Shown: positions 1-64,000 of the stretch, piece after piece | Position numbering within the stretch: the first letter of the stretch is position 1 | Layout: each line of letters begins with the position of its first letter | DNA from: Nostoc sp. | GTDB lineage: Bacteria > Cyanobacteriota > Cyanobacteriia > Cyanobacteriales > Nostocaceae | Direction: 5' to 3' | Assembly: GCF_036917135.1 (NCBI RefSeq) | Contig: NZ_JBALEA010000089.1 | Location: 47,974 to 111,973 of the forward strand | Length of the DNA stretch: 64,000 nucleotides | The notes under the pieces: model-generated | The model's database searches: none | Told to the model about the DNA's origin: nothing | Seen by the model: the letters and a program-made list of their open reading frames with translations, nothing else | Translations under genes and position numbers: made by a program

Positions 1-106
1 CATTACCAGTACCAATAAAAATCCTATCGACGAAGCGGGAGTCCTAACTCATGATGGATGCAGCAAAAGAACGCTATCATAGCGTTTGTCAGTTGCGAGT
101 TATGGT

Positions 107-1525
107 ATGCAAAGACAGCGATCGCTTTTAATTTTAATTGTAGTCCTGGTAATCGCCGCCATTGCGGTGATTACCACAATTTCGATTCCGTTAGGACTGG
201 ACTTGCGCGGAGGCTCACAGCTCACAATTCAAGTGAAAACAACACCGGAGATTAAACAAATCACCGATCGCGAATTGGAAGCTGTGAAAAAAGTAGTGGA
301 AGGCCGCATTAACGGTCTTGGCGTTTCTGAACCAGTGGTACAAACTGTAGGGAAAGATCAAATTCTAGTGCAGTTACCCGGAGTCAGCGATCCCCAACAA
401 GCTGAACGGGTGTTAGGGGGTACAGCACAGTTAGAATTTCGGACACAAAAACCAAATACAGAAACCCAACTGCTTGCTTTCCAAGCATCCAGAGCTGAAT
501 ATAAATCCAAGCAGCAAGATTTGAGAAAGAGTAACAATCAAGCAGAAATTGTCAAAAATCAGCAAGATTTACAGAAAAATAATCAAGCGATCGCTGAATT
601 GTTTGAAAGCACAAACCCCCCACTCGCAGGGAAATTCCTCAAAGAGGCAGCCGGTGAACCCTCTCAAGGCAACAATTGGAATGTTGCCATTCGCTTCGAT
701 CAAAAGGGTGGTGAACTGTTTGCCGAACTGACGAAAAAACTTGCCGGTACAGGACGCAGTATTGGTATTTTCCTAGACAATGAATTGATCAGCGCTCCCA
801 GTGTCGGGCCAGAACATGCCGCTACTGGTATTACTGGTGGTGCTGCTGTGATTACAGGTAGATTTACCGCCGAAGAAGCTAACAACTTAGGTGTGCAGCT
901 ACGGGGGGGTGCTTTACCCTTGCCAGTGCAAATCGTCGAAAACCGCACTGTTGGGGCAACATTAGGTAAAGATAGTATTCAACGCAGTATTTACGCTGGT
1001 GCTGGCGGATTGCTGTTAGTATTGATTTTCATGTTAGTTTACTACCGACTACCAGGATTAATTGCCGACTTTGCCTTGATTATCTATGCCGTATTGACTT
1101 ATGCCACCTTCGCTTTGCTAGGTGTGACATTAACTCTTCCCGGTATTGCTGGATTTATTCTCAGTATCGGTATGGCAGTTGATGCTAACGTATTGATTTT
1201 TGAGCGCACCCGTGAAGAACTACGCGCTGGCAAAAGTTTATATCGTTCTGTAGAGTCAGGATTCTACCGAGCTTGGTCTAGCATTTTAGATAGTCATGTC
1301 ACATCATTAATTTCTTGTGCTGCACTGTTTTTCTTAGGAGCAGGTTTAGTTAAAGGCTTTGCTTTGACATTGGCGCTAGGGTTATTGGTGAATTTGTTTA
1401 CTGCCATTACTTGTAGCCGCACACTGCTGTTCTTATCATTGCAATTTCCCAACTTGCGTAAGCCAGAGTTGTTTTGTCCCAATCTCTCAACGTCAATTAA
1501 GTCTGGTGCAGAGGTGCAGTTATGA
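107..1525 (+). CDS. secD: Protein translocase subunit SecD
   Basis: GLDLRGG N-terminal motif, C-terminal TM bundle with [17 protein letters not shown]; overlaps secF. Start moved from TTG 86 to ATG 107 (MQRQRS). Confidence 0.97.
118..125. repeat. HIP1 octamer GCGATCGC (representative; many copies across the window, three inside the island FAAL gene at 11034, 12140, 12312)
   Basis: Palindrome read directly in the sequence; HIP1 is the established cyanobacterial highly iterated palindrome. Confidence 0.95.
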
Positions 1526-2499
1526 AATTTAGTGTCATCAAACAGCGTGGATTATGGTGGACAATTTCTGCCACCCTGATGATCATTGGCATCGTGGCGA
1601 TGGTGATTTCTTGGCAACAACTCGGCGCACCACTACGTCCCAGCTTAGATTTTGTTGGTGGTACACGACTACAATTTGAACGCGATTGTACACAAGCAAA
1701 CAACTGCACTCAACCCATTGATATCTCTAACGTCAGGGAAGTCGTTGACGCTCAGAAATTAAATAATAGTAGCATCCAAGTTGTTGGTAAAAACCAACAG
1801 GGAATATCCATTCGCACAAAGACATTAGATGTCGAGCAACGCACCCAGTTGCAAACAGCTTTGAGTGAAAAAATTGGAGCCTTTGACCCGAAAGCCACTC
1901 AAATTGATACCGTTGGTCCAACACTTGGTCGTCAACTACTTTCCCAAGGGTTATTAGCTCTGCTTGTCTCCTTTGCTGCGATCGTTATTTATTTGAGTGT
2001 GCGTTTCCAGATAGACTATGCCGTAATCGCAATTCTTGCATTATTCCATGATGTTTTGATTACGCTGGGTGCTTTCTCCATCTTGGGATTAGTCGCAGGT
2101 ATTGAAGTTGATAGTCTTTTCGTCGTTGCTATTTTGACTATTACCGGTTTCTCAGTGACAGATACCGTAGTTATCTACGATCGCATTCGAGAAATACTGA
2201 CTCTACATCCTAACGATGACATTGACAAAGTTGTTGATGATGCCATCAATCAAACTCTAACGCGCTCAATTAATACCACGTTAACCGTTTTGCTAACCTT
2301 GTTTTCCCTATTCCTATTTGGCGGAGAAACACTGAGAAACTTTTCCCTAGCTTTGATTATTGGCTTCACGATGGGTGCTTATTCAAGTATTTTCATCGCC
2401 AGTACTCTCCTAGCTTGGTGGCGAGAGCGCAAAGGTCAAACCAGCGTGGTAGAAGGTGCTGGGTCAATTGATACACCTACTAGTTCTCAGGATAGTTAA
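1522..2499 (+). CDS. secF: Protein translocase subunit SecF
   Basis: LDFVGGT motif, [24 protein letters not shown]; 4-bp overlap with secD. Confidence 0.97.
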
Positions 2500-2573
2500 A
2501 CTTGTGTATATTTCACAATTGGGTAAAAGCATTTTAAATTGCTCACCTATGCTTTGAAATTTTATTTCCATTT

Positions 2574-2987
2574 ATGGATCAACCAGAAGAACCATTAACT
2601 ACTGTCCCAGACTTTGACAAATCTGACCCAGCCTTTGCCCAACAAGTACAAAGGCTACATCAGCTGACAGTATATGGCCGATGGCTGTTTGTGGGCTGTT
2701 TATGGCTGACCATTGCGCCTGTTTCCTTGTGGGGTCTACGTGCAGAAATTTCTTTGTGGCAACAATATTTTACCTGGGTGGCAGTGAGATTTGGACTCTT
2801 CTACCATCCACTATCTACCTTTGGTTTAGCCTTTTGTCTGGGTATGACTGCTGCTGTTTTAGTTTGGCAAAGTCGAAATATTCTATTCGGATTACCAGAG
2901 CCGGAAAAACAACGTTTAGAAAAACAAGTTTATCGGATACGTCAACAGGGAGCAACTCATCCTCTGTGGAAGTGGGTTTGTCATTAA
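2574..2987 (+). CDS. Conserved cyanobacterial small membrane protein, function unknown
   Basis: 137-aa ORF with two hydrophobic segments, co-oriented after secF. Confidence 0.75.
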   Translation: MDQPEEPLTTVPDFDKSDPAFAQQVQRLHQLTVYGRWLFVGCLWLTIAPVSLWGLRAEISLWQQYFTWVAVRFGLFYHPLSTFGLAFCLGMTAAVLVWQSRNILFGLPEPEKQRLEKQVYRIRQQGATHPLWKWVCH

Positions 2988-3036
2988 ATTTTCTTTCTCC
3001 TTGGATATACATATACACGTACAGCAATTTCTAGAG

Positions 3037-3507
3037 ATGAATGAGCCTCAGATTCAATTTAGCGAACGCCAGTCTGAAATTGACCTTTACCAACTTCAAG
3101 AACTGTTAAACGTTTCAGCTTTCTGGGCAAAGGGACGTAGTATTGAGGATTTAGGTATAGCCATTGCCAACAGTGAACCAGTGATTTCTGTGTGCGATCG
3201 CGATCGACTCATTGGCTTTGCGAGAGCAACATCTGATGGCATATATCGCGCCACAATTTGGGATGTTGTGATTCATCCAGATTCTCAACATAGTGGGTTG
3301 GGAAGCAAGTTAGTCGAAACCGTTTTGAATCATCCCCGCATGAGGTCGGTTGAGCGCATTTATCTAATGACTACTCACCAACAGGGTTTCTACGAAAAGA
3401 TTGGTTTTCAACCCAACACTACCACGACGATGGTGCTACACAACCTAGCTAACCGTGCTTTCCTTGCTGCTACAGAAGTTCAGCTTCAGGAATCACTAGG
3501 GGGATAG
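3037..3507 (+). CDS. GNAT family N-acetyltransferase
   Basis: [30 protein letters not shown] (acetyl-CoA binding Q/RxxGxG), GFYEKIGF; start set at ATG 3037. Confidence 0.9.
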   Translation: MNEPQIQFSERQSEIDLYQLQELLNVSAFWAKGRSIEDLGIAIANSEPVISVCDRDRLIGFARATSDGIYRATIWDVVIHPDSQHSGLGSKLVETVLNHPRMRSVERIYLMTTHQQGFYEKIGFQPNTTTTMVLHNLANRAFLAATEVQLQESLGG

Positions 3508-4390
3508 AGATTTGTAGTCTGGTAAACTGCTGAAGTGGTTCTTTCACAATGGTCGAGGGCAGGATTTCTAACTTTCCTCCCATAACTTCCATCAAAGTCT
3601 GATTGATTAATAGCCTCATTCCTGGGGAAAGAGCAGCGTTTTCTTGGTCAATTTTGGTCAGATGATCTTCAGATTTGAGCAAATCAATCGGCTCGCTCCA
3701 GGTCATAGCATGGGTTGGTACATCCAGCCAAATGGTTACAAATTTATTTGTACCTATGGCGCTGCTGGAAATACAGATGCTACCTTCCTCCATCTGACTA
3801 ATTGCAGTGTCTATTAAACTTATTAATACTTGGCGCAGCCAAAGATAATCTGCCAAAACATAAATTTCTGGGTCGCTGGGTAACAATTGCAAGGGAAAAT
3901 TGCGATTTGCCGCCAGCATATAAGTTAATTTATGAACTTCCTCTAAAATTTGGGCTAAGGGTCTAGGCTGAATATCTAATTTATTGGTACCATGTTCAGC
4001 TCTTGCAACGTTGAGAATTTCATCCATCAGCTTCAGCAGCTTCAGAGTTCGCTCGTGAGCTTGGGCAATAAATTCTCGCTCTTCAGCTGGATTTTCACAC
4101 AAATCTGACAAAATTAATTGATGTAAGCCAATTAAACCATTAAAAGGCGATCGCAATTCATGGGTAGTTCGTGCCAAAAAACCAGCTTTAAACAGACTCA
4201 TTTCCCTAGCCATCAGATATGCCAGATGGGTTTGCTGTAGCTGTTGTGATATTGATGGCATATCCGGTTGAGCTAATGGCGCTACTGGGGATGAGCTAGA
4301 TGAAACATTTGGCCATCGCCCAAATAACTGACGGAAAACCATACCTAGTGCTATTCCTGCTCCTAGATATATCCAGTTGCTCCAATTCAT
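3470..4390 (-). CDS. hepN: HisKA-domain sensor kinase-like protein, probably the HepN ortholog; ATP-binding boxes look degenerate
   Basis: N-terminal TM helix, H-box THELRSPFNGLIG. The name rests on recalled Anabaena synteny (tic22-hemK-sua5-kinase-secDF) and was not verified by search. Confidence 0.65.
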   Translation of the reverse strand: MNWSNWIYLGAGIALGMVFRQLFGRWPNVSSSSSPVAPLAQPDMPSISQQLQQTHLAYLMAREMSLFKAGFLARTTHELRSPFNGLIGLHQLILSDLCENPAEEREFIAQAHERTLKLLKLMDEILNVARAEHGTNKLDIQPRPLAQILEEVHKLTYMLAANRNFPLQLLPSDPEIYVLADYLWLRQVLISLIDTAISQMEEGSICISSSAIGTNKFVTIWLDVPTHAMTWSEPIDLLKSEDHLTKIDQENAALSPGMRLLINQTLMEVMGGKLEILPSTIVKEPLQQFTRLQISIPLVIPEAELL

Positions 4391-4488
4391 AATCTGGCAA
4401 TTATTAACTTGTTAATTAACCACAACAGCGCAAACTAAAGTTTCAGATTTCTCTGTTGTTCAAATCAGGAAAACAACATTATAGCTAT

Positions 4489-5097
4489 CTATACCTTGTT
4501 ATCAGTCGAAATATCTAACTTGATCCCACCTTGCCGCAAAATCTGCCAATTGATCCCTGTCCATTTAGCAACGGTGGAAGGTACACCCATCCCCCGCATT
4601 TCACCTTGGCATTCTGTTGTTGCTAAAGTCAAAACCTGGGGAAACTGAGTCTGAATTTCTGCGATCGTTTGCAAAGGCGGTTGACCGGAAAAATTGGCGC
4701 TAGTGGTAGCAAGAGGGCCTGTTTGAGTCAGAATAGATTGAGCGATCGCACTGTTTGGGACTCGAATCCCAATTGTCGTTGGATCAATAGGGTTCATAAC
4801 TTTTGGCACGCGATCGCTTGCTGGTAAAACTAACGTCACCCCTCCTGGCCAATATTTATCTGTTAATTCTTGCCATATTTTATACTCGTTCTCATCACCT
4901 TTGACATAAGGCCACAAATCTCCAGCATTAGCAGCCATCAAAATCAAAGGTTTGTCTTGACTGCGTTGTTTAGCCGTAAAAATTAATCCGGCTTTTTCTG
5001 GTATCGCCGCAAGTGCAGGAACCGTATCCGTGGGAAAGCTCACCAAAAGGCCGGCCTGTGCGCCAGCTATTAGGTCTGTGAGGGAAACTTGCGTCAT
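4489..5097 (-). CDS. tsaC: L-threonylcarbamoyladenylate synthase (Sua5/YrdC)
   Basis: SFPTDTV, KQRSQDKPL, GIRVP, PLATTSANFSG motifs. Confidence 0.93.
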   Translation of the reverse strand: MTQVSLTDLIAGAQAGLLVSFPTDTVPALAAIPEKAGLIFTAKQRSQDKPLILMAANAGDLWPYVKGDENEYKIWQELTDKYWPGGVTLVLPASDRVPKVMNPIDPTTIGIRVPNSAIAQSILTQTGPLATTSANFSGQPPLQTIAEIQTQFPQVLTLATTECQGEMRGMGVPSTVAKWTGINWQILRQGGIKLDISTDNKV

Positions 5098-5174
5098 CTT
5101 ACTAAGTAAGTCGGGGAGAACAATTTAATATATATTTTGATTTGAGCTTAAATCAAATTCTTGCATAAGTTAGG

Positions 5175-5205
5175 CAAAAGGGAAAAGGAATCAAAATCCT
5201 TTCCC
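5175..5205 (-). terminator. Probable intrinsic terminator downstream of the cluster
   Basis: Minus strand reads GGGAAAGGA-loop-TCCTTTTCCC followed by TTTT. Confidence 0.55.
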
Positions 5206-5309
5206 CCATTTTTGCATAAATATATTTATGCAAGATGTCTAATATTTATCAACCAGTAGCACGGTATTTAATTACTTGGTTAAATCTTGAAAAAGAGATG
5301 CTCAAATAA

Positions 5310-5431
5310 GGGACTTCCAAATAAAAAAATATCCCAAAACTGACGCAAAAATCTTCTCTATTTCTCCTATCTCTGTGTTATCTGCGTCTCTGTGGTTCGT
5401 TCATTTGGATAATTTATTTCTTGAAAGTCCC
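5310..5431. mobile_element. MITE-like element, 122 bp, GGGACT...AGTCCC termini, 3-bp TAA target duplication
   Basis: Imperfect terminal inverted repeats gggacttccaaataaaaaaatatccc / tggataatttatttcttgaaagtccc; TAA at 5307-5309 and 5432-5434. Confidence 0.75.
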
Positions 5432-5468
5432 TAAGAGTCTTATACATCTTCCAAAATTTAGACTAAAA

Positions 5469-6428
5469 TCAGCTAGCAGTTTTTTTCGCTTCAATCATTC
5501 CGAGTGTGGGAACTTTAACATCCCAAGCTAAACCTAATACTTCCAGAGTGTGGATTAACCAGTACCCTAAATCAACTTGCCACCATTGCAACCCAAACTT
5601 TGCCGAGTTAGGAAAAGCATGATGATTATTATGCCATGCTTCTCCTCCTGTAGGAATTGCCAGCCAAACATTATTAGTACTCTGCTCACTACTATTGAAG
5701 GGGCGACTGCCATACAGATGACTAATGGAATTAATAGTCCAAGTTAAATGATGCACTACAAAAATTCGCACAAGTCCTCCCCACAAAAGTCCTTGCCATA
5801 TACCTATCCAAGTACCTGATAAAAGTCCTCCAAGAATAGCTGGAATCAAAAGACCTAAAAAGACCAGAACTAGGTATTGTTGGTTGACTTTTTTTATCAC
5901 AGGGTCTTGCAGCAAATCCTTCGCAAACACTGTAGAATTTGTGATTTCGCAGTTAAGCATCCAACCAATATGGCTATACCATATTCCGTTTAACCTTCCC
6001 CAAAATCCTCCTTGGTGAAGGTTGGGTGAATGAGTATCTCCTATCTGGTCACTGTATTGATGATGGCGCCTATGATTGCTCACCCAATTAATAACAGGTC
6101 CTTGAGCCGCCATAGAACCTAAGATAGCCAAACCAACTCGAACAGATGGGTGGGTTTTAAAAGTGCAGTGAGATAAAACCCGATGAAAACCTACAGTAAT
6201 CCCTCCGACCATAGTGAGAAACCAGAAGACCAAAAGCAATGCTAATTCCATGAGATTAATTCCAAAATCCCAAGCGAATTTGAGCGCTATCATTGTCCCG
6301 ATCAAAGGAATTATGATTGTGGCTATAGCAAAACGCCTTTGTACTTGTTGTAAGTAATCATTTTGGATTATTATCTTTGTTGTTTTACTTAAAGTCGCCA
6401 AACCATGACTTTGATTGTCTAACTGCAT
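5469..6428 (-). CDS. Membrane-bound fatty acyl desaturase A (delta-9-like fold, JamB-like context)
   Basis: His boxes HRVLSH, HRRHH, HNNHH; 319 aa; paralog of 8038-8997. Confidence 0.92.
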   Translation of the reverse strand: MQLDNQSHGLATLSKTTKIIIQNDYLQQVQRRFAIATIIIPLIGTMIALKFAWDFGINLMELALLLVFWFLTMVGGITVGFHRVLSHCTFKTHPSVRVGLAILGSMAAQGPVINWVSNHRRHHQYSDQIGDTHSPNLHQGGFWGRLNGIWYSHIGWMLNCEITNSTVFAKDLLQDPVIKKVNQQYLVLVFLGLLIPAILGGLLSGTWIGIWQGLLWGGLVRIFVVHHLTWTINSISHLYGSRPFNSSEQSTNNVWLAIPTGGEAWHNNHHAFPNSAKFGLQWWQVDLGYWLIHTLEVLGLAWDVKVPTLGMIEAKKTAS

Positions 6429-6484
6429 TAGGTTCTACATCCTCCTTAAATCTTGTCTTCACTATTAACTTCGTACCATTTGGC

Positions 6485-7720
6485 TTAGGTGTAAATGGTG
6501 AAGGGTGGGATTTGTTCGTTGAGTACCCAGTCACCAACTTCGTGGACTTTGTAAACAACTGGATCGTGCAGAGTATGAGTACGGACATTGCGCCAGAAGC
6601 GATCAAAGCGATATTTTGTCGCAGTAGCACGAGTTCCCATCACTTCAAAAATCTTGCTTGTCACTTCTAATGCCACTCGTGTAGTCAAGACTTTGGCAGT
6701 GCTAATAATAACAGCAGTTTCACCGCGTTCGGTGGCTGTCAGGTCTTCTCCCTTTTCCCAGGCAGATTGGAAGACCGAGTTGACATAATCAACATGGCTG
6801 ATGGTTGAAATCAAACTCACCCAGAGATTACCGTATTGCTCAATAATATAAGGATCTTTAGCTGCCGTGTGGGCAGGTGAAAAAATCCAGGGACGGCTTC
6901 CAGATAGTGTATATTGCTTGCCTTCCTCAAAGGCACCTAGTGCAATTCCCAGATAGAAATTGACAAAGACGGACTGGAAAGCAGGAGTTACCAATGAGGC
7001 AAAGGAGCTAGGCGCATCTTTAGAGTTAGGATTGCCCAGAATCTCATCTCGGTGAATCAAGACATTATTAAAAGTGACGCTACCGCTATCGGTTTGTCGC
7101 TGTCCAATGTAATCCCAATCGTCATTGAGAACCACTCCTTCTCGATGGGTGGGAACAATGGCAATGGGAAGATTCTCCACAGCTTCCCGATGCTTGGCAA
7201 CAATGCTAACGGGAAGATTCTCTACATATCCTCGCGCTGCTGTCACTACAATAATGTCGGAGCCAGTACTGCCTGTGGCAAAGTTTTTAGTACCATTGAG
7301 CCGGAAATTTTTTCCATCTGCTGTTAGCACCAATTTAGGATCTCGCGGATTAACAGCATCACCCCAAAACCAGTTGTTGCGAGTAGTTTCGCTGTAGAAT
7401 CGGGCTTTTTGTTCGGGAGTACCATTTAGTTCAGGGATGACAGAATTGACATAGTGGTATCCCAAAAGTTGACCAAGGGAGCCATCCGCTTTGGCAATTT
7501 CTCGTACAACTTTGAGGGCTGTAACCCAACTTTGACCAAATCCACCATATTGTTCTGGGATCAGGAGTTTAAGCAGACCACTTTCTCGCAGACGATTTAG
7601 TTCGGCAGTCGGACTACCACCTTTGGCATCCCGTTCGACTGCTGTTTTAGCAAACTCCTTTCCTAATGACGCAGCTAGAGCAATGTAGTCTTTTGTTTCT
7701 TGTAAGGTAGATAAAACCAT
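6485..7720 (-). CDS. Acyl-CoA dehydrogenase-fold flavin-dependent monooxygenase, DszC/SfnB type
   Basis: DDWDYIGQRQTDSGSV and C-terminal FDRFWRNVRTHTLHDP motifs typical of DszC/SfnB. Start set at ATG 7720 (GGAG 9 nt upstream); the ORF extends to 7735. Confidence 0.85.
   Translation of the reverse strand: MVLSTLQETKDYIALAASLGKEFAKTAVERDAKGGSPTAELNRLRESGLLKLLIPEQYGGFGQSWVTALKVVREIAKADGSLGQLLGYHYVNSVIPELNGTPEQKARFYSETTRNNWFWGDAVNPRDPKLVLTADGKNFRLNGTKNFATGSTGSDIIVVTAARGYVENLPVSIVAKHREAVENLPIAIVPTHREGVVLNDDWDYIGQRQTDSGSVTFNNVLIHRDEILGNPNSKDAPSSFASLVTPAFQSVFVNFYLGIALGAFEEGKQYTLSGSRPWIFSPAHTAAKDPYIIEQYGNLWVSLISTISHVDYVNSVFQSAWEKGEDLTATERGETAVIISTAKVLTTRVALEVTSKIFEVMGTRATATKYRFDRFWRNVRTHTLHDPVVYKVHEVGDWVLNEQIPPFTIYT
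7136..7225 (-). repeat. In-frame 2 x 45-bp tandem duplication inside the monooxygenase
   Basis: VENLPVSIVAKHREA / VENLPIAIVPTHREG, visible at DNA level. Confidence 0.9.
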
Positions 7721-7751
7721 TTTCAGCATCTCCATAAAATTCGTACTAAAA

Positions 7752-8012
7752 CTATTCGCTTAAATGTTGTGCAAGAGATGCGATCGTCGGGTAATCCCAA
7801 ACTAGCCTTAGCTCTAGCTCTTTTCCTAGCCAATCTGCTAAATCTCCGGTTAAAACCACCGCTACCGATGAATCTAAACCATAACGGGCAAAAGTGGTTT
7901 CTACATTTACTTCTTCGGGTTCGATTTCTAGCAAATCTGCTAGATAAGAAATCAACCATTCTTTGATTTCTGTAGTAGATACTTTCAAAGTTTCAGTTTT
8001 TTGAGAAAGCAT
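7752..8012 (-). CDS. Stand-alone acyl carrier protein
   Basis: YGLDS phosphopantetheine Ser motif, DYPTIASLAQHL C-terminus; GGAGG RBS upstream of ATG 8012; 86 aa. Confidence 0.93.
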   Translation of the reverse strand: MLSQKTETLKVSTTEIKEWLISYLADLLEIEPEEVNVETTFARYGLDSSVAVVLTGDLADWLGKELELRLVWDYPTIASLAQHLSE

Positions 8013-8037
8013 ACATCCTCCAAAATTTAGACTAAAA

Positions 8038-8997
8038 TCAGCTAGCAGTTTTTTTCGCTTCAATCATTCCGAGTGTGGGAACTTTAACATCCCAAGCTAA
8101 ACCTAATACTTCCAGAGTGCGGATTAACCAGTACCCTAAATCAACTTGCCACCATTGCAACCCAAACTTTGCTGAGTTAGGAAAAGCATGATGATTGTTA
8201 TGCCATCCTTCTCCTCCTGTAGAAATTGCCAGCCAAACATTATTAGTACTCTGTTCACTAGTATTCAAAGGGCGACTACCATACAGATGAACAATGGAGT
8301 TAAGACACCAAGTTAAATGATGGACTACAAAAATTCGCACAAGCCCTCCCCACAAAAATCCTTGCCCTACACCTATCCAAGTACCTGATAAAAGTCCTCC
8401 AAGAATAGCTGGAATCAAAAGACCTAAAAAAACGAAAATTAGGTATTGTTGATTGACTTTTTTCATCACAGGGTCTTGCAGCAAATCCTTCGCAAACACT
8501 GTAGTATTTGTGATTTCGCCGTTAAGTATCCAGCCAACATGGCTATGCCACATTCCCCTTAACTTTCCCCAAGATTCTCCTTGATAAAGGTTGGGTGAAT
8601 GAGTATCTCCTATCTGGTCGCTATATTGATGATGTCGTCTATGATTGCTCACCCAATTAATCACAGGGCCTTGAGCCGCCATAGAACCCAAGATAGCCAA
8701 AGCAACTCGCACAGATGGGTGGGTCTTAAAAGCACAGTGACATAAAAGCCGATGATTACCTACAGTCACCCCGCCAATCATTGTGAGAAACCAGAAAACC
8801 AAAAGCAGTTCTAATTCCATGAGATTAATTCCAAAATCCCAAGCGAATTTCAGCGCTATCAGTGTCCCGATCAAAGGAATAACGATCGTGGCTGCGGCTA
8901 ACCGCTTTTGTACTGTTTGTAAGTAATCATTTTTGATTGTGATTTTTGCTTCTTTAGTTGAAGTCAACAAAGAAGGATTTTGATTATTTAACTGCAT
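8038..8997 (-). CDS. Membrane-bound fatty acyl desaturase B (delta-9-like fold, JamB-like context)
   Basis: His boxes HRLLCH, HRRHH, HNNHH; 319 aa; directly upstream of the ACP. Confidence 0.92.
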   Translation of the reverse strand: MQLNNQNPSLLTSTKEAKITIKNDYLQTVQKRLAAATIVIPLIGTLIALKFAWDFGINLMELELLLVFWFLTMIGGVTVGNHRLLCHCAFKTHPSVRVALAILGSMAAQGPVINWVSNHRRHHQYSDQIGDTHSPNLYQGESWGKLRGMWHSHVGWILNGEITNTTVFAKDLLQDPVMKKVNQQYLIFVFLGLLIPAILGGLLSGTWIGVGQGFLWGGLVRIFVVHHLTWCLNSIVHLYGSRPLNTSEQSTNNVWLAISTGGEGWHNNHHAFPNSAKFGLQWWQVDLGYWLIRTLEVLGLAWDVKVPTLGMIEAKKTAS

Positions 8998-9029
8998 GAG
9001 CTTTTACATCCTCATTCAATCCTTTAAAA

Positions 9030-10637
9030 TTAGGCTTTTTTACAGAGATATTCATCCAGTTCATCTTCTTCTCCAGCTAAACCTTGCTCGATATCACCAA
9101 TTTTTTCGGCATACTGATTAATCAGACTTTCTACCTGATTAATATCTAGTAAAGTCTGAGCATAGATATTTCCTGTAAGAGCATTAGCTATCTTTGCCTG
9201 AAAATATTGTTGACCCCAATTTTCGACACGTTGTAATTCATCTGTCGGTTCACTTTGATATGACTTTTGTATGCAAGCAACCACAAATGCCCATGCAGCT
9301 ACATCACCCAATTTCTGGGATAATATTTTACTTAATTTCTTATTACTGTTCCCAGAGAGGTTTTTCTTTTTGAGGTAAGAAGCACAAGTTTCAGCCGTCT
9401 GTTGCAATTGTTCGCTGATTTTTGTCGCTCCCAAAAACTCATTAAGAGATGAAAAGACTTGAGGTGTTTGGTATAAAGTTAATAAACCCAAATGCATCTG
9501 TAAAGTTTCAGTTGGCCCCTCAAAAATCCGAAATAAACGAGCATCCCGTAAGATTTGGGGCGCAATATTAGATTCGATATAACCCCGTCCACCTAGTAGC
9601 TGAACTAGATTATCTGCTGCTTGCCACATTAATTCGGGGGCGATAATCTTAGCGACAAGATAAGCTTCTAAAGGAACAGGTTTCTCTTCATCTAGGGATG
9701 TTGCAATGGTTTTCACCAAGCACTCAACTGCACCAATTGCTGCTGTTAAATCACTCAGACGTTGTAAAGTAATCTGTTGATTTATTAGCCGTTCTATACC
9801 AATTGAGCGACGGGTAGCATAACGAAGCATGAGTTGGGCACAATGTTTCATTCCGCCAATACAGGTGGCAGAAATTCCCAATCTCGCTAGTTGCATTGCG
9901 TCCTGGGCTACTTCAAAACCAGAACCAATTTCGCCTAAAACATTTTCATGATTGACTTTTACCTGCTCAAGGTGAATAGTATTCTGAACCATACCTCGCA
10001 TTCCCATCGTCAGAGCTTCAGTACCTTGCCTCAATCCTTGAGCATTTTCGGGAATGGTAAATGCTGTGATTCCCAAAGAGTCGCCTTGTTCATCTACAAC
10101 ATGAGCAAAAATATTGATCGCGCTTGACCAAGATGCAGAACCGCTCCAAATTTTGGTGCCGCTAAGTAACCACCCACCACTTCCATCTGGATGGGCTTCA
10201 GCCTTGATTCCTCTAGGATTAGATCCGGCAGATGGTTCGGTAATGGCAAAGGCTGCTAAATCTCTCCCTTGGGCTAAATTCTGGAGATAGGTTTCTTTAA
10301 TCTCAGGTGTACCATGCTTAAGAATTGGGTAGATTCCGAGAAAATTGTTTACACCAACAAATGAAGCTAAGTTGAGATCAATAGCTGCAAGTTGTTCCAT
10401 CACTTGCAACATATCACTGTAACTTAAGCCAAGACCCCCGCATGATTGAGGCACAATCATTCCCAACAAACCTTTTTTGCCAAAGTCTAGAACGACGTGA
10501 GGAGTTATACACCGTCGCTCGTCCATAAGTCTAGAATTGATTCGTCTTTGGGCATAGTCACGTAACCAATGGATGACTTGCTCTGCACGTTGACGACTTG
10601 AACTTTCTAAAGACTGACTTTGACTATTGAACTGCAT
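9030..10637 (-). CDS. Acyl-CoA/acyl-ACP dehydrogenase
   Basis: AFAITEPSAGSN, LSGTKIWSGS, QLLGGRGY, RIFEGPTE (catalytic Glu position); extended C-terminus. Confidence 0.9.
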   Translation of the reverse strand: MQFNSQSQSLESSSRQRAEQVIHWLRDYAQRRINSRLMDERRCITPHVVLDFGKKGLLGMIVPQSCGGLGLSYSDMLQVMEQLAAIDLNLASFVGVNNFLGIYPILKHGTPEIKETYLQNLAQGRDLAAFAITEPSAGSNPRGIKAEAHPDGSGGWLLSGTKIWSGSASWSSAINIFAHVVDEQGDSLGITAFTIPENAQGLRQGTEALTMGMRGMVQNTIHLEQVKVNHENVLGEIGSGFEVAQDAMQLARLGISATCIGGMKHCAQLMLRYATRRSIGIERLINQQITLQRLSDLTAAIGAVECLVKTIATSLDEEKPVPLEAYLVAKIIAPELMWQAADNLVQLLGGRGYIESNIAPQILRDARLFRIFEGPTETLQMHLGLLTLYQTPQVFSSLNEFLGATKISEQLQQTAETCASYLKKKNLSGNSNKKLSKILSQKLGDVAAWAFVVACIQKSYQSEPTDELQRVENWGQQYFQAKIANALTGNIYAQTLLDINQVESLINQYAEKIGDIEQGLAGEEDELDEYLCKKA

Positions 10638-12489
10638 TAGCTTTTGCGCCCTCCTGAATATTTACTTTTTGAGAATCAGGATTATCTTGCTGCACTTTTA
10701 CTAAGAGTGAGTTGACATCAACTTCCAACTTGTGAAACTGGGCTTGATGCTGAAGAGTTCCACTACAGTGCGCCACCACATTCAAACTGCCATCTAGAAA
10801 CCCACGCCGACAGGCATGACGCTGAATTTTCCCGCTAGATGTCTTGGGAATACTCCCAGGTTTAATTAAAACTGTGGCATACACTTGTAAACCGTGATTA
10901 TCTACAACTGCTTCAGTGATATTGCCGACGACTTCTTGAATATCCAACCGCCTTAAATAGGTTCGTTCTACCTCTTGAACAACAATTAATCGCTGTTGTC
11001 CCTTCTGATCTACAGTGAAAGCTGCTCCACAATGCGATCGCAATGCTGGATGACTTTTTTGCACTGTTAACTCAATATCCTGGGGATAATGATTTTGTCC
11101 TCGGATGATAATCACATCTTTTAGTCGTCCGGTAACAAATAGTTCGCCATCTTGCAAAAATCCCAAGTCACCCGTGCAAAGAAACGGCCCTTCTCCTGTA
11201 TCCCCCAGATAACTTTGAAAAGTTTCCGCAGTTTTTTCTGGTTGGTTCCAATAGCCACCAGCCACAGAAGAACCTGATACCCAAATCTCTCCCACCTTCC
11301 CAGGAGGACACTGAGTTAAAGATTCGCGATCGACAATGACGATTTTTTCATCTAACCAGGTGCGACCACAGCCCACAATTGTTTTAGTTCCTTCCCCAGA
11401 TTCAGCCGCCACCACCTGATTTTCCTCAAGGGCTGCTGCTTCAACTTGGTACAGAATCGGCGAAGCTGTTTTTAAACCTCCAGAAACGAATAAAGTTGCC
11501 TCAGCCATCCCGTAACAGGGATAAAATGCTTCTCGACGGAAACCACAAGGAGCGAAATAGTTAGCAAATAGCTCCATTGTCTCGGCACGGACTGGTTCGG
11601 CTCCATTGAAAGCGACTTCCCAACTGCTTAAATCAAGACTAGAAAGCTGTTCGGGAGTAATCTTGCGAACGCACAAATCGTAAGCAAAATCTGGCCCGCC
11701 GCTAGTAGTGGCTTTGTAACGAGAAATAGCTTGCAACCAGGAAAAAGGCTTTTGCAGGAAAGCTACTGGTGACATCAAAATAGACGGGATACCCAAATAT
11801 AGAGGCTGCAAAACGTTCCCAATCAGACCCATATCGTGGAATAAGGGTAACCAACCGACAAAAATTGTTTTATCTGTATGTCCGAAACCCATTCTGATGG
11901 ATCTCTGGTTGCACAGTAAATTTCCATGAGTGATCATCACTCCCTTCGGCGTTCCCGTAGAGCCTGAAGTGTATTGCAGAAATGCCAGAGTGTCTCTCTC
12001 TAGTCTTGGTTTTTGCCAATCTGAACTGAGATTGCTGTCAATGCAATCAGTATTTAACCAGCGCATAGTTGCCAATTCTGGATTTTCGACCGTTAACAAA
12101 GATTTTGTGGTCAAGACTATCTTGGCTTGGGCATCTTTAGCGATCGCCTGCAACCTGAGCAAGTTCATATTGGCTCGGGGTGGATAAGCGGGAACGGCGA
12201 TAACACCCGCATATAAACAGCCAAAGAAGGCGCTAATGAATTCTAATCCCGGTGGATACAACAGCAAAGCCCGTTCGCCAGGAGATACTAGAGACTGAAG
12301 ATGGGTAGCGAGCGATCGCGCTTGCAGGTCTAATTCTCCATAAGTCAGGCTGTTTTCTTCAGTTTCTCCATCTTTGAGAAATATATAAGCCCTTTGCTGA
12401 GGCTGATTTTTAGCTCTGTAGCTGAGTAATTCTATTAAATTTGAAAATTTGTCAAGAGGGTTTTGGAGATCAGCCAAACAAATAGTCAT
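10624..12489 (-). CDS. Fatty acyl-AMP ligase (FAAL)
   Basis: LQYTSGSTGTPKGV, WLPLFHDMGLIG, YPCYGMAEATL followed by the FAAL-type insertion, GRLKDVIIIRG, PKTSSGKIQR. Confidence 0.93.
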   Translation of the reverse strand: MTICLADLQNPLDKFSNLIELLSYRAKNQPQQRAYIFLKDGETEENSLTYGELDLQARSLATHLQSLVSPGERALLLYPPGLEFISAFFGCLYAGVIAVPAYPPRANMNLLRLQAIAKDAQAKIVLTTKSLLTVENPELATMRWLNTDCIDSNLSSDWQKPRLERDTLAFLQYTSGSTGTPKGVMITHGNLLCNQRSIRMGFGHTDKTIFVGWLPLFHDMGLIGNVLQPLYLGIPSILMSPVAFLQKPFSWLQAISRYKATTSGGPDFAYDLCVRKITPEQLSSLDLSSWEVAFNGAEPVRAETMELFANYFAPCGFRREAFYPCYGMAEATLFVSGGLKTASPILYQVEAAALEENQVVAAESGEGTKTIVGCGRTWLDEKIVIVDRESLTQCPPGKVGEIWVSGSSVAGGYWNQPEKTAETFQSYLGDTGEGPFLCTGDLGFLQDGELFVTGRLKDVIIIRGQNHYPQDIELTVQKSHPALRSHCGAAFTVDQKGQQRLIVVQEVERTYLRRLDIQEVVGNITEAVVDNHGLQVYATVLIKPGSIPKTSSGKIQRHACRRGFLDGSLNVVAHCSGTLQHQAQFHKLEVDVNSLLVKVQQDNPDSQKVNIQEGAKANAVQ

Positions 12490-12579
12490 AAGCCAATTTC
12501 ACAGTTTACACAGTAACGTCATCTGTATGTATGGGTTTGTCAGCTACGAGTCTGTCAATAAATAATTGATAAATTCCCT

Positions 12580-12606
12580 GTAGAGACGGCGATTTTTCGC
12601 GTCTCT
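12580..12606. repeat. GTAG-type REP-like hairpin between the AOS and FAAL genes
   Basis: gtagagacggcgatttttcgcgtctct: GTAG start, stem agagac/gtctct with inner gcga/tcgc. Confidence 0.6.
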
Positions 12607-12621
12607 CTAACCGTCAACGAT

Positions 12622-13986
12622 TTATCGAATGATGCCTAATTCACGATCCAATTTTTGGAAAACGTGAATAAATGTATCTAAATCTTCACGTGTATGGGTT
12701 GCCATGACACTGATTCGGAGTCTTTGGGCATTGAGGGGAACAGCAGGGTACTCGACCGAATTCACAAAGATGCCTTCTTGGTGAAATCTCCAGGCAAGAG
12801 TGCGAATTTCGACTTCAGACGGGATTCTCACTGGTATAATTGCAGAGTCGCTGCTGGTTTGGAATCCTGCCGCTTGCAGTTGCTGCAATAAGTAAGTGCT
12901 ATTGGCTCGAAGTTGACTAACACGCTCCGGCTCCCGCTCAATGATATCTAGACCTGCCAAGATAGCCGCAACAACAGGAGCAGGCAAAGATGCCGAGAAC
13001 ATATAAGACCGAGCAAAGAAGCGCAGATACTCGATTACCTCACGACTGGCAGCGATGAAGCCGCCTGTGACACCCAATGCCTTACTGAAAGTCCCCATCG
13101 TGACATCAATTCGACCTTTCAGACCAAAGTGTTCATCAGTGCCACCGCCCTTTTTACCCATAACACCAGTGCCGTGTGCATCATCCACGACAAGAATAGC
13201 CCCGTAATCGTCGCAAAGTTCACGAATTGCTGGGAGTGCAGCTAAATCGCCATCCATCGAATATACGCCTTCTATAGCCACATAGATTAATCGATTTGAT
13301 GCTCCTCCAACTTGCTTGCATTTGATCAGACGCTGTTCGAGGTCATCACAATCATTATGCTTGAAGCTAAAAGCGCGAACGCTGGAACCCATAGAGACAA
13401 GCTTAATGGCATCATAAAGACTGGCATGGCTTAACTCGTCGCAGATTAAAACATCATCATCACGTAACAGACCATTAACCCACCCTAACTGTGCCTGAAA
13501 TCCACTGGCAAAAAGGAGAGCATCTTCTGCGCCTTTGAACTGGGCTATACGAGCTTCAAGTTGGCGATGGAGGCTACTCATGCCATTGAGTAGAGGTGGT
13601 CCACCCATACCAACACCAAATTCTTCAATAGCTCGTTTTGCTGCTTCTCGAACATAGGGATGGGTGGTCAATCCCAGGTAGTTATTTGATCCGAACATCA
13701 GCATTGACCTGATTTCACCAGTGAGCGGATCTTTAATCAGAGTTCGATTTTCAATCGGCCCAACGACCTCACGAGGAAAATAGGTGAGCATACAGGCATT
13801 GGGACCGATAGAGGCATTTGGTGTATGCAACCAATTAGAGCAAGGTTTCACGCGCTCCGCTAAGGATGAACCAATCGTTGGGAAAAAATCTTTGAAGGAA
13901 AAATTCTCGGCATGGCTGCTGGTATCCGGTGCAACCCATATATTCCTAACATCTTCTGGGAATTTATTAGTCTGTTTACTTAACAT
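12622..13986 (-). CDS. PLP-dependent alpha-oxoamine synthase (serine palmitoyltransferase/BioF/KBL family)
   Basis: MFGSNNYLGL, SHASL, EGVYSMDGD, DDAHG, GTFSKALG (Schiff-base Lys); long N-terminal extension. Confidence 0.92.
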   Translation of the reverse strand: MLSKQTNKFPEDVRNIWVAPDTSSHAENFSFKDFFPTIGSSLAERVKPCSNWLHTPNASIGPNACMLTYFPREVVGPIENRTLIKDPLTGEIRSMLMFGSNNYLGLTTHPYVREAAKRAIEEFGVGMGGPPLLNGMSSLHRQLEARIAQFKGAEDALLFASGFQAQLGWVNGLLRDDDVLICDELSHASLYDAIKLVSMGSSVRAFSFKHNDCDDLEQRLIKCKQVGGASNRLIYVAIEGVYSMDGDLAALPAIRELCDDYGAILVVDDAHGTGVMGKKGGGTDEHFGLKGRIDVTMGTFSKALGVTGGFIAASREVIEYLRFFARSYMFSASLPAPVVAAILAGLDIIEREPERVSQLRANSTYLLQQLQAAGFQTSSDSAIIPVRIPSEVEIRTLAWRFHQEGIFVNSVEYPAVPLNAQRLRISVMATHTREDLDTFIHVFQKLDRELGIIR

Positions 13987-14052
13987 TGTGAACTCTAACC
14001 TAGATTTATTTCTCTGTTTTTAGCAAAGCAAACTAACCGCTTAAGTCTTTTA

Positions 14053-14175
14053 GGGACTTCCAAGAAATAAATTATTCATCTTGTGGGGTGGGCATCCTGC
14101 CCGCCCTGAATATAGGACGGGTGAGGACACCCATCCCACAAGAAAATTTGGGATGTTTTTTTATTTGGAAGTCCC
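14053..14175. mobile_element. MITE-like element, 123 bp, same ends as 5310-5431 but in opposite orientation, TTA target duplication
   Basis: gggacttccaagaaataaatt ... ttttttatttggaagtccc; TTA at 14050-14052 and 14176-14178. Confidence 0.8.
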
Positions 14176-15027
14176 TTAAGCAATAGACCTCTTGTGTGAA
14201 TCAGATTATGAACTGCTCAACAGATAAGTCGCTAGTTTGTGAGTATGCATTTTTTCTAATAGTCAATCGCACAGTTTCATTGCATTTTTTTCACAAAATC
14301 TATATCTACTTTATTGGTGAAGACATTGAGAATAGCAAGCAGTTTTTATCTGAGTAAAGGCTCTCTTAAGACTTTTTTGTGTTTTTTATATGCAGTACTT
14401 TAAAAAGTACTCGCACACCAAGAAAACTGCTCAAAATGATTTCACTAAAGAATGGAAATTAGCAAATAAATATCATCAATTACTTTTTATGTAGAGCAAT
14501 CTTATTTGAAGTGTGAGCATCCTAAAATCAGAGAAAATCAACATTTTCTCGGTTTTTATAAAGCATTTAAGATTGCTGTGTAATATTAATCTAACGAGGA
14601 GTACCAGTTGGCCAATATTGTAACCAATTTTCAACTTTAAACATGATTTTAGCTGGAAGAGAAGACATACAAATAGAAAAGCCCTTCTCTAGTGAAAGAT
14701 TAAGCACTAAAAGTTTTTCCTCTGATCTAAACGTATCAATATCTAAATCTTTTTGGATGTGTTGGAAATCTGGATTAGAGTGAATTTTCAATCCGAGATT
14801 AAAGCTACCACTATTTAGATTTTGTTGTCAATCAACAAAAGCTAAATAAAATGAGTTAAACAAGATGTTTAGATAAAAATATATAGGTAGATATAGATAC
14901 AGAATCTCACTAGATATATCACAAGCACATAAGTTGTTACGACAAATTGCCGATGCAATTGATAATATTAGAGTGATATTGGAATAGCTAAAACAGATGG
15001 AGATAGCCAAATTGAGTAAGGGAAACC

Positions 15028-15918
15028 CTAACTTCTATAAGCTAGGGCGAAGCGTTCAATTCCAGCTAAATCAGCGTGAATTTGAATATTGCAATAATTA
15101 CCTTGATTTTGCAAAAGTTCTCGCACTCCATCGGCCTGTCCAGCCATCATCTCAATCAGCCACACGCCACCCGATCGCAAATAACTAGGTGAAATTTCTA
15201 CCAAATTCCGAATGCAATCTAAGCCATCAGCGCCACCATCCAAAGCTAGATGCGGTTCATGGTTAACTACTTCTGGCTGCAAAGTAGGTAAGATGCTGGT
15301 GGGGATGTAAGGAGGGTTGGAAACCATACCACTGAACTGACCTTTTAACAATGCCAGTGGCTCCCACCAGGAACCTTGATAAAATTTAATCCGGTCAGCA
15401 AAACCCAAATCATCGGCGTTGGCTTGGGCGATCGCCAGAGCTGCTAAACTGTAATCCACTGCATGAATTGTTGCGTTTGGCAAGGCATCTGCTAATCCGA
15501 TGGCGATCGCACCACTCCCAGTACCCAAATCCGCCCAATGTCCTGAAGCATTTGCGAACAATGCTTTCGCCAAATCAATTAAGCACTCTGTCTCTGGTCT
15601 GGGAATCAAAACCGCACTCGACACCGCAATTTTAAAATTACGCCAAGGTGTAACACCCGCAATATACTGCACTGGTAAGCGATCGTTTAATCGCCTCTGC
15701 CAAAGATGGTCTAACTCTACTAGAGGCAATTGCATCTGAATTTGCGGCGAGTTTTTAAAAGACTCCAAACGTAGTGCCAAGCGGTCTAATCCAGCCACCT
15801 CTATAAGTAGCCAGTCTACCTCCCTTGGTGGAACATCAGTGGCGATCGCTGCTTGGATAGCTACATTTCGCCACTGCCAAAGTTGTAAACCAGAAACTAT
15901 CAGATGTTTCTCTTCCAT
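15028..15918 (-). CDS. prmC: Release factor glutamine methyltransferase (HemK)
   Basis: PVQYIAG, LIPRPETE, DLGTGSGAIA, SNPPY, LALDGGADGL. Confidence 0.96.
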   Translation of the reverse strand: MEEKHLIVSGLQLWQWRNVAIQAAIATDVPPREVDWLLIEVAGLDRLALRLESFKNSPQIQMQLPLVELDHLWQRRLNDRLPVQYIAGVTPWRNFKIAVSSAVLIPRPETECLIDLAKALFANASGHWADLGTGSGAIAIGLADALPNATIHAVDYSLAALAIAQANADDLGFADRIKFYQGSWWEPLALLKGQFSGMVSNPPYIPTSILPTLQPEVVNHEPHLALDGGADGLDCIRNLVEISPSYLRSGGVWLIEMMAGQADGVRELLQNQGNYCNIQIHADLAGIERFALAYRS

Positions 15919-15943
15919 ACCTCAACCTTGGAGCGCCTATCCG

Positions 15944-16750
15944 TTATTTTTTCGGAGCGACCGCAGGAGCTGGTGATTGATTTGGCGCAAGGGAGCGAAT
16001 AAAATTGATCGACTCCCGCGATGGATACAGAACAATTTTATTTATACTAGGATCGTTGCTGCTATTGAGAGCCTCTAGAACACCGTACAAATCCACCACT
16101 TGAATTTCAGTGTTTTCTGCTTCCTTTGGCACAGCTTTTTTGAATTGGTCTAACAGAGCCACTGCTTGTTCTTTCTCAAAAAAGAAAGGGATGTAGCGCT
16201 CGTTGCCTTTGGCGAGGGGAATAGTCAGATAGCTATTATCTTTCTTAAATTTCGGTACAAATAAGGGAATACCATTGAATTGCTCCCCTTTTTTACCATT
16301 CTGATTCAGCATACTAGTTGCCGATGCTACCTGTTCTTGCGTCGGCACTAAAGTATAAATCACAGAATCTGGTTTCTTTTTGCTTTCTTGCACTATTTTA
16401 AAGTAGTCTGCCAAAGACAAAGGTCTCACCTGTAGGGTACTTGCCAACTGGGGATTTTCTTTTTTGAGCCGATTGTCAAGGAATTTTTGAGCATCTTGCT
16501 TGCTAATAAAAAATCCCACTTGGGAGATCGTCTTGGATTCGTTTTTCCTCGAAAGAACTACGAATTCGCCTTTAGGATTGGTGAGGGTGAATACAGGTAC
16601 TTCTTGGAGCTTTTTCACTATCTGATCTTGTGGCAATGCGATCGCCTCTAGATTGCCCATCCCTGGTAGATTGCCTATTCCTGAAAGCCCCGTTAAAAAT
16701 ACACTGGTAGCTATACCCAATGTTGCGCCCAAGCGAATAAATGATTTCAT
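15944..16750 (-). CDS. tic22: Tic22 family periplasmic chaperone
   Basis: Signal-like N-terminus, KLQEVPVFTLTN, FNGIPLF, IPFFFEKEQ; ATG 16750 preceded by AGGAG. Confidence 0.88.
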   Translation of the reverse strand: MKSFIRLGATLGIATSVFLTGLSGIGNLPGMGNLEAIALPQDQIVKKLQEVPVFTLTNPKGEFVVLSRKNESKTISQVGFFISKQDAQKFLDNRLKKENPQLASTLQVRPLSLADYFKIVQESKKKPDSVIYTLVPTQEQVASATSMLNQNGKKGEQFNGIPLFVPKFKKDNSYLTIPLAKGNERYIPFFFEKEQAVALLDQFKKAVPKEAENTEIQVVDLYGVLEALNSSNDPSINKIVLYPSRESINFIRSLAPNQSPAPAVAPKK

Positions 16751-17246
16751 GACTGCTCCTCGCATCAATAGTCCAATTAAATTAAACAAATGGTTGGATT
16801 TGCACAGCACCAACTAGCTTTAGTTATATAGCAATCTATTTCAGTTGTGAAAAATTCATTATGCGCGTTGAGGTTGAGTGTTAACTGTGAAGCAGCCCGG
16901 TCTTGTTGTTCCAACGCATTGGGACTGCCGTTAGCGCAAGCGGTAGCGACGCAGGAGCGTCACTCGGAGGGTCAACGGACAAAATCCAATATTCCCTAAC
17001 TACTTAGGGTTGCTATAGTATCCCTTTCACCAATTGACTGTACTCGACTTGTGTTTTTCCCGATTTCGCTTTGCTATTCACTGCGAAATACTGTAGATGC
17101 CTATTATATGTCTTCTCAAACAGTGGAAAGCTTTCCCAGCTTAGAAATGATAAATGCCATTTTATCGGCTTTTTCTAATATGGGGTGACGCTACTACTTA
17201 ATCAATCGTTCCATCTGCGATCGCTTTAATATCTTCATTAATTAAA

Positions 17247-17320
17247 TCGGGATGACAGGATTTGAACCTGCGGCATCCTGCTCCCAAAGCAGGCGCGCTA
17301 CCAAGCTGCGCTACATCCCG
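17247..17320 (-). tRNA. trnP: tRNA-Pro (anticodon TGG), CCA not encoded
   Basis: Cloverleaf cgggatg acceptor stem, anticodon arm cctgc-TTTGGGA-gcagg, GGTTCAAATCC T-arm. Confidence 0.97.
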
Positions 17321-17620
17321 GTTAGACTTATCGACTTTTTTGGCTTGGTTTTAACTTACCATCAAAGCGATCGCCCTTTCACAAGAGCGTTAAATTAATC
17401 ATATCATATAACACGGCTCACGCCTAATATCTTTTATCTTCTGCAACGACTGAGCTAGATTACATCCCTAGACTGATAAAGGTTTTGCTGCCGACTTAGT
17501 TTTACAAGAGATATACTTGCTCGTTCGTCGGCTAAACCTTGTCAAACCAAATCGAAATAATAGATTTGTACTACTATACCTGATTTTATTGTGCGAATCG
17601 GGTTTTATTTGGATTGAGCG

Positions 17621-18172
17621 CTAGTGAGGATACCAGAACATACCTTTGATGCCTTCTGGATCAGCCATAAACCCCATAGTTCGGTAGAAATCTACAACAT
17701 GAGGATCGGCAAAGAGAGTGACATTACTAATTTCTTCACTCCTAAGTTTTTTGAGAATGTATTTCATCAGTGCCTTGCCCAATCCTTGACTTTGAAAGTC
17801 TGGATGAACCACCACATCCCAAATAGTGGCATTAAAAGCGTGATCTGAGGTAGCGCGGGCAAAACCAATGAGCCGCTTTTGGTTTCCTCTCACCTGCCAC
17901 ATTGAGGCAACGAGAAAACTATGCTCAATAGCTTTTTTCACTTTTCTTAGCGGACGACGCGACCAACCAACTGCATCACAGAGTTCTTCTAGCTCATATA
18001 GGTCAATGTCTCGTTCCGTGCTGAAGACGATGCGAGTCTCCTTTGAAGAAGCTTCGCTAATGCTACCGAGGCCAGAATTGCCCGCAGTTTCAGCTCTATG
18101 CTCTTCAAAAGAGTTTGTCCTAGTTGTCCCTACAGATTCAGGAGTGCTAAACCAAGTTTTCCAAAAACCCAT
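17621..18172 (-). CDS. GNAT family acetyltransferase, Ycf52-like
   Basis: [48 protein letters not shown]. Confidence 0.9.
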
Positions 18173-18633
18173 GCCAACGTGGTTCGGGTAGTATAACTGA
18201 ATTGGTTTCCACTCTCAGGAGTGTTGATTCACGTTTAACATAGCTACCCCCATTTATTACCCCTGACACTCAAAGTTTTTCGGTTGTTTTCGGGATTTGC
18301 AATGGTAACAGCCATTTAGGGCGTGTCTCACACCAATCATTTTCAACTTTAGCATTTTGTTGTAGAGGCTAGTAGAAATTCACCAAAAGGGAAGAATATA
18401 AACAATTCAAAATTCAAAATTCAAAATGGAAAAATCTAATCCTGGCAATTGCTCGTATAGTGCTTAAATGCACGTTAGCTTAGGAGTGTATTGTATATAA
18501 GAAATTGGGCATGGGGTATGGGGCATCGGTATTGAGAACACTCTTCTCTTGTCCCCCAGTCCCCAATCCCTAATCCCTAATCCCCAACACCCAGCCCCCA
18601 GGTGACGAAAGCAAGCGAGTCTTACCCTTAACA

Positions 18634-19353
18634 ATGGCTTCTGGTTTAAAATCTTCGACACTGGAACTCCTAAAGCGCTTTAACCGAGCGTTTCCCCAGT
18701 TTTATGAGCAATTCGTCAGCAGTGAAATTCAACTGCAAAATTTGCGGCTAGCTTACCGTCTTTATAAAACTAGACGCGCTGTGATTGAACTGAAACCGGA
18801 AGGTAGCAAAAGTGCCCTGCATTTTGCTTACCGCAATCAGTCTTTTCTTCTCAGCGATATTTTTGGTGTACTAGCAGCTTATGGGTTGACTATCCACGGT
18901 CTAAGTCTATACGGTCAGATCCGTCCGCCAATGTTAGTTTTTATCAAACTGTTGGTATCTCGTGGTAGCAAAGCTTTGACCGAGAAAACCGCAGAAAATG
19001 TCTGTCGTGCTATTCGTGAGGCTTTAGGAGGTCGGTTTGAGGTAGAAGAGATGCTGGCAGTGGAATTCAATCTTGACACTGGCTTAGAGCAGGTACAAAC
19101 TGAGTTCTATGTTGATCCGGTATTTCATCTCCCTGCCCTAGTGATTGAAGCTGATAATCAACCAGGGTTATTCTACAAAGTGATGTACGCCATCTGGCAA
19201 GAAGACCTTCTGGTAGTCAATGCCAATTTATTGGTTTGGCGCGGACGTACACGGCTAATTCTCTACTTGCTGGGGCCAAATGAAAGCCTCATTCCCGAAT
19301 ACCTGGGTCACAAAATCGCTGAAGGGGTGCGACAGAGGTTGTTAGGGAAATGA
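18634..19353 (+). CDS. Hypothetical protein with two ACT-like repeats resembling the GlnD C-terminus
   Basis: NQSFLLSDIFGVLAAYGLTIHG and IEADNQPGLFYKV...LLVVNANL resemble ACT signatures (by eye). Confidence 0.65.
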   Translation: MASGLKSSTLELLKRFNRAFPQFYEQFVSSEIQLQNLRLAYRLYKTRRAVIELKPEGSKSALHFAYRNQSFLLSDIFGVLAAYGLTIHGLSLYGQIRPPMLVFIKLLVSRGSKALTEKTAENVCRAIREALGGRFEVEEMLAVEFNLDTGLEQVQTEFYVDPVFHLPALVIEADNQPGLFYKVMYAIWQEDLLVVNANLLVWRGRTRLILYLLGPNESLIPEYLGHKIAEGVRQRLLGK

Positions 19354-19358
19354 AAAAA

Positions 19359-19440
19359 GTTATGAGTGAGGAGTGAGGAGTGAGGAGTTATGAGTTAACA
19401 ACTTTCTAAATTCTAATTCCTAACTCCTAACTCCTAATTC
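19359..19440. repeat. STRR heptamer arrays (gaggagt)n and inverted (cctaact)n
   Basis: Visible 7-bp tandem units in intergenic DNA. Confidence 0.85.
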
Positions 19441-19482
19441 TTCGCATTTAGTCGCACCCGCCCTTAAGGGTACGATATAAGT

Positions 19483-20394
19483 ATGGCAACTATTGAAATC
19501 TTGGGCGTTCCACACGCATACGAGCTAACGGCTCCCACTTCTTGCCCCCACGCTTTAGTATTTATCCACGGTTGGCTCAATAGCCGTGGATATTGGCAAC
19601 CTGTGATTTCCCGCCTATCAGATGATTTGCAGTGCCTTTCCTATGATTTGCGGGGTTTTGGTGAATCGCAATCTCAGGTAAAAACCGATTTTAGTCAAGC
19701 ACAAACGTCTCTGAGTCTTACGCCCATCTCAAGTAGTGCGGTTGGCTCACCAATGGAATCTCTTTATACTCCTGCTGCATATACTCAGGATTTAGCAATT
19801 CTCCTAAAACAGCTAAATATTACCAGTGCTTGGCTAATTGGTCACTCGTTGGGTGGGACGATCGCTCTTTGGGGAGCAGATCAAATACCTGAGTGTGTTA
19901 AGGGTGTTATCTGTATCAATGCTGGTGGTGGTATTTATCTCAAAGAATCCTTTGAGCAGTTTCGCTCGGCTGGTCAGAAATTTTTGCAAGTCCGTCCGCG
20001 CTGGCTCTCCCAAGTACCTTTGATTGATTTGCTGTTTACTAGAGCGAGTGTGGCTCGTCCTTTGGAGCGCTATTGGGCACGTCAACGAGTAATAGATTTC
20101 GTTGTGGCTGATCCAGAAGCAGCTCTTGGAACTCTATTAGACTCCACAACGGAAGAAGAAATCAATCGTTTACCTGAGCTAGTATCTCAACTGAAGCAGC
20201 CAGTTTATTTTTTGGCTGGCGCGGAAGATAAGGTTATGGAACCTAAGTATGTGCGTCATTTAGCTAGCTTTCACAGACTGTTTCAATACTGTGGTGACAA
20301 TGTTCTGGAAATTCCTAATTGCGGACACCTGGCTATGTTGGAACAGCCGGATGCTGTGGCTAATCACATTCGGGCGATAGTTACAAGTCAATAA
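19483..20394 (+). CDS. Alpha/beta fold hydrolase
   Basis: FIHGW oxyanion motif, YDLRGFG, GHSLGG nucleophile elbow, CGHLAM catalytic His. Confidence 0.92.
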   Translation: MATIEILGVPHAYELTAPTSCPHALVFIHGWLNSRGYWQPVISRLSDDLQCLSYDLRGFGESQSQVKTDFSQAQTSLSLTPISSSAVGSPMESLYTPAAYTQDLAILLKQLNITSAWLIGHSLGGTIALWGADQIPECVKGVICINAGGGIYLKESFEQFRSAGQKFLQVRPRWLSQVPLIDLLFTRASVARPLERYWARQRVIDFVVADPEAALGTLLDSTTEEEINRLPELVSQLKQPVYFLAGAEDKVMEPKYVRHLASFHRLFQYCGDNVLEIPNCGHLAMLEQPDAVANHIRAIVTSQ

Positions 20395-20459
20395 TTATTG
20401 GGGATTGGGCATTGGAGCAAACAGAAAGTTCTTCTCTCCTGACAAATGACAAATGACAA

Positions 20460-20582
20460 GGGACTGACAACAAATAAATTATCCAATCTTGTGGGGTGGG
20501 CAACATGAGCGCCTTTGGCTGTGGGCGGGTGAGACACCCACCCCACAAGAAATAGTTAAGTATTTTTTTATTTGTCAGTCCC
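20460..20582. mobile_element. MITE-like element, 123 bp, third family member, CAA target duplication, inserted in a (caaatga)n STRR
   Basis: gggactgaca ... tgtcagtccc termini; CAA at 20457-20459 and 20583-20585. Confidence 0.8.
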
Positions 20583-20596
20583 CAAATGACTAATGA

Positions 20597-21646
20597 CTAC
20601 TCAACAGATTGATACAATTTCATCACCTGGGTAAGCGCTAACCTAGACTCAACGCCTAGTGTGAGGGTGGATGTATGACCACGCGATAGATGATCTGCGG
20701 CAGCACAGCCAATCATGGCGGCGTTATCGGTACAGAATTTGAGAGGTGGGAATAGGACGCGTAAGTTATGTTTAACGGCGGCGGCTTGGAGGTTTTTTCT
20801 CAACCCGCTATTAGCTGCTACGCCGCCACCAATGGCAATTGTGTCTAAACGATAGTCTAGGGCACAGGCGATCGCTCTTTTGGTTAGCGATCGCGCTACA
20901 GTATCCTGAAAACTAGCTGCGACATCTGCCACTGGCACTTGTCCACCATCTTTTTCTAACTGCTGCACTAAACGCAATACAGCCGTTTTTAATCCGCTAA
21001 AACTCGTATCATAACGATGAACCCCCCCGCCCGGTACAGAAACTCTTCCTTCTGGTAGGGCAAAGGCTTGAGGATTCCCCTGTTCTGCCAACTTGTCAAT
21101 CACTGGACCACCGGGATAACCCAGCTTTAACAATCGCGCCACTTTATCAAAGGCTTCACCCGCAGCATCATCACGGGTTTGACCCAGGGTTTCGTAATTA
21201 CCACAATCTTTGACATAAATCAAGCTTGTATGTCCGCCTGAAACCAGTAAGCTAAGGAAAGGGGGATTTAAAGTTGATTCACTCAAGTAAGTTGCGTAAA
21301 TGTGACCTTCCAGGTGATGAACTCCCAAAAATGGCTTGTTGTGTACCATTGCCAGGGTTTTGGCAGCAGTTAACCCCACCAATAGCGCTCCTACAAGTCC
21401 AGGGGCACAGGTGGCAGCAATTGCGTCAATTTTTCCCCAGTCTAGTTGGGCTTGTTCTAAGGCTTGTGCGATCGCAACATTGATCGTTTCCAAGTGCTGG
21501 CGAGATGCTACTTCTGGCACTACCCCGCCATACTGCTGATGGACTAGAATTTGCGAGGCGACGACACTGCTGCAAACTTTACGATTGTTAACAATTGCGA
21601 CGGCAGTTTCATCACAGCTGGTTTCTATTGCTAAAACGGTTGTCAT
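20597..21646 (-). CDS. tsaD: tRNA t6A threonylcarbamoyltransferase
   Basis: [54 protein letters not shown]. Confidence 0.97.
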
Positions 21647-21925
21647 TGAGAGTAATCAGTGCTGGGTGCTGAGTCTGGAGTCCTGAGTGATAGAGAAAAT
21701 CTTGCTTCTTTACTACCCTACAACAACAATTCTTATAGTTGGCACTTCTTCCTGGGCAGTCAACACTCTATTTTGGTTGAGAAGCTTTAACTTTTATTTA
21801 CTTAAACTTTACTCGGTTCCCACCCAAGAGTATGATGACTTCCTAGTTATGCAAATAAACAACTGTACAAGCCGCTTCGTTTTGTACAAAAAACTTCTTG
21901 TTTTGTAATAAAAGGAAACAACTCT

Positions 21926-22420
21926 ATGCGACGATTGTTTGCTTTGATGTTAGCGATCTGTCTTTGGTTCAACTTTGCTCCCCCAGCACAGGCTTTAGGG
22001 GCTAATTTGACACCCTGCAAAGACAATCCCGCTTTTCAACAGCTAGCAGCTAATGCCCGTAATACCACTGCTGATCCCGAGTCAGGGAAAAAGCGGTTTG
22101 AGCGTTATTCTCAGGCGCTATGCGGTCCTGAGGGATACCCTCACTTGATTGTTGATAGTCGTCTAGATCATGCTGGTGACTTTTTGATCCCTAGCATTCT
22201 GTTTTTATATATTGCTGGTTGGATTGGTTGGGTAGGTCGTGCCTATCTGCAAGCAATCAAAAAGGAATCTGACACTGAACTCAAAGAAATCCAAATCGAT
22301 CTTGGTTTGGCACTACCCCTAATATTGTCAGGCTTTGCTTGGCCAGCAGCAGCAGTCCAAGAACTTCTCTCTGGAAAATTAGCAGCCAAGGATTCAGAAA
22401 TCACTGTTTCCCCACGCTAA
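21926..22420 (+). CDS. psaF: Photosystem I subunit III
   Basis: [37 protein letters not shown]. Confidence 0.97.
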
Positions 22421-22459
22421 ATCAGCTTAACTAATTCATTCGTTTTGGAGACTAAATTC

Positions 22460-22609
22460 ATGGCAGACAAAGAAGATCAAGCATCTTATTTGATTAAATT
22501 CATTTCCACAGCGCCCGTGGCAGCCACAATCTGGCTGACCATCACAGCAGGGATCTTGATTGAATTCAACCGCTTTTTCCCCGACCTACTTTTCCACCCA
22601 CTGCCATAA
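22460..22609 (+). CDS. psaJ: Photosystem I subunit IX (49 aa, not in the ORF track)
   Basis: Hand translation [49 protein letters not shown]; follows psaF. Confidence 0.96.
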
Positions 22610-22646
22610 GTGTCAAACAATTTTGGATTTTAGATTTGCGTTAGCG

Positions 22647-22822
22647 CGTTCGCTTTTAGCGTCTCGTAGAGAGCCTCTTTTAGATTGACACTGCCCACAA
22701 GGGACGGGTCAAAGGATTTTGGATTTTAGATTTGCTTTCTTCCTAGCGTTAGCGAGTCTCCGTTCGCTTTTAGCGTCTCGTAGAGAGCCTCTTTTGGATT
22801 GACACTGCCCACAAGGGGCGGG
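22647..22822. repeat. Two about 62-bp direct repeats (22647-22708, 22761-22822; period 114 bp) embedded in STRR DNA
   Basis: cgttcgcttttagcgtctcgtagagagcctctttt(a/g)gattgacactgcccacaaggg occurs twice. Confidence 0.85.
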
Positions 22823-23178
22823 ACATGAACCAAAAAACTCTTTTAATCTAAAATCCAAGTTGCGCTGTCAGCGCACCAGAGGTGCGACCCAAAATCCAAA
22901 ATTGTTGGTCAAATGGAATTTACGAAAGTTGAATGTCTTGTCTTTTGCCTAATATTGTGTAGTTGGTATATTCAGCTTAGTTAGGCAGAATTATCACCAG
23001 AATAGGCAGCAAAAATAGTTTTTTGAAACTCGTGATTCTGTTTACAGATCGCGAGTTTCACAGTTTTAAAACTCGCTAAATTAATTTTTCTAAACTTCCT
23101 AGCAAAAAGACATCTTTGGCTACAATTATTATTAATATAAAAATGCCACCATTTTAATTTAGAGGCTGAACATAAAAT

Positions 23179-23700
23179 ATGGCACAAGCAGTAGATGCAT
23201 CAAAAAATCTTCCCAGCGATCCTAGAAATCGGGAAGTTGTTTTTCCCGCATTCGGCGATCCACAGATTGGGAACCTAGAAACCCCAGTTAATTCTCTTCC
23301 CTTGATCAAGTGGTTCATTAATAACTTACCTGCCTATCGCCCAGGTTTGGCTCCTGCTAGACGTGGTTTAGAAGTTGGTATGGCTCATGGTTACTTTCTA
23401 TTTGGCCCCTTTGCGAAATTGGGGCCACTGCGGGACACAGCTAACGCTAACTTAGCTGGGTTACTGGGAGGTATCGGCTTGGTTGTAGTTTTCACCGCCG
23501 GACTATCGCTATATGCCAATAGCAATCCGCCCAAAGCACTTCCTAGTGTTACCGTACCGAATCCTCCGGCAGATGCTTTTAATTCTAAAGAAAGCTGGAA
23601 CAACTTCGCCAGTTCTTTCTTGATTGGTGGTATTGGTGGTGCAGTAGTTGCTTACTTTTTGAGTAGTAACTTGGCACTAATTCAAGGTCTATTTGGTTAA
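23179..23700 (+). CDS. psaL: Photosystem I subunit XI
   Basis: GNLETPVN, NNLPAYRPGL, RRGLEVGMAHGYFL. Confidence 0.97.
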   Translation: MAQAVDASKNLPSDPRNREVVFPAFGDPQIGNLETPVNSLPLIKWFINNLPAYRPGLAPARRGLEVGMAHGYFLFGPFAKLGPLRDTANANLAGLLGGIGLVVVFTAGLSLYANSNPPKALPSVTVPNPPADAFNSKESWNNFASSFLIGGIGGAVVAYFLSSNLALIQGLFG

Positions 23701-23707
23701 TTAGTAG

Positions 23708-23747
23708 GAGTTAGAAGTTAGGAATTTAAATTCCTAACTTCTAACTC
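23708..23747. terminator. Perfect 40-bp palindrome built from inverted STRR units between convergent psaL and gmk; likely bidirectional terminator
   Basis: gagttagaagttaggaattt|aaattcctaacttctaactc. Confidence 0.6.
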
Positions 23748-23759
23748 TTAACTCCTAAC

Positions 23760-24359
23760 TTATTTAAACAAAACCGCTTCAATATCATTTAGAGCAGTTT
23801 CAAAATCGTCATTAACGATTTGAATATCAAATTCGTCTGCGGCTTGAATTTCTTCTTGGGCGCGGAGTAGACGACGGGCGATCGCTTCTTCAGAGTCTTG
23901 GCCACGAGACCGTATCCGTTTCTCTAATTCATCAAAAGAAGGCGGTAAAATAAAAATGCTGAGGGCACTAGGGAAGGAAGCACGAGTTTGTCTTGCTCCT
24001 TCTAGTTCAATTTCCAGCACTACCAACTTACCAGAATTAATTTGGTTAAGCACAGCTTCACGGGGTGTGCCGTAACAATTGCCAGCAAATTCTGCCCATT
24101 CCAAAAATTCACCTTCAGCAACTAATTGTTCAAACTTACTGCGGCTGATAAAGTAATAACTTTTACCATCGGTTTCCCCTGGACGGGGAGAACGAGTCGT
24201 TACAGATACGGAATAGTAGAGTTCTGGATGACGTTGTAGGAGCGATCGCATTAAAGTCCCTTTCCCAACCCCACTGGGGCCAGTTAAAACAATTAGTTTG
24301 CCTAAATGTAAGCATTCTTCGGTAATAGCACTATTCTGGATGGGTAAAACTGGCATCAT
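23760..24359 (-). CDS. gmk: Guanylate kinase
   Basis: [11 protein letters not shown]-loop, [22 protein letters not shown]. Confidence 0.96.
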
Positions 24360-24529
24360 CCCTTAAACCTATAAATCAATCAATAGATATTATTCATCAG
24401 TCTTGTGTTCCTGGCCAAGTACACTAGTACCGCAGAGCGGAATTCAAAATTTAAAATTCAAACTAGGTATACAGCGTAAGGGTTTTATTGATTTGGAATG
24501 GGTGGTTTATTTACGCCGTGTTGTAATGG

Positions 24530-24796
24530 TCAATTATCTACAGTCTGATGATCGCGGGAAATCACAAAGCGATTCGCTACCGTTTCTGGCTGAATTGCTG
24601 AGAGAATGACGTGACTGGAATCGGTGATAATTACAGCCCTAGTCCGACGACCGTAAGTTGCATCAATGAGTTGATTTTTGTCCCGTGCTTCGGTAATAAT
24701 CCGCTTAATCGGGGCAGACTCTGGACTGACAATGGCAACTACTCTGTTGGCAGACACGATGTTACCAAAGCCGATGTTGATTAACTGAATATCCAT
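24530..24796 (-). CDS. remA: RemA / DUF370 family protein
   Basis: [41 protein letters not shown]; usual position upstream of gmk. Confidence 0.92.
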
Positions 24797-25188
24797 AAAA
24801 AAACTGACGCTAAACGCGGTTTGAAAAGCTTGAAATAAACTTATCCTTATGTTATCGCCAAAAAACGTGAGTTACAACGCTTAAATTCAAGCCAGTCTGT
24901 GTTTTTAAATAATGTCTGCTTTTTTTTAGCTGTTTATCACCTATTTTTCCTGAAAATCTTCCCAAAGATATATGTGAAATTCCACTGATCCAAATACAAA
25001 CCCGACCTGTCGCTTGCTGTACGAAAACCGCTTAACAGATCACCCATATTCCGCTCCACAGTAAGGGGATAGTGGCATTCTCCCTTGCCTGTTGTTAAAT
25101 GATGAAAAAATATTAATAAATTTGAATTTACTTTAATTTGTATCAATAGTACATTACTAAACTAATCTGAGTTCGACGAAGTTCAATT

Positions 25189-25902
25189 TTATCTACCACC
25201 CACATTCATAGTACGCATCCGTCGCACACTTCCAGCTTGACAATCGCGTAACCAAGCTTTAACCCCTTGAGCGATCGCACCATTACTACTATCACGTGGC
25301 GGGGATAGTGGCTGCTGTGGTGACTGGGAACCAGTTTGAGAAAACATCATCACTAAACGCCAACCAGTTGTAGTTTTTGTCAGCAACAGCCAATGGAATT
25401 GTTGCAATTCTATGGCTTTCTTTCCTATGTACTGCCGCTCCAAGGTCGTAAAGAAAACTTGCTCAATTCCTGATGCAGAGCTTTTAGCCGCATCTGCACT
25501 ATATTCTTCCAGATTAAGGGGCAGAGGAGTAAACTCAGGTCTTCCTGCCACTAGCATATAACTATAAACATCACCGCTTCTGCTGAGGCGACGGGCGCGT
25601 TGACTGGCGCGATTGGTATAACTAGGTAAATCTTGTACTAGCTGTATAGTTAATGTTTCTAAATTTTGCTCAGAACATAAAGACTTGGCTCTATCGTTGA
25701 CATTTTCTTTTTCTGCGATCGCAGAGGGTTTAGGGGTGAGGTTGATCGAGAACGCTGGGTAAGCAAGGCTATTTGATCCTAAAATCCAGAAGCCGCAAGC
25801 TAAAAGCCAACTATAATTTTTCTTCTTGAGCGAAGAGACAAGATTGCTCTTTGCTATACCCTTTACCCTGTCCCCCTGCTTCTCACTGACTGCTAGCTTC
25901 AT
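25189..25902 (-). CDS. Conserved cyanobacterial hypothetical protein
   Basis: 237-aa ORF overlapping the pyrF stop by 4 bp; FFTTLERQY motif; no function recognised. Confidence 0.75.
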
Positions 25903-26630
25903 GTCACCGTGCTTAACTCCTCAGAAATCCTCTTCCAGGCTAACTCCGGCTCCGTAGCAGTAGTGATGGGACGGCCAATTACGAGATAATCTGCACCTGC
26001 AATAATTGCTTGTGCTGGGGTGAGCGATCGCTTTTGATCGCCAATATCAGCCCAAGTTGGTCTAACCCCCGGACAAACTAGTAAAAAGTCATCTCCACAA
26101 GTTTGCCGCAATTGTGCCACTTCTTGAGGCGAACAAACTGCCCCATCCAATCCCGCCTCTTGAGCCATTAATGCCATTTCTAGAGCATATTCTGGTAATT
26201 CTAGGGGAATCTTCAAATCAAACGCCAACTGTCTAGTAGAAATGCTCGTTAACAAAGTAATCGCAATTAACTTAGGCGGTTTTACACCTGCTTGGGTAGC
26301 CCCTTCCTGTGCCGCCTCTGTTGCAGCTTTGAGAGCGTCTGTACCAGATGCAGCATGAATTGTCAATAAATCCACTCCATATTTAGCCGCACTACGACAA
26401 GCACCGGCGACTGTGTTAGGGATATCGTGAAACTTTAAATCTAGGAAAATGCGCTTTTGCCGAGACTTTAACACTTCCAGAATTTTTGGGCCAGTGCTGG
26501 TAAACAACTCTAAGCCGACTTTCCACCAAACCACTTGCGGAAGTTGATCTATAAGAGCGATCGCACTTTGTTCATCCGGCACATCCAAAGCCACAATAAC
26601 TTGTTGTTCTGCCTGTTGACTATTCCCCAT
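25899..26630 (-). CDS. pyrF: Orotidine-5'-phosphate decarboxylase
   Basis: [36 protein letters not shown]. Confidence 0.97.
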
Positions 26631-26651
26631 TCCCTACTCCCCACTCCCCAT

Positions 26652-27839
26652 TTAAACTAAACGGACAAACTTATTTTTCCCAACTTGTAAAACCTTACCT
26701 TGTAACTCGGCGGCATCAGCAAAAGTAGTATCGACATCGGTAATGCGATCGCCATCTAAGCGCACCCCACCCTCTTGAATTTTCCGCTTTCCTTCCCCTG
26801 TACTTTTGCACAAGCCAGTGGCATTGAGAATATACGCTAACTTAGTAGGGAACTGATCCAAGCCAGCTAGAGAAAATTCGGGAACTGCACCTTCTTTGCC
26901 GCCGCTTTGGGCTGCAACTTTTGCTTCTTGGGCTGCGGTTTCGCCGTGGTACTGTTTAACAACTTCATAAGCTAAGAGTGTCTGGCGATCGCGGGGATTT
27001 TCTGGTAGTTTATCCAAAGGTAAATCCGTCAATAGTTCAAAATACTGTGACAGCAGATGATCGGGAACTCCTTGCAACTTTTGATACTTTTGTCCTGGGT
27101 GTTCTGACAATCCGATATAATTACCTAAAGACTTAGACATTTTTTGCACGCCATCTGTGCCAATCAAAATTGGCAGCAGCATCCCAAATTGTGGCTCTTG
27201 ACCAAAATGGCGTTGCAAATCTCTGCCTACAGCAATGTTAAATTTCTGATCAGTGCCACCTAATTCCACGTCTGCCTCGACTGCAACCGAATCAAAACCT
27301 TGCATTAACGGGTACAGGAACTCATGGATAAAAATCGGATTCTCTTTCTTATAGCGATCAGCAAATCCTTCCTTCGCCAACATCTGCCCCACCGTCATCG
27401 TGGAGAGTAACTCCAAAATTTTCTCTAAGTTTAGCCCAGAGAGCCATTCGGAGTTATAGCGCACCTCTAATCTTCCTGGTGTGTCAAAATCCAAGATAGG
27501 ACGTACTTGATCAAGATAAGTCTGAGCATTTTGGGCTACGTCTGCTTCTGTAAGCTGACGACGCACTTCAGATTTACCAGTTGGATCGCCAATACGGGCT
27601 GTAAAATCGCCAATAATCAGAACTGCTATATGGCCTGCATCTTGAAACGCTCGCAGTTTACGTACTGGTATGCTATGACCGAGATGAATATCAGTACCTG
27701 TAGGGTCAATGCCCAATTTGATCCTCAAAGGTTGGTTTGTAGTTAGTAAGAGCCTTTCTAGGCTTTCACTGTTAACATCAACTGATTGTGGGAAAACTTC
27801 TACAACACCACGACGAAGCCAAGTGAAATCTGGTGTCAT
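26652..27839 (-). CDS. tyrS: Tyrosine--tRNA ligase
   Basis: [27 protein letters not shown]-terminal S4 domain; start set at ATG 27839. Confidence 0.96.
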
Positions 27840-28012
27840 CTTAAGAGACTCATTACTCGCTATGTTTTGCACACTAGAAGTTAAGTTGGTTATAAACACT
27901 TGCAATTTATCCACTTTCTCATCTGCCAAACTACTATAATTGCAAAAAATTAACCGCCTTGCTTCGTCCAATCAATTACAGTTAAATTTATAAGTGAGGA
28001 AGTGAAATCGCC

Positions 28013-29938
28013 GTGTCGTCGTCTAGGACTTTTGAAAACAAACAGCCACAACGTCAGGCTTCATCAGGTTTTGAGTTTCTAAAAGGAGTTGGTCAGGTAA
28101 CTGGCGGTACTCTGCTCTCAATCACCATGCTGGCAAGTTCCATTGTAGCCGGAGGACTGGTTGGTTTAGCGATTAGTTTCCGTAACTTGCCAGATGTCAG
28201 ACAGCTACGTAACTTTTTCCCCTCAGAAACGACTTATATTTATGACGTTAAGGGCAAACTCTTAACGAGTATTCACGGGGAAGCCAATCGAGAAGTAGTA
28301 CCTCTAGATAGAATTTCCCCGAATTTAAAACGGGCCGTGTTGGCAAGTGAAGATAGCCACTTTTACGATCATCACGGTATTAACCCCGTGGGTGTTGGGC
28401 GTGCTGTAGTAGTTAATGCTGTAGCGGGTGGAGTCAAAGAGGGTGGCTCTACTGTTACTATGCAATTGGTAAAAAACCTGTTTTTGTCTCACAAGCGTGC
28501 TTTTACCCGGAAGTTAGCAGAGGCGGTGCTAGCAATTCGCTTAGAACAAATTCTCAATAAAGACCAAATATTAGAAATGTACCTCAATCAAGTTTATTGG
28601 GGTCATAACAATTATGGTGTACAAACGGCAGCCCGCAGTTACTTTAATAAGTCAGCAGAATATTTAACCTTGGGTGAGTCGGCAATGATGGCGGGTTTGA
28701 TTCAAGCACCTGAAGAATTCAGCCCGTTTGTCAGCATGGAGAAAGCAAAACAAAAACAAAAAGAAGTGCTGGGACGGATGCGGGACTTGAACTGGATCAG
28801 CCAGTCAGACTATGACGATGCCCTCAAGCAAGAAATCAAACTTGGTAAAATCAAATCCTTTCAAGGTAGTGCCTTACCTTATGTAACCAATACTGTAGCG
28901 CAAGAGTTAGCTAAGAAGTTTGGGCGTGAGACACTACTCAAAGGCGGGATGCGGGTGCAAACTACAGTTGATGCCGACTTCCAAAAGATGGCAGAAGAAA
29001 CTGTCACGAAGTGGCATAAAACACTTTTAGAGCAGGGATTATCTAAGAATCAGATGGCTCTGGTAGCAGTTGATCCACGCACGCATTTTATCAAAGCATT
29101 GGTGGGCGGTATAGATCCTAAGATCAGTGAATTTAATCGTGCAACTCAATCTCAACGCCAGCCCGGATCTTCCTTTAAACCGTTTGTATATTATACTGCT
29201 TTCGCTACTGGCAAGTATGCACCAGACTCAACGGTAGACGATTCTCCAGTCAGCTATCGAGATGGTAACGGTTGGTACTTTCCGAGAAATTATGATAATA
29301 GTTTTAGGGGAGCGATGCCAATCCGCACGGCTATAGCCCAATCGCGCAACATTCCCGTAATTAAGATTGGTAAAGCTGTGGGGATGAATAGAGTGATCGA
29401 AACCTGCCGTACCTTGGGCATTACCAGTCCGATGGAACCTGTGTCTTCTTTGCCACTTGGGGCAATTGGTGTGACTCCTTTGGAAATGGCTAGTGCCTAT
29501 GCTACCTTTGCTAATTATGGCTGGCAATCTCCACCAACTGTAATTGCCCGTGTTACCGATAGTAGTGGTAACGTGTTGCTAGACAATACGCCTAAACCCC
29601 AGCTAGTTCTCGATCCTTGGGCATCAGCAGCAATTTTAGATGTGATGCAATCGGTAATCAATGAAGGTACTGGTAAAGGTGCTGCCATCGGTCGCCCAGC
29701 TGCCGGGAAGACGGGAACAACATCATCAGAAAAGGATATTTGGTTTGTGGGCACTGTGCCACAGTTAACAACTGCTGTCTGGGTAGGGAGAGACGACAAC
29801 AGACAATTAGCTGACCATGCAACAGGCGGTGTTATGGTCGCTCCCATTTGGAAGGATTTTATGGAGAAAGCACTTAAGAACGTACCTGTAGAAAAATTCA
29901 AGCCAACTTCGCAGTTTTCTCGCCCCAAGTCGCAATAA
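28013..29938 (+). CDS. Class A penicillin-binding protein (transglycosylase + transpeptidase)
   Basis: EDSHF, GGSTVTMQLVKN (GT51); SSFK, SRN, KTGT (transpeptidase). Confidence 0.95.
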   Translation: MSSSRTFENKQPQRQASSGFEFLKGVGQVTGGTLLSITMLASSIVAGGLVGLAISFRNLPDVRQLRNFFPSETTYIYDVKGKLLTSIHGEANREVVPLDRISPNLKRAVLASEDSHFYDHHGINPVGVGRAVVVNAVAGGVKEGGSTVTMQLVKNLFLSHKRAFTRKLAEAVLAIRLEQILNKDQILEMYLNQVYWGHNNYGVQTAARSYFNKSAEYLTLGESAMMAGLIQAPEEFSPFVSMEKAKQKQKEVLGRMRDLNWISQSDYDDALKQEIKLGKIKSFQGSALPYVTNTVAQELAKKFGRETLLKGGMRVQTTVDADFQKMAEETVTKWHKTLLEQGLSKNQMALVAVDPRTHFIKALVGGIDPKISEFNRATQSQRQPGSSFKPFVYYTAFATGKYAPDSTVDDSPVSYRDGNGWYFPRNYDNSFRGAMPIRTAIAQSRNIPVIKIGKAVGMNRVIETCRTLGITSPMEPVSSLPLGAIGVTPLEMASAYATFANYGWQSPPTVIARVTDSSGNVLLDNTPKPQLVLDPWASAAILDVMQSVINEGTGKGAAIGRPAAGKTGTTSSEKDIWFVGTVPQLTTAVWVGRDDNRQLADHATGGVMVAPIWKDFMEKALKNVPVEKFKPTSQFSRPKSQ

Positions 29939-29939
29939 T

Positions 29940-30047
29940 TTTGGGTTTTAGATTTTAGATTTTGGATTAATTGCCAATCCAAAATCCAAAATCGTTCGAC
30001 TGAGCATCTCGACTTCGCTCGATGGAACCGTAGCCGAAGTCTAAAAT
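29940..30047. repeat. Inverted STRR arrays (ttttaga / aatccaa) with a nested small dispersed repeat (about 29994-30041)
   Basis: Heptamer units interrupted by ttcgactgagc...tagccgaagt. Confidence 0.65.
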
Positions 30048-30050
30048 GGA

Positions 30051-30374
30051 CTAGGTTTGTTTTTCTAGCTCGGCTTTCATCCGTTCTAAAGTGAGGTGCA
30101 TTTGGTCAAACATTTGTTGCGGGGTGATACCGAACTGACCTAATTGTGTTTTCAGTTGCTCTACTGTCATTTGTGCCATGAAATCTTCTGATAACTCGAA
30201 GCGCTTCATAAAGATGCGGTATCGATCCATCATGGTTTCCATTTGCTCAATAAACAGCTTTTTGCCCTCGCGGTCGAATTTGCCGTAGCCGTTGCCAAGC
30301 TGAATCAGCGCTTGATAATCCTCAAACAGCTGTTTCGCTTCTTGCTGAACTATTTCGGAATCGAAGAATCCCAT
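30051..30374 (-). CDS. DUF1825 family protein
   Basis: MGFFDSEIVQQEAKQLF...YGKFDREGKK, recognised cyanobacterial family. Confidence 0.85.
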   Translation of the reverse strand: MGFFDSEIVQQEAKQLFEDYQALIQLGNGYGKFDREGKKLFIEQMETMMDRYRIFMKRFELSEDFMAQMTVEQLKTQLGQFGITPQQMFDQMHLTLERMKAELEKQT

Positions 30375-30500
30375 ATTGCTTATATTAAACTGAGCGCCCA
30401 GACTCAGTAGCTTAATAGTTTTACTTCTATTTATTATTTTAGTCTAGGTGAGTAGTTTAATGATAAAGCTTCGGTTTTAGTACGGTTTGTTACCGAAATT

Positions 30501-31433
30501 TCAACACTTGACTTGAGGACTTTTCCCTAATCTAAACCGATTTAATAAAGCTGCAATACTTAGAGCTTTAGCCATTGATTTAGGATTGGTGTTTTCATTC
30601 GGTTGAATTTTCAGTTCGGGAGCGTATTTCAAGGCTAGTGAATTTTGCGGGTTCAGTTTTAATGCTTGATAGATGTAAACCCTAGCCATACCGGTAAATT
30701 TCTGTTTGAGATGTACCAAACCTAATAAGGCATAATAGTCGCTGTTATTTGGCTCTAACTTGATAGCATCACGCAGTTCTTGCACAGCTAGTGGCCATTT
30801 GGCTAGCCTAACGTACTCAATAGCCCGTTGGTAGTGACGTTGAGCGTAGTTTGTCAAAACTGGTTTGACATCAGTTTGTTCAGATAATGTCAATTCAACT
30901 AGCTTGACTTTTACCTCAGGAATGATGGTAACAGTTTTTTGCGGTAGGAATAGGTCTGGTTTATGCAACCGTAAGTATACTAAATTCAGTATAGTAATTT
31001 GTTGCGTCACCTGATAAAACTGATCTAGTGATTTATATTGAGCTTCTGCATAACAGGCGATCGCTTCTTCATAAAATAATTCTGCTTGGGGTGTAGGCAT
31101 TTCCATAATTTCCTGAGCTATGGCACTTTGAGAAGATAAAGTCTTCTGCTCCAAAACTCTTCCATCTGATCGCAGCATCGCGATCGCAATCAAGCGCTTC
31201 TGTCGATGTTTCAGTTGTTGATATGCTGGATTGATTAAATGGCTAAATATTGCCGTTGCTAATTGTTGGTCGGAATTAGAGTTTTTGGACTGGCGATCGG
31301 GATGTAGCAACTTTGCTATAGCATGATAGCGTTTGAAAATCTGACGATCATCAGCAAGAACCGAAATTCCTAGCACAGCGTAAGGATCACAAAGCTTTTC
31401 AACCCATTTTGGTGGTAGCAAGGTCTGTGACAT
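30501..31433 (-). CDS. J-domain protein with C-terminal TPR
   Basis: DPYAVLG...LHPDR J-domain; AIKLEPNNSDYYALLG TPR-like region. Confidence 0.88.
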   Translation of the reverse strand: MSQTLLPPKWVEKLCDPYAVLGISVLADDRQIFKRYHAIAKLLHPDRQSKNSNSDQQLATAIFSHLINPAYQQLKHRQKRLIAIAMLRSDGRVLEQKTLSSQSAIAQEIMEMPTPQAELFYEEAIACYAEAQYKSLDQFYQVTQQITILNLVYLRLHKPDLFLPQKTVTIIPEVKVKLVELTLSEQTDVKPVLTNYAQRHYQRAIEYVRLAKWPLAVQELRDAIKLEPNNSDYYALLGLVHLKQKFTGMARVYIYQALKLNPQNSLALKYAPELKIQPNENTNPKSMAKALSIAALLNRFRLGKSPQVKC

Positions 31434-31533
31434 AGTAGTAATAAGGCTGTTAAAAACTTAAAATTAGCATCAAAGCTCAATGCACAGTCATGTGAAACTT
31501 ACCCAATTTTCTGTGGGATTTCACATCTAAATT

Positions 31534-31624
31534 AGGACTTACGCAAAACTGCACGCTGTAGGGGCAATTCATGAATTGCCCCTACCTAAAAATCAGGGTT
31601 TTAGCTATTGTTTTCGTAAGTCCT
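31534..31624. repeat. 91-bp element with aggacttacg/cgtaagtcct inverted ends containing a perfect 28-bp GTAG palindrome (31558-31585)
   Basis: gtaggggcaattca|tgaattgcccctac read directly. Confidence 0.8.
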
Positions 31625-31702
31625 GTAAATATCTGAAGGGCAAGGCAGGGTAGTTGACTGTCTGATTGTAGGAACTGTGGTATTGGTATATTTGTTATAA
31701 AT

Positions 31703-32077
31703 ATGTTGACTAAGCGCAAAAGTCGAAGTGTTGCTGCTGTTTTAGCTTTTTCTGGGACGCTGACAATTTCAGGATTACATAAATTCTATTTGGGACAGCC
31801 ATTTTGGGGTGTTTTGTATGTGTTGCTTTCCTGGACACCTATCCCCAAGGTAGCTAGTGCGATTGAGGGAGTTTGGTATTTAGCCCAAGATGAAGAAGCT
31901 TTCGATCGCAATTTTAATCTAGGGAAGTCAGCAGCCAAGAACTCACAACGGGTGATTAATCAGGTAGGAGTGATCGCTGATGCAATGCGTGAATTAGATG
32001 CTCTGCGCCAGGATGGACTGATTTCAGAGTATGAATTTGAGCAAAAGCGCCGCCAATTGTTAGACCAGATTTCTTGA
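31703..32077 (+). CDS. NINE/TM2 domain protein with C-terminal SHOCT
   Basis: GLHKFYLGQ...GVLYVLLSWT; LRQDGLISEYEFEQKRRQLL. Confidence 0.88.
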   Translation: MLTKRKSRSVAAVLAFSGTLTISGLHKFYLGQPFWGVLYVLLSWTPIPKVASAIEGVWYLAQDEEAFDRNFNLGKSAAKNSQRVINQVGVIADAMRELDALRQDGLISEYEFEQKRRQLLDQIS

Positions 32078-32091
32078 GGTGAGCGACAATC

Positions 32092-32625
32092 ATGAATAAC
32101 TGGCTACCTTTAAACTCCAGGCTGCAAAAACTCCGCGCCAAGCTCCTCAACGATCCTTACTATCGCCTGCAATCTGGGGAAGAAATTCAGATAGCAGCCA
32201 AATTGGGTATCCGCATTGATGCCAATCAAGCGACTGTAGATGATTGGTTACGCCTACCAGGTTTGTCAATTCACCAAGCGCGATCGCTTGTGGAACTTTC
32301 ACGTTCGGGTGTGAAATTTTACTGTATTGAAGATATCGCTGCGGCTTTGGGTATGCCCGCGCCGCGCCTAGAGCCATTAAAGCCTCTGCTGAATTTTATT
32401 TACTATGACCACGAATCTTTAGAAAATCCCACGCATTTAGTTAATCCGAATACAGCAACCGTTGAAAAATTAGCACAAATTCCATTTATCGATTTGTCTT
32501 TGGCGCAAGCAGTGGTGCAAAATCGGCAATCAGGGGGATTTTACCGCAACTTGGCTGATTTTCAACGACGGTTAGAGTTAACTGGTGATGCGATCGCTCA
32601 GATCATGTATTATTTAACGTTTTAA
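32092..32625 (+). CDS. ComEA-like helix-hairpin-helix DNA-binding protein
   Basis: IDANQATVDDWLRLPGL and VNPNTATVEKLAQIP HhH repeats. Confidence 0.85.
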   Translation: MNNWLPLNSRLQKLRAKLLNDPYYRLQSGEEIQIAAKLGIRIDANQATVDDWLRLPGLSIHQARSLVELSRSGVKFYCIEDIAAALGMPAPRLEPLKPLLNFIYYDHESLENPTHLVNPNTATVEKLAQIPFIDLSLAQAVVQNRQSGGFYRNLADFQRRLELTGDAIAQIMYYLTF

Positions 32626-32795
32626 GTTTAAAGTGTAGGGCTTCTTATTTGTATGCAATACACTTTGACCTCACTTCCATTCCTCTCTCCTTTTAGAAGA
32701 GAGGCTTTGAATCTGACTCCCCAACGCTAGTAGGGAAGGGGTTAGGTCTCTATTAGACTCAACTCCAAACTCCTAACTCCTAACTCCTAACTAAG

Positions 32796-33368
32796 TTAAA
32801 TGAACCCAATGCGATCGAGAGGCCAAAAGCGAAACGTTGCCCGACCGATGACATTTTTTGTGGGCAAAAAGCCCCAATAGCGAGAGTCATTACTATCGTT
32901 GCGATTATCTCCCATAACAAACAATTCGTTTTCTGGGACTTTCACTGGTCGATATGGCTGATTTGGGGGTTCAGCGATATAGTCTTCTGCCAAGGGTTGA
33001 CCGTTGAGGTAGACTTTCCCAGAATCAACACTAATTACCTCACCAGCCTTGCCAATAACCCGCTTGATGAAGGCTTGGTCTTTGGGATATCCACGACGTT
33101 GTAATTCTGCCGATGGCTGAAAAACAATAATATCGCCAGTTATGGGGGGGTGAAAATGGTAAGAGATTTTTTCAACTACCAAGCGATCGCCTGTATGTAA
33201 GGTGGGTAACATCGAGTCAGAAGGTATATAGCGGGGTTCGGCGATAAAAGTCCTGATTAGGAATGCCAAACACAATGCGATCGCAATTAAAATCAGATTT
33301 TCCTGCCAATTACGCCATACTTTTAAAGATGCGCGCTCTTCTTTTGCATCACTTTCGTCAGGAATCAT
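32796..33368 (-). CDS. lepB: Signal peptidase I
   Basis: IPSDSMLPTL (Ser), FIKRVIG (Lys), GDNRNDSNDSR. Confidence 0.96.
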   Translation of the reverse strand: MIPDESDAKEERASLKVWRNWQENLILIAIALCLAFLIRTFIAEPRYIPSDSMLPTLHTGDRLVVEKISYHFHPPITGDIIVFQPSAELQRRGYPKDQAFIKRVIGKAGEVISVDSGKVYLNGQPLAEDYIAEPPNQPYRPVKVPENELFVMGDNRNDSNDSRYWGFLPTKNVIGRATFRFWPLDRIGFI

Positions 33369-33824
33369 AAAAGTTTCTACCCAGTTTAAGAAGTGAGATA
33401 AATACCTTGATTATTTTGACTCAAAAGGTATATTAATACGAAAGATGGGTTTAGCGCCAAACTCATACAGATATTAAATAATACACTTATTGCATCTACT
33501 AAAGATAAGCAAAAGTACCGCAAATAAACCTAATTCTAATTGCTGTAATTATAAGGCAAGTTATAAGATAGTTTTCAGTTTTGCTTCTTCCTGCTAAAAA
33601 ATCTAGTTACCGAGTAGTGGAGTCATCCAGTCAGTCGATTTTTTCTTTGAGCAAAAAATTGGTCATTGAGTGTCAAAATAAGTTACCCCGTATCTATCTG
33701 ACAATATCTGCTTCACTTTACCGAAAAAAGGCAGAGGGCAGCCTTGCTCGAGGCTGAGTTGAAAGAAAATATATTTTTATATGTACTATTAAGTAACATT
33801 ACATAAAATCAATCGCCGTACAAA

Positions 33825-33840
33825 TGTAGTTTTAGATACA
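33825..33840. promoter_or_regulatory. Consensus NtcA-binding box TGTA-N8-TACA
   Basis: tgtagttttagataca matches GTA-N8-TAC; the nearest -10-like hexamers are at non-canonical spacing (19 nt on +, 24 nt on -). Confidence 0.45.
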
Positions 33841-34890
33841 TAATTTACCTGAATAAAGTATAATTAGTAAAAAATATCACATTTGAATGTAGAATTTAAT
33901 GGTTGAATAGAGAGATGCCATACTATTGCAATGGAATTTTAACATTTTCCTATATATATGGAATTAACTTCCGTAATTACACGGTGACGGTGCATATAGA
34001 ATTGCACTATTAATTAAGATATAAATCTCCTTAATCATCGAGAAAAACATTAACAGACAGAAAACTACTAGCAATTTAGGCTAAAGTATCAACATCTAAA
34101 AGAGAACTAAACTGGCGATAAAACTATTTTTGCTAAATGAGTCAAAAGTATCTAGATTAACGAATAAGTGCCCCTTGGCAATGAGAAACTATATTGAATC
34201 AATTTTCGTCTGGTCTATTTCATAGAAAGTACAAGGTCACATTCTGTCAGTTGAAGATTTAACTTTTTCTTAAAAAGGAATTAATGGCAGTAGGCAGTAG
34301 AATATATCTTATCAAGAATAGAACTAATAGTTTACTAAACTCTAAACTCTTTTTTGAAAGATACCCCACCTATTCTAAGTAGTTTTGTATGTTAATCAAA
34401 TAACTCAATAGGTTGTAAATTATACAACTTGTCTTTGAGAAAATATGACAATGAAAACTTCAGGCTGCGAAAAGTGCAAATTGTCAGCGCGACATCTTAG
34501 TTCATCTTATTTGCAAAGCGATAAGACTTGAAAGGATAATGCTGCCTTCGCGGTGAAGCGAAAAACAGCAACTAATTCAGAACTCCTATTAAGAGGATTG
34601 TGGGGTGTGGTTAATTATCTGATTGCGCTCCTTCTGAGAGCTAGCGGTAAGAATGTGAAAGTGCAGACCTTGCCTCTGATGAGTGGATTGACATTAAACA
34701 TCGCTCAAATCTAGAGTGTATAGATTTCAGTTAAAGTAAATAGTCTGTCTTCTCGATTCTGAATTTCCGTTAGTCCCAGTTCCAATTTTCATAATTACCA
34801 GAAAGTAACTGGTATCTAAATATAAAAAAAATGTGGTATAACGTACCGTCATAACCTTAGTGACGGTTCGATCTTTGAAGGAGCTATGAG

Positions 34891-35802
34891 GTGGAAAACA
34901 ATAAGTCGTTTCTCTGGCCAGAAGGAATATTAATTGCGCTGCTTGCCTTAGGTGGTGTTTTTAGCCTTGCTTTCATGATGCTTCTAAGGCCAAATGCTTC
35001 GGAGGCTCAGAGTAGACAAAGTATAAATATCAAGGATGTCGCTGCAAATGTAGGAACTCAGCAGCGCATTGAAAAATTAAAGGCGGCGATGCTTACAAGT
35101 TGGCAGCAAGAAGCGCAAACAAAAGGTTTAGCCTACGCTCTACCATCACGTTTTCAAGGAGCAATAATTGAATCGGCAAAACTTACTCAAGGTGAGAAAG
35201 TCATTGCTCTCACCTTTGATGATGGTCCTTGGCCTCAAACCACAGAGCAAGTGCTAGATATCCTGAAATCAAATAATATCAAAGGGACGTTTTTTGTCGT
35301 CGGACAGAATCTAAAAAATTATCCAGAGTTAGGAAAGCAGATTGTCGCTCAAGGTCACGTCATTGCCAACCATACTTGGCATCACTGGTATCATTTCTTG
35401 AATCCACAAGCAGCTGCTTTTGAAATAGATCGCACAGAAGACCTAATTTATCAAGTTACAGGTGTTAAAACAAATCTCTTTCGACCACCTGGTGGCTTCC
35501 TGCACAATGGATTAGTTGCTTATGCTAAAGGTCAAAAATATGCTGTGGTGATGTGGTCAGCTGACTCCACAGACTACAAGCAGCCAGCTGTATCAAAGTT
35601 GATCAATAATGTGATTCAAGATTCAAAACCTGGTGGGATTGTGCTAATGCATGATGGTGGTGGCAACCGTTCTAGAACTGTGCAAGCTTTACCAGAAATT
35701 ATTAGCAACTTTAGAAAGCAAGGCTATCGCTTTGTGACTATTCCAGAACTTTTAGAAATTCAAGATACAGAGCAAAAGTTGCTTGCTAACAAAAAGCAAT
35801 AA
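34891..35802 (+). CDS. Polysaccharide deacetylase (CE4/NodB family)
   Basis: TFDDGP, NHTWHH, FRPPGG, IVLMHDGGG; N-terminal TM anchor. Confidence 0.94.
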   Translation: MENNKSFLWPEGILIALLALGGVFSLAFMMLLRPNASEAQSRQSINIKDVAANVGTQQRIEKLKAAMLTSWQQEAQTKGLAYALPSRFQGAIIESAKLTQGEKVIALTFDDGPWPQTTEQVLDILKSNNIKGTFFVVGQNLKNYPELGKQIVAQGHVIANHTWHHWYHFLNPQAAAFEIDRTEDLIYQVTGVKTNLFRPPGGFLHNGLVAYAKGQKYAVVMWSADSTDYKQPAVSKLINNVIQDSKPGGIVLMHDGGGNRSRTVQALPEIISNFRKQGYRFVTIPELLEIQDTEQKLLANKKQ

Positions 35803-35811
35803 TTATTTATT

Positions 35812-36252
35812 ATGTGGCAACCAGAGAGTCTAAAATTATCAAGACTTCTCACAATATTATTTGGATCGCCTTTTCCTGAACCACCAAGCACTCTAGAGTT
35901 TTTAATATTTGTTACAACACTCTTTGGACTAATTTTTTTTGGAGGAGCATTTGCTGGGATAGCTACTCTAATTATCACAAAGAAAAGTAATTTTTTTATT
36001 GAAATATTTAGACTATTAATTGGGGCTATAGGAGGGTATGAAGGTGCATTAATCTATATTTTGCTTAATTCTTCATTTAAACATCCAAATAAAATATTTG
36101 AACTAATTATTGGTTTTAATCATGGAATACTTCAAACAGTTATTAATTTTTATCAAGTTGATTGGATATTTTTCATTCCGGGTGTATTAGGGGCAATAGG
36201 TGCAAGTATAGCTATATTTATGATGAGAAAGGTATTTGGTTGGCGTTTATAA
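35812..36252 (+). CDS. Hypothetical membrane protein
   Basis: 146-aa ORF with about 3 hydrophobic helices; AT-rich. Confidence 0.6.
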   Translation: MWQPESLKLSRLLTILFGSPFPEPPSTLEFLIFVTTLFGLIFFGGAFAGIATLIITKKSNFFIEIFRLLIGAIGGYEGALIYILLNSSFKHPNKIFELIIGFNHGILQTVINFYQVDWIFFIPGVLGAIGASIAIFMMRKVFGWRL

Positions 36253-36598
36253 ATCAATCCAGTTCAGTTAGCAAGAAAAGACTTATAACATTTCTCAGTT
36301 AAATGAAGTACAAGAACCCCACCCCCAACCCCCTCCCCGCAAGCAAAGAGGGGGCTATGATGTAAGCTGTTCCACAAATAAACTTGCATATACTGGGCGG
36401 GCAGGATGCCCACCCCACAAGAGTTATATTTAATAAGGGTTATGCAAATTAAATGTTTTTTAGCTTACCTCATGTGATTAGGAAACGCTATAAGAAAGTC
36501 GGCGCTAATATTTCAACCTATACATTGAATTTTTCTTGCCGAAAATTATTGGTAGACACAATTTGTGAATTGTGCCTACGTGATTTTGATTCCGATGT

Positions 36599-39500
36599 CT
36601 AATGAGTAGTTACTAAATTAAACTCAGCTATTTTTTCAGGATTAGCTTCGGGGCTATCAGCTTCAGAAGGTGGAACCAACTGCCAGAATTTCGGCAAAAA
36701 TTCTTGCCAGTTTTGCAGAATTTTCTTCGCCTTTGGTGAACCAGTGCGTTCCGCATGAGTTTGGATTAACTCTTGCAGTTGCTTTGCACCTACTTCTGTA
36801 ATTACTCGCTGCATTTTGACAATTTCCGGGTTGACTAACTCACGAAATGAGTCGTCTTCATCCAAGAAGTATGCCAATCCTCCAGTCATTCCAGCTGCTA
36901 CGTTACGTCCTACTTTGCCGAGGACGACAACCACACCACCTGTCATGTATTCGCAGCAGTGATCCCCAGCACCTTCAATCACTGCTATGCCTTTGGAGTT
37001 TCTCACAGCAAAGCGCTCTCCTGCTAAACCGTTGGCAAATAAGATCCCACCAGTAGCACCATAGAGGCAGGTATTGCCAACTATCACATTTTGTGATGCG
37101 TTATAGGTAGCATCAGTTGGAGGTTTGATGATGATTTCACCACCATGCATCCCTTTACCTACGTAGTCGTTTGCCTCTCCTTCCAGGCTCAAAATTATGC
37201 CGGGGAGGTTGAAAGCACCAAAGCTTTGCCCAACACTGCCTGTGAAGTTGAGATTAATTTGTCCTTCAAAGCCACTGTCACCGTATTGGGAAGCGATCGC
37301 ACCTGCTAATCTTGTACCCACTGTTCTGTCAGTATTGACAATGGGGTAAGTCTTAGTAACAGTGGACTGATCCCTAATGGCAGTCTGAATGTCAGGATCG
37401 GCCAGGAACTTGTCATCTAAAACCACGCCGTTGCTGTGGACTTCTTCATGCACCAACCAGCTACGATTGTCTTTACTATTTGGTAGCTGAAGTAAACAGT
37501 CAAGATTCAGCGATCGCGTTTTGGTAAGTTTTGCATCTTGGCGCAGTTTTAACAAATCTGCACGTCCAATGATTTCTGATAAAGAACGGTAGCCAAGTCC
37601 GGCTAACAAACTACGCACTTCTTCGGCAATGAAGTAGAAGAAGTTGACAACTTGTTCTGGTATTCCTGTAAACCGCTTACGCAGTTCTTCTTTCTGAGTA
37701 GCAACACCCACAGGGCAAGTATTTAGGTGGCAGATACGCGCCATGATACAGCCTTCGGCAATCATGGCAATGGAGCCGAAACCGAATTCTTCACCACCCA
37801 TCAATGCACCTATTACCACATCCCAGCCACTCTTGAGTCCGCCATCTACGCGTAAAATCACGCGATCGCGCAGGCTATTTTCCATCAAAACGCGATGCAC
37901 TTCAGTTAATCCCAGTTCCCAAGGTGAACCCGCATGTTTAATTGAACTGAGTGGCGATGCACCTGTACCACCATCATGTCCAGAAATCTGGATAATATCA
38001 GCGTTTGCCTTAGCTACACCAGCCGCGATCGTGCCAATGCCAACTTCTGAAACTAGCTTCACCGACACCTTTGCTTTGGGATTAATTTGGTGCAGATCAA
38101 AAATCAGTTGCGCTAGGTCTTCAATGGAATAAATATCGTGGTGCGGTGGTGGCGAAATCAGCGTTACACCTGCTTTGGAGCGCCTTAACATGGCAATGTA
38201 TTGGCTGACTTTTGGTCCTGGTAGTTGTCCACCTTCCCCAGGCTTGGCGCCTTGGGCGATTTTGATTTCAATTTGTTTGGCGTTGACTAGGTATTCTGGC
38301 GTGACACCAAAGCGTCCCGATGCAACTTGTTTAATGGCACTATAAGCTTGATCACCATTCCGCAATCCTTTTAAATGAGGTAGGGTTGGCGAGTGGCCAG
38401 ACTCGTCTACATCATCTAAAACTGTATAGCGCACTGGATCTTCGCCACCTTCTCCAGAATTTGATTTACCGCCAATGCGATTCATGGCGATCGCTAAAGT
38501 TTCATGGGCTTCTCTTGACAAAGCGCCTAAAGACATCCCACCAGTGCAGAAGCGTTTGACAATTTCATATACCGATTCCACTTCTTCGAGAGGAACTGGC
38601 GGCGCATCACCTTGGAAGTCTAGTAAGTCCCGCAAAGCCGTTACTGGTCTACCTTGCAGGTGCTTTTTGTAAACTTCGTAGTGGTCGTAGTTTTTGCCAT
38701 CTAGAGCTTTATGCAGCGCCCTAACCATTTCTGGGCTATTCATGTGGTACTCGCCGCGAGCGCGGTACTGCACAAAGCCCAGGTTTTCTAACCTATTGGT
38801 CGTAAATTCCGGGAAAGCCTTGCTGTGGAAGGAAAGCACTTCATCTGCCAGATCGCTCACACTCAAACCCCCGATGCGGGAAGTCGTACCACGGAATCCT
38901 AGCTCGATTAAATCTCCACCGATGCCAATAGCTTCAAAGATTTGGGCTGCTTGATAGCTAGAGAGCAGAGAAATTCCCATTTTGGAGAGAATTTTTAGCA
39001 AACCTGACTCTACTGCTTTGCGATAGTTGCCTAAAGCTTGTTCTAGGGTGAGGGTTGGAGTTTTTTGCAACCCCACTAAATTTTTTTGAGTTCCGGGATC
39101 AGACCACCAATCACGCACTGTATCTAAAGCCATATACGCACAAACTGCACCAGCACCATAGCCAATCAGACAAGCAAAGTGATGGGTACTCCAGCATTGA
39201 GCAGTATTGACAATCAGGGATGTTTTCATTCGCAGCCCTTCACGAATCAGATGGTGATGCACCGCACCCACTGCTAATAAGGGAGGAATGTAAGTATATT
39301 CTGTACTGATTCCTTCATTGCCCCCATTAATAAGGGGAGCCAGTGCGTTGGGCGGCTCTGCCGACTTGAAGCAACTGGCGTGGGTTGGGGGGATCTGGTC
39401 GCTTAAGATTAAAATCCTTGCCCCTGCCCGGACTGATTCAGCAGCTTGTGCTTGTAAAGACTGCACAGCTGCTTTCAATCCTTCTGGGCCGTCGGCGATC

Positions 39501-41356
39501 GCAAATAGAGTTGACAACTCTGCTGTGGCAAATCCTGACAGCTTAATCGCCTCTAATTCAGTATCCGTTAATACTGGCGATTCCAGCTTCAATCTCCGAG
39601 CATATTCTGGCTTGGGTTCTAATAAGTTACCCCGTTCACCCAGTTCGACTTTCAGAGACATTACCAGCTTTTCCCGCAGGGGATCGATCGCCGGGTTCGT
39701 CACCTGAGCAAAGCGCTGTTTGAAATAGTCATAAAGCAGGTGAGGTTTTGTTGACAGCACTGCTAAAGGAATATCATCCCCCATGCAGAAAGTTGGCTCT
39801 GAACCAAGCTTCGCCATTTCTTTAATCACCATGTCTACATCTTCTGTGGTGTAGCCAAAGGCGGTTTGACGCTGAAGCAAGGTTTCCTTCTCAATTTTCT
39901 TACTATGCCCATTACCATTTTCAGCAGCCAGATGTCCATTTCCATTACCATCTTGACTACTGACAATTTCTTTGAGTTCTTGACGGTACTCTTGTAGCCA
40001 TTCCCCATAAGGGTGCTGCTTGGCGATGCGCCCCTTTATATCCCAATTTTTCAGCACTTCATGGTTTTCTAAATCCACAGCAATCATTTGCCCTGGGCCG
40101 AGTCTACCTTTCTCGACAATATCGGCTTCTGGGAATTCCACTACACCAGCTTCGGAAGCTACAACAATGTAGTCGTCTTTGGTGATCAAGTAACGAGCTG
40201 GTCTTAAACCATTACGATCTAGAGTCGCACCAACTTTTTTGCCATCGCTGAATACTAAAAGTGCTGGCCCATCCCAAGCTTCTTGTAAACCACTGTAATA
40301 TTCGTAGAAAGCAACAATTTCTGGAGATTCACGTAAAGAAGGCTGATTTTGATAAGCCTCTGGAACCATAATCATTAAAGCTTCCAAGGGGCTGCGTCCA
40401 GAGCAAACCAGCAATTCCACTACATTGTCTAGGGTAGCTGAGTCGCTGTTATCAATGTGAACTAATGGTTTAAGTTCCTGGATGCGATCGCCCCATACTG
40501 GATGATTCAGGCTAGCTTCTCGTGCCATCATCCAGTTGATGTTACCCAATAAGGTATTGATTTCGCCGTTGTGGCCCAAAAACCGCATTGGTTGGGCTAG
40601 AGGCCACTTGGGCATCGTGTTGGTACTAAAACGGCGGTGATAGACAGCAAAGGCAGTTTTATAAGCTGGATTTTTTAAATCGTCATAAAAATTGCCCAAG
40701 ACGGCGGAACGCACCATCCCTTTGTAGACAATTGTCCGACTTGACAACGAGCAGATATAAAATTCTTCTGAGATTTTGGTTGCAACTTTACTAATTCGGC
40801 GGCGGGTAATGTACAACTGCCGTTCCAATTCATCGCCGCTTTTCTCAACAGAAGCTAACAAAACTTGTTCAATCTGGGGTTGATTTTCTCTGGCTTGTAC
40901 CCCCAGTAAATCAGATTGCACTGGCACTACTCGCCATCCCAGTACAATTAATTTTTCTTCAGCAGCTACTTGCTCAACAGTCGCCCTAGCTTTTTGTGCA
41001 GCTTCTTGGTCTTGTGGGAGAAATATCATCCCCACAGCTATATTATTGGTGGATGGAAATTCCTTACCCCTTTGGTGAAAGTCTTGTTGGAACAATTCCC
41101 AAGGTATTGCTGTCAATACTCCAGCACCATCACCAGAGTCTTGATCGGCGCTACAACCTCCCCGGTGTTCTAAGCAGGTTAAAGCAGCTAAGGCTTTTTC
41201 GACAATTTCGTGGCTGGTATGATTCTGGCGATGAGCAATAAAACCTACACCACAGGCATCTCGTTCCTCTACTAACCACTTTTGCCCCTGATAGGTATCT
41301 CTTGAGTTGATATCCGCCGTGATTTTCTGGTCTTGATTCATCGGTTTATTATTCAT
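36599..41356 (-). CDS. glsF: Ferredoxin-dependent glutamate synthase
   Basis: Propeptide then [47 protein letters not shown] [3Fe-4S]; no gltD nearby. Confidence 0.96.
39321..39395. repeat. Nested dispersed-repeat-like sequence lying in frame inside glsF
   Basis: Outer cccccattaataagggg...gggttggggggatc split by inner gccagt...actggc element; encodes [25 protein letters not shown]. Confidence 0.6.
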
Positions 41357-42135
41357 ACCCTGTTCCTGAAGTATTGAGTTACCAATTTTGCCACTACTTA
41401 CGGGAAAAAACTTCTAAATTTCGCTGTGGATAATATATATAAGCACCGAAATTTAGGGAAAAAAAATTTTAACTTCGGTTTTACTTTATTAGTTCACCCG
41501 TGTTAAAATAGTTGCGTATTGCTTATGTATTTATGCGGTCTCAGACAACTTACCTCCGCCAAGACATTATTTTTGCCCTGACAGTTTCTTTTTTATATTG
41601 TGAAGCTAAGTATTTTCTCAATCCCCTTTTTCCAGATGCACGCTAGTTACTCATAGAGCCTATTTCGGCTCACCTGAAACAAAACTAAAACTTAACGCTG
41701 TACTATGTTTTAAAGCCGAAATCATCCTGATTCAGCAATAAAATCAGCGTATTACAATATATACCCATTTGACAATTCCCAAATATTTTTGTTGTTGTCT
41801 ATAGTTTTGGTGTTTACCACTTACCACATATATTACTACTAACTACACCCAACTGAAGTAGCAACAGTAGCAAGGTTCCGTGAGGATTAAATATCTTAAT
41901 CCAGTTTTGCTGGCCAAAGCTACCGTGTATGTTGTGGTTAGAATTAGTGCCGATTAAAACACTTTATTGCAATGGCTTTAGCTTCTAAATTGGTGGTTTA
42001 TGCTTAAAAGAGACAACTAGCCAATATATATAATACCATATTTATTTAAAAACAAACTCATGTTATTTTTATATTTCCAAATAATTAGTTAGTTTATACC
42101 TTGGGTGATAGTTTTCATTCATTACCTAGTAAAAT

Positions 42136-44190
42136 ATGGTAAAAATGCCAAATTTTTGCCAATCAGGGATTAGCGATCGCTCCGCCCACCGCAGGCATCG
42201 CAAGTTTTTTCGGGCTACTGTGTCACCAATACTTTTGACAGCCCTGTGTTTAATTACTACCTATCCTCTCAACGCCCAGGAGTCCCCGAAAACCACCAAT
42301 TTAATACCCACGTTAACCTCACAGTCACCTGCACCTCCTTTACCAGGTGTGGCATCCTCTGGTAATCAAATTTCCCTCAATGGACGTACTTTACCAGGAA
42401 CTTGGTTACAGCGACCTGGAAAATCTGGTCAAGTGACAACTAATCTTAGTGACGGGGCATTCAGACAATTAATTGGAATAAATTTCTTAAACAGTAGTAA
42501 TTGGGTGAGGCAACCGATACAGTGGTTTTCCTCGGTGACAACGCCACAAGTGTTAGCCGCCAGACTATTAGGAGCATATCGCTATTTGGATATTACTAAT
42601 TTTGCCCAAACATCTGGATGGCAAATCCAAGCCAATGGCAACACCTTAGTAATTGCTACCCCAAAAGCGCAAATCACAAATATTGTTCAGAGCCAGCAAC
42701 CTCCAGAGGCGAGTGCCCCTTTGCAACAGGCTCGCATTCTTGTAGATTTAGATCATCCAACACCCTGGCAAGTTGCACAAGGGTCAGCGATCGCCAAACC
42801 CCAAAGTTCATCCTCTGATCCAGATACGCCAACTCCCAAACCCACTACACCGCCAAATCGAGAGTGGACAGTTACCCTGGATGGAATCGCTGATCCTGTT
42901 TTGATCGAACGCTATACCCCCCAGCCACCAGCAGCACCACCAGCATTGCTGCCAAACCTGCTCAAACAATTATTACCAGCTACACCAACAGAACCAATAC
43001 CACCAGCCCCCCAAACACTGATTCAACAAGTGGAGGTGGTGAAAAACCAAACGATTATTCATCTGAGCGTTCCCTTTGGTCTATCGCCTCAAGTTAGCAC
43101 TGTAGATAATCCCAATCGCCTGATTATCGATATTCGACCCGATCCTCTAGAAGAGCGGGATATTACTTGGGCACCTGGATTGCGCTGGCGACAGCATTAT
43201 GTCAATTTAGGCACAGAACGCTTTCCGGTGGTCTGGTTAGAAGTTAATCCCCGCAAATTTGGGTTAACTTTGAAGCCGATGTGGGCTAGTCCTGATGGGC
43301 TTGCGGGTACTGCTCCCTTAATTCAAACAGCACAACGTTACTTAGCAGTAGCTGGGATTAATGGTGGTTATTTTAACCGCAATAATAGATTGCCATTGGG
43401 TGCGATTCGTCGGGATAATCAGTGGTTATCAGGCCCTATTTTAAATCGAGGTGCGATCGCTTGGAATGATTCAGGCCAATTTTACTTCGGTCGTCTCACC
43501 TTAGAAGAAACTTTAATCACAGCAAATAACCAGCGCTTACCGATTCTGTTTCTTAACAGTGGCTACATCCAAAGTGGTATTGCTCGTTACACCCCAGCTT
43601 GGGGATCAACTTATACGCCTCTGACGGATAACGAAATTATTCTAGTGGTAGAGAAAGACCAAATTACTGAACAGTTACCAGGTGGTAAAGTTGGTGGTAT
43701 TGTGGTTCCCATTCCCCAGGATGGCTACCTGCTAACCTTACGCGCCAACGCTATTAGTGCCGCCTCACAGCTACCTATTGGAAGCACGGTAAGTATTTCC
43801 AGCACCACTGCTCCCACTGATTTTAGTCGTTATCCCCACATTATCGGAGCGGGTCCACTATTAGTCCAAAACCGTCAAATTGTCCTTGATGCCAAAAGCG
43901 AAAAATTCAGCAATGCCTTTATTGCCGAAAAAGCTATTCGTAGCGGTATTTGCACAACGACAACAGGCACACTAATGATTACTGCCACACATAATCGTGT
44001 AGGGGGTTATGGGCCAAATTTGGCAGAACACGCCCAATTGATGCAACTCATGGGCTGTGTGGATGCCCTAAATTTGGATGGTGGTAGTTCAACCAGCCTT
44101 TACTTAGGAGGGCAACTACTCGACCGATTGCCTAGTACAGCAGCTCGTGTTCATAACGGAATTGGTATTTTCCTGCAACCACGAAAATGA
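42136..44190 (+). CDS. Phosphodiester glycosidase (NAGPA) domain protein, exported
   Basis: Signal-like N-terminus, GINGGYFN, GAGPLL, LNLDGGSST. Confidence 0.88.
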   Translation: MVKMPNFCQSGISDRSAHRRHRKFFRATVSPILLTALCLITTYPLNAQESPKTTNLIPTLTSQSPAPPLPGVASSGNQISLNGRTLPGTWLQRPGKSGQVTTNLSDGAFRQLIGINFLNSSNWVRQPIQWFSSVTTPQVLAARLLGAYRYLDITNFAQTSGWQIQANGNTLVIATPKAQITNIVQSQQPPEASAPLQQARILVDLDHPTPWQVAQGSAIAKPQSSSSDPDTPTPKPTTPPNREWTVTLDGIADPVLIERYTPQPPAAPPALLPNLLKQLLPATPTEPIPPAPQTLIQQVEVVKNQTIIHLSVPFGLSPQVSTVDNPNRLIIDIRPDPLEERDITWAPGLRWRQHYVNLGTERFPVVWLEVNPRKFGLTLKPMWASPDGLAGTAPLIQTAQRYLAVAGINGGYFNRNNRLPLGAIRRDNQWLSGPILNRGAIAWNDSGQFYFGRLTLEETLITANNQRLPILFLNSGYIQSGIARYTPAWGSTYTPLTDNEIILVVEKDQITEQLPGGKVGGIVVPIPQDGYLLTLRANAISAASQLPIGSTVSISSTTAPTDFSRYPHIIGAGPLLVQNRQIVLDAKSEKFSNAFIAEKAIRSGICTTTTGTLMITATHNRVGGYGPNLAEHAQLMQLMGCVDALNLDGGSSTSLYLGGQLLDRLPSTAARVHNGIGIFLQPRK

Positions 44191-44444
44191 GGTAATAGAA
44201 AAAAACTTAATCTCCAGCCCCCAGTCACTTTTTAAAGTTTAGAACAAGCTGTCATTTTGCTTGATGAAGAGTTGGTGTAGACATAGTATTTTTAGTAGTG
44301 ATGATTTACACCATAACGTCTGATTTTGCTATGTTTATCAAGGTGCAACACAATTGCTAATTTTCAAAGTTGCAAGATAGCGCCAAATTTTTTATCAATA
44401 GTTAAGAGTACCAACGGTTTGTTATGTCTCCAAATGAGGTAACT

Positions 44445-44864
44445 ATGGCTCGATATCAAGAAACTACACAGACTGAAACTCTACACCTGCCTCCAAACAT
44501 AACTTCCAGGGGCGTTGCTGCAACTGAATTGCGTCCTTGGGGTGCCTTTACAGTTTTGGAAGAAGGGCGCGGATACAAAATTAAGCGCATCGAAGTTAAG
44601 CCCGGACACCGCCTCAGTCTACAAATGCACCACCACCGCAGCGAACATTGGATTGTCGTATCTGGTACAGCTAGGGTAACTTGTGGTGAGCAAGAAGTAC
44701 TATTGAGCAATAACGAATCAACCTATGTACCCCAATGTACATCTCATCGTTTAGAGAATCCTGGCGTGATCCCCTTGGTATTGATTGAAGTGCAAAATGG
44801 CGAATACTTGGGCGAAGATGATATTATTCGCTACCAAGATGACTATGCCCGTACTAAGGATTAA
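44445..44864 (+). CDS. Stand-alone cupin, type II mannose-6-phosphate isomerase C-terminal domain
   Basis: RPWG, LSLQMHHHRSEHW, HRLENPG, YLGEDDI; GAGGT RBS before ATG 44445. Confidence 0.9.
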   Translation: MARYQETTQTETLHLPPNITSRGVAATELRPWGAFTVLEEGRGYKIKRIEVKPGHRLSLQMHHHRSEHWIVVSGTARVTCGEQEVLLSNNESTYVPQCTSHRLENPGVIPLVLIEVQNGEYLGEDDIIRYQDDYARTKD

Positions 44865-45119
44865 AACGAAAAGAACCATATTAAAGCTCTAAAGGCTTTA
44901 ATCGCAAAACCAAATGCATTTTTGTGCAAAGCGTCTTTGGGAAATATTGCACCCCAGAAGTCCCTACCTAGCTAAGGTGGGGACTGAAGCATATTAGTGT
45001 TATAAATGTAGTAATAGCGATCGCGCTCATGCCTTCGGTGATTTGGAATTTTGCACAAGCGAGGGTCAACCCATCTGTAAAATGAAAGATGGGGTATTCA
45101 ATTGCAAAAAACGAGTTCC

Positions 45120-45452
45120 ATGATTCATCTGAGTCAAGCAGCAGCAAGTGAGATTGGGCGAATAAAGTCCAAGCAGCAGCCAAATGTATTGTTTCGATTG
45201 GCAGTAAAACTAGGTGGCTGTTCCGGGTTATTTTATGATATGTCCTTCGATGAAGCAATAAAAGTTGGCGACCAGGTTTTCGATTTGGATGAGATTCAAG
45301 TAGTCATAGATGCCGCAAGCTTAAATTACCTCAACGGTTTGAGGGTGGATTATTCAGAAGACTTAATGGGTGGTGGTTTTCGCTTCCACAACCCCCAGGC
45401 GATCGCAACCTGTGGCTGTGGCAATTCCTTCTCTATAAGTATAAGTCATTGA
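45120..45452 (+). CDS. HesB/IscA family Fe-S assembly protein
   Basis: GGCSG and CGCGNSF motifs. Confidence 0.92.
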   Translation: MIHLSQAAASEIGRIKSKQQPNVLFRLAVKLGGCSGLFYDMSFDEAIKVGDQVFDLDEIQVVIDAASLNYLNGLRVDYSEDLMGGGFRFHNPQAIATCGCGNSFSISISH

Positions 45453-45555
45453 GCAAAAAACCATGAGAAATGACAATTGACATAAAGCCGTAAAAAAAGA
45501 TATAATTAGGATTTGTTAAAACTTAGACCATAAGCAGCTTTACGCGCTGTAACTC

Positions 45556-45939
45556 ATGCCAACAATACAGCAGCTAATACGAAATGAGCGCGAACAAGCG
45601 CGTCAGAAAACCAAGTCACCCGCTCTGAAGCAATGTCCCCAACGTCGGGGAGTTTGTACCAGAGTTTACACGACCACACCAAAAAAGCCTAACTCAGCCC
45701 TACGCAAAGTAGCAAGAGTCAGACTTACCTCTGGATTTGAAGTTACAGCTTACATTCCAGGCATTGGTCACAACTTACAAGAACACTCAGTTGTGATGAT
45801 TCGTGGCGGTCGGGTTAAGGATCTACCAGGCGTGAGATACCACATTATCCGTGGCACCCTAGATACAGCCGGAGTCAAAGATCGCAAACAAGGCCGTTCC
45901 AAGTATGGAACCAAGCGTCCTAAAGCAGCGAAAAAATAG
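45556..45939 (+). CDS. rpsL: 30S ribosomal protein S12
   Basis: [32 protein letters not shown]. Confidence 0.99.
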
Positions 45940-46463
45940 GATCAGGCGATTAATCGCAGCCAACACGATTAATCGTCTACCTTAAAAGCGCTGCAAAAAA
46001 CCATCGCCGCCTGTGTTCTAACAGCAGTTATGTCTGTTTCAAAAAAATCAAGCAAGCTACACTAAGCGAGCAAGTGTAGAGGTTCTGAAGAGAAAGCTGT
46101 AACTAACAGCATAATTCTCATCTGGACATTAAAGTTTATAATCTTGTCGCCTTGAGTATTTAGTTGTAGGTAGCAAGTCAAACAATTTGAGATTTGAGAT
46201 TTGCGATTTTGGATTGGTCGAACCCAGAAGTGGATGAGGCTTAACAGATTTTTGATTTTTCTGACCCCTGTGGTCGAAATATATACCGAAAACTTTTAAT
46301 CCAAAATTAAAAATCCAAAATCAAAAATTGGCAGTCAATAAGTCAGCCTTGCTGCAACGGTCGAAAAAAATTGAGGAAGTCTGAGGGTTGGGTTCTACCA
46401 CTTTTAGTTTCCGGTGTCTGATAGCATATAATTTCGTTGCCAATTCCGAATTAAAGGTGAAGT

Positions 46464-46934
46464 ATGTCTCGTCGTGGTGTTATTCAAAGGCGCCCAGTTC
46501 CGTCTGACTCTGTATATAACAGTCGCCTTGTGAGCATGATTATCAGACGGATCATGCGTCATGGCAAGAAATCCCTTGCCGCACGGATTGTTTATGAAGC
46601 ATTAAAAACTATTGAGGAACGCACTGGTAACGGTGCTTTAGAAACCTTTGAAAGAGCAGTGCGAAATGCCACGCCTTTAGTAGAAGTAAAAGCTCGGCGA
46701 GTTGGTGGAGCAACCTACCAAGTACCAATGGAAGTGCGTACAGAACGGGGCACTACCCTAGCACTGCGTTGGTTAGTGCAATATTCCCGGTCTAGACCAG
46801 GCCGGACAATGGCAAGCAAATTGGCAAATGAGTTAATGGATGCTGCCAACGAAACTGGTAATGCCATTCGCAAACGCGAAGAAACGCACCGGATGGCGGA
46901 AGCTAACAAGGCATTTGCACACTATCGTTATTAA
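46464..46934 (+). CDS. rpsG: 30S ribosomal protein S7
   Basis: [24 protein letters not shown]. Confidence 0.99.
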
Positions 46935-47071
46935 GTAGAAAAGCGATATATCGCCTTGCCGAAGCGGTATATCGGGGATTTACAAAAAAAGACGGTTTTC
47001 CGTAAAAGTATAGAATCTTAACAAAGAGTAATATACAAGATATCATGAGGCAAAAACTATAGGAGGTAGCT

Positions 47072-49150
47072 GTGGCACGCACGATCCCGCTAGATAAAGT
47101 ACGCAACATTGGTATTGCGGCGCATATAGATGCGGGCAAAACAACAACAACAGAGAGAATATTATTTTACTCTGGGATAATTCATAAAATTGGCGAAGTT
47201 CATGAAGGAACTGCCGTCACAGACTGGATGGAGCAGGAGCGGGAGCGGGGAATTACCATTACTGCTGCTGCTATCAGTACCAGTTGGAAAGATCATCAAA
47301 TTAACATTATCGATACTCCAGGTCACGTAGACTTCACAATTGAAGTTGAGCGTTCCATGCGCGTGTTGGATGGTGTAATCGCCGTATTTTGTTCTGTGGG
47401 CGGCGTGCAACCGCAGTCTGAGACAGTGTGGCGTCAAGCAGAACGTTACAAAGTTCCTCGGATCGCCTTTATCAACAAGATGGATCGCACCGGAGCGAAC
47501 TTTTATAGAGTTCACGAGCAAATTCGCGATCGCCTGCGGGCAAATGCGATCGCTATTCAACTACCAATTGGTAGTGAGAACGACTTCCAAGGTATCGTTG
47601 ACCTAGTAGGACAACGTGCGTATATTTACGCTAATGACCAAGGAACCGATATCCAGGAAACAGATATCCCGGAAGAATTACAAGAGCAGGTAAAAGAATT
47701 CCGCACCAAGCTAATAGAAGCTGCGGCAGAAACCGATGATGCTCTGATGGCTAAGTACTTCGAGGGCGAAGAACTTACAGAACAGGAAGTTCGGACTGCC
47801 CTGCGTAAAGGCACAATTGCGGGGACAATTGTACCAGTACTTTGTGGTTCGGCATTCAAAAACAAAGGCGTGCAGTTGATGCTGGATGCAGTTGTCGATT
47901 ACCTGCCAGCGCCAAGTGAAGTACCGCCAATTCAAGGCTTACTACCCAATGGCGATGCTATTGAGCGGCGGGCTGATGACAACGAACCCCTAGCGGCTCT
48001 GGCATTCAAGATTATGGCTGACCCTTACGGTCGCCTGACATTTGTTCGTGTTTATTCTGGTGTCCTGAAAAAGGGCAGCTACGTTCTCAACGCTAGTAAG
48101 AATAAAAAAGAACGGATTTCCCGCTTAGTTCTCATGAAGGCAGATGATCGGCAAGATGTCGATGAGCTGCGAGCGGGTGATTTGGGAGCAGCTCTGGGAT
48201 TGAAAGATACCTTGACAGGTGACACCCTCTGTGATGATGCATCGCCAGTAATTCTGGAATCCCTATTCATTCCTGAACCTGTAATCTCGGTGGCGGTTGA
48301 ACCCAAAACCAAGAACGACATGGATAAACTATCCAAGGCTCTGCAATCTCTCTCAGAAGAAGACCCCACCTTCCGTGTCCGCGTCGATCCCGAAACAAAC
48401 CAAACCGTGATCGCGGGGATGGGAGAGCTACACCTAGAAATTCTAGTAGACCGGATGTTACGAGAATTCAAGGTGGAAGCGAATGTAGGTGCGCCGCAAG
48501 TAGCTTACCGAGAAACAATTCGGAAAGCTGTGAACAAAGTTGAGGGCAAATTCATCCGCCAGAGTGGTGGTAAAGGTCAATATGGTCACGTTGTGATCAA
48601 TTTGGAGCCTGGAGAACCCGGTACTGGCTTTGAATTCGTGTCCAAAATTGCCGGCGGTACAGTACCTAAAGAGTACGTTGGTCCTGCAGAACAAGGAATG
48701 AAAGAAAGCTGCGAATCCGGTGTACTAGCTGGGTATCCCTTAATTGACGTCAAAGCGACGCTAATTGATGGGTCATACCACGATGTAGACTCTTCGGAAA
48801 TGGCTTTCAAAATCGCTGGCTCAATGGCGATGAAAGAGGCTGTGCTGAAAGCTTCACCCGTCCTCTTAGAGCCTATGATGAAAGTTGAAGTTGAAGTTCC
48901 TGAAGACTATATCGGGAACGTCATTGGCGACCTCATCTCCCGCCGAGGGCAGATTGAAAGCCAAAGCACTGAACAGGGAATCGCTAAGGTCGCATCCAAA
49001 GTTCCACTAGCGACCATGTTTGGCTACGCCACTGATATCCGTTCAAAAACGCAAGGTCGGGGTATCTTCACTATGGAGTTCAGCCACTACGAAGAGGTGC
49101 CTCGCAGCGTAGCTGAAACTATCATTGCAAAAAGCAAAGGGAACGCTTAG
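47072..49150 (+). CDS. fusA: Elongation factor G
   Basis: [23 protein letters not shown]. Confidence 0.99.
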
Positions 49151-49173
49151 TTAAAATAAGGAAATGAGCATTC

Positions 49174-50403
49174 ATGGCACGCGCAAAGTTTGAAAGGAAT
49201 AAACCCCACATTAATATCGGTACAGTTGGCCACGTTGACCACGGTAAAACTACCTTGACAGCAGCCATCACCATGACCTTGGCAGCTATGGGTCAAGCTG
49301 TAGCTAAGGGCTACGACCAAATTGATAATGCTCCAGAAGAAAAGGCACGGGGTATTACCATCAATACCGCTCACGTAGAGTATGAAACCGAAAGTCGGCA
49401 CTATGCTCACGTAGACTGTCCAGGACACGCTGACTATGTGAAGAACATGATCACCGGTGCTGCCCAGATGGACGGAGGAATCCTTGTAGTAGCTGCTACC
49501 GATGGACCTATGCCCCAAACCCGCGAACACATTCTGTTGGCAAAACAGGTAGGCGTTCCCAGTCTGGTTGTCTTCTTGAACAAAGAAGACTTGATGGATG
49601 ACCCAGAACTCCTGGAACTAGTGGAACTAGAACTTAGAGAACTGTTAAGCAGCTACGATTTTCCTGGTGACGACATCCCCATCGTCAAAGGCTCTGGTCT
49701 GCAAGCTCTAGAAGCAATGACCAAGAATCCCAAGACCAAACGCGGTGAAAATCCCTGGGTAGACAAAATCTATGAACTGATGGATGCTGTAGATTCTTAC
49801 ATCCCCACTCCTGAGCGGGATGTTGATAAACCCTTCCTGATGGCTGTAGAAGACGTGTTCTCAATTACAGGTCGTGGTACTGTCGCCACTGGTCGGATTG
49901 AGCGGGGTATTGTCAAAGTTGGCGATAACGTTGAACTAGTGGGTATCAGAGATACTAAAGCCACTACCGTAACTGGTATTGAAATGTTCAAGAAGAGTCT
50001 TGACCAAGGTATGGCTGGAGATAACGCCGGTGTACTACTCCGGGGTATCCAGAAGGCTGATATTGAACGGGGTATGGTAATTGCCAAACCAAATTCAATT
50101 AAACCTCACCTGGAATTTGAAGGTGAAGTATACGTCCTAACAGAAAAAGAAGGTGGTCGCAAGACTCCATTTTTCGCTGGCTACCGTCCCCAGTTCTATG
50201 TACGGACAACCGATGTAACTGGTACCATCAAAGCCTATACCTCTGATGAAGGTAAAGAAGTAGAAATGGTAATGCCAGGCGATCGCATCAAGATGACAGT
50301 TGAATTGATCAACGCGATCGCTATTGAACAAGGAATGCGCTTCGCTATCCGCGAAGGTGGCCGCACCATCGGTGCTGGTGTCGTCTCCAAAATTATCAAG
50401 TAG
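49174..50403 (+). CDS. tuf: Elongation factor Tu
   Basis: [30 protein letters not shown]. Confidence 0.99.
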
Positions 50404-50421
50404 CACCTTTTCGCTCATAAC

Positions 50422-50459
50422 AAAGGAGCAGAGATGGTATAATTCCTCTCTGCTCCTTT
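50422..50459 (+). terminator. Strong hairpin between tuf and rpsJ
   Basis: Stem aaaggagcagag / ctctgctccttt. Confidence 0.65.
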
Positions 50460-50582
50460 CTCTTCCCTCTATAAATAAGGTAATAGGTTACAGGGGACAG
50501 TTGAGAGTTTTCTGTAACCTTTACCCTGTAACCTTTAACCTGTAAATACTCCCCTAATTACGCAGAACCTGGAAAATTAAAG

Positions 50583-50900
50583 ATGGCAACTCTACAGCAG
50601 CAAAAGATTAGAATTCGCTTACAAGCCTTTGACAGACGCTTATTAGATACATCTTGCGAGAAGATTGTAGACACAGCTAACCGCACCAACGCTACAGCTA
50701 TAGGCCCAATTCCTTTACCAACAAAACGCCGGATCTATTGTGTGCTGCGATCGCCTCACGTAGATAAAGATTCACGGGAACACTTTGAAACCCGTACTCA
50801 TCGCCGGATTATTGACATTTACCAGCCCTCTTCTAAGACTATAGATGCCTTGATGAAATTGGATCTACCATCGGGTGTAGATATTGAAGTCAAACTTTAA
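50583..50900 (+). CDS. rpsJ: 30S ribosomal protein S10
   Basis: [31 protein letters not shown]. Confidence 0.99.
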
Positions 50901-50967
50901 TTAGTTATTAGTCATTCGTCATTAGCAAAGGATAAATGACAAATGACGTTAGTATGAATATTTACAT

Positions 50968-51000
50968 AGCCCTGAAGAAATATATCTCAGGGCTTTTATT
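50968..51000 (+). terminator. Intrinsic terminator after rpsJ
   Basis: agccctga ... tcagggct followed by tttatt. Confidence 0.7.
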
Positions 51001-51090
51001 TAGCTAGTAAACAAATGATAGAATGTAGGGAAAGTGCGGGAAAAGCAGAGAAAAAGAAATTTTAAAGATTAAGTTTATACCAAAGTAACA

Positions 51091-51738
51091 ATGACATCAT
51101 CTTCTAAAATTGCAGTTCGTGAACTACCTCTGTTCCCGTTACCCGAAGTAGTTCTGTTTCCTACCAGGCCATTACCCCTGCACATCTTTGAATTTCGCTA
51201 CCGAATCATGATGAACACGATTTTGGAGAGCGATCGCAGGTTCGGTGTTTTGATGTTCGATCCAGTCAAAGGTACAATTGCAAACACTGGTTGCTGTGCC
51301 GAAATCATTCATCATCAAAGGCTGCCAGATGATCGGATCAAGATGATGAGTTTAGGGCAGCAAAGATTTCGTGTATTAGAGTATGTTCGTGAAAAGCCAT
51401 ACCGCGTTGGCTTAGTGGAGTGGATAGAAGACCAACCACCAACTAAAGATTTACGACCTTTATCAACTGAAGTAGAACAGCTACTGCGAGATGTTGTGCG
51501 TCTGTCAGCTAAATTAACCGAACAAAATATCGAATTGCCAGAAGATTTGCCTGATCTACCAACAGAGTTATCTTATTGGGTAGCTAGTAATCTTTATGGT
51601 GTCGCCGCAGAGCAGCAATTATTGCTAGAAATGCAAGATACTGTAACTCGTCTAGAGCGGGAAGCAGAAATTTTAACTTCTACTCGGAATCACTTGGCAG
51701 CTCGCGCTGTTCTCAAAGACACATTTAGTGAAAAGTGA
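51091..51738 (+). CDS. LON peptidase N-terminal (substrate-binding) domain protein
   Basis: LPLFPLPEVVLFP, LHIFEFRYR, GQQRFRV. Confidence 0.92.
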   Translation: MTSSSKIAVRELPLFPLPEVVLFPTRPLPLHIFEFRYRIMMNTILESDRRFGVLMFDPVKGTIANTGCCAEIIHHQRLPDDRIKMMSLGQQRFRVLEYVREKPYRVGLVEWIEDQPPTKDLRPLSTEVEQLLRDVVRLSAKLTEQNIELPEDLPDLPTELSYWVASNLYGVAAEQQLLLEMQDTVTRLEREAEILTSTRNHLAARAVLKDTFSEK

Positions 51739-51860
51739 GGAGTTGGGAGTTAAAATTATGAGGAGTGAGAAGTTAGGAAAAAATAACAAAAAATAAAACA
51801 TTGACAACTTATAATTGATATCCCCTAACTGATAACTTATAACTCTTAAATCCTAACTTC

Positions 51861-52742
51861 TCAAGTAACAGCGCTAATCGGCAAAACATTGTAAGCGCCA
51901 AGAATTTTTAAAATTTCTGTGTGGATAGTTAACTCTGCTAAAGCAGATTGCATTTGTGCTTCGTTGGCATCTGCTTCTAAATCCATGAAAAATAAATATT
52001 CGCCTAGCGATCGCTTCGTCGGACGAGATTCAATCCGGCTGAGGTTAATCCCTCGTTGAGCAAATATTTGCAAAGGTTTGACTAATGCTCCAGGTGTGTT
52101 AGCAGGCATACTAAAAGCCAAGGATGTATGACTGGTAGGCACTTTTGATGTCTGGTATCCAGCCTTCATTTCACCCTGACTTACTACCCAAAAACGAGTA
52201 AAGTTTTCTGGATTGTCGTTGATACCACTAGCAAGTATCGGCAAGTTGTATAATTGAGCAGCTCTACTAGAAGCGATCGCTGCTGCTGTTGTTTCTTGCT
52301 CTAATCCCTGTAGTGCCTCGGTTGTTGAATTGCTGGGAATAATTTGTACAGTTGGGAGAAACCGCTCTAACCATCCCTGACATTGTGCCAAAGCTTGTGG
52401 GTGAGAATAAATAGTTTTAATGCTATCTAAATTAGGCGCACAAGAAATTAATGTATGGGCAATAGGTAATACTAAAGCCAACTGAATTCGCAAACTGTCC
52501 AACTGCCAAAGTGTATCCAGTGTTGTGGTGACACTCCCTTCAATAGAATTTTCCACTGGCACAACAGCGAAGTGGGCATGACCATCGGCAACCGCATGCA
52601 GTGATTGGGATATGGTGGGATAGGGGCATAAGCATAATGTAGCTTCAACTCCCATACTTGTGCCCAGCCAGTTGATATAAAAAGCAGCTGCTTGTTCCGT
52701 GTAAGTGCCGGGTGGACCTAAATGTGCGATCAATATAGTCAT
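51861..52742 (-). CDS. pheA: Prephenate dehydratase
   Basis: LGPPGTY, PVENSIEGSV, SHPQALAQC, NFTRF, IESRP. Confidence 0.96.
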   Translation of the reverse strand: MTILIAHLGPPGTYTEQAAAFYINWLGTSMGVEATLCLCPYPTISQSLHAVADGHAHFAVVPVENSIEGSVTTTLDTLWQLDSLRIQLALVLPIAHTLISCAPNLDSIKTIYSHPQALAQCQGWLERFLPTVQIIPSNSTTEALQGLEQETTAAAIASSRAAQLYNLPILASGINDNPENFTRFWVVSQGEMKAGYQTSKVPTSHTSLAFSMPANTPGALVKPLQIFAQRGINLSRIESRPTKRSLGEYLFFMDLEADANEAQMQSALAELTIHTEILKILGAYNVLPISAVT

Positions 52743-53059
52743 GCCTTTAACCTTGAGTTGATAGTTTCACTGTCAAATTTCTGGGCAACTTTTTCATTAA
52801 ATCCCTCTGAAGATTTAAGATAAACTATATTAGTTTCTACAATTTTTCCTGCATATTTATAGCGTTTTGTCAAGGCTTAATTTTTAATCTAGACTTTCTG
52901 AAAGTGAAGATAATAACGAGCGTAACAACTTTTTGCTAATAATGTATAGCTAATAAGCAACTATAATTTTCATAGTGAATAAACTATATACTTTTCTGTA
53001 ATTAGATATAACTTGTTAAAAAATATTAAAATTAAGAAGAAAGATACTTTTACCCGCTC

Positions 53060-53647
53060 ATGGCTACCCGGTTCACTGCCTCCCAATCGGTTGAAATAGC
53101 TGTTCCAGAGCAGCCTATTCCCATTCAGCAATACTTGCGTCAGCCTCAACGTCTGGTTAAGGCTTTGGTTGACAATAGCCGGATTCAGCAGCTTTCTGAG
53201 GAAGTATTTCGCTTGAAAATGCGTCCGCTAACTTTTATGTCACTAAGTATTCAACCTACTGTGGATATGAGAGTCTGGGCAGAATCAAATGGAATAATTT
53301 ATTTGCGATCGCTAGGCTGTGAAATCTTGGGTTTCGAGTATATTAACCAGCGCTTTGCTCTCAATTTAAAAGGGTATTTGTCTCCGAAAGAGTTTAGCAC
53401 TGGCACTCGCCTGCAAGGAAGGGCTGATTTAGAAGTGCTGGTGGATTTCCCCCCGCCATTTTCCTTCACTCCTAAGCCAATTTTAGAAGCTACTGGCAAT
53501 GGTTTGCTCAAAAGCGTACTGTTGTCAGTTAAACAAAGGTTATTAAATCAACTTTTGGCGGATTATCGCTACTGGGTGATATCACAAACCAAAGATAGAG
53601 GACTTGACGGTGATAGTACTGAATTACCAATCTTGAATGCTGAGTAA
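53060..53647 (+). CDS. DUF1997 family protein
   Basis: Recognised cyanobacterial family pattern (YLRQPQRLV, EATGNGLL). Confidence 0.8.
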   Translation: MATRFTASQSVEIAVPEQPIPIQQYLRQPQRLVKALVDNSRIQQLSEEVFRLKMRPLTFMSLSIQPTVDMRVWAESNGIIYLRSLGCEILGFEYINQRFALNLKGYLSPKEFSTGTRLQGRADLEVLVDFPPPFSFTPKPILEATGNGLLKSVLLSVKQRLLNQLLADYRYWVISQTKDRGLDGDSTELPILNAE

Positions 53648-53655
53648 TTATTTCA

Positions 53656-54312
53656 TCAGTCAGCATTTGGTAGTTTGATTTGGCAAGGACGAAAAGACTG
53701 ACGATGCAGGGGCGAAGACCCGTATTGTTGCAAAGCCAGCAAATGGCGCTGGCTACCATAACCCTTGTTACACTCCAGGTTGTACATAGGGTATTTTAAT
53801 GCTAGACGCATTACTAGATCGTCACGCCAAACCTTAGCAACAATACTAGCAGAGGCAATAGCGAGTGATCGCTCGTCTCCTTTGACTATTGTATGTTGTG
53901 GCAATAGCAAATCTTTGATTAACTGATTGCCATCAATCAAACAGAGGGCAGGCTGTACCTTTAACTTCAGCACAGCCCGCTTCATTGCTAACAGCGTCGC
54001 TTGCAAAATATTTATCTTGTCAATTTCAGCAGTGGAAGCAAACCCAATTTTCCAGTCTATAGCTAGCTCACAAATTTGCTGTGCTAGCTGAGTTCTACGA
54101 GAACTAGACAACTTTTTACTGTCTTTAATTTTAGCTGCCATCAGTATTGGCAAAGCGTGATCTGGTAGGATCACTGCTGCCGCCACCACAGGACCAAATA
54201 AAGCACCTCGCCCGACTTCATCTACACCTGCAAGCAACCCTGGAATCCCTGAGAAGGTAGAAAACTCTAGCCAACTAGATTGTTCCAAGGATGCCGGCGA
54301 TGTTTCTACCAT
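53656..54312 (-). CDS. rnhB: Ribonuclease HII
   Basis: AGVDEVGRGALFGPV, DSKKL, IDGN, SIVAKVWRD, KGYG. Confidence 0.96.
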   Translation of the reverse strand: MVETSPASLEQSSWLEFSTFSGIPGLLAGVDEVGRGALFGPVVAAAVILPDHALPILMAAKIKDSKKLSSSRRTQLAQQICELAIDWKIGFASTAEIDKINILQATLLAMKRAVLKLKVQPALCLIDGNQLIKDLLLPQHTIVKGDERSLAIASASIVAKVWRDDLVMRLALKYPMYNLECNKGYGSQRHLLALQQYGSSPLHRQSFRPCQIKLPNAD

Positions 54313-54320
54313 AAAGGAAA

Positions 54321-56498
54321 CTAATTATCCTCGATCGCAGAGGAACGACGACGACGGCGACGACTGGCAGTAGCGCTGCTATTAGCTTCAGCTTCACTTT
54401 CATCGGCACTCTCGTTGGCGACGGCTTTTGCCGCCAAGCGTCCCGAAGGATTCACAGTCAACTCCGATGCTTCGGTTGTCTCTTCGATCAAAGATTTTTG
54501 TTCTGCTTCAATAACTTTTGGTGTGGGTATTTTGCTTGCAGTTATTTCAGGTATTGCTTTTTGAGCAATAGTGGTTATTTCAGGTGTTGCTTTTTGGACA
54601 ATAGGGGTTATTTCAGGTATTGCTTTTTGGACAATAGTTGATTCTGAGGTTGATTCTGTTGGGGTAGTTGGCAATTGGCCAGGCTGAATCACATTAATAA
54701 TCACAGACTTGGTATTTTTAACCTCTTGCTCTAACTTCACCAAGGGAGATATTCCCATCAAGGCAAACATATCCTGTTCTTGGAGGCTCATTTCTACAGT
54801 TCTAATTTCCGGTGGTTCTACCACTGGTTTGATTGGGTCTGCCTTGATAACTTTAGTCCGCTCTGCTCTTTCACTCCAACCTGGTTTTCCAAGGGTTGGT
54901 GAGGGGATCTCTGGTGCAACTCCTATTTCTGGTTCTACATCAATATCTAAATCTGGCTCATTGACAAAAGTCAGGGGATTGGGAACAATCCGAGTTTCAT
55001 CTTTCCCATTTAAGCCATTGACACCAATTCGACTGCGGCGAGTGCGGGTACGACGCTTATCATTAAGCTCTTGATAACTAGGATGATTGATCAGATTTAG
55101 GTTACTCAATTCTGGGTCGCCATCAAATGCTTCCCCAAATCCATCATAAGTTTCTCGTGGTTCCGGGGTACGGGCAGATGGCTGACGTGGTTCTCGGTGA
55201 GGTAGGGATACAAAACGCTCACGGTCTGGTGTCTCTGCCGGTATTGGTAATCGGTTTTCGATTTCTCCAGGGAGACGCACAGTATGTCCTAAACCGCCAC
55301 AGGTGGGGCAAGTTTCACCAAATAATTCGTAAATATTTTGACCCTGACGTTTGCGGGTCAATTCTACTAAACCTAGTTCGGTGAGTTGGGCAATCTGGGG
55401 ACGAGCTTTGTCTGCTTTGAGTCCTTTATTAAAGTGTTCGAGAACTTGTAGTTGGTCACGTCGTGATTCCATATCAATAAAATCAACGACAATCACCCCA
55501 GCGATATTCCGCAGACGCAATTGGCGAGCGATTTCGGTTGCAGCTTCGCAGTTTGTCCACAAAACTGTTTCTCTAGCTGTTGCCGATCGCGTGAAGGAAC
55601 CTGAGTTAACATCGATTACGGTTAATGCCTCTGTCGGCTCGATGATGACGTAACCTCCAGAAGGTAAGTCCACTCTGGGTTTTAGGGCTTCTCTAATGGC
55701 GGCAGTGATGCGGAAATACTCTAAAATTGGGGAGCGATCGCGGTGATGGTCAATCAACAATCCCTGCGGTGTTTGACCGCCACTCCAATTCTGCAAGTAC
55801 TGTTTCACGCGCTTCAAACCAGTACTAGAATCCACAACAATCCGATTTACATCCGCGCCGTACATATCTCGCAATACGCGCTGGATAAAGTCATCGTCTC
55901 GGTTGAGCAGTGCTGGAGCGCGGGTGGAATGGGCTTCCTGCTGAATGGCCTCCCATTGCTTTTGCAGCAATTCCAAATCTTCCATAATCGCTTCTTCGGG
56001 TTTGCCTTCGGCTTCTGTACGCACGAGCAAACCCATTCCCGCCGGCTTTACCAAAATCGCCAGTGCCCGCAAGCGGTTGCGCTCACTTTCACTTTTAATT
56101 CGTCGGGATAAATTTACGCCCCGACCATAGGGCATTAGTACTACGTAGCGTCCAGGTAAGGTGATATTACCTGTGAGCCTGGGGCCTTTTGTCCCCGTTG
56201 GCTCTTTCATTACTTGCACCAAAACTTTCTGCTGTGGTGCTAGTAGTTCTGTAATTGCGGCTGCGGTACGTTTGAGCTTCAATGGCCCCAAGTCGGTGAC
56301 GTGAATAAAACCGTTTCGCTCTGGATCGCCAATATTGACAAAAGCCGCATCTATCCCAGGCAATACGTTTTCTACTACTCCTAAGTAGATATCACCTATT
56401 TGATGATGACCCGTAGCAACAACGAGTTCCTGTATTTGATCTTCAGAAAAAACTGCAGCAATTTGGTGCTGCTCCGCAATGATAATTTGTTTTGGCAT
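54321..56498 (-). CDS. rne: Ribonuclease E
   Basis: S1 domain, TVIDVNSG, IVVDFIDM, CPTC Zn-link, disordered C-terminus ending RRRRRRSS. Confidence 0.96.
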   Translation of the reverse strand: MPKQIIIAEQHQIAAVFSEDQIQELVVATGHHQIGDIYLGVVENVLPGIDAAFVNIGDPERNGFIHVTDLGPLKLKRTAAAITELLAPQQKVLVQVMKEPTGTKGPRLTGNITLPGRYVVLMPYGRGVNLSRRIKSESERNRLRALAILVKPAGMGLLVRTEAEGKPEEAIMEDLELLQKQWEAIQQEAHSTRAPALLNRDDDFIQRVLRDMYGADVNRIVVDSSTGLKRVKQYLQNWSGGQTPQGLLIDHHRDRSPILEYFRITAAIREALKPRVDLPSGGYVIIEPTEALTVIDVNSGSFTRSATARETVLWTNCEAATEIARQLRLRNIAGVIVVDFIDMESRRDQLQVLEHFNKGLKADKARPQIAQLTELGLVELTRKRQGQNIYELFGETCPTCGGLGHTVRLPGEIENRLPIPAETPDRERFVSLPHREPRQPSARTPEPRETYDGFGEAFDGDPELSNLNLINHPSYQELNDKRRTRTRRSRIGVNGLNGKDETRIVPNPLTFVNEPDLDIDVEPEIGVAPEIPSPTLGKPGWSERAERTKVIKADPIKPVVEPPEIRTVEMSLQEQDMFALMGISPLVKLEQEVKNTKSVIINVIQPGQLPTTPTESTSESTIVQKAIPEITPIVQKATPEITTIAQKAIPEITASKIPTPKVIEAEQKSLIEETTEASELTVNPSGRLAAKAVANESADESEAEANSSATASRRRRRRSSAIEDN
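54541..54639 (-). repeat. 3 x 33-bp in-frame tandem repeat in the RNase E C-terminal region
   Basis: IVQKAIPEITP / IVQKATPEITT / IAQKAIPEITA; DNA units at 54541, 54574, 54607. Confidence 0.92.
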
Positions 56499-57444
56499 TC
56501 AATTTCCTCAAAAATTGGCAGCACTTACAGGTTTGAGGTTTGTTGTATCAAATCCGGTTAATTACTTATATTTCAAAACTACCCGCGTCTCCGCCTCAGT
56601 TTGAATTATCAGTGTTTTATCGGTTTGATATTATACTTTTGCTGCCCTCACAACCCTCAAAAGGCGCTACTGGTAATAAAAATCGTCAATCTGAGCTTCT
56701 AAGTTAAATAGCTATTGGCGCTCTTAAGAGCATTTCCACTGCTGATGATTCGAGAACGGCTGCATATCGTTTAAGAAATTAAATCAACCGTTAATCAACC
56801 GTCCGTGGTTGATTTGTGATGCAATACCCTCAAATCTTGAGAGTTCTGAGTTGAAAGTTCTAAATCCTGAGTAAGAATTTTAACTCAGGACGCTTTATTT
56901 GAGAGTAACCTACTGAATTCGTTAAGAAAAAGAAACTATTTCTATTTTCCATTCCCCGGATTTATCTTAGGGTTATACTCAGCAGCGCCAGTAGCCATCC
57001 TGCCTTGAGCCGCTCTAGCCTAAGACAAGCCTCGCCTTCCGCGTCTGTGAACTTCTACAAGTTGGTATAACCAACAGTAGTGCTTCAACTCTAAAAAAGT
57101 AATGCACTAGCTCGTGGGCACTACGTGGATTAGACATTCAGCAGTTGTTTAAAAAGCATGGATTTAGAGAAGCTAACCGAGCCTGCTGTTAGTTACTGAT
57201 TCACAAGGTAGCTATAGAGAGAGTGTGCATTCTTTAATCTGCTTTTTGTTTGTCTAGGATAAAATCCTAGAAGTTGCACTCTAATATCTTTGCTTTCGCC
57301 CCCTGAATACCAGGGTAGTGAACCAGCTAATTCAATGCAGCGCCAGAAAATTTCTCTTCACCCTATTCTAACGCAACCTTGCTAAAAATCAATTCCTGCG
57401 ATCTGCCGTGTTAGGACAACTACTAGCAAATTGGCCTACAGGGA

Positions 57445-60126
57445 TTATACCTCTAAAATTAGCCGATTGCGGTGAATATGCAGGAGTTGAAATTCTACAT
57501 TAGCCACTGTCTCTAACATAAACAGGATTTGTTCGGGACGCAACAGTAAACCGTCCTGGCGATAACTACCTAAATAACGGATCACAGATGAGATAGATTC
57601 TGCTCTGCTATTGTGGGTTTCGACTAATTCGAGTTCAAATAAGCGATCGCGCAGATTTATTAATTGGCTCTTGCCTGATTTAGTTATTTGCTCGTACCAA
57701 AACTCCTCTTTTGCTTTGATTGTATCAATCCAGTCTTGCCATTGTATAGATGTTGTTTCTGCAAGTGCTGCTACAGTAATCAAATACTCTGCCGACTCTA
57801 ACAGTTGGGTAGCGGCACTTGCTTTTAAATCTATCTGCTCCACATTATATATAGGTATGTCTGTGGGCATTTCACGAGCCAACTGTTCTCGGAAAGTATC
57901 AATTTCCACTGGCACGGTTAACTCAAAATCTGCAATTTCACCACTACTAGTAGCCCCTAGAGCCAACGCAGTTGCTAGAGAAATTCGCGGCATTGGGTGA
58001 AATCCACCAGTGAAAGCGATTGGCAAGGCTGCTCGCCGCACAACTCGATCAAACAGACGGATTAAATCTAGATGGCTGATTAAAGCGATATTACCCTGTT
58101 TGCCAAACCAAACTCGCAGTCTTTGCGCCTTAGTTTTGTTGGGGATAAACTCGCCAGCGAATTTTGGGATAGCAGGTGATTCAATCACGATGTTATGCCC
58201 AAAGTCTGTGCCACAAACGCCACAGTGAGAACACCCTTCAAAAGAACAGTCGGGTACAATTGCGGCTTCTAGAGCGCGTTGCAAGTCTTCTTTGAGCCAC
58301 TTTTTGTCAATCCCGGTATCAATATGATCCCAAGGAAGGGGAATATCGAGGGAGTGGGGAGTGGTAAGTGGGGAGTTAGGAGTTAGGAGTTGGGTATTTT
58401 CTCCATCTTCTCTGCTCTTGGGCGCTTCTGGGTGAAACAAGTTCCATTCGCCATTTTCTACTTGGCGGTATTTCCAATCTAAACCTGCTTGGGCGATCGC
58501 AGATCCCCAAGCACTAAAAGCTTGCTCTAAATTGTCATACCAGGAATCCATACCTGCACCTAATTCCCAGGCGCGGCGGACTACTTTGCCCAAATTGCGA
58601 TCGCCTCGTCCCACAAAATCTTCCATTGCCGAAATACGGACATCGGTGAAATTTACCTTCACTCCCTTTATTCGGCGGAATTCTTGCCGCAACAGGTTTT
58701 GTTTACGCTTAAATTCAGCCGTAGAAACTGAGTGCCACTGGAATGGTGTATGGGGCTTGGGTGTAAAGTTAGAAATTGTCAGGTTAAAGTTTAGGGGTTT
58801 TCTGGCTTTACCTCGACATTCTCGCTGTAGCCAGCTTACTGTTTCCCCAATGCCCAAAACGTCAACATCCGTCTCACCCGGCAAGCCAATCATAAAATAC
58901 AACTTGATTTTATCCCAGCCTTGCTCCCAAGCCGTTTTCACCCCCCGCAACAATTCTTCATTCGTCAAACCCTTGTTTACGATATCTCGCATCCTCTGAG
59001 TACCAGCTTCGGGAGCAAAAGTCAGTCCCCCTTGGCGTGTACCTCCCAGGATGTTGGCAATATTCTCATCAAATCTGTCTACCCGTTGGCTTGGTAGAGT
59101 CAGAGAAATGTTTTCATTTTTTAAGCGATTTTTGATTTCCATCCCCACTGCTGGTAGGGACAAATAATCAGAACAACTCAGAGATAGTAGAGAAAACTCA
59201 TTGTAACCAGTTGCTCGCATTCCCTGTTCAATTGCTTCCACAACCTGATCGGGTTCTACATCCCGGGCTGGTCGAGTCAGCATTCCTGGTTGACAGAAGC
59301 GACAGCCACGAGTGCAACCACGCCGAATCTCAATGGTCAGACGGTCATGTACCGTTTCTACGTAAGGAACTAACCCAATGGAATATGCTGGTATGGGAGT
59401 TGCAACCCTTCGCAAAATTCGTTTTGGGATGTCTGGGCGACGAGGATGAACTGAGCCATCCTCTGCCATTTCGTAAAACTGAGGAACATATACGCCTGGT
59501 ATCTGTGCCAAATCCAGTAACAGATGTTCCCGACTCAATCCTGCTTGTTTGCCTTCTTCCAACACTAAACCAATTTCTGGCAGCAGTTCTTCTCCATCCC
59601 CAAGGGCGAAAAAGTCGAAGAAGTCGGCATAAGGCTCAGGATTTGATGTCGCTGTTTGCCCACCAGCAAAAATCAAAGGATAGGAGGACTGGGTATCACT
59701 CAACTCTCCCCTGCCCTCCTGCCTCTCTCTCCACGTCAAGGGAATTCCAGCCAAATCCAACATTTCGAGGATATTAGTTGCACCCAGTTCGTAACTGAGG
59801 CTAAAGCCTAAAATGTCGAATTCTGTCAGCGATCGCTTTGACTCTACCGCAAACAACGGCGTATTAGTTTCGCGTAGTTTGGCTACCAAGTCTTGTCCTG
59901 GGAGGTAGGCGCGATCGCATAATTGACGCGGTTGGGCATTCAAGATGTTATAAAGGATGATGTGCCCCAAGTTAGATGCACCGACTTCATACACTTCTGG
60001 GTAGGTTAAAACCCAATGTATTGCTGTCGTATCCCAAGGTTTGTGTACTGCTAACAGCTCGTTACCCAGGTAACGGGCTGGTTTTGAAATATCTGACGTT
60101 ATTAATCTTTCAACTGCAACAACCAC
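57445..60126 (-). CDS. Radical SAM protein (TIGR03960 type) fused to a TIGR03936-type linked domain
   Basis: KPARYLGNE, RGCTRGCRFC (CxxxCxxC), FAPEAGTQR, LPWDHI, C-terminal ISHLD...GGFHP domain. Confidence 0.88.
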   Translation of the reverse strand: MVVAVERLITSDISKPARYLGNELLAVHKPWDTTAIHWVLTYPEVYEVGASNLGHIILYNILNAQPRQLCDRAYLPGQDLVAKLRETNTPLFAVESKRSLTEFDILGFSLSYELGATNILEMLDLAGIPLTWRERQEGRGELSDTQSSYPLIFAGGQTATSNPEPYADFFDFFALGDGEELLPEIGLVLEEGKQAGLSREHLLLDLAQIPGVYVPQFYEMAEDGSVHPRRPDIPKRILRRVATPIPAYSIGLVPYVETVHDRLTIEIRRGCTRGCRFCQPGMLTRPARDVEPDQVVEAIEQGMRATGYNEFSLLSLSCSDYLSLPAVGMEIKNRLKNENISLTLPSQRVDRFDENIANILGGTRQGGLTFAPEAGTQRMRDIVNKGLTNEELLRGVKTAWEQGWDKIKLYFMIGLPGETDVDVLGIGETVSWLQRECRGKARKPLNFNLTISNFTPKPHTPFQWHSVSTAEFKRKQNLLRQEFRRIKGVKVNFTDVRISAMEDFVGRGDRNLGKVVRRAWELGAGMDSWYDNLEQAFSAWGSAIAQAGLDWKYRQVENGEWNLFHPEAPKSREDGENTQLLTPNSPLTTPHSLDIPLPWDHIDTGIDKKWLKEDLQRALEAAIVPDCSFEGCSHCGVCGTDFGHNIVIESPAIPKFAGEFIPNKTKAQRLRVWFGKQGNIALISHLDLIRLFDRVVRRAALPIAFTGGFHPMPRISLATALALGATSSGEIADFELTVPVEIDTFREQLAREMPTDIPIYNVEQIDLKASAATQLLESAEYLITVAALAETTSIQWQDWIDTIKAKEEFWYEQITKSGKSQLINLRDRLFELELVETHNSRAESISSVIRYLGSYRQDGLLLRPEQILFMLETVANVEFQLLHIHRNRLILEV
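58351..58392. repeat. Six heptamer STRR units in frame inside the radical SAM gene
   Basis: ggagtgg ggagtgg taagtgg ggagtta ggagtta ggagttg = 42 bp, read as QLLTPNSPLTTPHS. Confidence 0.85.
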
Positions 60127-60274
60127 TGTGCTATCTTCTAGCTACCTTAATTACAGCTACTCAACCCCAACCTTAGCATTGAATTAGCTCTTATAACAGA
60201 GTTTATCGTTGTAACTTACAACTCCTTTACATAAAGTCCACTTCTTGCCCGAACCTTTGTGCTTTTACATAAAT

Positions 60275-60604
60275 TTATGTTACGGCCAACTCGGCTTCGC
60301 CGTCTAAGATTTCAAATATCCTATCAAGTTGCGTCAGTTCAAAAATAATTCTAATTGACGGAGCGATCGCGCAAAGTCTGAAACTCCGTCCTAAAGTAAG
60401 AGCCAACTTGTGTGTAGATAACAATGCCATCAACCCCGCGCTGTCTAAGGATTCTACCAATGCTAGATCTACTACCAAGATGGAAATACCATTTTGTGCC
60501 AACGCTGTGGTCATATCTCGTTCAAATTCCAAGGCATTTGCAGCATTCAAACACCCTTGGGGGCGAATAACTGCAATCTTGGGATAGTTAAGCACTGCTT
60601 GCAT
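60275..60604 (-). CDS. STAS domain anti-sigma factor antagonist
   Basis: DLALVESLDSAGL (phospho-Ser motif), IFELTQLD. Confidence 0.92.
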   Translation of the reverse strand: MQAVLNYPKIAVIRPQGCLNAANALEFERDMTTALAQNGISILVVDLALVESLDSAGLMALLSTHKLALTLGRSFRLCAIAPSIRIIFELTQLDRIFEILDGEAELAVT

Positions 60605-61075
60605 AGTTACATCCTATCGAGAATTGTGAGAGCGTCAAGCTAAGGATCATTTGAACATAAACTCTATTTTGTAGCATCGTCCTTATGTCTTAGCTCTCTT
60701 TGCTGAATCTTTATTGCTTTAGTATCTCTGTTTAAAGATTGTTATAATTCCAGGTTAAAATGTGTTTATGTATACTTTTTTTTTATCCCAGTTCAAAAAC
60801 AATCAACTATAGACAGCCATAGAACAGACAAATTCATCAGTAACTATGCTGAGAAAACTTGCTTAGTCTATAACTCAACCTAATTTAGCCAAGTCTTAAT
60901 GGTAGGTGAAATCTCAAGCCTTACCGTTGCTGATGTCTTGTGGCAAGGTTATCGCACATCATCTATCTAACTAATTAGGTTGTGATATATGTCACTAGTA
61001 AGTTAGTATTTGATCACTCTTTATACCTAGACTAATCGGGGATGATTATTATCATATACAGTTGGGTTATTACTT

Positions 61076-61276
61076 ATGAGAACTCAGTACGCTATTCGTA
61101 AATTGGTAGAAAAAGCTCTTGACATTAAAAAACTAACTCCTGAGATAGAAAATGAAATAAACTCAGAACTAACGGAAAGGGGTTACATTTCTGATGTTGA
61201 TTACGAAGCCTTAGAATTATTAATGGCAGAGATGGATGCTGGCCGAATCCAGTTGGTTCCTAGCCTGGGATTTTAA
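61076..61276 (+). CDS. Small conserved cyanobacterial hypothetical protein
   Basis: 66-aa ORF with protein-like composition, isolated in intergenic space. Confidence 0.7.
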   Translation: MRTQYAIRKLVEKALDIKKLTPEIENEINSELTERGYISDVDYEALELLMAEMDAGRIQLVPSLGF

Positions 61277-61278
61277 AA

Positions 61279-61303
61279 TAATTCGTAATTCGTAATTCGT
61301 AAT
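61279..61303. repeat. STRR (taattcg)n array
   Basis: Three full units plus a partial; a longer array is at 62357-62390. Confidence 0.9.
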
Positions 61304-61424
61304 AAAGATGCTGGTATTCGCTACGGTTGATAAGGGGATGGGGAATGAGAAATTGGCAGTAGGGAGATGAGGGAGCAAGGGGAGAATGATAAATGCCCAA
61401 TGCCCAATGCCCCATACCCAATCC

Positions 61425-61772
61425 CTATTGATATGCTTGCCAAAGTTGGTGAATAAACTGGTTGAGTTGCTGCTTCGCTGCTGAGTCAGGTTCAGTTTTT
61501 GGTTCTTTTGCTAAAACCTGACTCAAGAAGGTAATTACTTCTGTGTCTAAAGCTGGGCGAAATAAATTGGCAGGCCAAAGCAAATCAGATGCATCTCGCA
61601 AATCGGTAATTAGGGGCGATTCTTCAATAAAAGTAACCATTAATAAAGGACGCACCCAGCACAACTGACGGGAAACTACAAATTGAATGACTTCTGCATA
61701 GAGATTCCTGTCACCATGCTCTAAAGACACAATTTGTCCCGGTTGAAGAAAATCTAGGCTGATGTCCATCAT
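61425..61772 (-). CDS. Conserved cyanobacterial hypothetical protein
   Basis: Likely start MMDISLDF at 61772; LYAEVIQ...CWVRPL and DLLWP motifs. Confidence 0.7.
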   Translation of the reverse strand: MMDISLDFLQPGQIVSLEHGDRNLYAEVIQFVVSRQLCWVRPLLMVTFIEESPLITDLRDASDLLWPANLFRPALDTEVITFLSQVLAKEPKTEPDSAAKQQLNQFIHQLWQAYQ

Positions 61773-62069
61773 TATGCACTTTGGGCAGGGGCAAGGATTA
61801 TTTTGCAACTTCCTTAATCTTAAAAGTGAAAATGCGCTACGTTTAAGGAAAGCTTCTGTAAGATTATGGTAGCACTCTGACGGCAGCCATGTCTTAGACA
61901 TCTGCCTCACAAGTTGCTACGCAAAACTAATACGAGCAATCCCTAGCAGCAAAGGGTTTTCCTAGCATAGTATCTGAGCAGAAATACTATAGAATAGGTG
62001 AACGACTGTTTAGCGATCGCAAAACAGAGACTTTGTTGTAGTGAAGTAACGAGAAAAGAGCAAAGAGCC

Positions 62070-62351
62070 GTGTCAGTTGAAACTATTCAAAAGCCTTCCA
62101 CAACCCGCAAGCTCGCGCCTCGGTATCGCGTTTTGCTCCATAACGACGACTACAACTCTATGGAGCATGTTGTACAGTCACTAATAGCCACTGTACCAAG
62201 CCTTACCCAACCCCAAGCCGTGAGTATCATGATGGAAGCCCATACTAACGGGCTAGCTTTAGTCATTACTTGCGCTCTGGAACACGCTGAGTTTTATTGC
62301 GAAACATTGATAAGTCACGGTTTAAGTAGCACGATTGAACCTGATGAATAG
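62070..62351 (+). CDS. clpS: ATP-dependent Clp protease adaptor ClpS
   Basis: YRVLLHNDDYNSMEHV, MMEAHTNG; GTG start at 62070. Confidence 0.94.
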   Translation: MSVETIQKPSTTRKLAPRYRVLLHNDDYNSMEHVVQSLIATVPSLTQPQAVSIMMEAHTNGLALVITCALEHAEFYCETLISHGLSSTIEPDE

Positions 62352-62356
62352 TCAAA

Positions 62357-62390
62357 TAATTCGTAATTCGTAATTCGTAATTCGTAATTC
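62357..62390. repeat. STRR (taattcg)n array
   Basis: Four full units plus a partial. Confidence 0.9.
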
Positions 62391-62506
62391 AAGAGGGTAC
62401 AGCAGCCCACGCTGAATTTTTAATTTAGTGGAGAGCAAAACTGTGGAAAGTTCTTAGCTCAGACTGATTGGAATTACGGATTACGCATTATTTTGACCTA
62501 TTTAGT

Positions 62507-63331
62507 ATGAAAAAAAACCTTGCCCGTCTTGCTGAACGCTCTGCCCCTATCAGGCTGGGTTGTTTTATTTTGACTTTATTGTTGCTATGGTTGCCATTGG
62601 CTACACCAATATACTTACTAGTACATGATTCAAACTTAGAAAGTATATTGACATTGGTATTGTTATATGTAGTATTTATTTTTGTCCTGAGACTATGGGG
62701 TAAATATGTCTACCAACAGCCCCAAATTCTGCGACATTATGGCTTAGAATTCACGCGGCAAAATGGTGTGGATTTACTGCGTGGCTTGGCTCTGGGGATA
62801 ATTAATATTCTGATAATTTTTGGGGTAGAAAGTTTGTTGGGTTGGTTGGTGTGGCAACAACCGAAAGTTTTTTTGCTGAAAGTTGTTTTAGAGGGTTTAC
62901 TTGTTGGCTTAGGTGTTGGATTTGCTGAGGAATTGTTATTCCGAGGCTGGTTGTTAGATGAATTACAACGAGATTACAGTCCGCGTGTGGCACTGTGGAC
63001 AGATGCAACTGCCTTTGCTACATTGCACTTTATTAAACCCTTGGAGGCAATTATTCATACACTGCCGCAATTTCCAGCTTTAGTACTGCTGGGGTTAACG
63101 CAAGTGTGGGGAAAGCGTTGGCGGAGGGGACGCTTGGGTTTTCCAATTGCTTTGCATGGTGGTTTAGTTTGGGGTTACTACATTATTAATGTTGGGGAAT
63201 TAGTGAAATATTCTGGTCAGGTTCCTGATTGGGTAACTGGTGTAAATAATAATCCCCTACAAGGAGTTATGGGAGTGTTGTTAATGAGTGTACTAGCTTT
63301 GTGGATACGAGGGCGAACAGTGAAAAATTAA
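62507..63331 (+). CDS. CPBP/Abi family intramembrane metalloprotease
   Basis: AEELLFRG (EExxxR), FATLH, HGGLVWG; multiple TM helices. Confidence 0.92.
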   Translation: MKKNLARLAERSAPIRLGCFILTLLLLWLPLATPIYLLVHDSNLESILTLVLLYVVFIFVLRLWGKYVYQQPQILRHYGLEFTRQNGVDLLRGLALGIINILIIFGVESLLGWLVWQQPKVFLLKVVLEGLLVGLGVGFAEELLFRGWLLDELQRDYSPRVALWTDATAFATLHFIKPLEAIIHTLPQFPALVLLGLTQVWGKRWRRGRLGFPIALHGGLVWGYYIINVGELVKYSGQVPDWVTGVNNNPLQGVMGVLLMSVLALWIRGRTVKN

Positions 63332-63475
63332 AAATGGGTAATGAACTTGTACAAAAATAAAATATCGGCTAAAAAGAAACTACATTAATTAATATTCCAT
63401 TTAGGCAAAGTGTCAGAGTGTAGCCAAAAGGTTTTTAAAGATTCAACATCAAACAAATATTTAGGGTTATAAATA

Positions 63476-63937
63476 ATGGATTTAGCTCGTTTGGAATATA
63501 TAAAAAATGTCAATGATGATGAAGATTGGGCGTATGAAAGTTTTCCTGTTGGAGCTTACTTTCAGTTAAACTTTAAAGAGGGTATAGGTGTAGATACTCA
63601 CGCCTTTTACTTACCAAAAGGATCTCTTATCATCCTTTCTCAAAAACCAGATGGGTATCATGACCGATACTTGACGCACGTAGTTGAACTGGTTAATGAG
63701 GGAAGTGAAGATAAACCTCAATGGGAAACAGGTACATGGGGTATTTTCCGATGGGTTAAGGTTCATTGGATTGCTGATTTCACAGATGTCAGCCGTATTC
63801 CTCTTGATCAGAAGGAAATGAGAGCCAATTGGAGTTTTCAGAACACTAAAGCTAAATTGTTGTCTAGTGACAACTTGATGAAGCAGTGGGGTAGTATCGA
63901 TAAATTAAGAGCGCACTTAGGGGAAGTCTTTAATTAA
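63476..63937 (+). CDS. Hypothetical protein, no family recognised
   Basis: 153-aa ORF with ATG start, Trp-rich, protein-like composition. Confidence 0.7.
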   Translation: MDLARLEYIKNVNDDEDWAYESFPVGAYFQLNFKEGIGVDTHAFYLPKGSLIILSQKPDGYHDRYLTHVVELVNEGSEDKPQWETGTWGIFRWVKVHWIADFTDVSRIPLDQKEMRANWSFQNTKAKLLSSDNLMKQWGSIDKLRAHLGEVFN

Positions 63938-64000
63938 ACGATGACGCAATCTAACACCATTAAATACCAGCGATCGCAAAGAATATTAGAACTATTTGCG

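Follow-up and report, generated by a model that had tools for sequence, protein, structure and literature searches.

A Nostoc genomic island with a candidate thiotemplated pathway to an unsaturated alpha-amino-ketone lipid

In Caulobacter and Rhodobacteria, entry to bacterial sphingolipid synthesis is provided by AasR-AcpR-Spt (PMC9386255), in which an adenylated fatty acid, a dedicated acyl carrier protein (ACP) and an SPT-like alpha-oxoamine synthase (AOS) bring about condensation with an amino acid. The same logic occurs in another cyanobacterial genus as a fused protein (L152) joining a fatty acyl-AMP ligase (FAAL), an ACP and an AOS. The noc-cly loci of Nodularia and Sphaerospermopsis, which specify chlorosphaerolactylates and nocuolactylates, also include a stand-alone FAAL: ClyA loads mainly dodecanoic acid on the discrete carrier ClyB, and NocC desaturates C6-C12 acyl-ClyB in vitro (PMC9486936). 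The resulting acyl-ACP goes to CylC-type halogenases, a PKS and an NRPS-like module. FAAL, membrane desaturase and ACP genes are likewise co-located in the JamABC and TtuABC terminal-alkyne cassettes ('alkyne cassette'; Mullins et al., PMC8406139), while the polyyne clusters cay, pgn and ccn combine FAAL and ACP with multiple membrane desaturases that modify the fatty acid on its carrier, and are defined by a desaturase triad, a thioesterase and a rubredoxin (PMC8406139).

A genomic island of Nostoc sp. assembles enzymes of these familiar kinds in a combination that is undescribed. The literature searched contained no paper describing its gene set, in keeping with the initial annotation, which knew of no such pathway. 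The biosynthetic logic put forward there holds in outline, with the amendments that the conserved unit comprises five genes and that FAAL-ACP-AOS logic is already known from AasR-AcpR-Spt (PMC9386255) and the fused cyanobacterial protein.

The island shares with noc-cly the stand-alone FAAL gene, the 14-bp overlap with the following acyl-ACP dehydrogenase (ACAD) gene and the discrete ACP, but its membrane desaturases are encoded between ACAD and ACP, an AOS gene precedes that of the FAAL, and halogenases and megasynthases are absent. Compared with JamABC and TtuABC, it has an inserted ACAD and no PKS/NRPS acceptor, and the likeness derives from the cassette genes, JamB-clade membership aside. 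The triad, thioesterase and rubredoxin of the polyyne clusters are all absent; a polyyne-type triad is ruled out, the island having two 84%-identical duplicates of one desaturase type. Unlike AasR-AcpR-Spt and the fused form, it has an AOS of another subfamily, scoring under the SPT cut-offs, which would act after on-carrier dehydrogenation and desaturation, and it lacks a ceramide synthase and keto-reductase. For the loading and tailoring genes, the nearest counterpart in architecture is a locus of Moorea sp. SIOASIH (L146), where FAAL, ACAD, two desaturases and ACP occur in the same order, again followed by a flavin monooxygenase (ACAD 73%, FAAL 66% and desaturases 56-58% identical). No characterisation of this Moorea locus was found. 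It primes a giant PKS, has an FMO-type monooxygenase in place of a DszC-type one, and lacks an AOS.

The window analysed is a 64,000-nucleotide stretch of contig NZ_JBALEA010000089.1, in which the island occupies positions 5101-15026 (9.9 kb, no strand assigned). Its boundaries were set by empty-site comparison. The left flank is prmC, encoding the release-factor glutamine methyltransferase (15028-15918, minus strand; TIGR03534, 222 bits, above cut-off), and the right flank is a sua5/tsaC-family gene (4489-5097, minus strand; PF01300, E=1.2e-37), both outside the island. These two genes directly neighbour each other, separated by roughly 15-200 bp, in nine Nostoc genomes that lack the cluster and in two of the three genomes compared from other families of cyanobacteria. 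Empty-site homology ends at 15027 and starts again at 5100. The gene set is thus an inserted accessory genomic island.

All seven of its open reading frames lie on the minus strand and none contains an internal stop. From the AOS gene to that of desaturase 2 the intergenic distances are 132, -14 (an overlap), 32, 25, 16 and 56 bp, and the tight packing initially described (gaps of at most 132 bp, one 14-bp overlap) agrees with these coordinates. Pfam and NCBIfam confirm the family of every gene, and the catalytic residues and motifs of the island enzymes in the window are kept. The reported absence of KS, NRPS, thioesterase, reductase, transporter and regulator genes was borne out, none being found within 5101-15026. 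In four comparisons within Nostoc and one with a distant copy, the enzymes had dN/dS values of 0.09-0.30, and the short ACP reached 0.59, resembling the housekeeping flanks; purifying selection acts on all seven genes.

The AOS is present in 10 of 127 Nostoc species genomes; the photosynthetic cyanobacteria sampled outside Nostoc lack it, save for one distant fused form. A chance arrangement is excluded because the gene order recurs in nine other Nostoc genomes and on one unrelated metagenome scaffold. Natural versions of the island contain five, six, seven or nine genes. The core of AOS, FAAL, ACAD, desaturase and ACP is retained in all nine readable Nostoc islands, whereas the DszC-like oxygenase is missing from five-gene islands and desaturase 2 from both five- and six-gene islands. 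These two genes are a variable, optional tail, so the seven-gene set, originally treated as the unit, describes the version in this window, and the conserved unit across islands is one of five. Some copies are decaying: the FAAL gene is split in L004, L124 retains just fragments of its ACAD gene, and L135 is down to remnants. Strains can therefore dispense with the pathway, and in some of them it may be inactive. Taken together, the patchy occurrence and the decay point to a specialised metabolite or signal rather than a core membrane lipid.

The loading enzymes are close homologues of those of the noc-cly system. The FAAL (621 aa; 10624-12489, minus strand; PF00501 and PF23024, with FAAL families as top NCBIfam matches) is 79% identical to the stand-alone, ClyA-position FAAL adjoining nocC in the noc/cly locus of Nodularia sp. 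HBU26, which has the same 14-bp FAAL-ACAD gene overlap. The discrete ACP (86 aa; 7752-8012, minus strand; PF00550, E=5.8e-17) carries a GLDSS phosphopantetheine-attachment motif and is 67% identical to the ClyB-position ACP beside NocC (L145). The program-made ORF list instead has an entry at 7723-7959, which is in a different frame and matches no family. Homology to these closest named relatives supports the initial view that the FAAL charges a dedicated ACP. A preference for C12 is probable, 79% identity to ClyA being no guarantee of it.

The NocC-type dehydrogenase (535 aa; 9030-10637, minus strand) consists of an ACAD fold, covered by three ACAD Pfam domains, and a C-terminal extension. 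Its identity to NocC of Nodularia sp. HBU26 is 81%. Among solved structures it comes closest to the VLCAD/ACAD9 type, and its FEGPTE motif contains the catalytic Glu373. Fusion to an ACP or FAAL domain is common among the homologues, which suggests that the enzyme works on carrier-bound acyl chains. Desaturation of an acyl-ACP, as first proposed, thus has the backing of a family tested in vitro (PMC9486936). NocC is a better model for the enzyme than the tambjamine TamT-type precedent first invoked.

Desaturase 1 (319 aa; 8038-8997, minus strand; PF00487) belongs to the conserved core and has the His boxes HRLLCH, HRRHH and HNNHH. The accessory desaturase 2 (319 aa; 5469-6428, minus strand) is 84% identical to it and shares its clade with 100/100 support, and is a recent, island-specific duplicate. 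Desaturase 1 is 50-60% identical to the desaturases of cyanobacterial FAAL-desaturase-ACP cassettes, one of which (L111) feeds a type I PKS, as does the Moorea cassette a PKS of its own. In the tree, the island desaturases cluster with this FAAL/ACP-cassette clade, apart from housekeeping DesC-like desaturases, upholding their assignment to the JamABC-style, FAAL/ACP-linked kind. The tree contained neither JamB nor TtuB, so support for alkyne formation extends no further than cassette architecture.

The proposed off-loading condensation enzyme is the AOS (454 aa; 12622-13986, minus strand; PF00155, E=1.4e-53). Its best NCBIfam models, SPT-CFB, Kbl and BioF, each score under cut-off, and its best solved relative is the S. 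multivorum SPT (271 bits). The PLP lysine Lys302 (in GTFSKALG), His187 and Asp269/His272 are present. The subfamily is marked by 'GGPPLLNG' where SPT has 'AGSRFLNG', with 'GPP' replacing the 'GSR' region, and it adjoins DAGK-type lipid kinases in four phyla, neighbours that point to a lipid context. With every catalytic residue kept, and as the sole possible off-loading enzyme in the island, the AOS fits the releasing role it had been given.

The accessory oxygenase (416 aa; 6485-7735, minus strand) is a DszC/MsuC/SfnB-type two-component flavin monooxygenase, to which the NCBIfam model for DszC assigns 385 bits (cut-off 850). It shares the ACAD fold of these enzymes, and its closest relatives reside in sulfur-scavenging loci, but it falls under every curated cut-off, is extended by about 20 residues at the N-terminus and belongs to a lipid pathway that has neither a reductase nor a sulfur gene close by. 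AOS and oxygenase both lie under every curated equivalog cut-off; their substrates are therefore not readable from homology.

The island probably encodes a small thiotemplated route to an unsaturated alpha-amino-ketone lipid. By homology to enzymes tested in vitro, the FAAL would adenylate a free fatty acid, probably medium-chain (~C12), and transfer it to the dedicated ACP, whereupon the NocC-type ACAD would dehydrogenate the acyl-ACP near the thioester. The membrane desaturase (two in the version of this window) would, presumably afterwards, add unsaturation farther along the chain, as an alkene or alkyne. The PLP-dependent AOS would then catalyze decarboxylative Claisen condensation of the acyl-ACP with an amino acid, taking the chain off the carrier as a 2-amino-3-keto lipid, which would account for the pathway needing no thioesterase, reductase or PKS/NRPS. 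Such use of an acyl-ACP has precedents in AasR-AcpR-Spt (PMC9386255) and the fused cyanobacterial FAAL-ACP-AOS. In six-, seven- and nine-gene versions the DszC-type enzyme may then oxygenate the product, with a reductase encoded elsewhere.

A narrower version of this scheme, which appears unlikely, makes the product a sulfur-bearing amino-lipid. The AOS would join the acyl-ACP to a sulfur amino acid such as cysteine, S-methylcysteine, methionine or cysteine sulfinate, and the oxygenase would oxidise the sulfur as far as sulfoxide, sulfone or sulfonate; the head group would then be capnine-like or new. The AOS active-site region is indeed unlike that of serine-using SPT, and the best solved relatives of the oxygenase are the methanesulfinate monooxygenase MsuC (344 bits) and DszC (342 bits). 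Its clade is nested, on short branches, among cyanobacterial enzymes of 395-396 aa (63-78% identity). Of the five genomic contexts examined for these enzymes, four are loci for organosulfur scavenging, which encode luciferase-like monooxygenases, TauD, SsuA-like binding proteins and FMN reductases. However, ACAD-fold flavin oxygenases also catalyze N- and C-oxygenations, five-gene islands show the oxygenase to be unneeded for the core product, the island has no sulfur-metabolism genes, and the AOS is nearer SPT (271 bits) than cysteate-C-fatty acyltransferase (193 bits).

That proximity to SPT, the closest family among both solved and curated ones, would also suit a structural, sphingolipid-like membrane lipid, made by a cyanobacterial counterpart of the ceramide entry through Spt, ACP and acyl-ACP synthetase. 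The FAAL-ACP-AOS logic equals that of AasR-AcpR-Spt (PMC9386255), and the AOS subfamily is found with lipid kinases elsewhere. This is a rather improbable reading of an island that decays, varies in gene content, is carried by so few Nostoc genomes, has an AOS that the other cyanobacteria sampled lack apart from the distant fused form, and encodes neither a ceramide synthase nor a 3-keto reductase or kinase. Moreover, the FAAL is nearest a C12-preferring enzyme, whose chain is short for a membrane anchor (PMC9486936).

Another candidate product is a diffusible alpha-amino- or alpha-hydroxy-ketone signal of the CAI-1/LAI-1 type, serving Nostoc cell-cell or symbiotic communication. CAI-1 and LAI-1 fall in the C13-C15 range, the size of amino-ketone predicted from a C12-type FAAL and an AOS, and the patchy, accessory distribution is compatible with such a role. 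Similarity of the AOS to the CqsA/LqsA family (187 bits) is nevertheless far under that to SPT or Kbl (365-371 bits; NCBIfam models), CqsA-type enzymes take acyl-CoA and require no desaturases, and a cognate sensor kinase is missing from the island (empty sites, too, have the histidine kinase at 3470-4390); a signal of this type is very unlikely. Least probable is a decaying relic without present function, as the deletion series and remnants in related genomes might imply, given that in the window all seven frames are intact, catalytic motifs are kept and dN/dS is like that of the flanks.

Upstream of the AOS gene lies an AT-rich non-coding leader of about 1 kb (13987-15027, minus strand; GC 0.32). 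It has no Rfam family match and no convincing consensus structure, and contains no ORF conserved across orthologous islands, the orthologous leaders containing stops. Blocks of its DNA are conserved in every island copy, including L124 despite its different genomic context; the leader travels with the island.

The genomic insert between prmC and sua5 represents known thiotemplated fatty-acid logic in a new combination, where a ClyA/NocC/ClyB-type trio and a JamB-style desaturase are coupled to off-loading by an alpha-oxoamine synthase (AOS) of an uncharacterised subfamily, with an oxygenase derived from sulfur scavenging as an optional part. ORF calling recovers seven intact genes, all on the minus strand and spanning 5469-13986. 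These encode the AOS (12622-13986), a fatty acyl-AMP ligase (FAAL; 10624-12489), a 535-aa protein of the ACAD fold (9030-10637), membrane desaturase 1 (8038-8997), an 86-aa acyl carrier protein (ACP) with a GLDSS motif (7752-8012; PF00550, E = 5.8e-17), a DszC-like flavin monooxygenase (6485-7735), and membrane desaturase 2 (5469-6428), the ACP being assigned with Pfam and the others with both Pfam and NCBIfam. Their gaps of 132, -14, 32, 25, 16, and 56 bp match exactly the tight packing described in the initial annotation. A mechanically listed ORF at 7723-7959 matches no family and is rejected as the carrier protein, which is encoded in the 7752-8012 frame. No paper describing a gene set of AOS, FAAL, ACAD, desaturase, and ACP was found in the literature searched.

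In the proposed pathway, the FAAL would load a fatty acid, probably of about C12, onto the ACP, and the ACAD, as a NocC-type enzyme, would work on the carrier-bound chain together with the membrane desaturase(s). The AOS would then join the acyl-ACP to an amino acid with loss of CO2, releasing a 2-amino-3-keto lipid that the oxygenase would tailor in the longer island versions. Release of the chain by the AOS would account for the missing thioesterase, reductase, and megasynthase. The general mechanism of loading, oxidation on the carrier, and off-loading by the AOS is moderately favoured. Within it, the chain length, the order of oxidation, the choice of alkene or alkyne, the amino acid, and the site of oxygenation are inferred.

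The FAAL combines an AMP-binding domain (PF00501) with a FAAL-type C-terminal domain (PF23024). Its best NCBIfam matches, all below their cut-offs, are FAAL families, and its closest relatives are ACP-loading FAALs, which together place it among the predicted FAALs. It is 79% identical to the FAAL at the ClyA position of the noc/cly locus of Nodularia sp. HBU26 (L145). Over all of its 535 aa, the ACAD shares 81% identity with NocC of the same strain, and it carries a catalytic Glu373 within FEGPTE; many of its homologues have fused ACP or FAAL domains. In the Nodularia locus, the stand-alone FAAL overlaps nocC by 14 bp, as in the window, and a discrete ACP follows that is 67% identical to the window ACP. 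Fold, glutamate, C-terminal extension, homology, and linkage to FAAL and ACP all point to a NocC-type acyl-ACP dehydrogenase. For the orthologous system, ClyA was found to load ClyB chiefly with dodecanoic acid, and NocC to desaturate C6-C12 acyl-ClyB in vitro (PMC9486936). The loading step and the ACAD step on the carrier are thus modelled on close, tested homologues, and the kinship to ClyA and NocC hints at a medium-chain substrate.

The likeness to noc/cly is limited to the ClyA-position FAAL, NocC, and the adjacent ACP. In contrast to the island, the Nodularia locus contains a halogenase, PKS, NRPS, the NocG ketosynthase, the NocH FAAL-ACP, and a class-III aminotransferase, and none of CylC-type halogenases, PKS/NRPS, NocG, NocH, or a class-III aminotransferase is encoded in the island. 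The island is consequently neither a nocuolin A cluster, which is defined by NocG, NocH, and the aminotransferase and has no AOS or desaturase, nor a cly cluster, given the missing CylC-type halogenases and PKS/NRPS. A different partial likeness is found in Moorea sp. SIOASIH (L146, 8117-21617), where FAAL-ACAD-desaturase-desaturase-ACP genes stand in the same order as here and form the same tailoring cassette, the ACAD being 73% identical. There, however, an FMO comes next and then a PKS (more than 4690 aa), so that the cassette feeds a megasynthase, whereas the island has no PKS.

Both window desaturases possess three His boxes. They are 84% identical to each other and form a single clade with 100/100 support, which indicates an island-specific duplication. 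The FAAL, desaturase, and ACP genes lie within 5 kb on one strand, and the island accordingly holds a JamABC-type 'alkyne cassette' under the operational definition of Mullins et al., that is, a co-located FAAL, membrane desaturase, and ACP (PMC8406139). The island desaturases are 50-60% identical to those of cyanobacterial FAAL-desaturase(s)-ACP cassettes (L111-L117), one of which (L111) sits before a methyltransferase and a type I PKS. In a tree built without JamB and TtuB, the cassette desaturases constitute a clade apart from DesC-like housekeeping enzymes; the island desaturases may form either alkenes or alkynes. The initial annotation had proposed an amino-ketone lipid with an ene, enyne, or diyne chain. 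Its outline stands, and the enyne/diyne chemistry is over-specific. A polyyne cluster is rejected. Bacterial polyyne clusters are marked by a desaturase triad of different types together with thioesterase and rubredoxin genes, whereas the island has just its two near-duplicates, and neither a thioesterase nor a rubredoxin was found among the ORFs and Pfam matches of 5101-15026.

A polyyne-like array does occur in two other Nostocaceae (L113, 7688-14542; L112, 305-6877), in which four tandem membrane desaturases accompany a FAAL, an ACP, and a DUF302 protein; none of the ORFs called there is a thioesterase or rubredoxin, the Pfam scan at the array covering the DUF302 protein only. One desaturase type of this array is nearly identical to the third desaturase (15391-16344) of a nine-gene island copy in another Nostoc (L118). 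In the desaturase tree, this third enzyme falls in a separate clade common to the four-desaturase arrays of other Nostocaceae.

The AOS matches PF00155 (E = 1.4e-53), and alignment to the serine palmitoyltransferase (SPT) of S. multivorum locates the PLP lysine, Lys302, in GTFSKALG, His187 in SHASL, and Asp269/His272 in DDAHGTG. These residues of the AONS/SPT/Kbl/ALAS group support its predicted membership in the fold-type I PLP-dependent AOS superfamily. Among solved structures, the S. multivorum SPT is nearest (271 bits), ThAOS and Kbl are slightly further, and cysteate acyltransferase is much further (193 bits). The AOS is nonetheless rejected as a curated SPT equivalog, as it scores below the cut-offs of all the curated SPT models (371 bits against 640 for NF047600, 325 against 500, and 250 against 670) and reads GGPPLLNG where SPT reads AGSRFLNG, so that the SPT-type 'G-S-R' before LNG is missing. 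A CqsA/LqsA autoinducer synthase is dismissed by its NF005526 score of 187 bits against a cut-off of 428. The AOS in fact falls under every curated NCBIfam cut-off. Its 'GPP' segment differs from that of SPT, yet motifs do not map it to an amino-acid substrate.

The GGPPLLNG segment is common to nearly all of the best 80 genomic relatives of the AOS (41-60% identity), which come from Bdellovibrionota, Ignavibacteriota, Bacteroidota, and Nocardia. Across these 80 loci, the other island genes are present in the Nostoc copies only. The non-Nostoc genes have no desaturase, ACAD, or ACP alongside, and the Nocardia loci include a distant AMP-binding gene (35-38% identity). Instead, the subfamily recurs beside a lipid kinase of the DAGK type together with an AIR-synthase-related protein, and PPDK-like, NTP_transf_5, and HAD genes are frequent additions. 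Examples are found on a Logan metagenome contig (L149, 912-10368) and in L006 (1133-4543), L014 (6101-9535), and L010 (71-14358), which represent Bdellovibrionales, Ignavibacteriota, and Nocardia. None of the homologues bears a name from a characterised pathway, and the combination of a GGPPLLNG AOS with a lipid kinase looks like an undescribed phospho-amino-lipid pathway.

The use of acyl-ACP by an AOS has precedent in the AasR-AcpR-Spt system (PMC9386255). A second precedent is a fused FAAL-ACP-AOS protein of 1094 aa in the small genome of another cyanobacterial genus (L152, 3833-11041). After the fused gene come an SDR, another FAAL, and a glycosyltransferase of the GT4 type, making this locus a candidate for a glycosylated sphingoid-type lipid pathway in cyanobacteria. 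To our knowledge, no sphingoid-type lipids are known from cyanobacteria. Within the Nostoc island, the ORFs and Pfam matches include neither a bCerS ceramide synthase nor a CerR ceramide reductase, the two enzymes that accompany Spt in the bacterial ceramide pathway.

The oxygenase is clearly akin to DszC, MsuC, and SfnB at the family level; it does not reach a curated equivalog (385 bits against a cut-off of 850 for DszC, 281 against 431 for SfnB), and its substrate is not assignable. Among solved structures, it is closest to MsuC, a methanesulfinate monooxygenase (344 bits), and to DszC (342 bits). With a short stem, its clade branches from within cyanobacterial proteins of 395-396 aa (63-78% identity), and four of the five contexts examined for these relatives are organosulfur-scavenging loci, the fifth being unclear. 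Besides another ACAD-like gene, the scavenging loci include luciferase-like monooxygenases, TauD, binding proteins of the SsuA type, ABC transporters, and FMN reductases. The island itself has no gene for a flavin reductase. Given this ancestry, oxidation of a sulfur-bearing head group is a real possibility. Elsewhere in the same genome, three more DszC-like paralogues (51%, 51%, and 31% identity) occur on contigs C35 (70836-76842) and C91 (149181-150350) and are probably its sulfur-scavenging copies.

The seven genes are flanked by prmC upstream (15028-15918) and a sua5/tsaC-family gene downstream (4489-5097). Where the cluster is lacking, prmC lies next to sua5, across spacers of about 70-200 bp in nine Nostoc genomes and of 15-72 bp in two of the three genomes drawn from other cyanobacterial families. 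Homology to the empty site stops at window position 15027 and picks up again at 5100, which delimits an insert of about 9.9 kb (5101-15026); no target-site duplication, mobility gene, or integrase was found at its edges. The AOS is present at 89% identity or more in 10 of 127 Nostoc species-representative genomes. Across 401 sampled genomes of the phylum, the only further matches are homologues with 51-54% identity, from three genomes belonging to the most distant of the sampled families, and, in a single other genus, a distant fused form. Inserted between otherwise adjacent genes and patchily distributed, the locus is a genomic island. The nearest public copies are Nostoc MAGs. A 3-kb contig from an 'uncultured Acetobacteraceae' MAG (CAZZZY010000865.1) carries an AOS 88% identical to that of the window and is probably a mis-binned Nostoc contig.

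Every Nostoc copy occupies the prmC-sua5 site, with varying gene content. The seven-gene version (AOS-FAAL-ACAD-desaturase-ACP-oxygenase-desaturase) is shared by the window and two further loci (L001, L004). The nine-gene version of L118 has one more ACP as well as a third desaturase, a six-gene version is missing the second desaturase (L127, L128), and a five-gene version consists of AOS-FAAL-ACAD-desaturase-ACP only (L129, L130, L131), followed in L131 by an unrelated CARDB/calpain gene. The constant unit is therefore AOS-FAAL-ACAD-desaturase-ACP, and the oxygenase and extra desaturases make up a variable tail; five-gene islands without the oxygenase place it outside the core chemistry. Some copies are damaged. 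The FAAL of L004 falls in two separate frames, with about 150 extra bases (11430-13495), reflecting either a pseudogene or an assembly error. L135 is a decayed copy that retains at the prmC site only fragments of the FAAL (residues 265-422), desaturase (26-83), and oxygenase (340-416) at 3312-4202. A metagenome scaffold (L124) has the seven-gene order in another genomic context, with AbiE and CHAT genes as flanks; of its ACAD, two fragments are left (residues 241-291 and 471-534; 5728-6080). One further Nostoc genome has prmC without sua5 within 7 kb (L132, 1-7000); other ORFs follow instead, so the prmC site may accept other inserts.

Compared with five orthologous copies, the enzymes have dN/dS values of 0.09-0.30, similar to prmC and sua5, and synonymous divergence of the island is about that of its flanks. 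These values speak for purifying selection and for largely vertical descent in which the island was lost repeatedly. Its patchy occurrence, its status as an island, and its decay make an accessory metabolite more likely than a core membrane lipid.

If it is expressed, the island should give a new cyanobacterial amino-lipid. Its AOS could provide a new way of off-loading, releasing carrier-bound fatty acids tailored by NocC-type dehydrogenases and JamB-type desaturases instead of handing them over to PKS/NRPS. Five genes would then make up a compact pathway whose amino-ketones are functionalised and possibly clickable. The Nostoc deletion series would make gene content directly comparable with product structure. 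The island also provides an entry to the large uncharacterised GGPPLLNG subfamily and its lipid-kinase operons in Bdellovibrionota, Ignavibacteriota, Bacteroidota, and Nocardia. It is one orphan cluster among many and overturns no concept. A bolder and improbable reading is an unseen class of medium-chain acetylenic or polyunsaturated alpha-amino-ketones or amino-alcohols, whose head group would derive from a non-serine, possibly sulfur-containing, amino acid selected by the GGPPLLNG AOS and would then be oxidised by the oxygenase. Were it true, the compound could be a diffusible signal or toxin in Nostoc, and the five-, six-, seven-, and nine-gene versions would form a ready-made structure series.

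The island also contains a 1-kb AT-rich leader that is non-coding and partly conserved even in the L124 copy. Searches of the leader found no small protein, regulator, or riboswitch, its ORFs not being conserved, nor any Rfam family or covarying structure before the AOS start codon, and promoter and terminator scans, with fewer matches than in shuffled sequence, gave no useful consensus. An inverted repeat of about 65 nt (14079-14143) matches an animal microRNA model of Rfam on each strand, in neither case reaching the gathering score; the match is spurious, and the element is most likely a palindromic dispersed repeat rather than a gene. Just ahead of the AOS start codon, a segment of about 65 nt (13987-14055) shows 85-97% conservation across every island copy, that in the foreign context included. 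This segment is a candidate for a promoter or 5' UTR element.

What the first reader, a model, noticed from the sequence alone, without database searches (positions are those of the whole stretch)
5469..8997. Twin 319-aa desaturases whose differences include residues beside the catalytic His boxes
Seen: manual alignment gives 50 differences in 319 aa (about 84% identity). Ten lie in the first 20 residues and nine in residues 141-160. Others sit at the metal sites: GFHRVLSH vs GNHRLLCH, WTINSISH vs WCLNSIVH, IPTGGEAWH vs ISTGGEGWH. The last about 170 nt differ at only about 3 positions. Established: JamB-type enzymes are bifunctional desaturase/acetylenases, and polyyne pathways use several desaturases on one ACP. 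Inference: division of labour (alkene then alkyne, or two positions), with recent homogenisation of the 3' ends.
Basis: partly seen in the sequence, partly recalled or inferred. Interest (0 to 1): 0.7.

Follow-up and report, generated by a model that had tools for sequence, protein, structure and literature searches.

The report
Twin carrier-protein desaturases in Nostoc
Two 84%-identical membrane desaturase genes in an uncharacterised seven-gene lipid operon of a Nostoc genome are old duplicates that keep overwriting each other's 3' parts, yet hold 14 amino-acid differences fixed, five of them beside the iron ligands, so they probably do different jobs on one carrier-bound fatty acid.

Summary
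The two minus-strand ORFs, 5469-6428 and 8038-8997, encode 319-aa proteins that share 269/319 residues with no gaps. All quoted motif differences are present, and the last 170 nt differ at 4 sites.

They are not housekeeping DesC. They belong to the clade of desaturases found in FAAL-desaturase-ACP (JamABC-type) cassettes.

The operon reads alpha-oxoamine synthase, FAAL, NocC-like acyl-ACP dehydrogenase (81% identical to NocC), Des2, ACP, DszC-like flavin monooxygenase, Des1. It lies between prmC and sua5.

About a dozen Nostoc-type genomes carry this cluster, with one, two or three desaturases.

Gene conversion between the twins is clear in relatives, where tracts of 462 and 750 nt are identical. 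It is moderately supported in this window.

Counted raw, differences beside the His ligands are not enriched (9 against 8 expected). The differences fixed between the two types across genomes are mostly nonsynonymous (18 N to 4 S, against 118 to 134 polymorphic; p=0.0016). Outside the N-terminal tail, all five flank iron ligands (77, 81, 231, 232, 236).

The unusual copy is the upstream one, which has N81 where 101 of 106 relatives have F.

Functional divergence is supported. The chemistry is untested. I found no paper on this cluster.

The parts
5469..6428 (-). Des1, the downstream copy ('dn' type): 319-aa membrane di-iron desaturase with the residues typical of the family (F81, I77, T231, I232, S236)
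   Evidence: (PF00487, 71 bits). His motifs: H82/H87, H119/H122/H123, N233/H237, H266/H269/H270.
8038..8997 (-). Des2, the upstream copy ('up' type): 319-aa membrane di-iron desaturase with derived residues N81, V77, C231, L232, V236
   Evidence: (PF00487, 75 bits). N81 occurs in 0 of 106 more distant relatives (F in 101).
5442..6452 (-). Repeat unit, copy 1: 24 nt upstream, Des1, then 27 nt downstream that keep the ACP ribosome-binding site and start as a remnant
   Evidence: D1, spacing 2569. In L004/L043 the same unit runs on through a second ACP (1266 nt).
8011..9021 (-). Repeat unit, copy 2: 24 nt upstream, Des2 and the start of the ACP gene
7752..8012 (-). Stand-alone acyl carrier protein, 86 aa from the ATG at 8012, with a GLDSS phosphopantetheine site
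   Evidence: PF00550, 61 bits; called as 86 aa in relatives; 68% identical to the ClyB-like ACP.
6485..7735 (-). DszC/SfnB/MsuC-like flavin-dependent monooxygenase with an acyl-CoA dehydrogenase fold
   Evidence: DszC model, 385 bits; PDB 6u76, 3x0x; E about 1e-101; two other paralogs in the genome at 51%.
9030..10637 (-). Acyl-ACP dehydrogenase, 535 aa, 81% identical to NocC of Nodularia sp. HBU26
   Evidence: NocC activity on C6-C12 acyl-ACP is reported in PMC9486936.
10624..12489 (-). Fatty acyl-AMP ligase; overlaps the dehydrogenase gene by 14 nt
   Evidence: 79% identical to the ClyA-like FAAL; 64-66% to FAALs of JamABC-type cassettes.
12622..13986 (-). PLP-dependent alpha-oxoamine synthase (SPT/KBL/BioF family) with an N-terminal extension of about 90 aa; the likely chain-release enzyme
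   Evidence: SPT 3a2b, 2e-79; KBL 1e-74. The TFSK lysine and the DDAH motif can be read in the sequence.
5307..5442 (.). MITE-like element with terminal inverted repeats; it starts exactly where the Des-ACP repeat homology ends
   Evidence: (I1, I2).
14042..14179 (.). MITE-like element of about 130 nt just upstream of the operon, with at least 40 copies in the genome

Best explanation
Des1 and Des2 are paralogous JamB-type membrane di-iron desaturases that most likely act on an acyl chain held on the operon's own carrier protein.

Origin (shown). They come from an old tandem duplication of a desaturase+ACP unit inside an orphan operon: alpha-oxoamine synthase, FAAL, NocC-like acyl-ACP dehydrogenase, Des2, ACP, DszC-like monooxygenase, Des1. 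In this genome the second ACP has been lost, at a point where a MITE-like element now sits.

Gene conversion (shown). Patchy conversion, mostly anchored at the 3' end, has repeatedly overwritten one copy with the other.

Retained differences (shown). Fourteen amino-acid differences stay fixed between the two types across genomes. Nine are in the cytosolic N-terminal tail. Five flank iron ligands: 77 and 81 next to H82, and 231, 232 and 236 around N233/H237. The upstream copy carries the derived states.

Pathway (inferred). The FAAL loads a medium-chain fatty acid, about C12, onto the ACP. The dehydrogenase makes an enoyl-ACP. The two desaturases introduce different unsaturations or act at successive steps. 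The flavin enzyme oxygenates an intermediate. The alpha-oxoamine synthase condenses the acyl-ACP with an amino acid and releases an unsaturated alpha-amino-ketone (sphingoid-like) lipid.
For: Identity and motifs: (SCD1 4YMK, E 1e-30, with all ligand motifs aligned).

Not DesC.

JamABC-type context: nearly all of the 78 named loci with 46-68% identical homologs carry FAAL-Des(1-4)-ACP. The sister group is made of FAAL-Des-ACP-PKS/NRPS cassettes.

Duplication unit and variable architectures at one syntenic site.

Gene conversion:
- Paralog differences are 96, 79, 33, 61, 111, 109 and 185 nt in seven genomes, with identical tracts at 189-937 and 496-957.
- The tree topology shifts between segments of the gene.
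- Segment distances and Fisher p=0.0015.
- A patch at aa 138-149 has been exchanged in both directions.

Both copies are under purifying selection: omega is 0.13-0.30 among orthologs and 0.23-0.43 between paralogs.

Fixed differences between types are 18 N to 4 S, against 118 N to 134 S polymorphic (p=0.0016). Outside residues 1-40, all 5 fixed replacements lie within 5 residues of a ligand (P=2e-4). N81 is found in none of 106 relatives.

Loading module: the ACAD is 81% identical to NocC, the FAAL 79% to the ClyA-like FAAL and the ACP 68% to the ClyB-like ACP, in the same FAAL-ACAD-ACP order as the cly/noc module and with the same 14-nt overlap. NocC is a demonstrated acyl-ACP dehydrogenase (PMC9486936). 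The lactylate FAALs are listed as using C12:0 (PMC11837247).

The alpha-oxoamine synthase keeps the catalytic Lys and Asp/His motifs.

Residues beside His boxes are known to set reaction outcome in membrane desaturases; this rests on my own knowledge of Broun et al., Science 1998.
Against: - No biochemical or expression data exist for any gene of this cluster.
- The downstream copy is dispensable in some genomes: three have one desaturase and no DszC-like gene, and two have lost the second desaturase, one of them (L044) keeping an 80-nt remnant of it.
- In the 'Stigonema' MAG pair the catalytic half is identical and both copies have F81.
- Raw differences near the ligands are at chance level.
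- The AU test on the 177-nt 3' segment cannot separate the alternatives (p about 0.2).
- The MK-style test treats sequences from different species and partly converted paralogs as a sample, and the groups were defined by me.
- No authentic JamB or TtuB sequence was available.
- Chain length, amino-acid substrate and the role of the DszC-like enzyme rest on homology alone.
Confidence: 0.62

Rival explanations
1. The twins are functionally redundant duplicates (a dosage effect). Concerted evolution keeps them similar, and the remaining differences are neutral leftovers not yet erased.
For: Conversion is recurrent and sometimes nearly complete. Several genomes manage with one desaturase. The 138-149 patch is exchanged freely. 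Differences near the ligands are not enriched in the raw count.
Against: Fixed differences are 18 N to 4 S, against 118 N to 134 S polymorphic (p=0.0016). The same 14 replacements hold across five or more genomes. No conversion tract enters the first 190 nt or so in any genome. Each ortholog group is under purifying selection. The genome with the nearly complete conversion has a FAAL split by an insertion, so its cluster is probably dead.
Confidence: 0.2
2. The two desaturases work only together, as a hetero-oligomeric complex like the Cay/Pgn polyyne triad, and build conjugated triple bonds on the ACP-bound chain.
For: JamB-related CayB/C and PgnE/F act jointly on ACP-bound acyl chains, and all members of the triad are required (PMC9828172). 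Tandem arrays of 2-4 JamB-like genes are common in cyanobacterial FAAL-ACP cassettes. One related architecture has three desaturases and two ACPs.
Against: There is no Delta12-type third desaturase, thioesterase or dedicated redox partner in the operon. Intact versions with a single desaturase exist at the same locus. The twins are 84% identical, whereas members of multi-desaturase cassettes each match these desaturases at only about 47-61%.
Confidence: 0.1
3. Both are housekeeping acyl-lipid Delta9 desaturases (DesC) acting on membrane lipids.
For: Sources annotate relatives as 'acyl-CoA desaturase' or 'stearoyl-CoA desaturase'. They share the SCD1 fold family.
Against: The genome has two separate DesC-like genes (273 and 304 aa, 43% and 38% identical), one of them next to a DesA-like gene. 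In the tree the twins are separated from these by long branches with support 100. Close copies occur in only about 12 of 389 Nostocaceae genomes, always inside the FAAL/ACP operon.
Confidence: 0.02

Closest known systems
JamA-JamB-JamC terminal-alkyne cassette (jamaicamide, Moorena producens JHB) and TtuABC (Teredinibacter turnerae)
   Same: A FAAL, a membrane Delta9-type desaturase and a stand-alone ACP sit in one operon. The twins are 46-68% identical to desaturases of FAAL-Des-ACP cassettes and nest among them. JamB acts on acyl-ACP and is strict about its ACP.
   Different: An acyl-ACP dehydrogenase lies between the FAAL and the desaturase. There are two near-identical desaturases. No PKS or NRPS follows; instead an alpha-oxoamine synthase leads the operon. 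Family-invariant residues are changed (W188 to F/L, F85 to L, Y69 to W; F81 to N in Des2). No authentic JamB or TtuB sequence was compared. The nearest named relative is a Moorena producens FAAL-Des-Des-ACP-FMO-PKS cassette, whose protein cluster's representative is 56% identical to Des2.
ClyA-NocC-ClyB loading module of the chlorosphaerolactylate/nocuolactylate (cly/noc) locus
   Same: The order FAAL, acyl-ACP dehydrogenase, ACP is shared, with the same 14-nt gene overlap. Identities to the Nodularia sp. HBU26 proteins are 79%, 81% and 68%. NocC desaturates C6-C12 acyl-ACP in vitro (PMC9486936).
   Different: There is no CylC-type halogenase, PKS or NRPS-like lactylate module. JamB-type desaturases, a DszC-like monooxygenase and an alpha-oxoamine synthase take their place.
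Cay/Pgn bacterial polyyne desaturase triad (caryoynencin, protegencin)
   Same: Several membrane desaturases related to JamB act on one ACP-bound fatty acid loaded by a FAAL (PMC9828172).
   Different: The triad has three distinct enzymes, one of them Delta12-type, plus a thioesterase and a redox partner, and acts on C18. Here there are two 84%-identical paralogs, no thioesterase, and a PLP enzyme as the likely release step.
Bacterial serine palmitoyltransferase with a dedicated ACP and acyl-ACP synthetase (Caulobacter-type sphingolipid module); also Fum8/CqsA-type alpha-oxoamine synthases
   Same: An alpha-oxoamine synthase is paired with an adenylating enzyme and its own ACP. The best solved relatives are SPT (2e-79) and KBL. 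The Caulobacter comparison rests on my own knowledge.
   Different: No ceramide synthase or ketoreductase is present in the operon. The enzyme has an N-terminal extension of about 90 aa. The amino-acid substrate is unknown. The closest relatives outside Nostoc (59-61%) sit in unrelated operons with a DAGK-type lipid kinase.
Mouse/human stearoyl-CoA desaturase SCD1 (PDB 4YMK, 4ZYO)
   Same: The fold family and all metal-ligand motifs are shared.
   Different: The match is remote (phmmer E about 1e-30 over 245 aligned residues). The twins have a 10-residue insertion after His box 2 (aa 138-147). They are linked to an ACP rather than acting on acyl-CoA, judging by gene context.

Membership tests
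Membrane di-iron fatty acid desaturase superfamily (Pfam PF00487; SCD1/DesC type) | Pfam FA_desaturase match above the gathering score | tested here: met
   71.4 and 75.0 bits against a cut-off of 29.7.
Membrane di-iron fatty acid desaturase superfamily (Pfam PF00487; SCD1/DesC type) | Ligand motifs HX4H, HX2HH, NX3H and HX2HH | tested here: met
   H82/H87, H119/H122/H123, N233/H237 and H266/H269/H270 are present in both copies and align with SCD1.
Membrane di-iron fatty acid desaturase superfamily (Pfam PF00487; SCD1/DesC type) | Two hydrophobic hairpins (four transmembrane helices) | tested here: inconclusive
   A hydropathy scan finds stretches at 31-82 and 181-211 but does not resolve single helices. 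No structure model was made.
JamB-type ACP-dependent desaturase/acetylenase | Encoded with a FAAL and a stand-alone ACP in one operon | tested here: met
   The difference is an acyl-ACP dehydrogenase between the FAAL and the desaturase.
JamB-type ACP-dependent desaturase/acetylenase | Groups with FAAL/ACP-linked desaturases rather than with acyl-lipid DesC | tested here: met
   Tree of 60 proteins: the twin clade (support 100) nests among cassette desaturases, and the genome's own DesC genes are a distant outgroup.
JamB-type ACP-dependent desaturase/acetylenase | Sequence relationship to biochemically characterised JamB/CamB/TtuB | not tested
   No named reference sequence could be retrieved. 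The nearest named relative is a Moorena producens JamABCD-like cassette, whose protein cluster's representative is 56% identical to Des2.
JamB-type ACP-dependent desaturase/acetylenase | Acts on acyl-ACP and converts a terminal alkene to an alkyne | not testable with these tools
   This needs reconstitution. Family-invariant W188, F85 and Y69 are replaced in the twin clade, so the same regiochemistry cannot be assumed.
Bacterial polyyne desaturase triad (CayB/C/E, PgnE/F/H) | Three distinct desaturases including a Delta12-type one, with a thioesterase and a redox partner | tested here: not met
   The seven-gene operon holds only two near-identical Delta9-type paralogs, with no thioesterase and no rubredoxin or ferredoxin gene. 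The feature list is from PMC9828172.
Housekeeping acyl-lipid Delta9 desaturase DesC | Orthology with the genome's DesC genes and general presence in Nostocaceae | tested here: not met
   38-43% identity to the two DesC-like genes. Close copies occur in about 12 of 389 family genomes.
cly/noc fatty-acyl loading module (ClyA-NocC-ClyB) | FAAL, NocC-type acyl-ACP dehydrogenase and ACP in that order, with high identity | tested here: met
   79%, 81% and 68% identity, and the same 14-nt overlap of FAAL and ACAD.
cly/noc fatty-acyl loading module (ClyA-NocC-ClyB) | Followed by a CylC-type halogenase and PKS/NRPS-like lactylate enzymes | tested here: not met
   None of these is in the window's operon. 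They are present in L137.

The most novel reading that the evidence does not exclude
The F81N change next to the first iron ligand, together with I77V, T231C/S, I232L and T236V, has given the upstream copy a different reaction outcome or position from the conventional downstream copy, for example acetylenase or hydroxylase against plain desaturase. On this reading the strains with one, two or three desaturases, with or without the flavin monooxygenase, make a graded series of unsaturated or alkynyl sphingoid-like alpha-amino-ketone lipids peculiar to Nostoc of the lichen-cyanobiont type. The twins would then be a natural, minimally different pair for mapping what decides chemistry in JamB-type enzymes.
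Probability: 0.2. Interest if true: 0.7.

Novelty: new variant of a known kind. Interest (0 to 1): 0.5.

Why it matters
- **Bio-orthogonal tagging.** JamB-type enzymes are the main genetic route to bio-orthogonal alkyne tags, yet nothing is known about which residues set their chemistry, position or chain length. This pair differs at only 50 residues, and comparative data narrow the candidates to 14: five at the metal site and nine in the N-terminal tail. That is a short, directly testable list.
- **Operon design.** The operon couples a JamABC-like or cly-like fatty-acyl loading module to an alpha-oxoamine synthase instead of a PKS or NRPS. I found no paper on this design. It predicts a small amino-ketone lipid.
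- **Distribution.** The cluster was found in about a dozen Nostoc-type genomes, including a Peltigera cyanobiont.
- **Evolution.** The locus shows selection holding a few residues against repeated gene conversion.

Tried and rejected
- **Literature.** Searches for FAAL + desaturase + ACP + alpha-oxoamine synthase or SPT clusters found nothing on this operon.
- **Authentic JamB/CamB/TtuB/CayB.** None appeared among the 80 named genome loci. Cluster look-ups gave only 'acyl-CoA desaturase' names.
- **AU tests** on the 177-nt 3' segment were indecisive (p about 0.2). In the 5' 780 nt the downstream copies are themselves mosaic (p 0.06 for their monophyly).
- **Strict diagnostic sites** are almost absent after nt 744, so they say nothing about the 3' end.
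- **Promoter and terminator scan:** fewer sites than in shuffled sequence. **Rfam:** only a tRNA at 17247-17320.
- **Contexts of the closest alpha-oxoamine synthase relatives outside Nostoc** did not point to a known pathway.
- **The idea that the two ACAD-fold genes are also duplicates** was rejected: they share only 29% identity over 109 residues.
- **Enrichment of raw differences beside the His boxes** was rejected (P=0.40).
- **Structure prediction** was not run, because the tool returns no coordinates and so could not place the 14 residues.

Full report
**Observation**

The window carries two minus-strand ORFs of 319 codons at 5469-6428 (Des1) and 8038-8997 (Des2). BLASTP aligns them without gaps at 269/319 identities, which gives 50 differences.

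- Ten differences fall in residues 1-20 and nine in 141-160.
- At the DNA level 96 of 960 positions differ.
- The last 170 nt hold 4 differences, and the last 79 coding nt hold none.
- Similarity begins 24 nt before each ATG and continues 27 nt past each stop. After Des2 that stretch is the ribosome-binding site and ATG of the ACP gene; after Des1 it is a remnant.

One correction applies. Taken as a raw count, the differences are not concentrated beside the metal ligands (9 within five residues against 8 expected, P=0.40). They are concentrated in the N-terminal tail (13 of 32 residues).

**What the genes are**

Both proteins match Pfam FA_desaturase. Both align to mouse SCD1 (4YMK, E 1e-30) with all ligand motifs in place: H82/H87, H119/H122/H123, N233/H237 and H266/H269/H270.

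They lie in a tightly spaced minus-strand operon:

| Gene | Coordinates |
|---|---|
| alpha-oxoamine synthase | 12622-13986 |
| FAAL | 10624-12489 |
| acyl-CoA-dehydrogenase-fold protein, 535 aa | 9030-10637 |
| Des2 | 8038-8997 |
| ACP | 7752-8012 |
| DszC-like flavin monooxygenase | 6485-7735 |
| Des1 | 5469-6428 |

The operon is flanked by the housekeeping genes prmC and sua5/yrdC.

The window's genome is a 7.1-Mb Nostoc-type assembly. It holds two further Delta9-type desaturases, of 273 and 304 aa and 43% and 38% identity, one of them next to a DesA-like gene. These are the plausible housekeeping DesC genes.

In a tree of 60 proteins the twins and their close relatives form one clade (SH-aLRT 100). 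That clade nests among desaturases from FAAL-Des-ACP cassettes, and its nearest neighbours come from FAAL-Des-ACP-PKS/NRPS loci of Scytonema, Rhizonema and Moorena. The DesC genes sit on a long outgroup branch.

Nearly all of the 78 named genome loci that encode 46-68% identical homologs have a FAAL upstream and an ACP downstream, often with two to four tandem desaturases.

I could not place an authentic JamB, TtuB or CayB sequence on the tree.

**The loading module has a characterised relative**

The 535-aa dehydrogenase is 81% identical to NocC of Nodularia sp. HBU26. The FAAL is 79% identical to the neighbouring ClyA-like FAAL there, and the ACP is 68% identical to the ClyB-like ACP. The loading genes follow the same FAAL-ACAD-ACP order in both loci (here with Des2 inserted before the ACP), with the same 14-nt FAAL/ACAD overlap.

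NocC was shown in vitro to desaturate C6-C12 acyl-ACP (PMC9486936). The lactylate FAALs are listed as using C12:0 (PMC11837247). From this I infer a medium-chain substrate and an enoyl-ACP intermediate here.

The alpha-oxoamine synthase is closest to bacterial SPT and KBL (2e-79 to 1e-74) and keeps the PLP lysine and the Asp/His motif. With no thioesterase, PKS or NRPS present, it is the likely release step, giving an alpha-amino ketone. This is inference.

The DszC-like protein is a diverged paralog (51%) of two other such genes in the genome. Its role is unknown.

I found no paper on this operon.

**Comparative anatomy**

Close copies (81% identity or more) occur in about 12 of 389 Nostocaceae genomes. 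Where named, these are Nostoc MAGs, Nostoc sp. 'Peltigera membranacea cyanobiont' 232 and a 'Stigonema' MAG. In most of them the cluster sits at the same prmC...sua5 site.

Four architectures exist:

| Type | Gene order | Where found |
|---|---|---|
| A | AOS-FAAL-ACAD-Des-ACP | three genomes |
| B | A plus DszC-like | two genomes |
| C | B plus a second Des | this window and five others |
| D | C plus a second ACP and a third desaturase | two loci |

- The third desaturase of type D is only 50% identical to the twins. It is nearly the same as a member of a four-desaturase cassette in Dolichospermum.
- In D the repeated unit is Des+ACP (1266 nt).
- In the window the second ACP is missing from exactly the point where a MITE-like element begins, at 5442.
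- One type B genome (L044) keeps the first 80 nt or so of the downstream desaturase, so there the second desaturase was lost by deletion.

**Gene conversion**

| Genome or locus | Differences between the paralogs (nt) |
|---|---|
| this window | 96 |
| its nearest relative | 79 |
| the two type D loci | 111 and 109 |
| a divergent metagenome locus | 185 |
| the 'Stigonema' MAG | 61, with nt 496-957 identical |
| G253 | 33, with nt 189-937 identical |

In no genome does a conversion tract enter the first 190 nt or so.

Segment trees put the window's downstream copy with other downstream copies over nt 1-780, but inside the upstream clade over nt 781-957. By distance, in the 3' segment the downstream copy is 4 differences from its paralog and 14 from its orthologs. 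In the 5' part the figures are 92 against 51-72 (Fisher p=0.0015 and 0.011).

An AU test on the 177 nt alone is not decisive (p about 0.2), and the 5' part is itself mosaic.

It carries an upstream-type sequence in the downstream copy of type D genomes. It has therefore been exchanged in both directions and is not type-specific.

The genome with the 750-nt tract has its FAAL split by an insertion of about 175 nt with inverted ends and a duplicated GGTTAAAC. Its cluster is probably inactive.

**Are the twins functionally different?**

Both are intact and under purifying selection. NG86 omega is 0.13-0.30 among orthologs and 0.43 between the window's paralogs, rising to 0.75 in the first 40 codons.

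I compared ten upstream copies of the core Nostoc group with five unconverted downstream copies.

- Fixed differences are 18 nonsynonymous to 4 synonymous, against 118 to 134 for sites that vary within or across the groups (Fisher p=0.0016).
- The fixed replacements are at codons 4, 8, 9, 11, 16, 20, 22, 28 and 35 (the N-terminal tail) and at 77, 81, 231, 232 and 236.
- Outside the first 40 residues, all five lie within five residues of an iron ligand (P=2e-4, and 1e-3 to 3e-3 with other window sizes).

This pattern is expected if conversion removes neutral differences while selection keeps those that matter.

The caveats are real. The sequences are from different species, the paralogs are partly converted, and I chose the groups, although by gene position and clade and before running the test.

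Polarity is informative. At 81, 77, 232 and 236 the downstream copy has the residue usual in 106 more distant relatives (F 101/106, I 92, I 73, T 59). The upstream copy has N81 (0/106), V77, L232 and V236. So the derived enzyme is the upstream one, which is also the only desaturase in architectures A and B.

The whole twin clade also departs from family-invariant W188 (F or L), F85 (L) and Y69 (W). The regiochemistry of JamB should therefore not be assumed for these enzymes.

In membrane desaturases a handful of residues beside the His boxes are known to switch reaction outcome (Broun et al. 1998, from my own knowledge; see also PMC8341276).

**Verdict**

The twins are JamB-type, ACP-linked desaturase paralogs from an old Des+ACP duplication. 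Gene conversion keeps them partly homogenised, and a short list of retained differences points to functional divergence.

What the two enzymes do is not known. Possibilities include alkene against alkyne formation, two different positions, or different partners through the N-terminal tail.

The polyyne-triad analogy does not fit the gene content.

I rate this a new variant of a known kind. It is of moderate interest as a natural minimal pair for dissecting JamB-type chemistry, and as part of an orphan, apparently unpublished, operon design.

Noticed in passing
window 5307-5442 and 14042-14179: MITE-like elements of about 130 nt with shared terminal inverted repeats (TTAGGGACTTCCAAGAAATAAA...) sit at both ends of the operon in inverted orientation. 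The right-hand one has at least 40 copies in the genome. The left-hand one starts exactly where the Des-ACP repeat is truncated.
   Followed up: partly
L042 (G253) 12113-12289 and 10482-10659: In a sister Nostoc genome the FAAL gene is split into ORFs of 178 and 492 aa by an insertion of about 175 nt with inverted ends and a duplicated GGTTAAAC. A second insertion of similar size sits at the FAAL/ACAD junction. This is the genome whose two desaturases are identical over 750 nt.
   Followed up: partly
L004 11590-12543; L043 12422-13324: The three-desaturase version of the cluster has a third desaturase only 50% identical to the twins. It is nearly identical to a member of a four-desaturase FAAL-Des4-ACP cassette of Dolichospermum sp. 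LEGE 00240, which suggests module exchange between clusters.
   Followed up: partly
L064, L068, L071, L079, L080, L083, L118: Many cyanobacteria carry FAAL-Des(3-4)-ACP cassettes with tandem JamB-like desaturases, each 47-61% identical to the window's desaturases. These are candidates for polyunsaturated or polyyne chemistry.
   Followed up: no
window 7132-7221: The DszC-like gene holds an in-frame 45-nt tandem duplication (80% identical copies), which gives the repeated 15-aa segment ENLPVSIVAKHREAV / ENLPIAIVPTHREGV in its middle domain.
   Followed up: no
L130 and L132: The closest alpha-oxoamine synthase relatives outside Nostoc (59-61%) lie in conserved operons with a DAGK-type lipid kinase and with PPDK-like, AIRS-like and HAD proteins. 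This looks like another uncharacterised amino-lipid pathway.
   Followed up: no
L044 10185-10299: A genome with the DszC-like gene but no second desaturase keeps about 36 nt of upstream sequence plus the first 80 nt or so of the downstream desaturase (95% identical to window 6350-6464). This is a deletion scar.
   Followed up: yes
L009 5728-6080: A metagenome version of the cluster lies at a different genomic site, next to AbiE genes. It has only fragments of the acyl-ACP dehydrogenase (two pieces of 51 and 64 residues), while both desaturases, the ACP, the DszC-like gene, the FAAL and the alpha-oxoamine synthase are intact.
   Followed up: no
L077 and L125: Two more distant FAAL-Des-ACP loci (Scytonema tolypothrichoides, Mastigocoleus) also have a neighbouring alpha-oxoamine synthase, at 31-33% identity to the window's. 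The pairing may have arisen more than once.
   Followed up: no

Follow-up and report, generated by a model that had tools for sequence, protein, structure and literature searches.

A DszC/MsuC-lineage flavin monooxygenase recruited once from a cyanobacterial sulfur-scavenging operon into a mobile lipid cluster of Nostoc

The closest described relatives of the enzyme considered here are the dibenzothiophene monooxygenases DszC and TdsC and the methanesulfinate monooxygenase MsuC (PDB 3x0x, 5xb8 and 6u76), flavin-dependent enzymes of a type with which bacteria ordinarily remove sulfur from organic molecules. They share with it a three-domain acyl-CoA dehydrogenase (ACAD) fold, an RTHxLHD histidine motif and the lack of a reductase domain; identity over the structural alignment is 42–43%, with TM-scores of 0.85–0.86. 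A comparable history is that of XiaF of the xiamycin pathway, a group D flavin monooxygenase with catabolic relatives that was recruited into a natural-product cluster and is served by unlinked or foreign reductases; unlike the enzyme described below, it belongs to an indole-oxygenase subclade and an actinomycete terpenoid pathway, and its substrate is known (PMC5481743). ChmG (chalkophomycin) and the sugar N-oxygenases KijD3, ORF36 and DnmZ are also ACAD-fold oxygenases of biosynthetic clusters, and ChmG, which has a true ACAD and a carrier protein as neighbours, N-oxygenates a carrier-bound amine (PMC10849742). The parts combined in the core of the present cluster are those of JamABC-type cassettes, with a fatty acyl-AMP ligase (FAAL), desaturase and acyl carrier protein (ACP), and of bacterial Spt–ACP–acyl-ACP synthetase modules. 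In the literature searched, no description was found of a JamABC-type or Spt cassette with a DszC-lineage oxygenase, and no paper was found on this cluster, in which FAAL and desaturase genes accompany an alpha-oxoamine synthase (AOS). Two published systems were compared with it and set aside: the noc pathway of nocuolin A has a fused FAAL–ACP (NocH) and a ketosynthase (PMC11837247), neither of which is present here, and Npun_R3567 (PMC8895605) is a different AOS that lies outside any ACP operon.

The window, a stretch of 64,000 nucleotides from Nostoc sp., contains a tight operon on the minus strand with the gene order AOS, FAAL, ACAD, desaturase B, ACP, monooxygenase and desaturase A, so that the monooxygenase is the sixth gene. 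The operon starts with the pyridoxal phosphate-dependent (PLP) AOS (12622–13986), followed by the FAAL (10624–12489), a 535-aa acyl-CoA/ACP dehydrogenase (9030–10637), the 319-aa desaturase B (8038–8997) and the 86-aa ACP (7752–8012), which has a GLDSS phosphopantetheine site and is 76% identical to the PP-binding product on the metagenome contig L001. These five are core genes of the cluster. Desaturase A (5469–6428; 319 aa), a variable accessory gene found only in monooxygenase-bearing clusters, begins after a gap of 56 nt. The placement of the monooxygenase between an ACP and desaturase A, as given in the preliminary description, is therefore retained with these coordinates. From the stop codon of the ACP gene, it is 16 nt to a possible ATG at 7735 and 31 nt to another at 7720, which leaves no room for a promoter; a promoter and terminator scan of 5000–14600 returned fewer sites than shuffled sequence and was uninformative. 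A 78-aa open reading frame (ORF) at 7723–7959, also on the minus strand, was considered as the ACP and rejected, as it has no Pfam match and is in a frame other than that of the GLDSS-bearing ACP; it gives conserved tblastn matches because the underlying DNA is conserved.

The other large ORFs scanned with Pfam, a selection of those in the window, are housekeeping genes (SecDF, Tic22, methyltransferase, Sua5, PsaF/L, TsaD, GOGAT, EF-G/Tu and RNases, for example) or have no match. Among them, no SfnB-, DszA- or SsuD-type partner, sulfonate transport gene or TauD was found, in agreement with the earlier observation that no sulfur genes are adjacent. A further difference from DszC and MsuC is that the window enzyme belongs to a lipid cluster from which DszA/B, MsuD/E and transporter genes are absent.

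The frame of the monooxygenase gene (6485–7735, minus strand) is free of stop codons over 416 codons and encodes 416 aa from the ATG at 7735 or 411 aa from that at 7720. The latter start, used in the preliminary description, has a GGAG upstream at a spacing of 9 nt and gives the same length as the public homolog P0002, which is 95% identical. Pfam assigns the ACAD N, middle and C2 domains (PF02771, PF02770 and PF08028), with a weak match to PF00441 and no reductase domain. In a search against SfnB, DszC and ACAD models, which had been proposed as a check, the NCBIfam DszC model has the top score, 385 bits, followed by SfnB with 281 bits, and the equivalog cut-offs of both are missed (NF043015, 850 bits; TIGR04022, 430.9 bits); the family-level ranking thus stands and an equivalog assignment does not. 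Among PDB sequences, the best matches are MsuC (E = 1.4e-101), DszC (4e-101), TdsC (9e-95) and MAB_4123 (5.5e-73), and all others, true ACADs included, have E-values of 1e-14 or worse. The ACAD-fold N-oxygenases KijD3, ORF36 and DnmZ match at 3e-7 to 1e-4 and by sequence do not form a clade with the window enzyme; its likeness to ChmG and these only distantly related N-oxygenases is one of possible function, not of membership. An AlphaFold 2 (AF2) model built from a 41-row alignment (pLDDT 83.6, pTM 0.87) is most similar in Foldseek to DszC and MsuC (0.86 to 3x0y), and true ACAD structures reach a TM-score of about 0.73 at 17–20% identity, so that the protein is not a true acyl-CoA or acyl-ACP dehydrogenase. 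These data show that it is a member of the DszC/MsuC/TdsC lineage of group D two-component flavin monooxygenases, and the initial designation of 6485–7720 as a DszC/SfnB-type monooxygenase is upheld by the intact frame, the matches near 1e-101 and the structural similarity. A complex prediction with two copies of the monooxygenase and the ACP scored 0.00 and gave no answer.

Homologs of the monooxygenase fall into three bands of identity: 83–95% (P0002–P0004), 55–78% (clade A) and about 50% (clade B). The paralogs in the same genome are two clade B enzymes with 51% identity, at C35:75664 and C91:149181, and an SfnB-like protein with 31%; no further clade A copy is present in this genome. Both clade B genes are surrounded by those of luciferase-type monooxygenases, NMT1-type binding proteins and OprB porins. 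Where the contigs of clade A members are readable (P0020, P0023, P0021, P0022 and P0008), the gene always has that of an SfnB-like ACAD on one side and that of a 453-aa luciferase-type (DszA-like) monooxygenase on the other, and sulfonate-type ABC parts, TauD and nitroreductase or FMN_red genes are often near these triads; P0035 is solitary. The closest relative that lacks the insertion described below, P0006 (75% identity), has a DszA-like gene 21 nt behind it that is 89% identical to the corresponding gene of L046. Identity of the window enzyme to the clade A triad enzymes (P0020 and P0023 of Leptolyngbya sp. NK1-12, P0021, P0008 and P0006) is 63–78%. A maximum-likelihood tree of 72 rows, with the SfnB-like paralog as its root, unites all ten cluster-borne sequences in a single clade (SH-aLRT 100) that lies deep within clade A and whose stem measures 0.12 changes per site. 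Since the cluster-borne copies are one clade nested in the sulfur-triad clade, the recruitment happened once; the gene is shown to have passed from a cyanobacterial sulfur-scavenging triad into the lipid cluster.

The catalytic region of the enzyme has changed little since this transfer. The motif RFWRNVRTHTLHDP (residues 379–392; 6560–6601, minus strand) contains two histidines, H387 and H390 (RTHTLHDP), which align with H388 and H391 of DszC and are invariant in the cluster clade. In DszC, these are the catalytic histidine pair; S163, the serine near flavin N5, was compared as well, together with His92 and Tyr96. The position of S163 is occupied by T154, a conservative replacement, that of Y96 by Y93 and that of H92 by Q89 in the printed alignment. 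The glutamine that distinguishes the window enzyme from DszC is common to all 45 clade A enzymes from sulfur operons, and the catalytic and pocket columns examined, including Q89, T154, H387 and H390, are the same as in clade A. Of the columns without variation in clade A, only three have changed in the cluster clade, A272G, A345S and N402D, the triad enzymes retaining A272, A345 and N402. Seven further fixed changes, at Q12, N104, T118, E187, P190, F253 and K293, all fall at variable columns.

The structural mark of the cluster clade is an in-frame tandem duplication of 45 bp (7138–7226, minus strand; 2.0 copies, 81% match) encoding VENLPVSIVAKHREA and VENLPIAIVPTHREG. The resulting insertion of 14–15 residues is found in every cluster-borne copy, including the most divergent ones (P0003 and P0004), and is absent from clade A, triad enzymes included, and from clade B; it also sets the window enzyme apart from DszC, TdsC and MsuC. 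All cluster-borne sequences are united by this marker. The second repeat copy aligns with the ancestral strand and the first is the extra one, modelled as a surface loop of the beta-domain at low confidence (residues 172–185, pLDDT < 50); it evolves at a rate somewhat above that of the second. None of the eight genomes with the gene has a broken frame, and the duplication is in frame in each copy. Pairwise dN/dS among clade members is 0.08–0.29, which indicates purifying selection on the gene. In G362 (L034), both repeat copies have Lys and Leu at sites that elsewhere are Asn and Val in either copy, and the two copies within that gene are identical at 41 of 45 nt; this suggests gene conversion between them. 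With a nearly unchanged pocket, three changes at invariant columns and a stem of 0.12, the sequence gives no clear sign that the substrate is a new one, and the activity of its ancestors on small organosulfur compounds may persist.

The distribution of the cluster was surveyed in 389 species genomes of the family, using 14–20 kb around each locus and tblastn with the window proteins. Orthologs of the monooxygenase with at least 89% identity occur in eight genomes (G000, G264, G253, G197, G236, G258, G362 and G283) and orthologs of the AOS in 12, namely these eight and G260, G180, G209 and G321; G283 and G321 are too fragmented for a whole-cluster reading. The preliminary description had proposed co-occurrence in other genomes as a check and absence from all homologous clusters, along with independent induction by sulfur limitation, as what would speak against it. 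The monooxygenase gene is present in 8 of the 11 contiguous clusters (L048–L050 counted as one) and missing from three. Its place directly behind the ACP is kept in G264, G253, G197, G236, G258, G362, L001 and L048–50, across three flanking contexts. In the family genomes, wherever both flanks were fetched, the island lies between Tic22–methyltransferase and Sua5–HisKA; the 14-kb stretch of G362 shows neither flank. The same seven-gene order is found on metagenome contigs in two further neighbourhoods, on L001 next to AbiEi/AbiEii and CHAT/caspase genes, with a degraded ACAD, and on L048–50 beside a DUF433/DUF5615 pair and a glycosyltransferase. The island is thus mobile and occupies different genomic sites.

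Its constant core is AOS–FAAL–ACAD–desaturase B–ACP, and its tail is variable. The tail lacks both the monooxygenase and desaturase A in G260, G180 and G209, consists of the monooxygenase only in G197 and G258, and contains both genes in G000, G264, G253 and G362; in G236, these two are joined by another ACP and by a third desaturase. In the three genomes without the gene the core is intact, and no remnants of the monooxygenase were found at E ≤ 1. In a concatenated core-gene tree, the monooxygenase-bearing L001 and G362 are the deepest branches and the clusters without it are nested, G180 with G209 and G260 as the sister of G236, so that at least two losses have taken place, provided that the root is at the most divergent row. 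The monooxygenase tree has the same shape as the core-gene tree. The gene is thereby shown to be an optional, dispensable member of the cluster that is co-inherited with the core genes. Taken with its descent as one clade from within the organosulfur-operon enzymes and its co-inheritance in three genomic settings, this substantiates the earlier suggestion that the enzyme had been recruited. Distant AOS homologs (51–54% identity) in other cyanobacterial families are accompanied by a FAAL, with or without an ACP, and by no desaturase or DszC-like gene, and therefore give no hint of the substrate.

Several further features of individual islands were noted. In G253 (L030, 13681–15746), the FAAL ortholog aligns as aa 1–156 and 145–621, about 146 nt apart, and may be interrupted by an insertion or frameshift. 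On L001 (5728–6080), only short remnants of the 535-aa ACAD are left while the monooxygenase and both desaturases are kept, and a seemingly similar truncation is visible in G321 (L042, 3535–3782), where aa 1–52 of the ACAD are followed by the C-terminus of the ACP. The second ACP in the extended tail of G236 (L032, 11606–14324) is 91% identical to the window ACP, and the third desaturase there is only 48–50% identical to the other two. In G209 (L041, 4873–9419), ORFs of 1315 and 167 aa on the opposite strand take the place of the monooxygenase and desaturase A. A remnant of the N-terminus of an ACP (aa 1–28, 61% identical) lies behind desaturase A on L034 (2072–2149), which fits a derivation of desaturase A from a duplicated desaturase–ACP unit. 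Residues 59–61 of the ACP, after helix II, are GNW or GNL in the three clusters without the monooxygenase, ADW in most clusters with it and GSW in L001, a weak and imperfect correlation. Near-identical island DNA comes mainly from metagenomes of lichens and mosses, an indication that its carriers are symbiotic Nostoc. The metatranscriptome contigs X18 and X19 (moss/plant), apparently one data set filed twice, contain a 93–95% relative, the monooxygenase included, from libraries that may contain DNA; one 2159-bp skipping joint in them rests on 25 letters on one side and was disregarded.

The statement of the preliminary description that no flavin reductase is encoded in the window was borne out and can be widened: PF01613, PF03358, PF00881, PF00175 and PF02525 have matches elsewhere in the genome and none on the whole contig C89. 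Small FMN_red ORFs are located at C63:8146, C35:15417, C31:160402 and C23:401610. The six PF01613 matches (C69, C90 and C91) are the C-terminal parts of ORFs of 576–606 aa in three adjacent pairs; these are proteins of flavodiiron size and not free flavin reductases. XiaF is active with E. coli Fre and unrelated reductases and has been discussed as a possible orphan oxygenase fed by reductases of central metabolism (PMC5481743), and in Acinetobacter at least eight monooxygenases are served by a single MsuE (PMC13352529). An unlinked reductase is ordinary in the light of these precedents and because the genome's two sulfur-context paralogs of clade B likewise have no reductase adjacent to them. 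As a notable trait of this locus, the missing reductase was overstated.

We consider it probable, at about 0.65, that the gene encodes a functional two-component oxygenase of the DszC/MsuC lineage that was detached once from the sulfur triad and is now an optional tailoring enzyme of the island's amino-lipid. The gene left an operon with SfnB-like, DszC-like and DszA-like members in a single event and was inserted directly behind the ACP of the mobile AOS–FAAL–ACAD–desaturase–ACP island, with which it would be co-transcribed. Reduced FMN or FAD would be supplied by an unlinked NAD(P)H:flavin reductase, presumably of the housekeeping FMN_red type, for which the ORFs at C63:8146, C35:15417 and C31:160402 are candidates. 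In the predicted pathway, the FAAL loads a fatty acid onto the ACP, the ACAD and the desaturase or desaturases unsaturate the chain, and the AOS forms an alpha-aminoketone by condensing the acyl chain with an amino acid. A flavin C4a-hydroperoxide formed in the monooxygenase would then transfer one oxygen atom to a nucleophile, which could be the new primary amine, the side-chain sulfur of a Cys- or Met-like amino acid, or an enol or alkene carbon. The products of strains with and without the gene would be expected to differ by one or two oxygen atoms.

A different role would be that of a passenger which still oxidises thioethers, sulfoxides or sulfinates for organosulfur scavenging and does not act on the island lipid. 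The active-site columns are nearly those of the sulfur-operon clade A, the three clusters without the gene could be read in this way, and enzymes of the family are promiscuous, accepting various small sulfur compounds (PMC13352529). It is nevertheless an improbable role, as both conserved triad partners, SfnB-like and DszA-like, have been lost and no other clade A copy is left in the genome; an S-oxygenase alone, without a C–S-cleaving partner, frees no sulfur. The fixed position of the gene 16–31 nt behind the ACP in three settings and its co-divergence with the core genes likewise tie it to the island. Still far less credible is a decaying, functionless remnant, which would account for the absence from three clusters and for an internal duplication modelled as a disordered loop, but is at odds with a frame intact in eight genomes, dN/dS values of 0.08–0.29, an invariant catalytic motif and a duplication that is in frame in all copies.

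The substrate could also be the ACP-bound acyl chain, the enzyme either epoxidising or hydroxylating the double bond made by desaturase B or the ACAD, or standing in as an oxidase for part of the work of the 535-aa ACAD and so preparing the substrate for desaturase A. This would suit the location of the gene directly behind the ACP, and ChmG is an ACAD-fold oxygenase able to use carrier-bound substrates (PMC10849742). Desaturase A is seen only alongside the monooxygenase (none of the three clusters without the gene has it), and L001 keeps the monooxygenase despite its degraded ACAD, but G197 and G258 have the monooxygenase without desaturase A. To our knowledge, the flavin hydroperoxides of this lineage carry out heteroatom and aromatic oxygenation and do not attack unactivated chains. 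In a hand alignment, moreover, Asp391 stands, as in DszC, at the position of the catalytic base, where we take the ACAD consensus to be Glu. Oxygenation of the acyl chain on the ACP is accordingly regarded as unlikely, but it is a serious alternative in view of the restriction of desaturase A to clusters with the gene.

We therefore return to a tailoring enzyme that probably acts on the cluster product, with a nucleophilic heteroatom or an electron-rich carbon as the acceptor. Heteroatom oxygenation of the released product is the option that we favour, in view of the chemistry of the lineage and of precedents among ACAD-fold N-oxygenases such as ChmG (PMC10849742). The primary amine of the AOS alpha-aminoketone is put forward tentatively as the acceptor, at clearly less than even odds. 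An enol or alkene carbon is a more doubtful candidate, and a sulfur atom, which would require the AOS to use a sulfur amino acid, a somewhat less probable one again. It is also doubtful, if conceivable, that an S-oxidiser of the DszC lineage has become the N- (or S-) oxygenase of a fatty amino-ketone with an active site almost unchanged beyond the 15-residue duplicated strand.

The enzyme is of a known kind, and no new kind of system is revealed. The locus represents a clean and datable case of a nutrient-scavenging enzyme captured by a secondary-metabolite cluster, in which the type of donor operon is identified, one structural marker, the 45-bp duplication, is available and natural knock-outs exist. 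These make two questions directly testable: how little change a DszC-type oxygenase needs in order to accept a new substrate, and what the orphan AOS–FAAL–desaturase island of lichen- and moss-associated Nostoc produces. If the proposed conversion into an oxygenase of the fatty amino-ketone is true, island-bearing symbiotic Nostoc would make an unsaturated lipid with a hydroxylamine, oxime, nitro or sulfoxide group, a class not yet described, and a matched pair for finding that lipid would be available in natural strains that have or lack the gene.

Follow-up and report, generated by a model that had tools for sequence, protein, structure and literature searches.

Unrelated lipid enzymes of a Nostoc gene cluster share a start segment that probably descends from a single FAAL/desaturase junction

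Three neighbouring genes in a lipid cluster of Nostoc sp., coding for unrelated enzymes, share a start segment of 50-70 bases. How do proteins of different fold come to have a common beginning, and what has kept the copies alike? We addressed these questions in a window of 64,000 nucleotides, on whose minus strand all genes of the lipid cluster examined are found (Table 1). As the likely answer, we favour a single segment from the junction of a fatty acyl-AMP ligase (FAAL) gene with a desaturase gene, which would have been spread by duplication, deletion-fusion or gene conversion and retained mainly for translation start.

Table 1. Features of the lipid cluster (positions are those of the window; leader extents are relative to the ATG)
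Feature	Position	Strand	Leader extent and start	Basis or remark
FAAL, 621 aa	10624..12489	minus		Pfam AMP-binding
Leader copy 1, ACAD1 start	10593..10658	minus	~-21..+45, ATG 10637	kept in orthologous islands
ACAD1, 535 aa, predicted NocC-type acyl-ACP dehydrogenase, putative leader recipient	9030..10637	minus		Pfam, NocC identity
Leader copy 2, desaturase B start	8953..9018	minus	~-21..+45, ATG 8997	kept in orthologues
Desaturase B (DesB), 319 aa, JamB-like membrane fatty-acid desaturase, native MQL[DN] owner	8038..8997	minus		Pfam
ACP start preceded by GGAGGATGT	8010..8021	minus		short partial likeness to the ribosome-binding part of the leader; weak
Acyl carrier protein (ACP), 86 aa	7752..8012	minus		Pfam PP-binding
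Second ACAD-fold flavoenzyme, 416 aa, own unrelated start region	6485..7735	minus		Pfam, start comparison
Leader copy 3, desaturase A start	6384..6455	minus	~-27..+45, ATG 6428	start identity, segment extent
Desaturase A (DesA), 319 aa, paralogue of DesB (84% identical)	5469..6428	minus		Pfam
Dead desaturase-to-ACP spacer copy after DesA	5441..5468	minus		ACP ribosome-binding site and start

Pfam places three Acyl-CoA_dh domains in ACAD1 and FA_desaturase in the desaturases, whose His boxes HRLLCH, HRRHH and HNNHH are seen in translation, and thus bears out the initial annotation in treating these folds as unrelated. Its reading of the N-termini as MQFNSQSQSL (ACAD1), MQLNNQNPSL (DesB) and MQLDNQSHGL (DesA) agrees with the translations, and its count of 31 of 38 identical nucleotides for ACAD1/DesB over -16..+22, with DesA as a third version, was reproduced. 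The corresponding values are 29/38 for ACAD1/DesA, 32/38 for DesA/DesB and 9-17/38 for the remaining gene pairs in the cluster; over -20..+48 the three leader-bearing pairs give 46/68 (ACAD1/DesB), 45/68 (ACAD1/DesA) and 51/68 (DesA/DesB). The best ungapped segments span -16..+28 for ACAD1/DesB (36/45) and -21..+22 for ACAD1/DesA (34/44). Overall, similarity extends over about -21 to +28, persists weakly to +41 and is at background level from about +42; within this tract lie a ribosome-binding site, the ATG and some 10-13 codons, and about 20 of the similar bases are untranslated. As read from the sequence, GGAGG stands 12 nt upstream of the ATG, a long distance for a classical ribosome-binding site. 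The first 14 nt of leader copy 1 are shared with the end of the FAAL gene, whose stop TAG falls at +11..+13 and whose non-domain 3' tail holds the ACAD1 ribosome-binding site; leader copy 2 occupies a 32-nt spacer 3' of the ACAD1 stop. The ACP had also been included in the shared-start claim, and GAGGATGTA is indeed present upstream of its start (8020); however, that part of the claim is weak, because half of the ACP orthologues have GGAGGATCT in its place. At the leaders, a consensus scan of the minus strand found no internal promoter and no leaderless start.

Such likeness might arise by chance, or by independent convergence on a good start sequence, where a genome is rich in A+T and strongly biased in codon use, and the codons CAG, TTA, AAT, CAA and AGT are common in this genome of 42% G+C. 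We compared the leaders with crude ATG starts of the 7.1 Mb genome, 4,782 in number and each opening an ORF of 120 aa or more. Mean start identity is 12.1/38 (sd 2.6), the best unrelated start reaches 22/38, and GAGGATGT lies within -20..+4 of only 6 of these starts. The 31/38 and 29/38 scored by ACAD1 against the two desaturases exceed that maximum and thus the start-region background, as is expected of homologous DNA. This genome-wide comparison refutes chance and convergence, to which we give practically no credence; the genome holds only four copies, each at a gene start, and dead copies with flanking relics (see below) speak for descent. The same small number and the tie to gene starts do not fit a dispersed repeat or MITE. 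The fourth copy is decayed and lies outside the window, on contig C82 (ATG 20830, 31/38 to DesB); it was missed by the start scan because its ORF has just 41 aa. It is the start of a gene for an adenylation-ketoreductase-carrier loading protein, a third family. Hence the similarity, at first taken as a property of this operon, has three copies there but extends to contig C82 and to the third family elsewhere.

The distribution of the N-terminal motif suggests which gene it belonged to. M.{0,3}Q[LIVMF][DN] is found in 40 of 106 desaturase homologues (54-65% identity), in 0 of 96 ACAD homologues whose identity does not exceed 73%, and in 32 of the 4,782 ORFs of the genome. This register-free count was used in place of a positional profile of desaturase N-termini on ACAD N-termini, which is low in power: the N-termini of homologues are not in one register, and DesB itself therefore ranks only 321/4,782. 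By these sequence counts, the MQLD/MQLN N-terminus is native to JamB-like desaturases and foreign to ACADs. Among ACAD orthologues, those of at least 73% identity (from Nostoc, Nodularia, Sphaerospermopsis and Moorea) begin with the leader or with a diverged homologue of it, and a JamB-type desaturase lies, or once lay, downstream of every one; the orthologues of Crocosphaera and Calothrix (65-67%) are without leader and without such a desaturase. This distribution suggests transfer from desaturase to ACAD, the tract being too short for a resolved tree. The Moorea ACAD matches Nostoc ACAD1 at +11..+60 but not at +4..+10, and no likeness to it is seen in the leader of the Moorea desaturase; either the tract has decayed there, or later gene conversion has homogenised the Nostocales copies. 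Separately, a desaturase-alignment profile search of the genome contigs returned, among the matches listed, mostly non-cyanobacterial desaturases.

The layout invites comparison with two known systems. The JamABC-type cassettes of cyanobacterial alkyne and bacterial polyyne clusters likewise combine a FAAL, a three-His-box JamB-like desaturase and an ACP in one operon, and the N-terminal MQLD is common to the JamB family and the window desaturases. Here, in contrast, ACAD1 sits between FAAL and desaturase, with a desaturase-type start. We found numerous FAAL-desaturase(x1-4)-ACP cassettes in cyanobacteria, their FAALs being 55-66% identical; no stop-start overlap was seen in the loci examined, and an overlapping FAAL/desaturase junction as the rule in plain cassettes was rejected. 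With three ACAD domains, a C-terminal extension of about 150 aa and 81% identity to a protein named NocC from Nodularia sp. HBU26, ACAD1 is a predicted NocC-type acyl-ACP dehydrogenase. NocC of Nodularia sp. LEGE 06071 was shown experimentally to be an acyl-ACP dehydrogenase (PMC9486936); the nocuolin-chlorosphaerolactylate (noc/cly) locus encodes NocC, ClyA and ClyB (PMC9486936, PMC5333925). The FAAL-ACAD pair of noc/cly has a 14-nt overlap and a leader identical in kind to those of the window. Unlike the window, the noc/cly loci examined lack a desaturase, and the Nodularia contig whose ACAD bears the name NocC from strain HBU26 has just a dead desaturase leader after NocC; the window island contains an oxoamine synthase but, unlike noc/cly, no halogenase or PKS.

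The third family carries the junction into a different context. Across many Nostocales, the same leader heads a loading protein of about 1,400 residues in peptide clusters (domains AMP-binding_C, AMP-binding, KR and PP-binding), which begins MQLDN[HY]SQ.L with GGATATAAAAGCTA upstream. The untranslated-plus-start pattern occurs in 62 of 389 family genomes and 17 of 68 genera, with 3 matches in the controls. In this family the leader is shared as far upstream as about -30, and as far as -62 in some genomes; its 5' flank agrees with the island FAAL 3' tail at 28/34 positions in L215. None of 2,000 shuffles scored as high as the FAAL-tail relic in L215 or L196, and in L209 p = 0.0005. The FAAL 3' tail is part of the copied junction, and the FAAL upstream of the third family survives only as this non-coding relic. 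A FAAL-tail relic was also sought upstream of DesB, where the likeness was not significant in most genomes (p = 0.01-0.56).

Conservation of the leader in orthologous clusters had been proposed as a check, and it is kept on ACAD1 and the desaturases in every orthologous island examined. In one island (G016, L025), 18 nt with the ribosome-binding site have been lost upstream of an intact ACAD1. Elsewhere, the leader has outlived the gene it served: a dead desaturase leader directly follows the NocC stop in Nodularia (alignment score 26-30, against 9-10 +/- 1.6 for shuffles), the FAAL stop overlaps a dead DesB-type leader in G493, the DesA leader and about 30 codons of a deleted gene remain in G027, and L153/L154 retain the leader on an ACAD1 with an internal deletion. 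Together with the C82 copy and the FAAL tail, these decayed copies and flanking relics show descent, as judged from the DNA itself. In the window, the dead spacer copy after DesA has the ACP ATG mutated to ATA, and L021 has an intact second ACP in its place; this indicates that the duplicated unit comprised a desaturase and the 5' end of the ACP. Leader classes that must be old are 75-88% identical to each other, which may require a stronger constraint than that on a generic start region.

One candidate for such a constraint is the peptide. If MQ[LF][DN].Q...L were a functional tag, for docking to ACP or FAAL, targeting or degradation, selection would keep the copies alike whatever their origin. 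The motif is kept on many JamB-like desaturases and on virtually all third-family orthologues of at least 63% identity, the leader-bearing island enzymes are predicted from their families to act on carrier-bound acyl chains, and the tract precedes the folded domains, with the ACAD domain beginning at residue 19 and AMP-binding_C at residue 22. Yet the coding part evolves unlike a constrained peptide. In the third family, positions 1 and 2 of codons 5-16 score 0.71/0.68 against 0.77/0.88 in the gene body, and third positions 0.78 against 0.70, that is, relaxation where amino acids change and none at third positions; the island genes follow the same pattern. ACAD orthologue N-termini vary freely (MQFNSQSQSL, MHCNSQIQSK, MLVNKQIQTS, MAIDSPSQSL), and about 20 bases that are never translated are also similar. 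Residues 1-16 are polar and rich in Q/N/S/T, with no basic n-region or hydrophobic h-region of a Sec, Tat or lipoprotein signal peptide. PKS/NRPS docking domains such as TubC_N likewise are short N-terminal sequences on otherwise different pathway proteins; here, in contrast, the shared part is 10-16 polar residues of poorly conserved peptide, and Pfam docking-domain families are absent from the N-termini of ACAD1, the desaturases and the third family, a true TubC_N domain being found on the protein that follows in the third-family operon. The third family also keeps the leader although its upstream FAAL is gone. We therefore regard the docking or targeting tag suggested at the outset as improbable.

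Alternatively, the tract might be a cis-acting RNA operator through which a small RNA or RNA-binding protein co-regulates translation of lipid and lipopeptide genes. Conservation of the third-family leader is maximal at -17..+12, and this core surrounds the start on the mRNA in three unrelated families and many genera; the slight excess of third-position conservation over gene bodies and the unusually long GGAGG-ATG distance would also suit an operator. However, the core is the ordinary ribosome contact region, for which plain translation initiation suffices. The leaders gave no Rfam match at E <= 1, and they fold no better than shuffles (z = -0.38, -1.51, +0.44), with structures that differ between copies. 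A structured site, as one form of the shared RNA control site proposed in the initial annotation, thus found no support, and we hold an operator, which might still be a linear binding site, to be just as doubtful as the tag.

Stop-start coupling may be a route of ACAD1 translation: the FAAL gene ends with a stop 11-13 nt into ACAD1, and the G016, L025 island without the ribosome-binding site keeps the overlap. Such coupling leaves unexplained the leader on the desaturases and on a first-in-operon gene elsewhere. Chimeric genes that arise by 5'-end capture or in-frame deletion-fusion, and short-tract conversion between neighbouring genes, are part of general bacterial genome evolution. The present case resembles 5'-end-capture chimeras in its short 5' segment on non-homologous bodies, sharp boundaries and the FAAL tail left over from the donor context. 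It differs from ordinary 5' capture in that a junction of about 60-90 nt is found on three unrelated enzyme families in many genera, at 75-88% identity between families; the literature examined for other questions yielded no report of one junction so kept.

We infer the following order of events for the favoured descent from a FAAL/desaturase junction. The source would have been the meeting point of a FAAL 3' tail and a JamB-like desaturase start, made up of a ribosome-binding site, a spacer, ATG CAG TTA GAT/AAT and about 10-16 more codons. A FAAL-ACAD-ACP cassette and a FAAL-desaturase-ACP cassette may then have joined to give the FAAL-ACAD-desaturase-ACP core, with the ACAD gene also acquiring the junction at its head, by duplication, in-frame deletion-fusion or gene conversion initiated within the FAAL tails, which are homologous. 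DesA would stem from a later tandem duplication of the desaturase(+ACP) unit, and the fusion of the junction, with its FAAL-tail relic, before the loading protein would date from the ancestor of one Nostocales clade. The copies would persist because about -17..+12 serves as the translation start region, in contact with the ribosome, the added polar peptide being harmless; the repeats themselves probably serve in turn as end points at which more genes are gained or lost. The original suggestion of a translation-initiation cassette copied onto incoming genes is hence upheld as regards homologous DNA, including untranslated bases and relics, but ordinary rearrangement takes the place of a dedicated cassette mechanism. 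A more far-reaching reading, that the leader is a selected portable start module, made up of the ribosome-binding region and a short, tolerated N-terminal peptide, in at least three unrelated Nostocales lipid and lipopeptide enzyme families, serving common translational control or as a preferred recombination joint at which the clusters acquire and shed genes, appears to us rather unlikely, if less so than tag or operator.

Gene starts are thus reused during the rearrangement of these cyanobacterial clusters. The leader provides a concrete, datable trace of how a biosynthetic operon was rebuilt, in which a start region and the first codons moved at cassette mergers and deletions, and its copies and dead relics record former genes, such as a desaturase that once followed NocC in a locus of the nocuolin/chlorosphaerolactylate type. 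Where unrelated proteins are annotated here with identical N-termini, the likeness is genuine and does not stem from miscalled starts. In engineering, foreign enzymes could be expressed in Nostocales from this tract, a natural start module that is apparently well tolerated. Should the tract also be regulatory, the control of several natural-product pathways would be linked.

Three genes of the island, the minus-strand lipid gene cluster of the window, begin with a common leader that consists of a ribosome-binding site, the ATG and the first codons. Their start codons are unambiguous, since an in-frame stop lies just 5' of each and the N-termini are common to homologues. From -16 to +22, ACAD1 is identical to desaturase B (DesB) at 31 of 38 positions and to desaturase A (DesA) at 29 of 38, and the paralogous desaturases agree with each other at 32 of 38; the remaining gene pairs of the cluster agree at 9-17 of 38. 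Among 4,782 crude ATG starts of the 7.1-Mb genome, the background is 12.1 of 38 on average (sd 2.6), and the top unrelated start reaches only 22, bearing out the initial annotation that unrelated genes here carry the same ribosome-binding site and first codons. The best ungapped segments run from -16 to +28 (36/45) and from -21 to +22 (34/44); in this comparison the similarity is weaker up to about +41 and absent past it. The shared tract of about 50-70 nt thus comprises GAGG, a spacer with AAAAGCTN at its end, the ATG and about 10-13 codons, with a long distance of 12 nt from GGAGG to ATG. The initial annotation also placed GGAGGATGT ahead of the ACP gene. This octamer is present there and is rare (6/4,782 starts), but it is all that the ACP start has in common with the leader, and in half of the ACP orthologues its place is taken by GGAGGATCT; the likeness appears weak.

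Genes of the island in the window
Gene	Position	Strand
oxoamine synthase (AONS)	13986..12622	minus
fatty acyl-AMP ligase (FAAL)	12489..10624	minus
ACAD1, 535 aa, acyl-CoA-dehydrogenase fold	10637..9030	minus
desaturase B (DesB)	8997..8038	minus
ACP	8012..7752	minus
ACAD2, second ACAD-fold protein	7735..6485	minus
desaturase A (DesA)	6428..5469	minus

The island block is bordered by prmC and a Sua5/TsaC gene, and FAAL overlaps ACAD1 by 14 nt, its stop codon lying 11-13 nt within ACAD1. Within ACAD2, a stretch of about 14 residues is repeated in tandem (VENLPVSIVAKHRE / VENLPIAIVPTHRE; window about 7170-7250, minus strand). A palindrome at window 14079-14143 matches Rfam mir-2188 on both strands (36.6 and 26.1 bits vs a gathering score of 60) and is probably the hairpin of a MITE-like element, not a microRNA.

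The island occupies the identical prmC/sua5 site in six congeneric genomes, with additional copies in relatives. Its content varies from a minimal AONS-FAAL-ACAD1-Des-ACP form through forms with ACAD2, then also a second desaturase, and then a second ACP and a third desaturase. Across these orthologous islands, every ACAD1 has the MQFNSQSQSL-type start and every first desaturase the MQLNNQ.PSL start. Thus, with a genome background of at most 22/38 and a leader kept in orthologues, the resemblance is neither common among starts of this genome nor peculiar to one island. In one genome (G016; locus L025, G016:C1, ACAD1 start at locus position 9010), 18 nt have been lost in frame from the FAAL tail, with the FAAL/ACAD1 overlap kept. 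Because the ACAD1 ribosome-binding site is gone while both genes are intact, translation of ACAD1 in this genome is probably coupled to that of FAAL. In a desaturase protein tree that omits the first 20 residues (members from the window, L020-L025, L153 and L155), first and second copies cluster by lineage, not by position, which suggests repeated duplication or gene conversion between the copies.

The leader is also found on a third family, the loading proteins of peptide clusters, unrelated to ACAD and desaturase. A scan of 389 genomes of the Nostocaceae with a 22-nt coding pattern (≤1 mismatch) gave about 47 matches in 29 genomes (control, 3), and a second scan, whose pattern joined the untranslated part to ATGCARTT, gave matches in 62 genomes and 17/68 genera (control, 3). 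Beyond the island genes, the third family accounts for most of the true matches: the 30 loci fetched from the second scan comprise 15 third-family genes (11 open to the locus end, 4 interrupted), 2 island desaturases and 13 chance-like matches. The protein, of about 1,400 aa, combines an AMP-binding_C-like piece (residues 22-94) with FAAL-like adenylation, ketoreductase and carrier domains, an architecture that we take to be like that of AerA/SpuA-type loading modules; an NRPS module comes after the gene. Orthologues with at least 63% identity across Nostocales start MQLDN[HY]SQ.L, and more distant ones start differently. Between the consensus leaders of ACAD1, the first desaturase, the second desaturase and the third family, taken as four classes, identity is 73-92% at -30..+30 and 50-77% at +31..+48. 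Just 5' of the third-family gene, several genomes have a non-coding flank that can be matched to the 3' coding tail of the island's FAAL (28/34 in L215, with 0/2,000 shuffles as high; no shuffle as high in L196; p = 0.0005 in L209). Since this flank still matches the FAAL tail, it would be the junction of FAAL tail and start that moved, via ordinary rearrangement. The window's own genome has a fourth copy of the leader, 31/38 identical to that of DesB, outside the window (contig C82, around 20770-21250), where a decayed third-family start consists of the leader, 41 codons and stop codons, followed by a type I PKS.

Site-by-site conservation bears on why the copies stay alike. Among 15 third-family genes from several genera, pairwise identity is 0.33-0.47 5' of -18, 0.75 at -17..-1 and 0.92 at codons 1-4. 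At codons 5-16, first and second positions stand at 0.71 and 0.68 vs 0.77 and 0.88 in the gene body, and third positions at 0.78 vs 0.70 and hence are not relaxed; the ACAD1 and desaturase leaders follow the same pattern. The ribosome contacts mRNA around the start at initiation, and it is with this region that the conserved core coincides; the encoded peptide is comparatively free to change. Retention as a peptide tag, the docking or targeting role entertained in the initial annotation, is accordingly a minority reading: codons 5-16 are relaxed at positions 1 and 2, no signal-peptide features were seen in the leader N-termini, and no docking-domain family was found at the N-termini bearing them. 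A shared RNA control site fares no better in its structured form, with no Rfam family matching the leaders and no fold that beats shuffles or is common to the copies; retention as a linear RNA operator is likewise a minority reading. Nor was a promoter-like site found at the leaders. With the core at the ribosome contact, the peptide free and no RNA, promoter, signal or docking match, these comparisons argue that the leader is retained mainly for translation initiation.

As to the native owner of the motif, MQLD/MQLN, sometimes preceded by 1-3 residues, is a very frequent N-terminus of desaturase homologues at 54-65% identity in many genera, including Moorena, Scytonema, Tolypothrix and Symploca. 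Of such homologues, 40/106 have the pattern M.{0,3}Q[LIVMF][DN], compared with 32/4,782 ORFs of the window's genome and 0/96 of the ACAD homologues with ≤73% identity. By its sequence ACAD1 is of the NocC type, with 81% identity to the protein named NocC of Nodularia sp. HBU26; for NocC, acyl-ACP dehydrogenase function has been demonstrated (PMC9486936). Among ACAD orthologues, the leader, in some cases as a diverged homologue, is restricted to those with ≥73% identity (Nostoc, Nodularia, Sphaerospermopsis, a metagenome contig and Moorea); those of Crocosphaera and Calothrix (65-67% identity) have other starts. A JamB-type desaturase is present, or appears to have been formerly present, directly 3' of every leader-bearing ACAD: the order in Moorea is FAAL-ACAD-Des-Des-ACP, and Crocosphaera, without the leader, has FAAL-ACAD-ACP-PKS without a desaturase. 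ACAD homologues at about 50% identity (L026, L029-L036) are fused as FAAL-ACAD(-ACP) in single frames of about 1,180-1,340 aa, with an ACP next in most loci, and cassettes of the plain FAAL-desaturase(x1-4)-ACP kind are widespread. The island core thus appears to be a merger of these two cassette types. Moorea and Nostoc ACAD1 have +11..+60 in common and differ at +4..+10, and the Moorea desaturase leader is dissimilar; this fits one old capture that then decayed as well as later homogenisation by gene conversion. A transfer from the desaturase junction to ACAD and the third family would rest on distribution, not on a tree.

Relics of lost genes point to clusters that are clearly prone to recombination. 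In the Nodularia noc/cly-type locus (FAAL-NocC-ACP-halogenase-PKS), a dead desaturase leader (ATG -> ATA; L037, 9606-9753; alignment score 26-30 vs 9-10 +/- 1.6 for shuffles) lies directly after the NocC stop and before the ACP (ClyB), which implies that this FAAL-ACAD-ACP trio formerly included a desaturase. A rearranged locus (L188, G493:C1, 7700-12430) has the order ACP-Des-Des-FAAL-(dead leader)-ACP, in which the stop of a 78% identical FAAL overlaps a dead DesB-type leader, with the ACP next. In another genome (L024, G027:C64, 13050-13390), ACAD2 is followed by an inserted element of about 100 nt and then by the DesA leader with some 30 codons and an in-frame stop, the remainder of DesA being deleted. 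Two metagenome contigs (L153, 5720-6090, and L154) with the order AONS-FAAL-(remnant)-Des-ACP-ACAD2-Des retain the leader on an internally deleted ACAD1, residues 241-291 and 471-534 being fused behind it. In the window itself, the 28 nt past DesA (5441-5468, minus strand) are a copy of the 28 nt past DesB and include the ribosome-binding site and start of an ACP, now dead (ATG -> ATA), and at the matching site L021 has an intact second ACP. That relics keeping the leader seem to be in excess is in part a matter of ascertainment, since a complete deletion leaves no trace.

The copied translation-initiation cassette of the initial annotation is essentially right, with a wider scope, which takes in the third family, and a more ordinary mechanism than a dedicated cassette. 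The event is known in kind, as 5'-end capture or junction duplication. Its interest, which is moderate, lies in the retention of one start segment by three enzyme families that are unrelated to each other, in many Nostocales.
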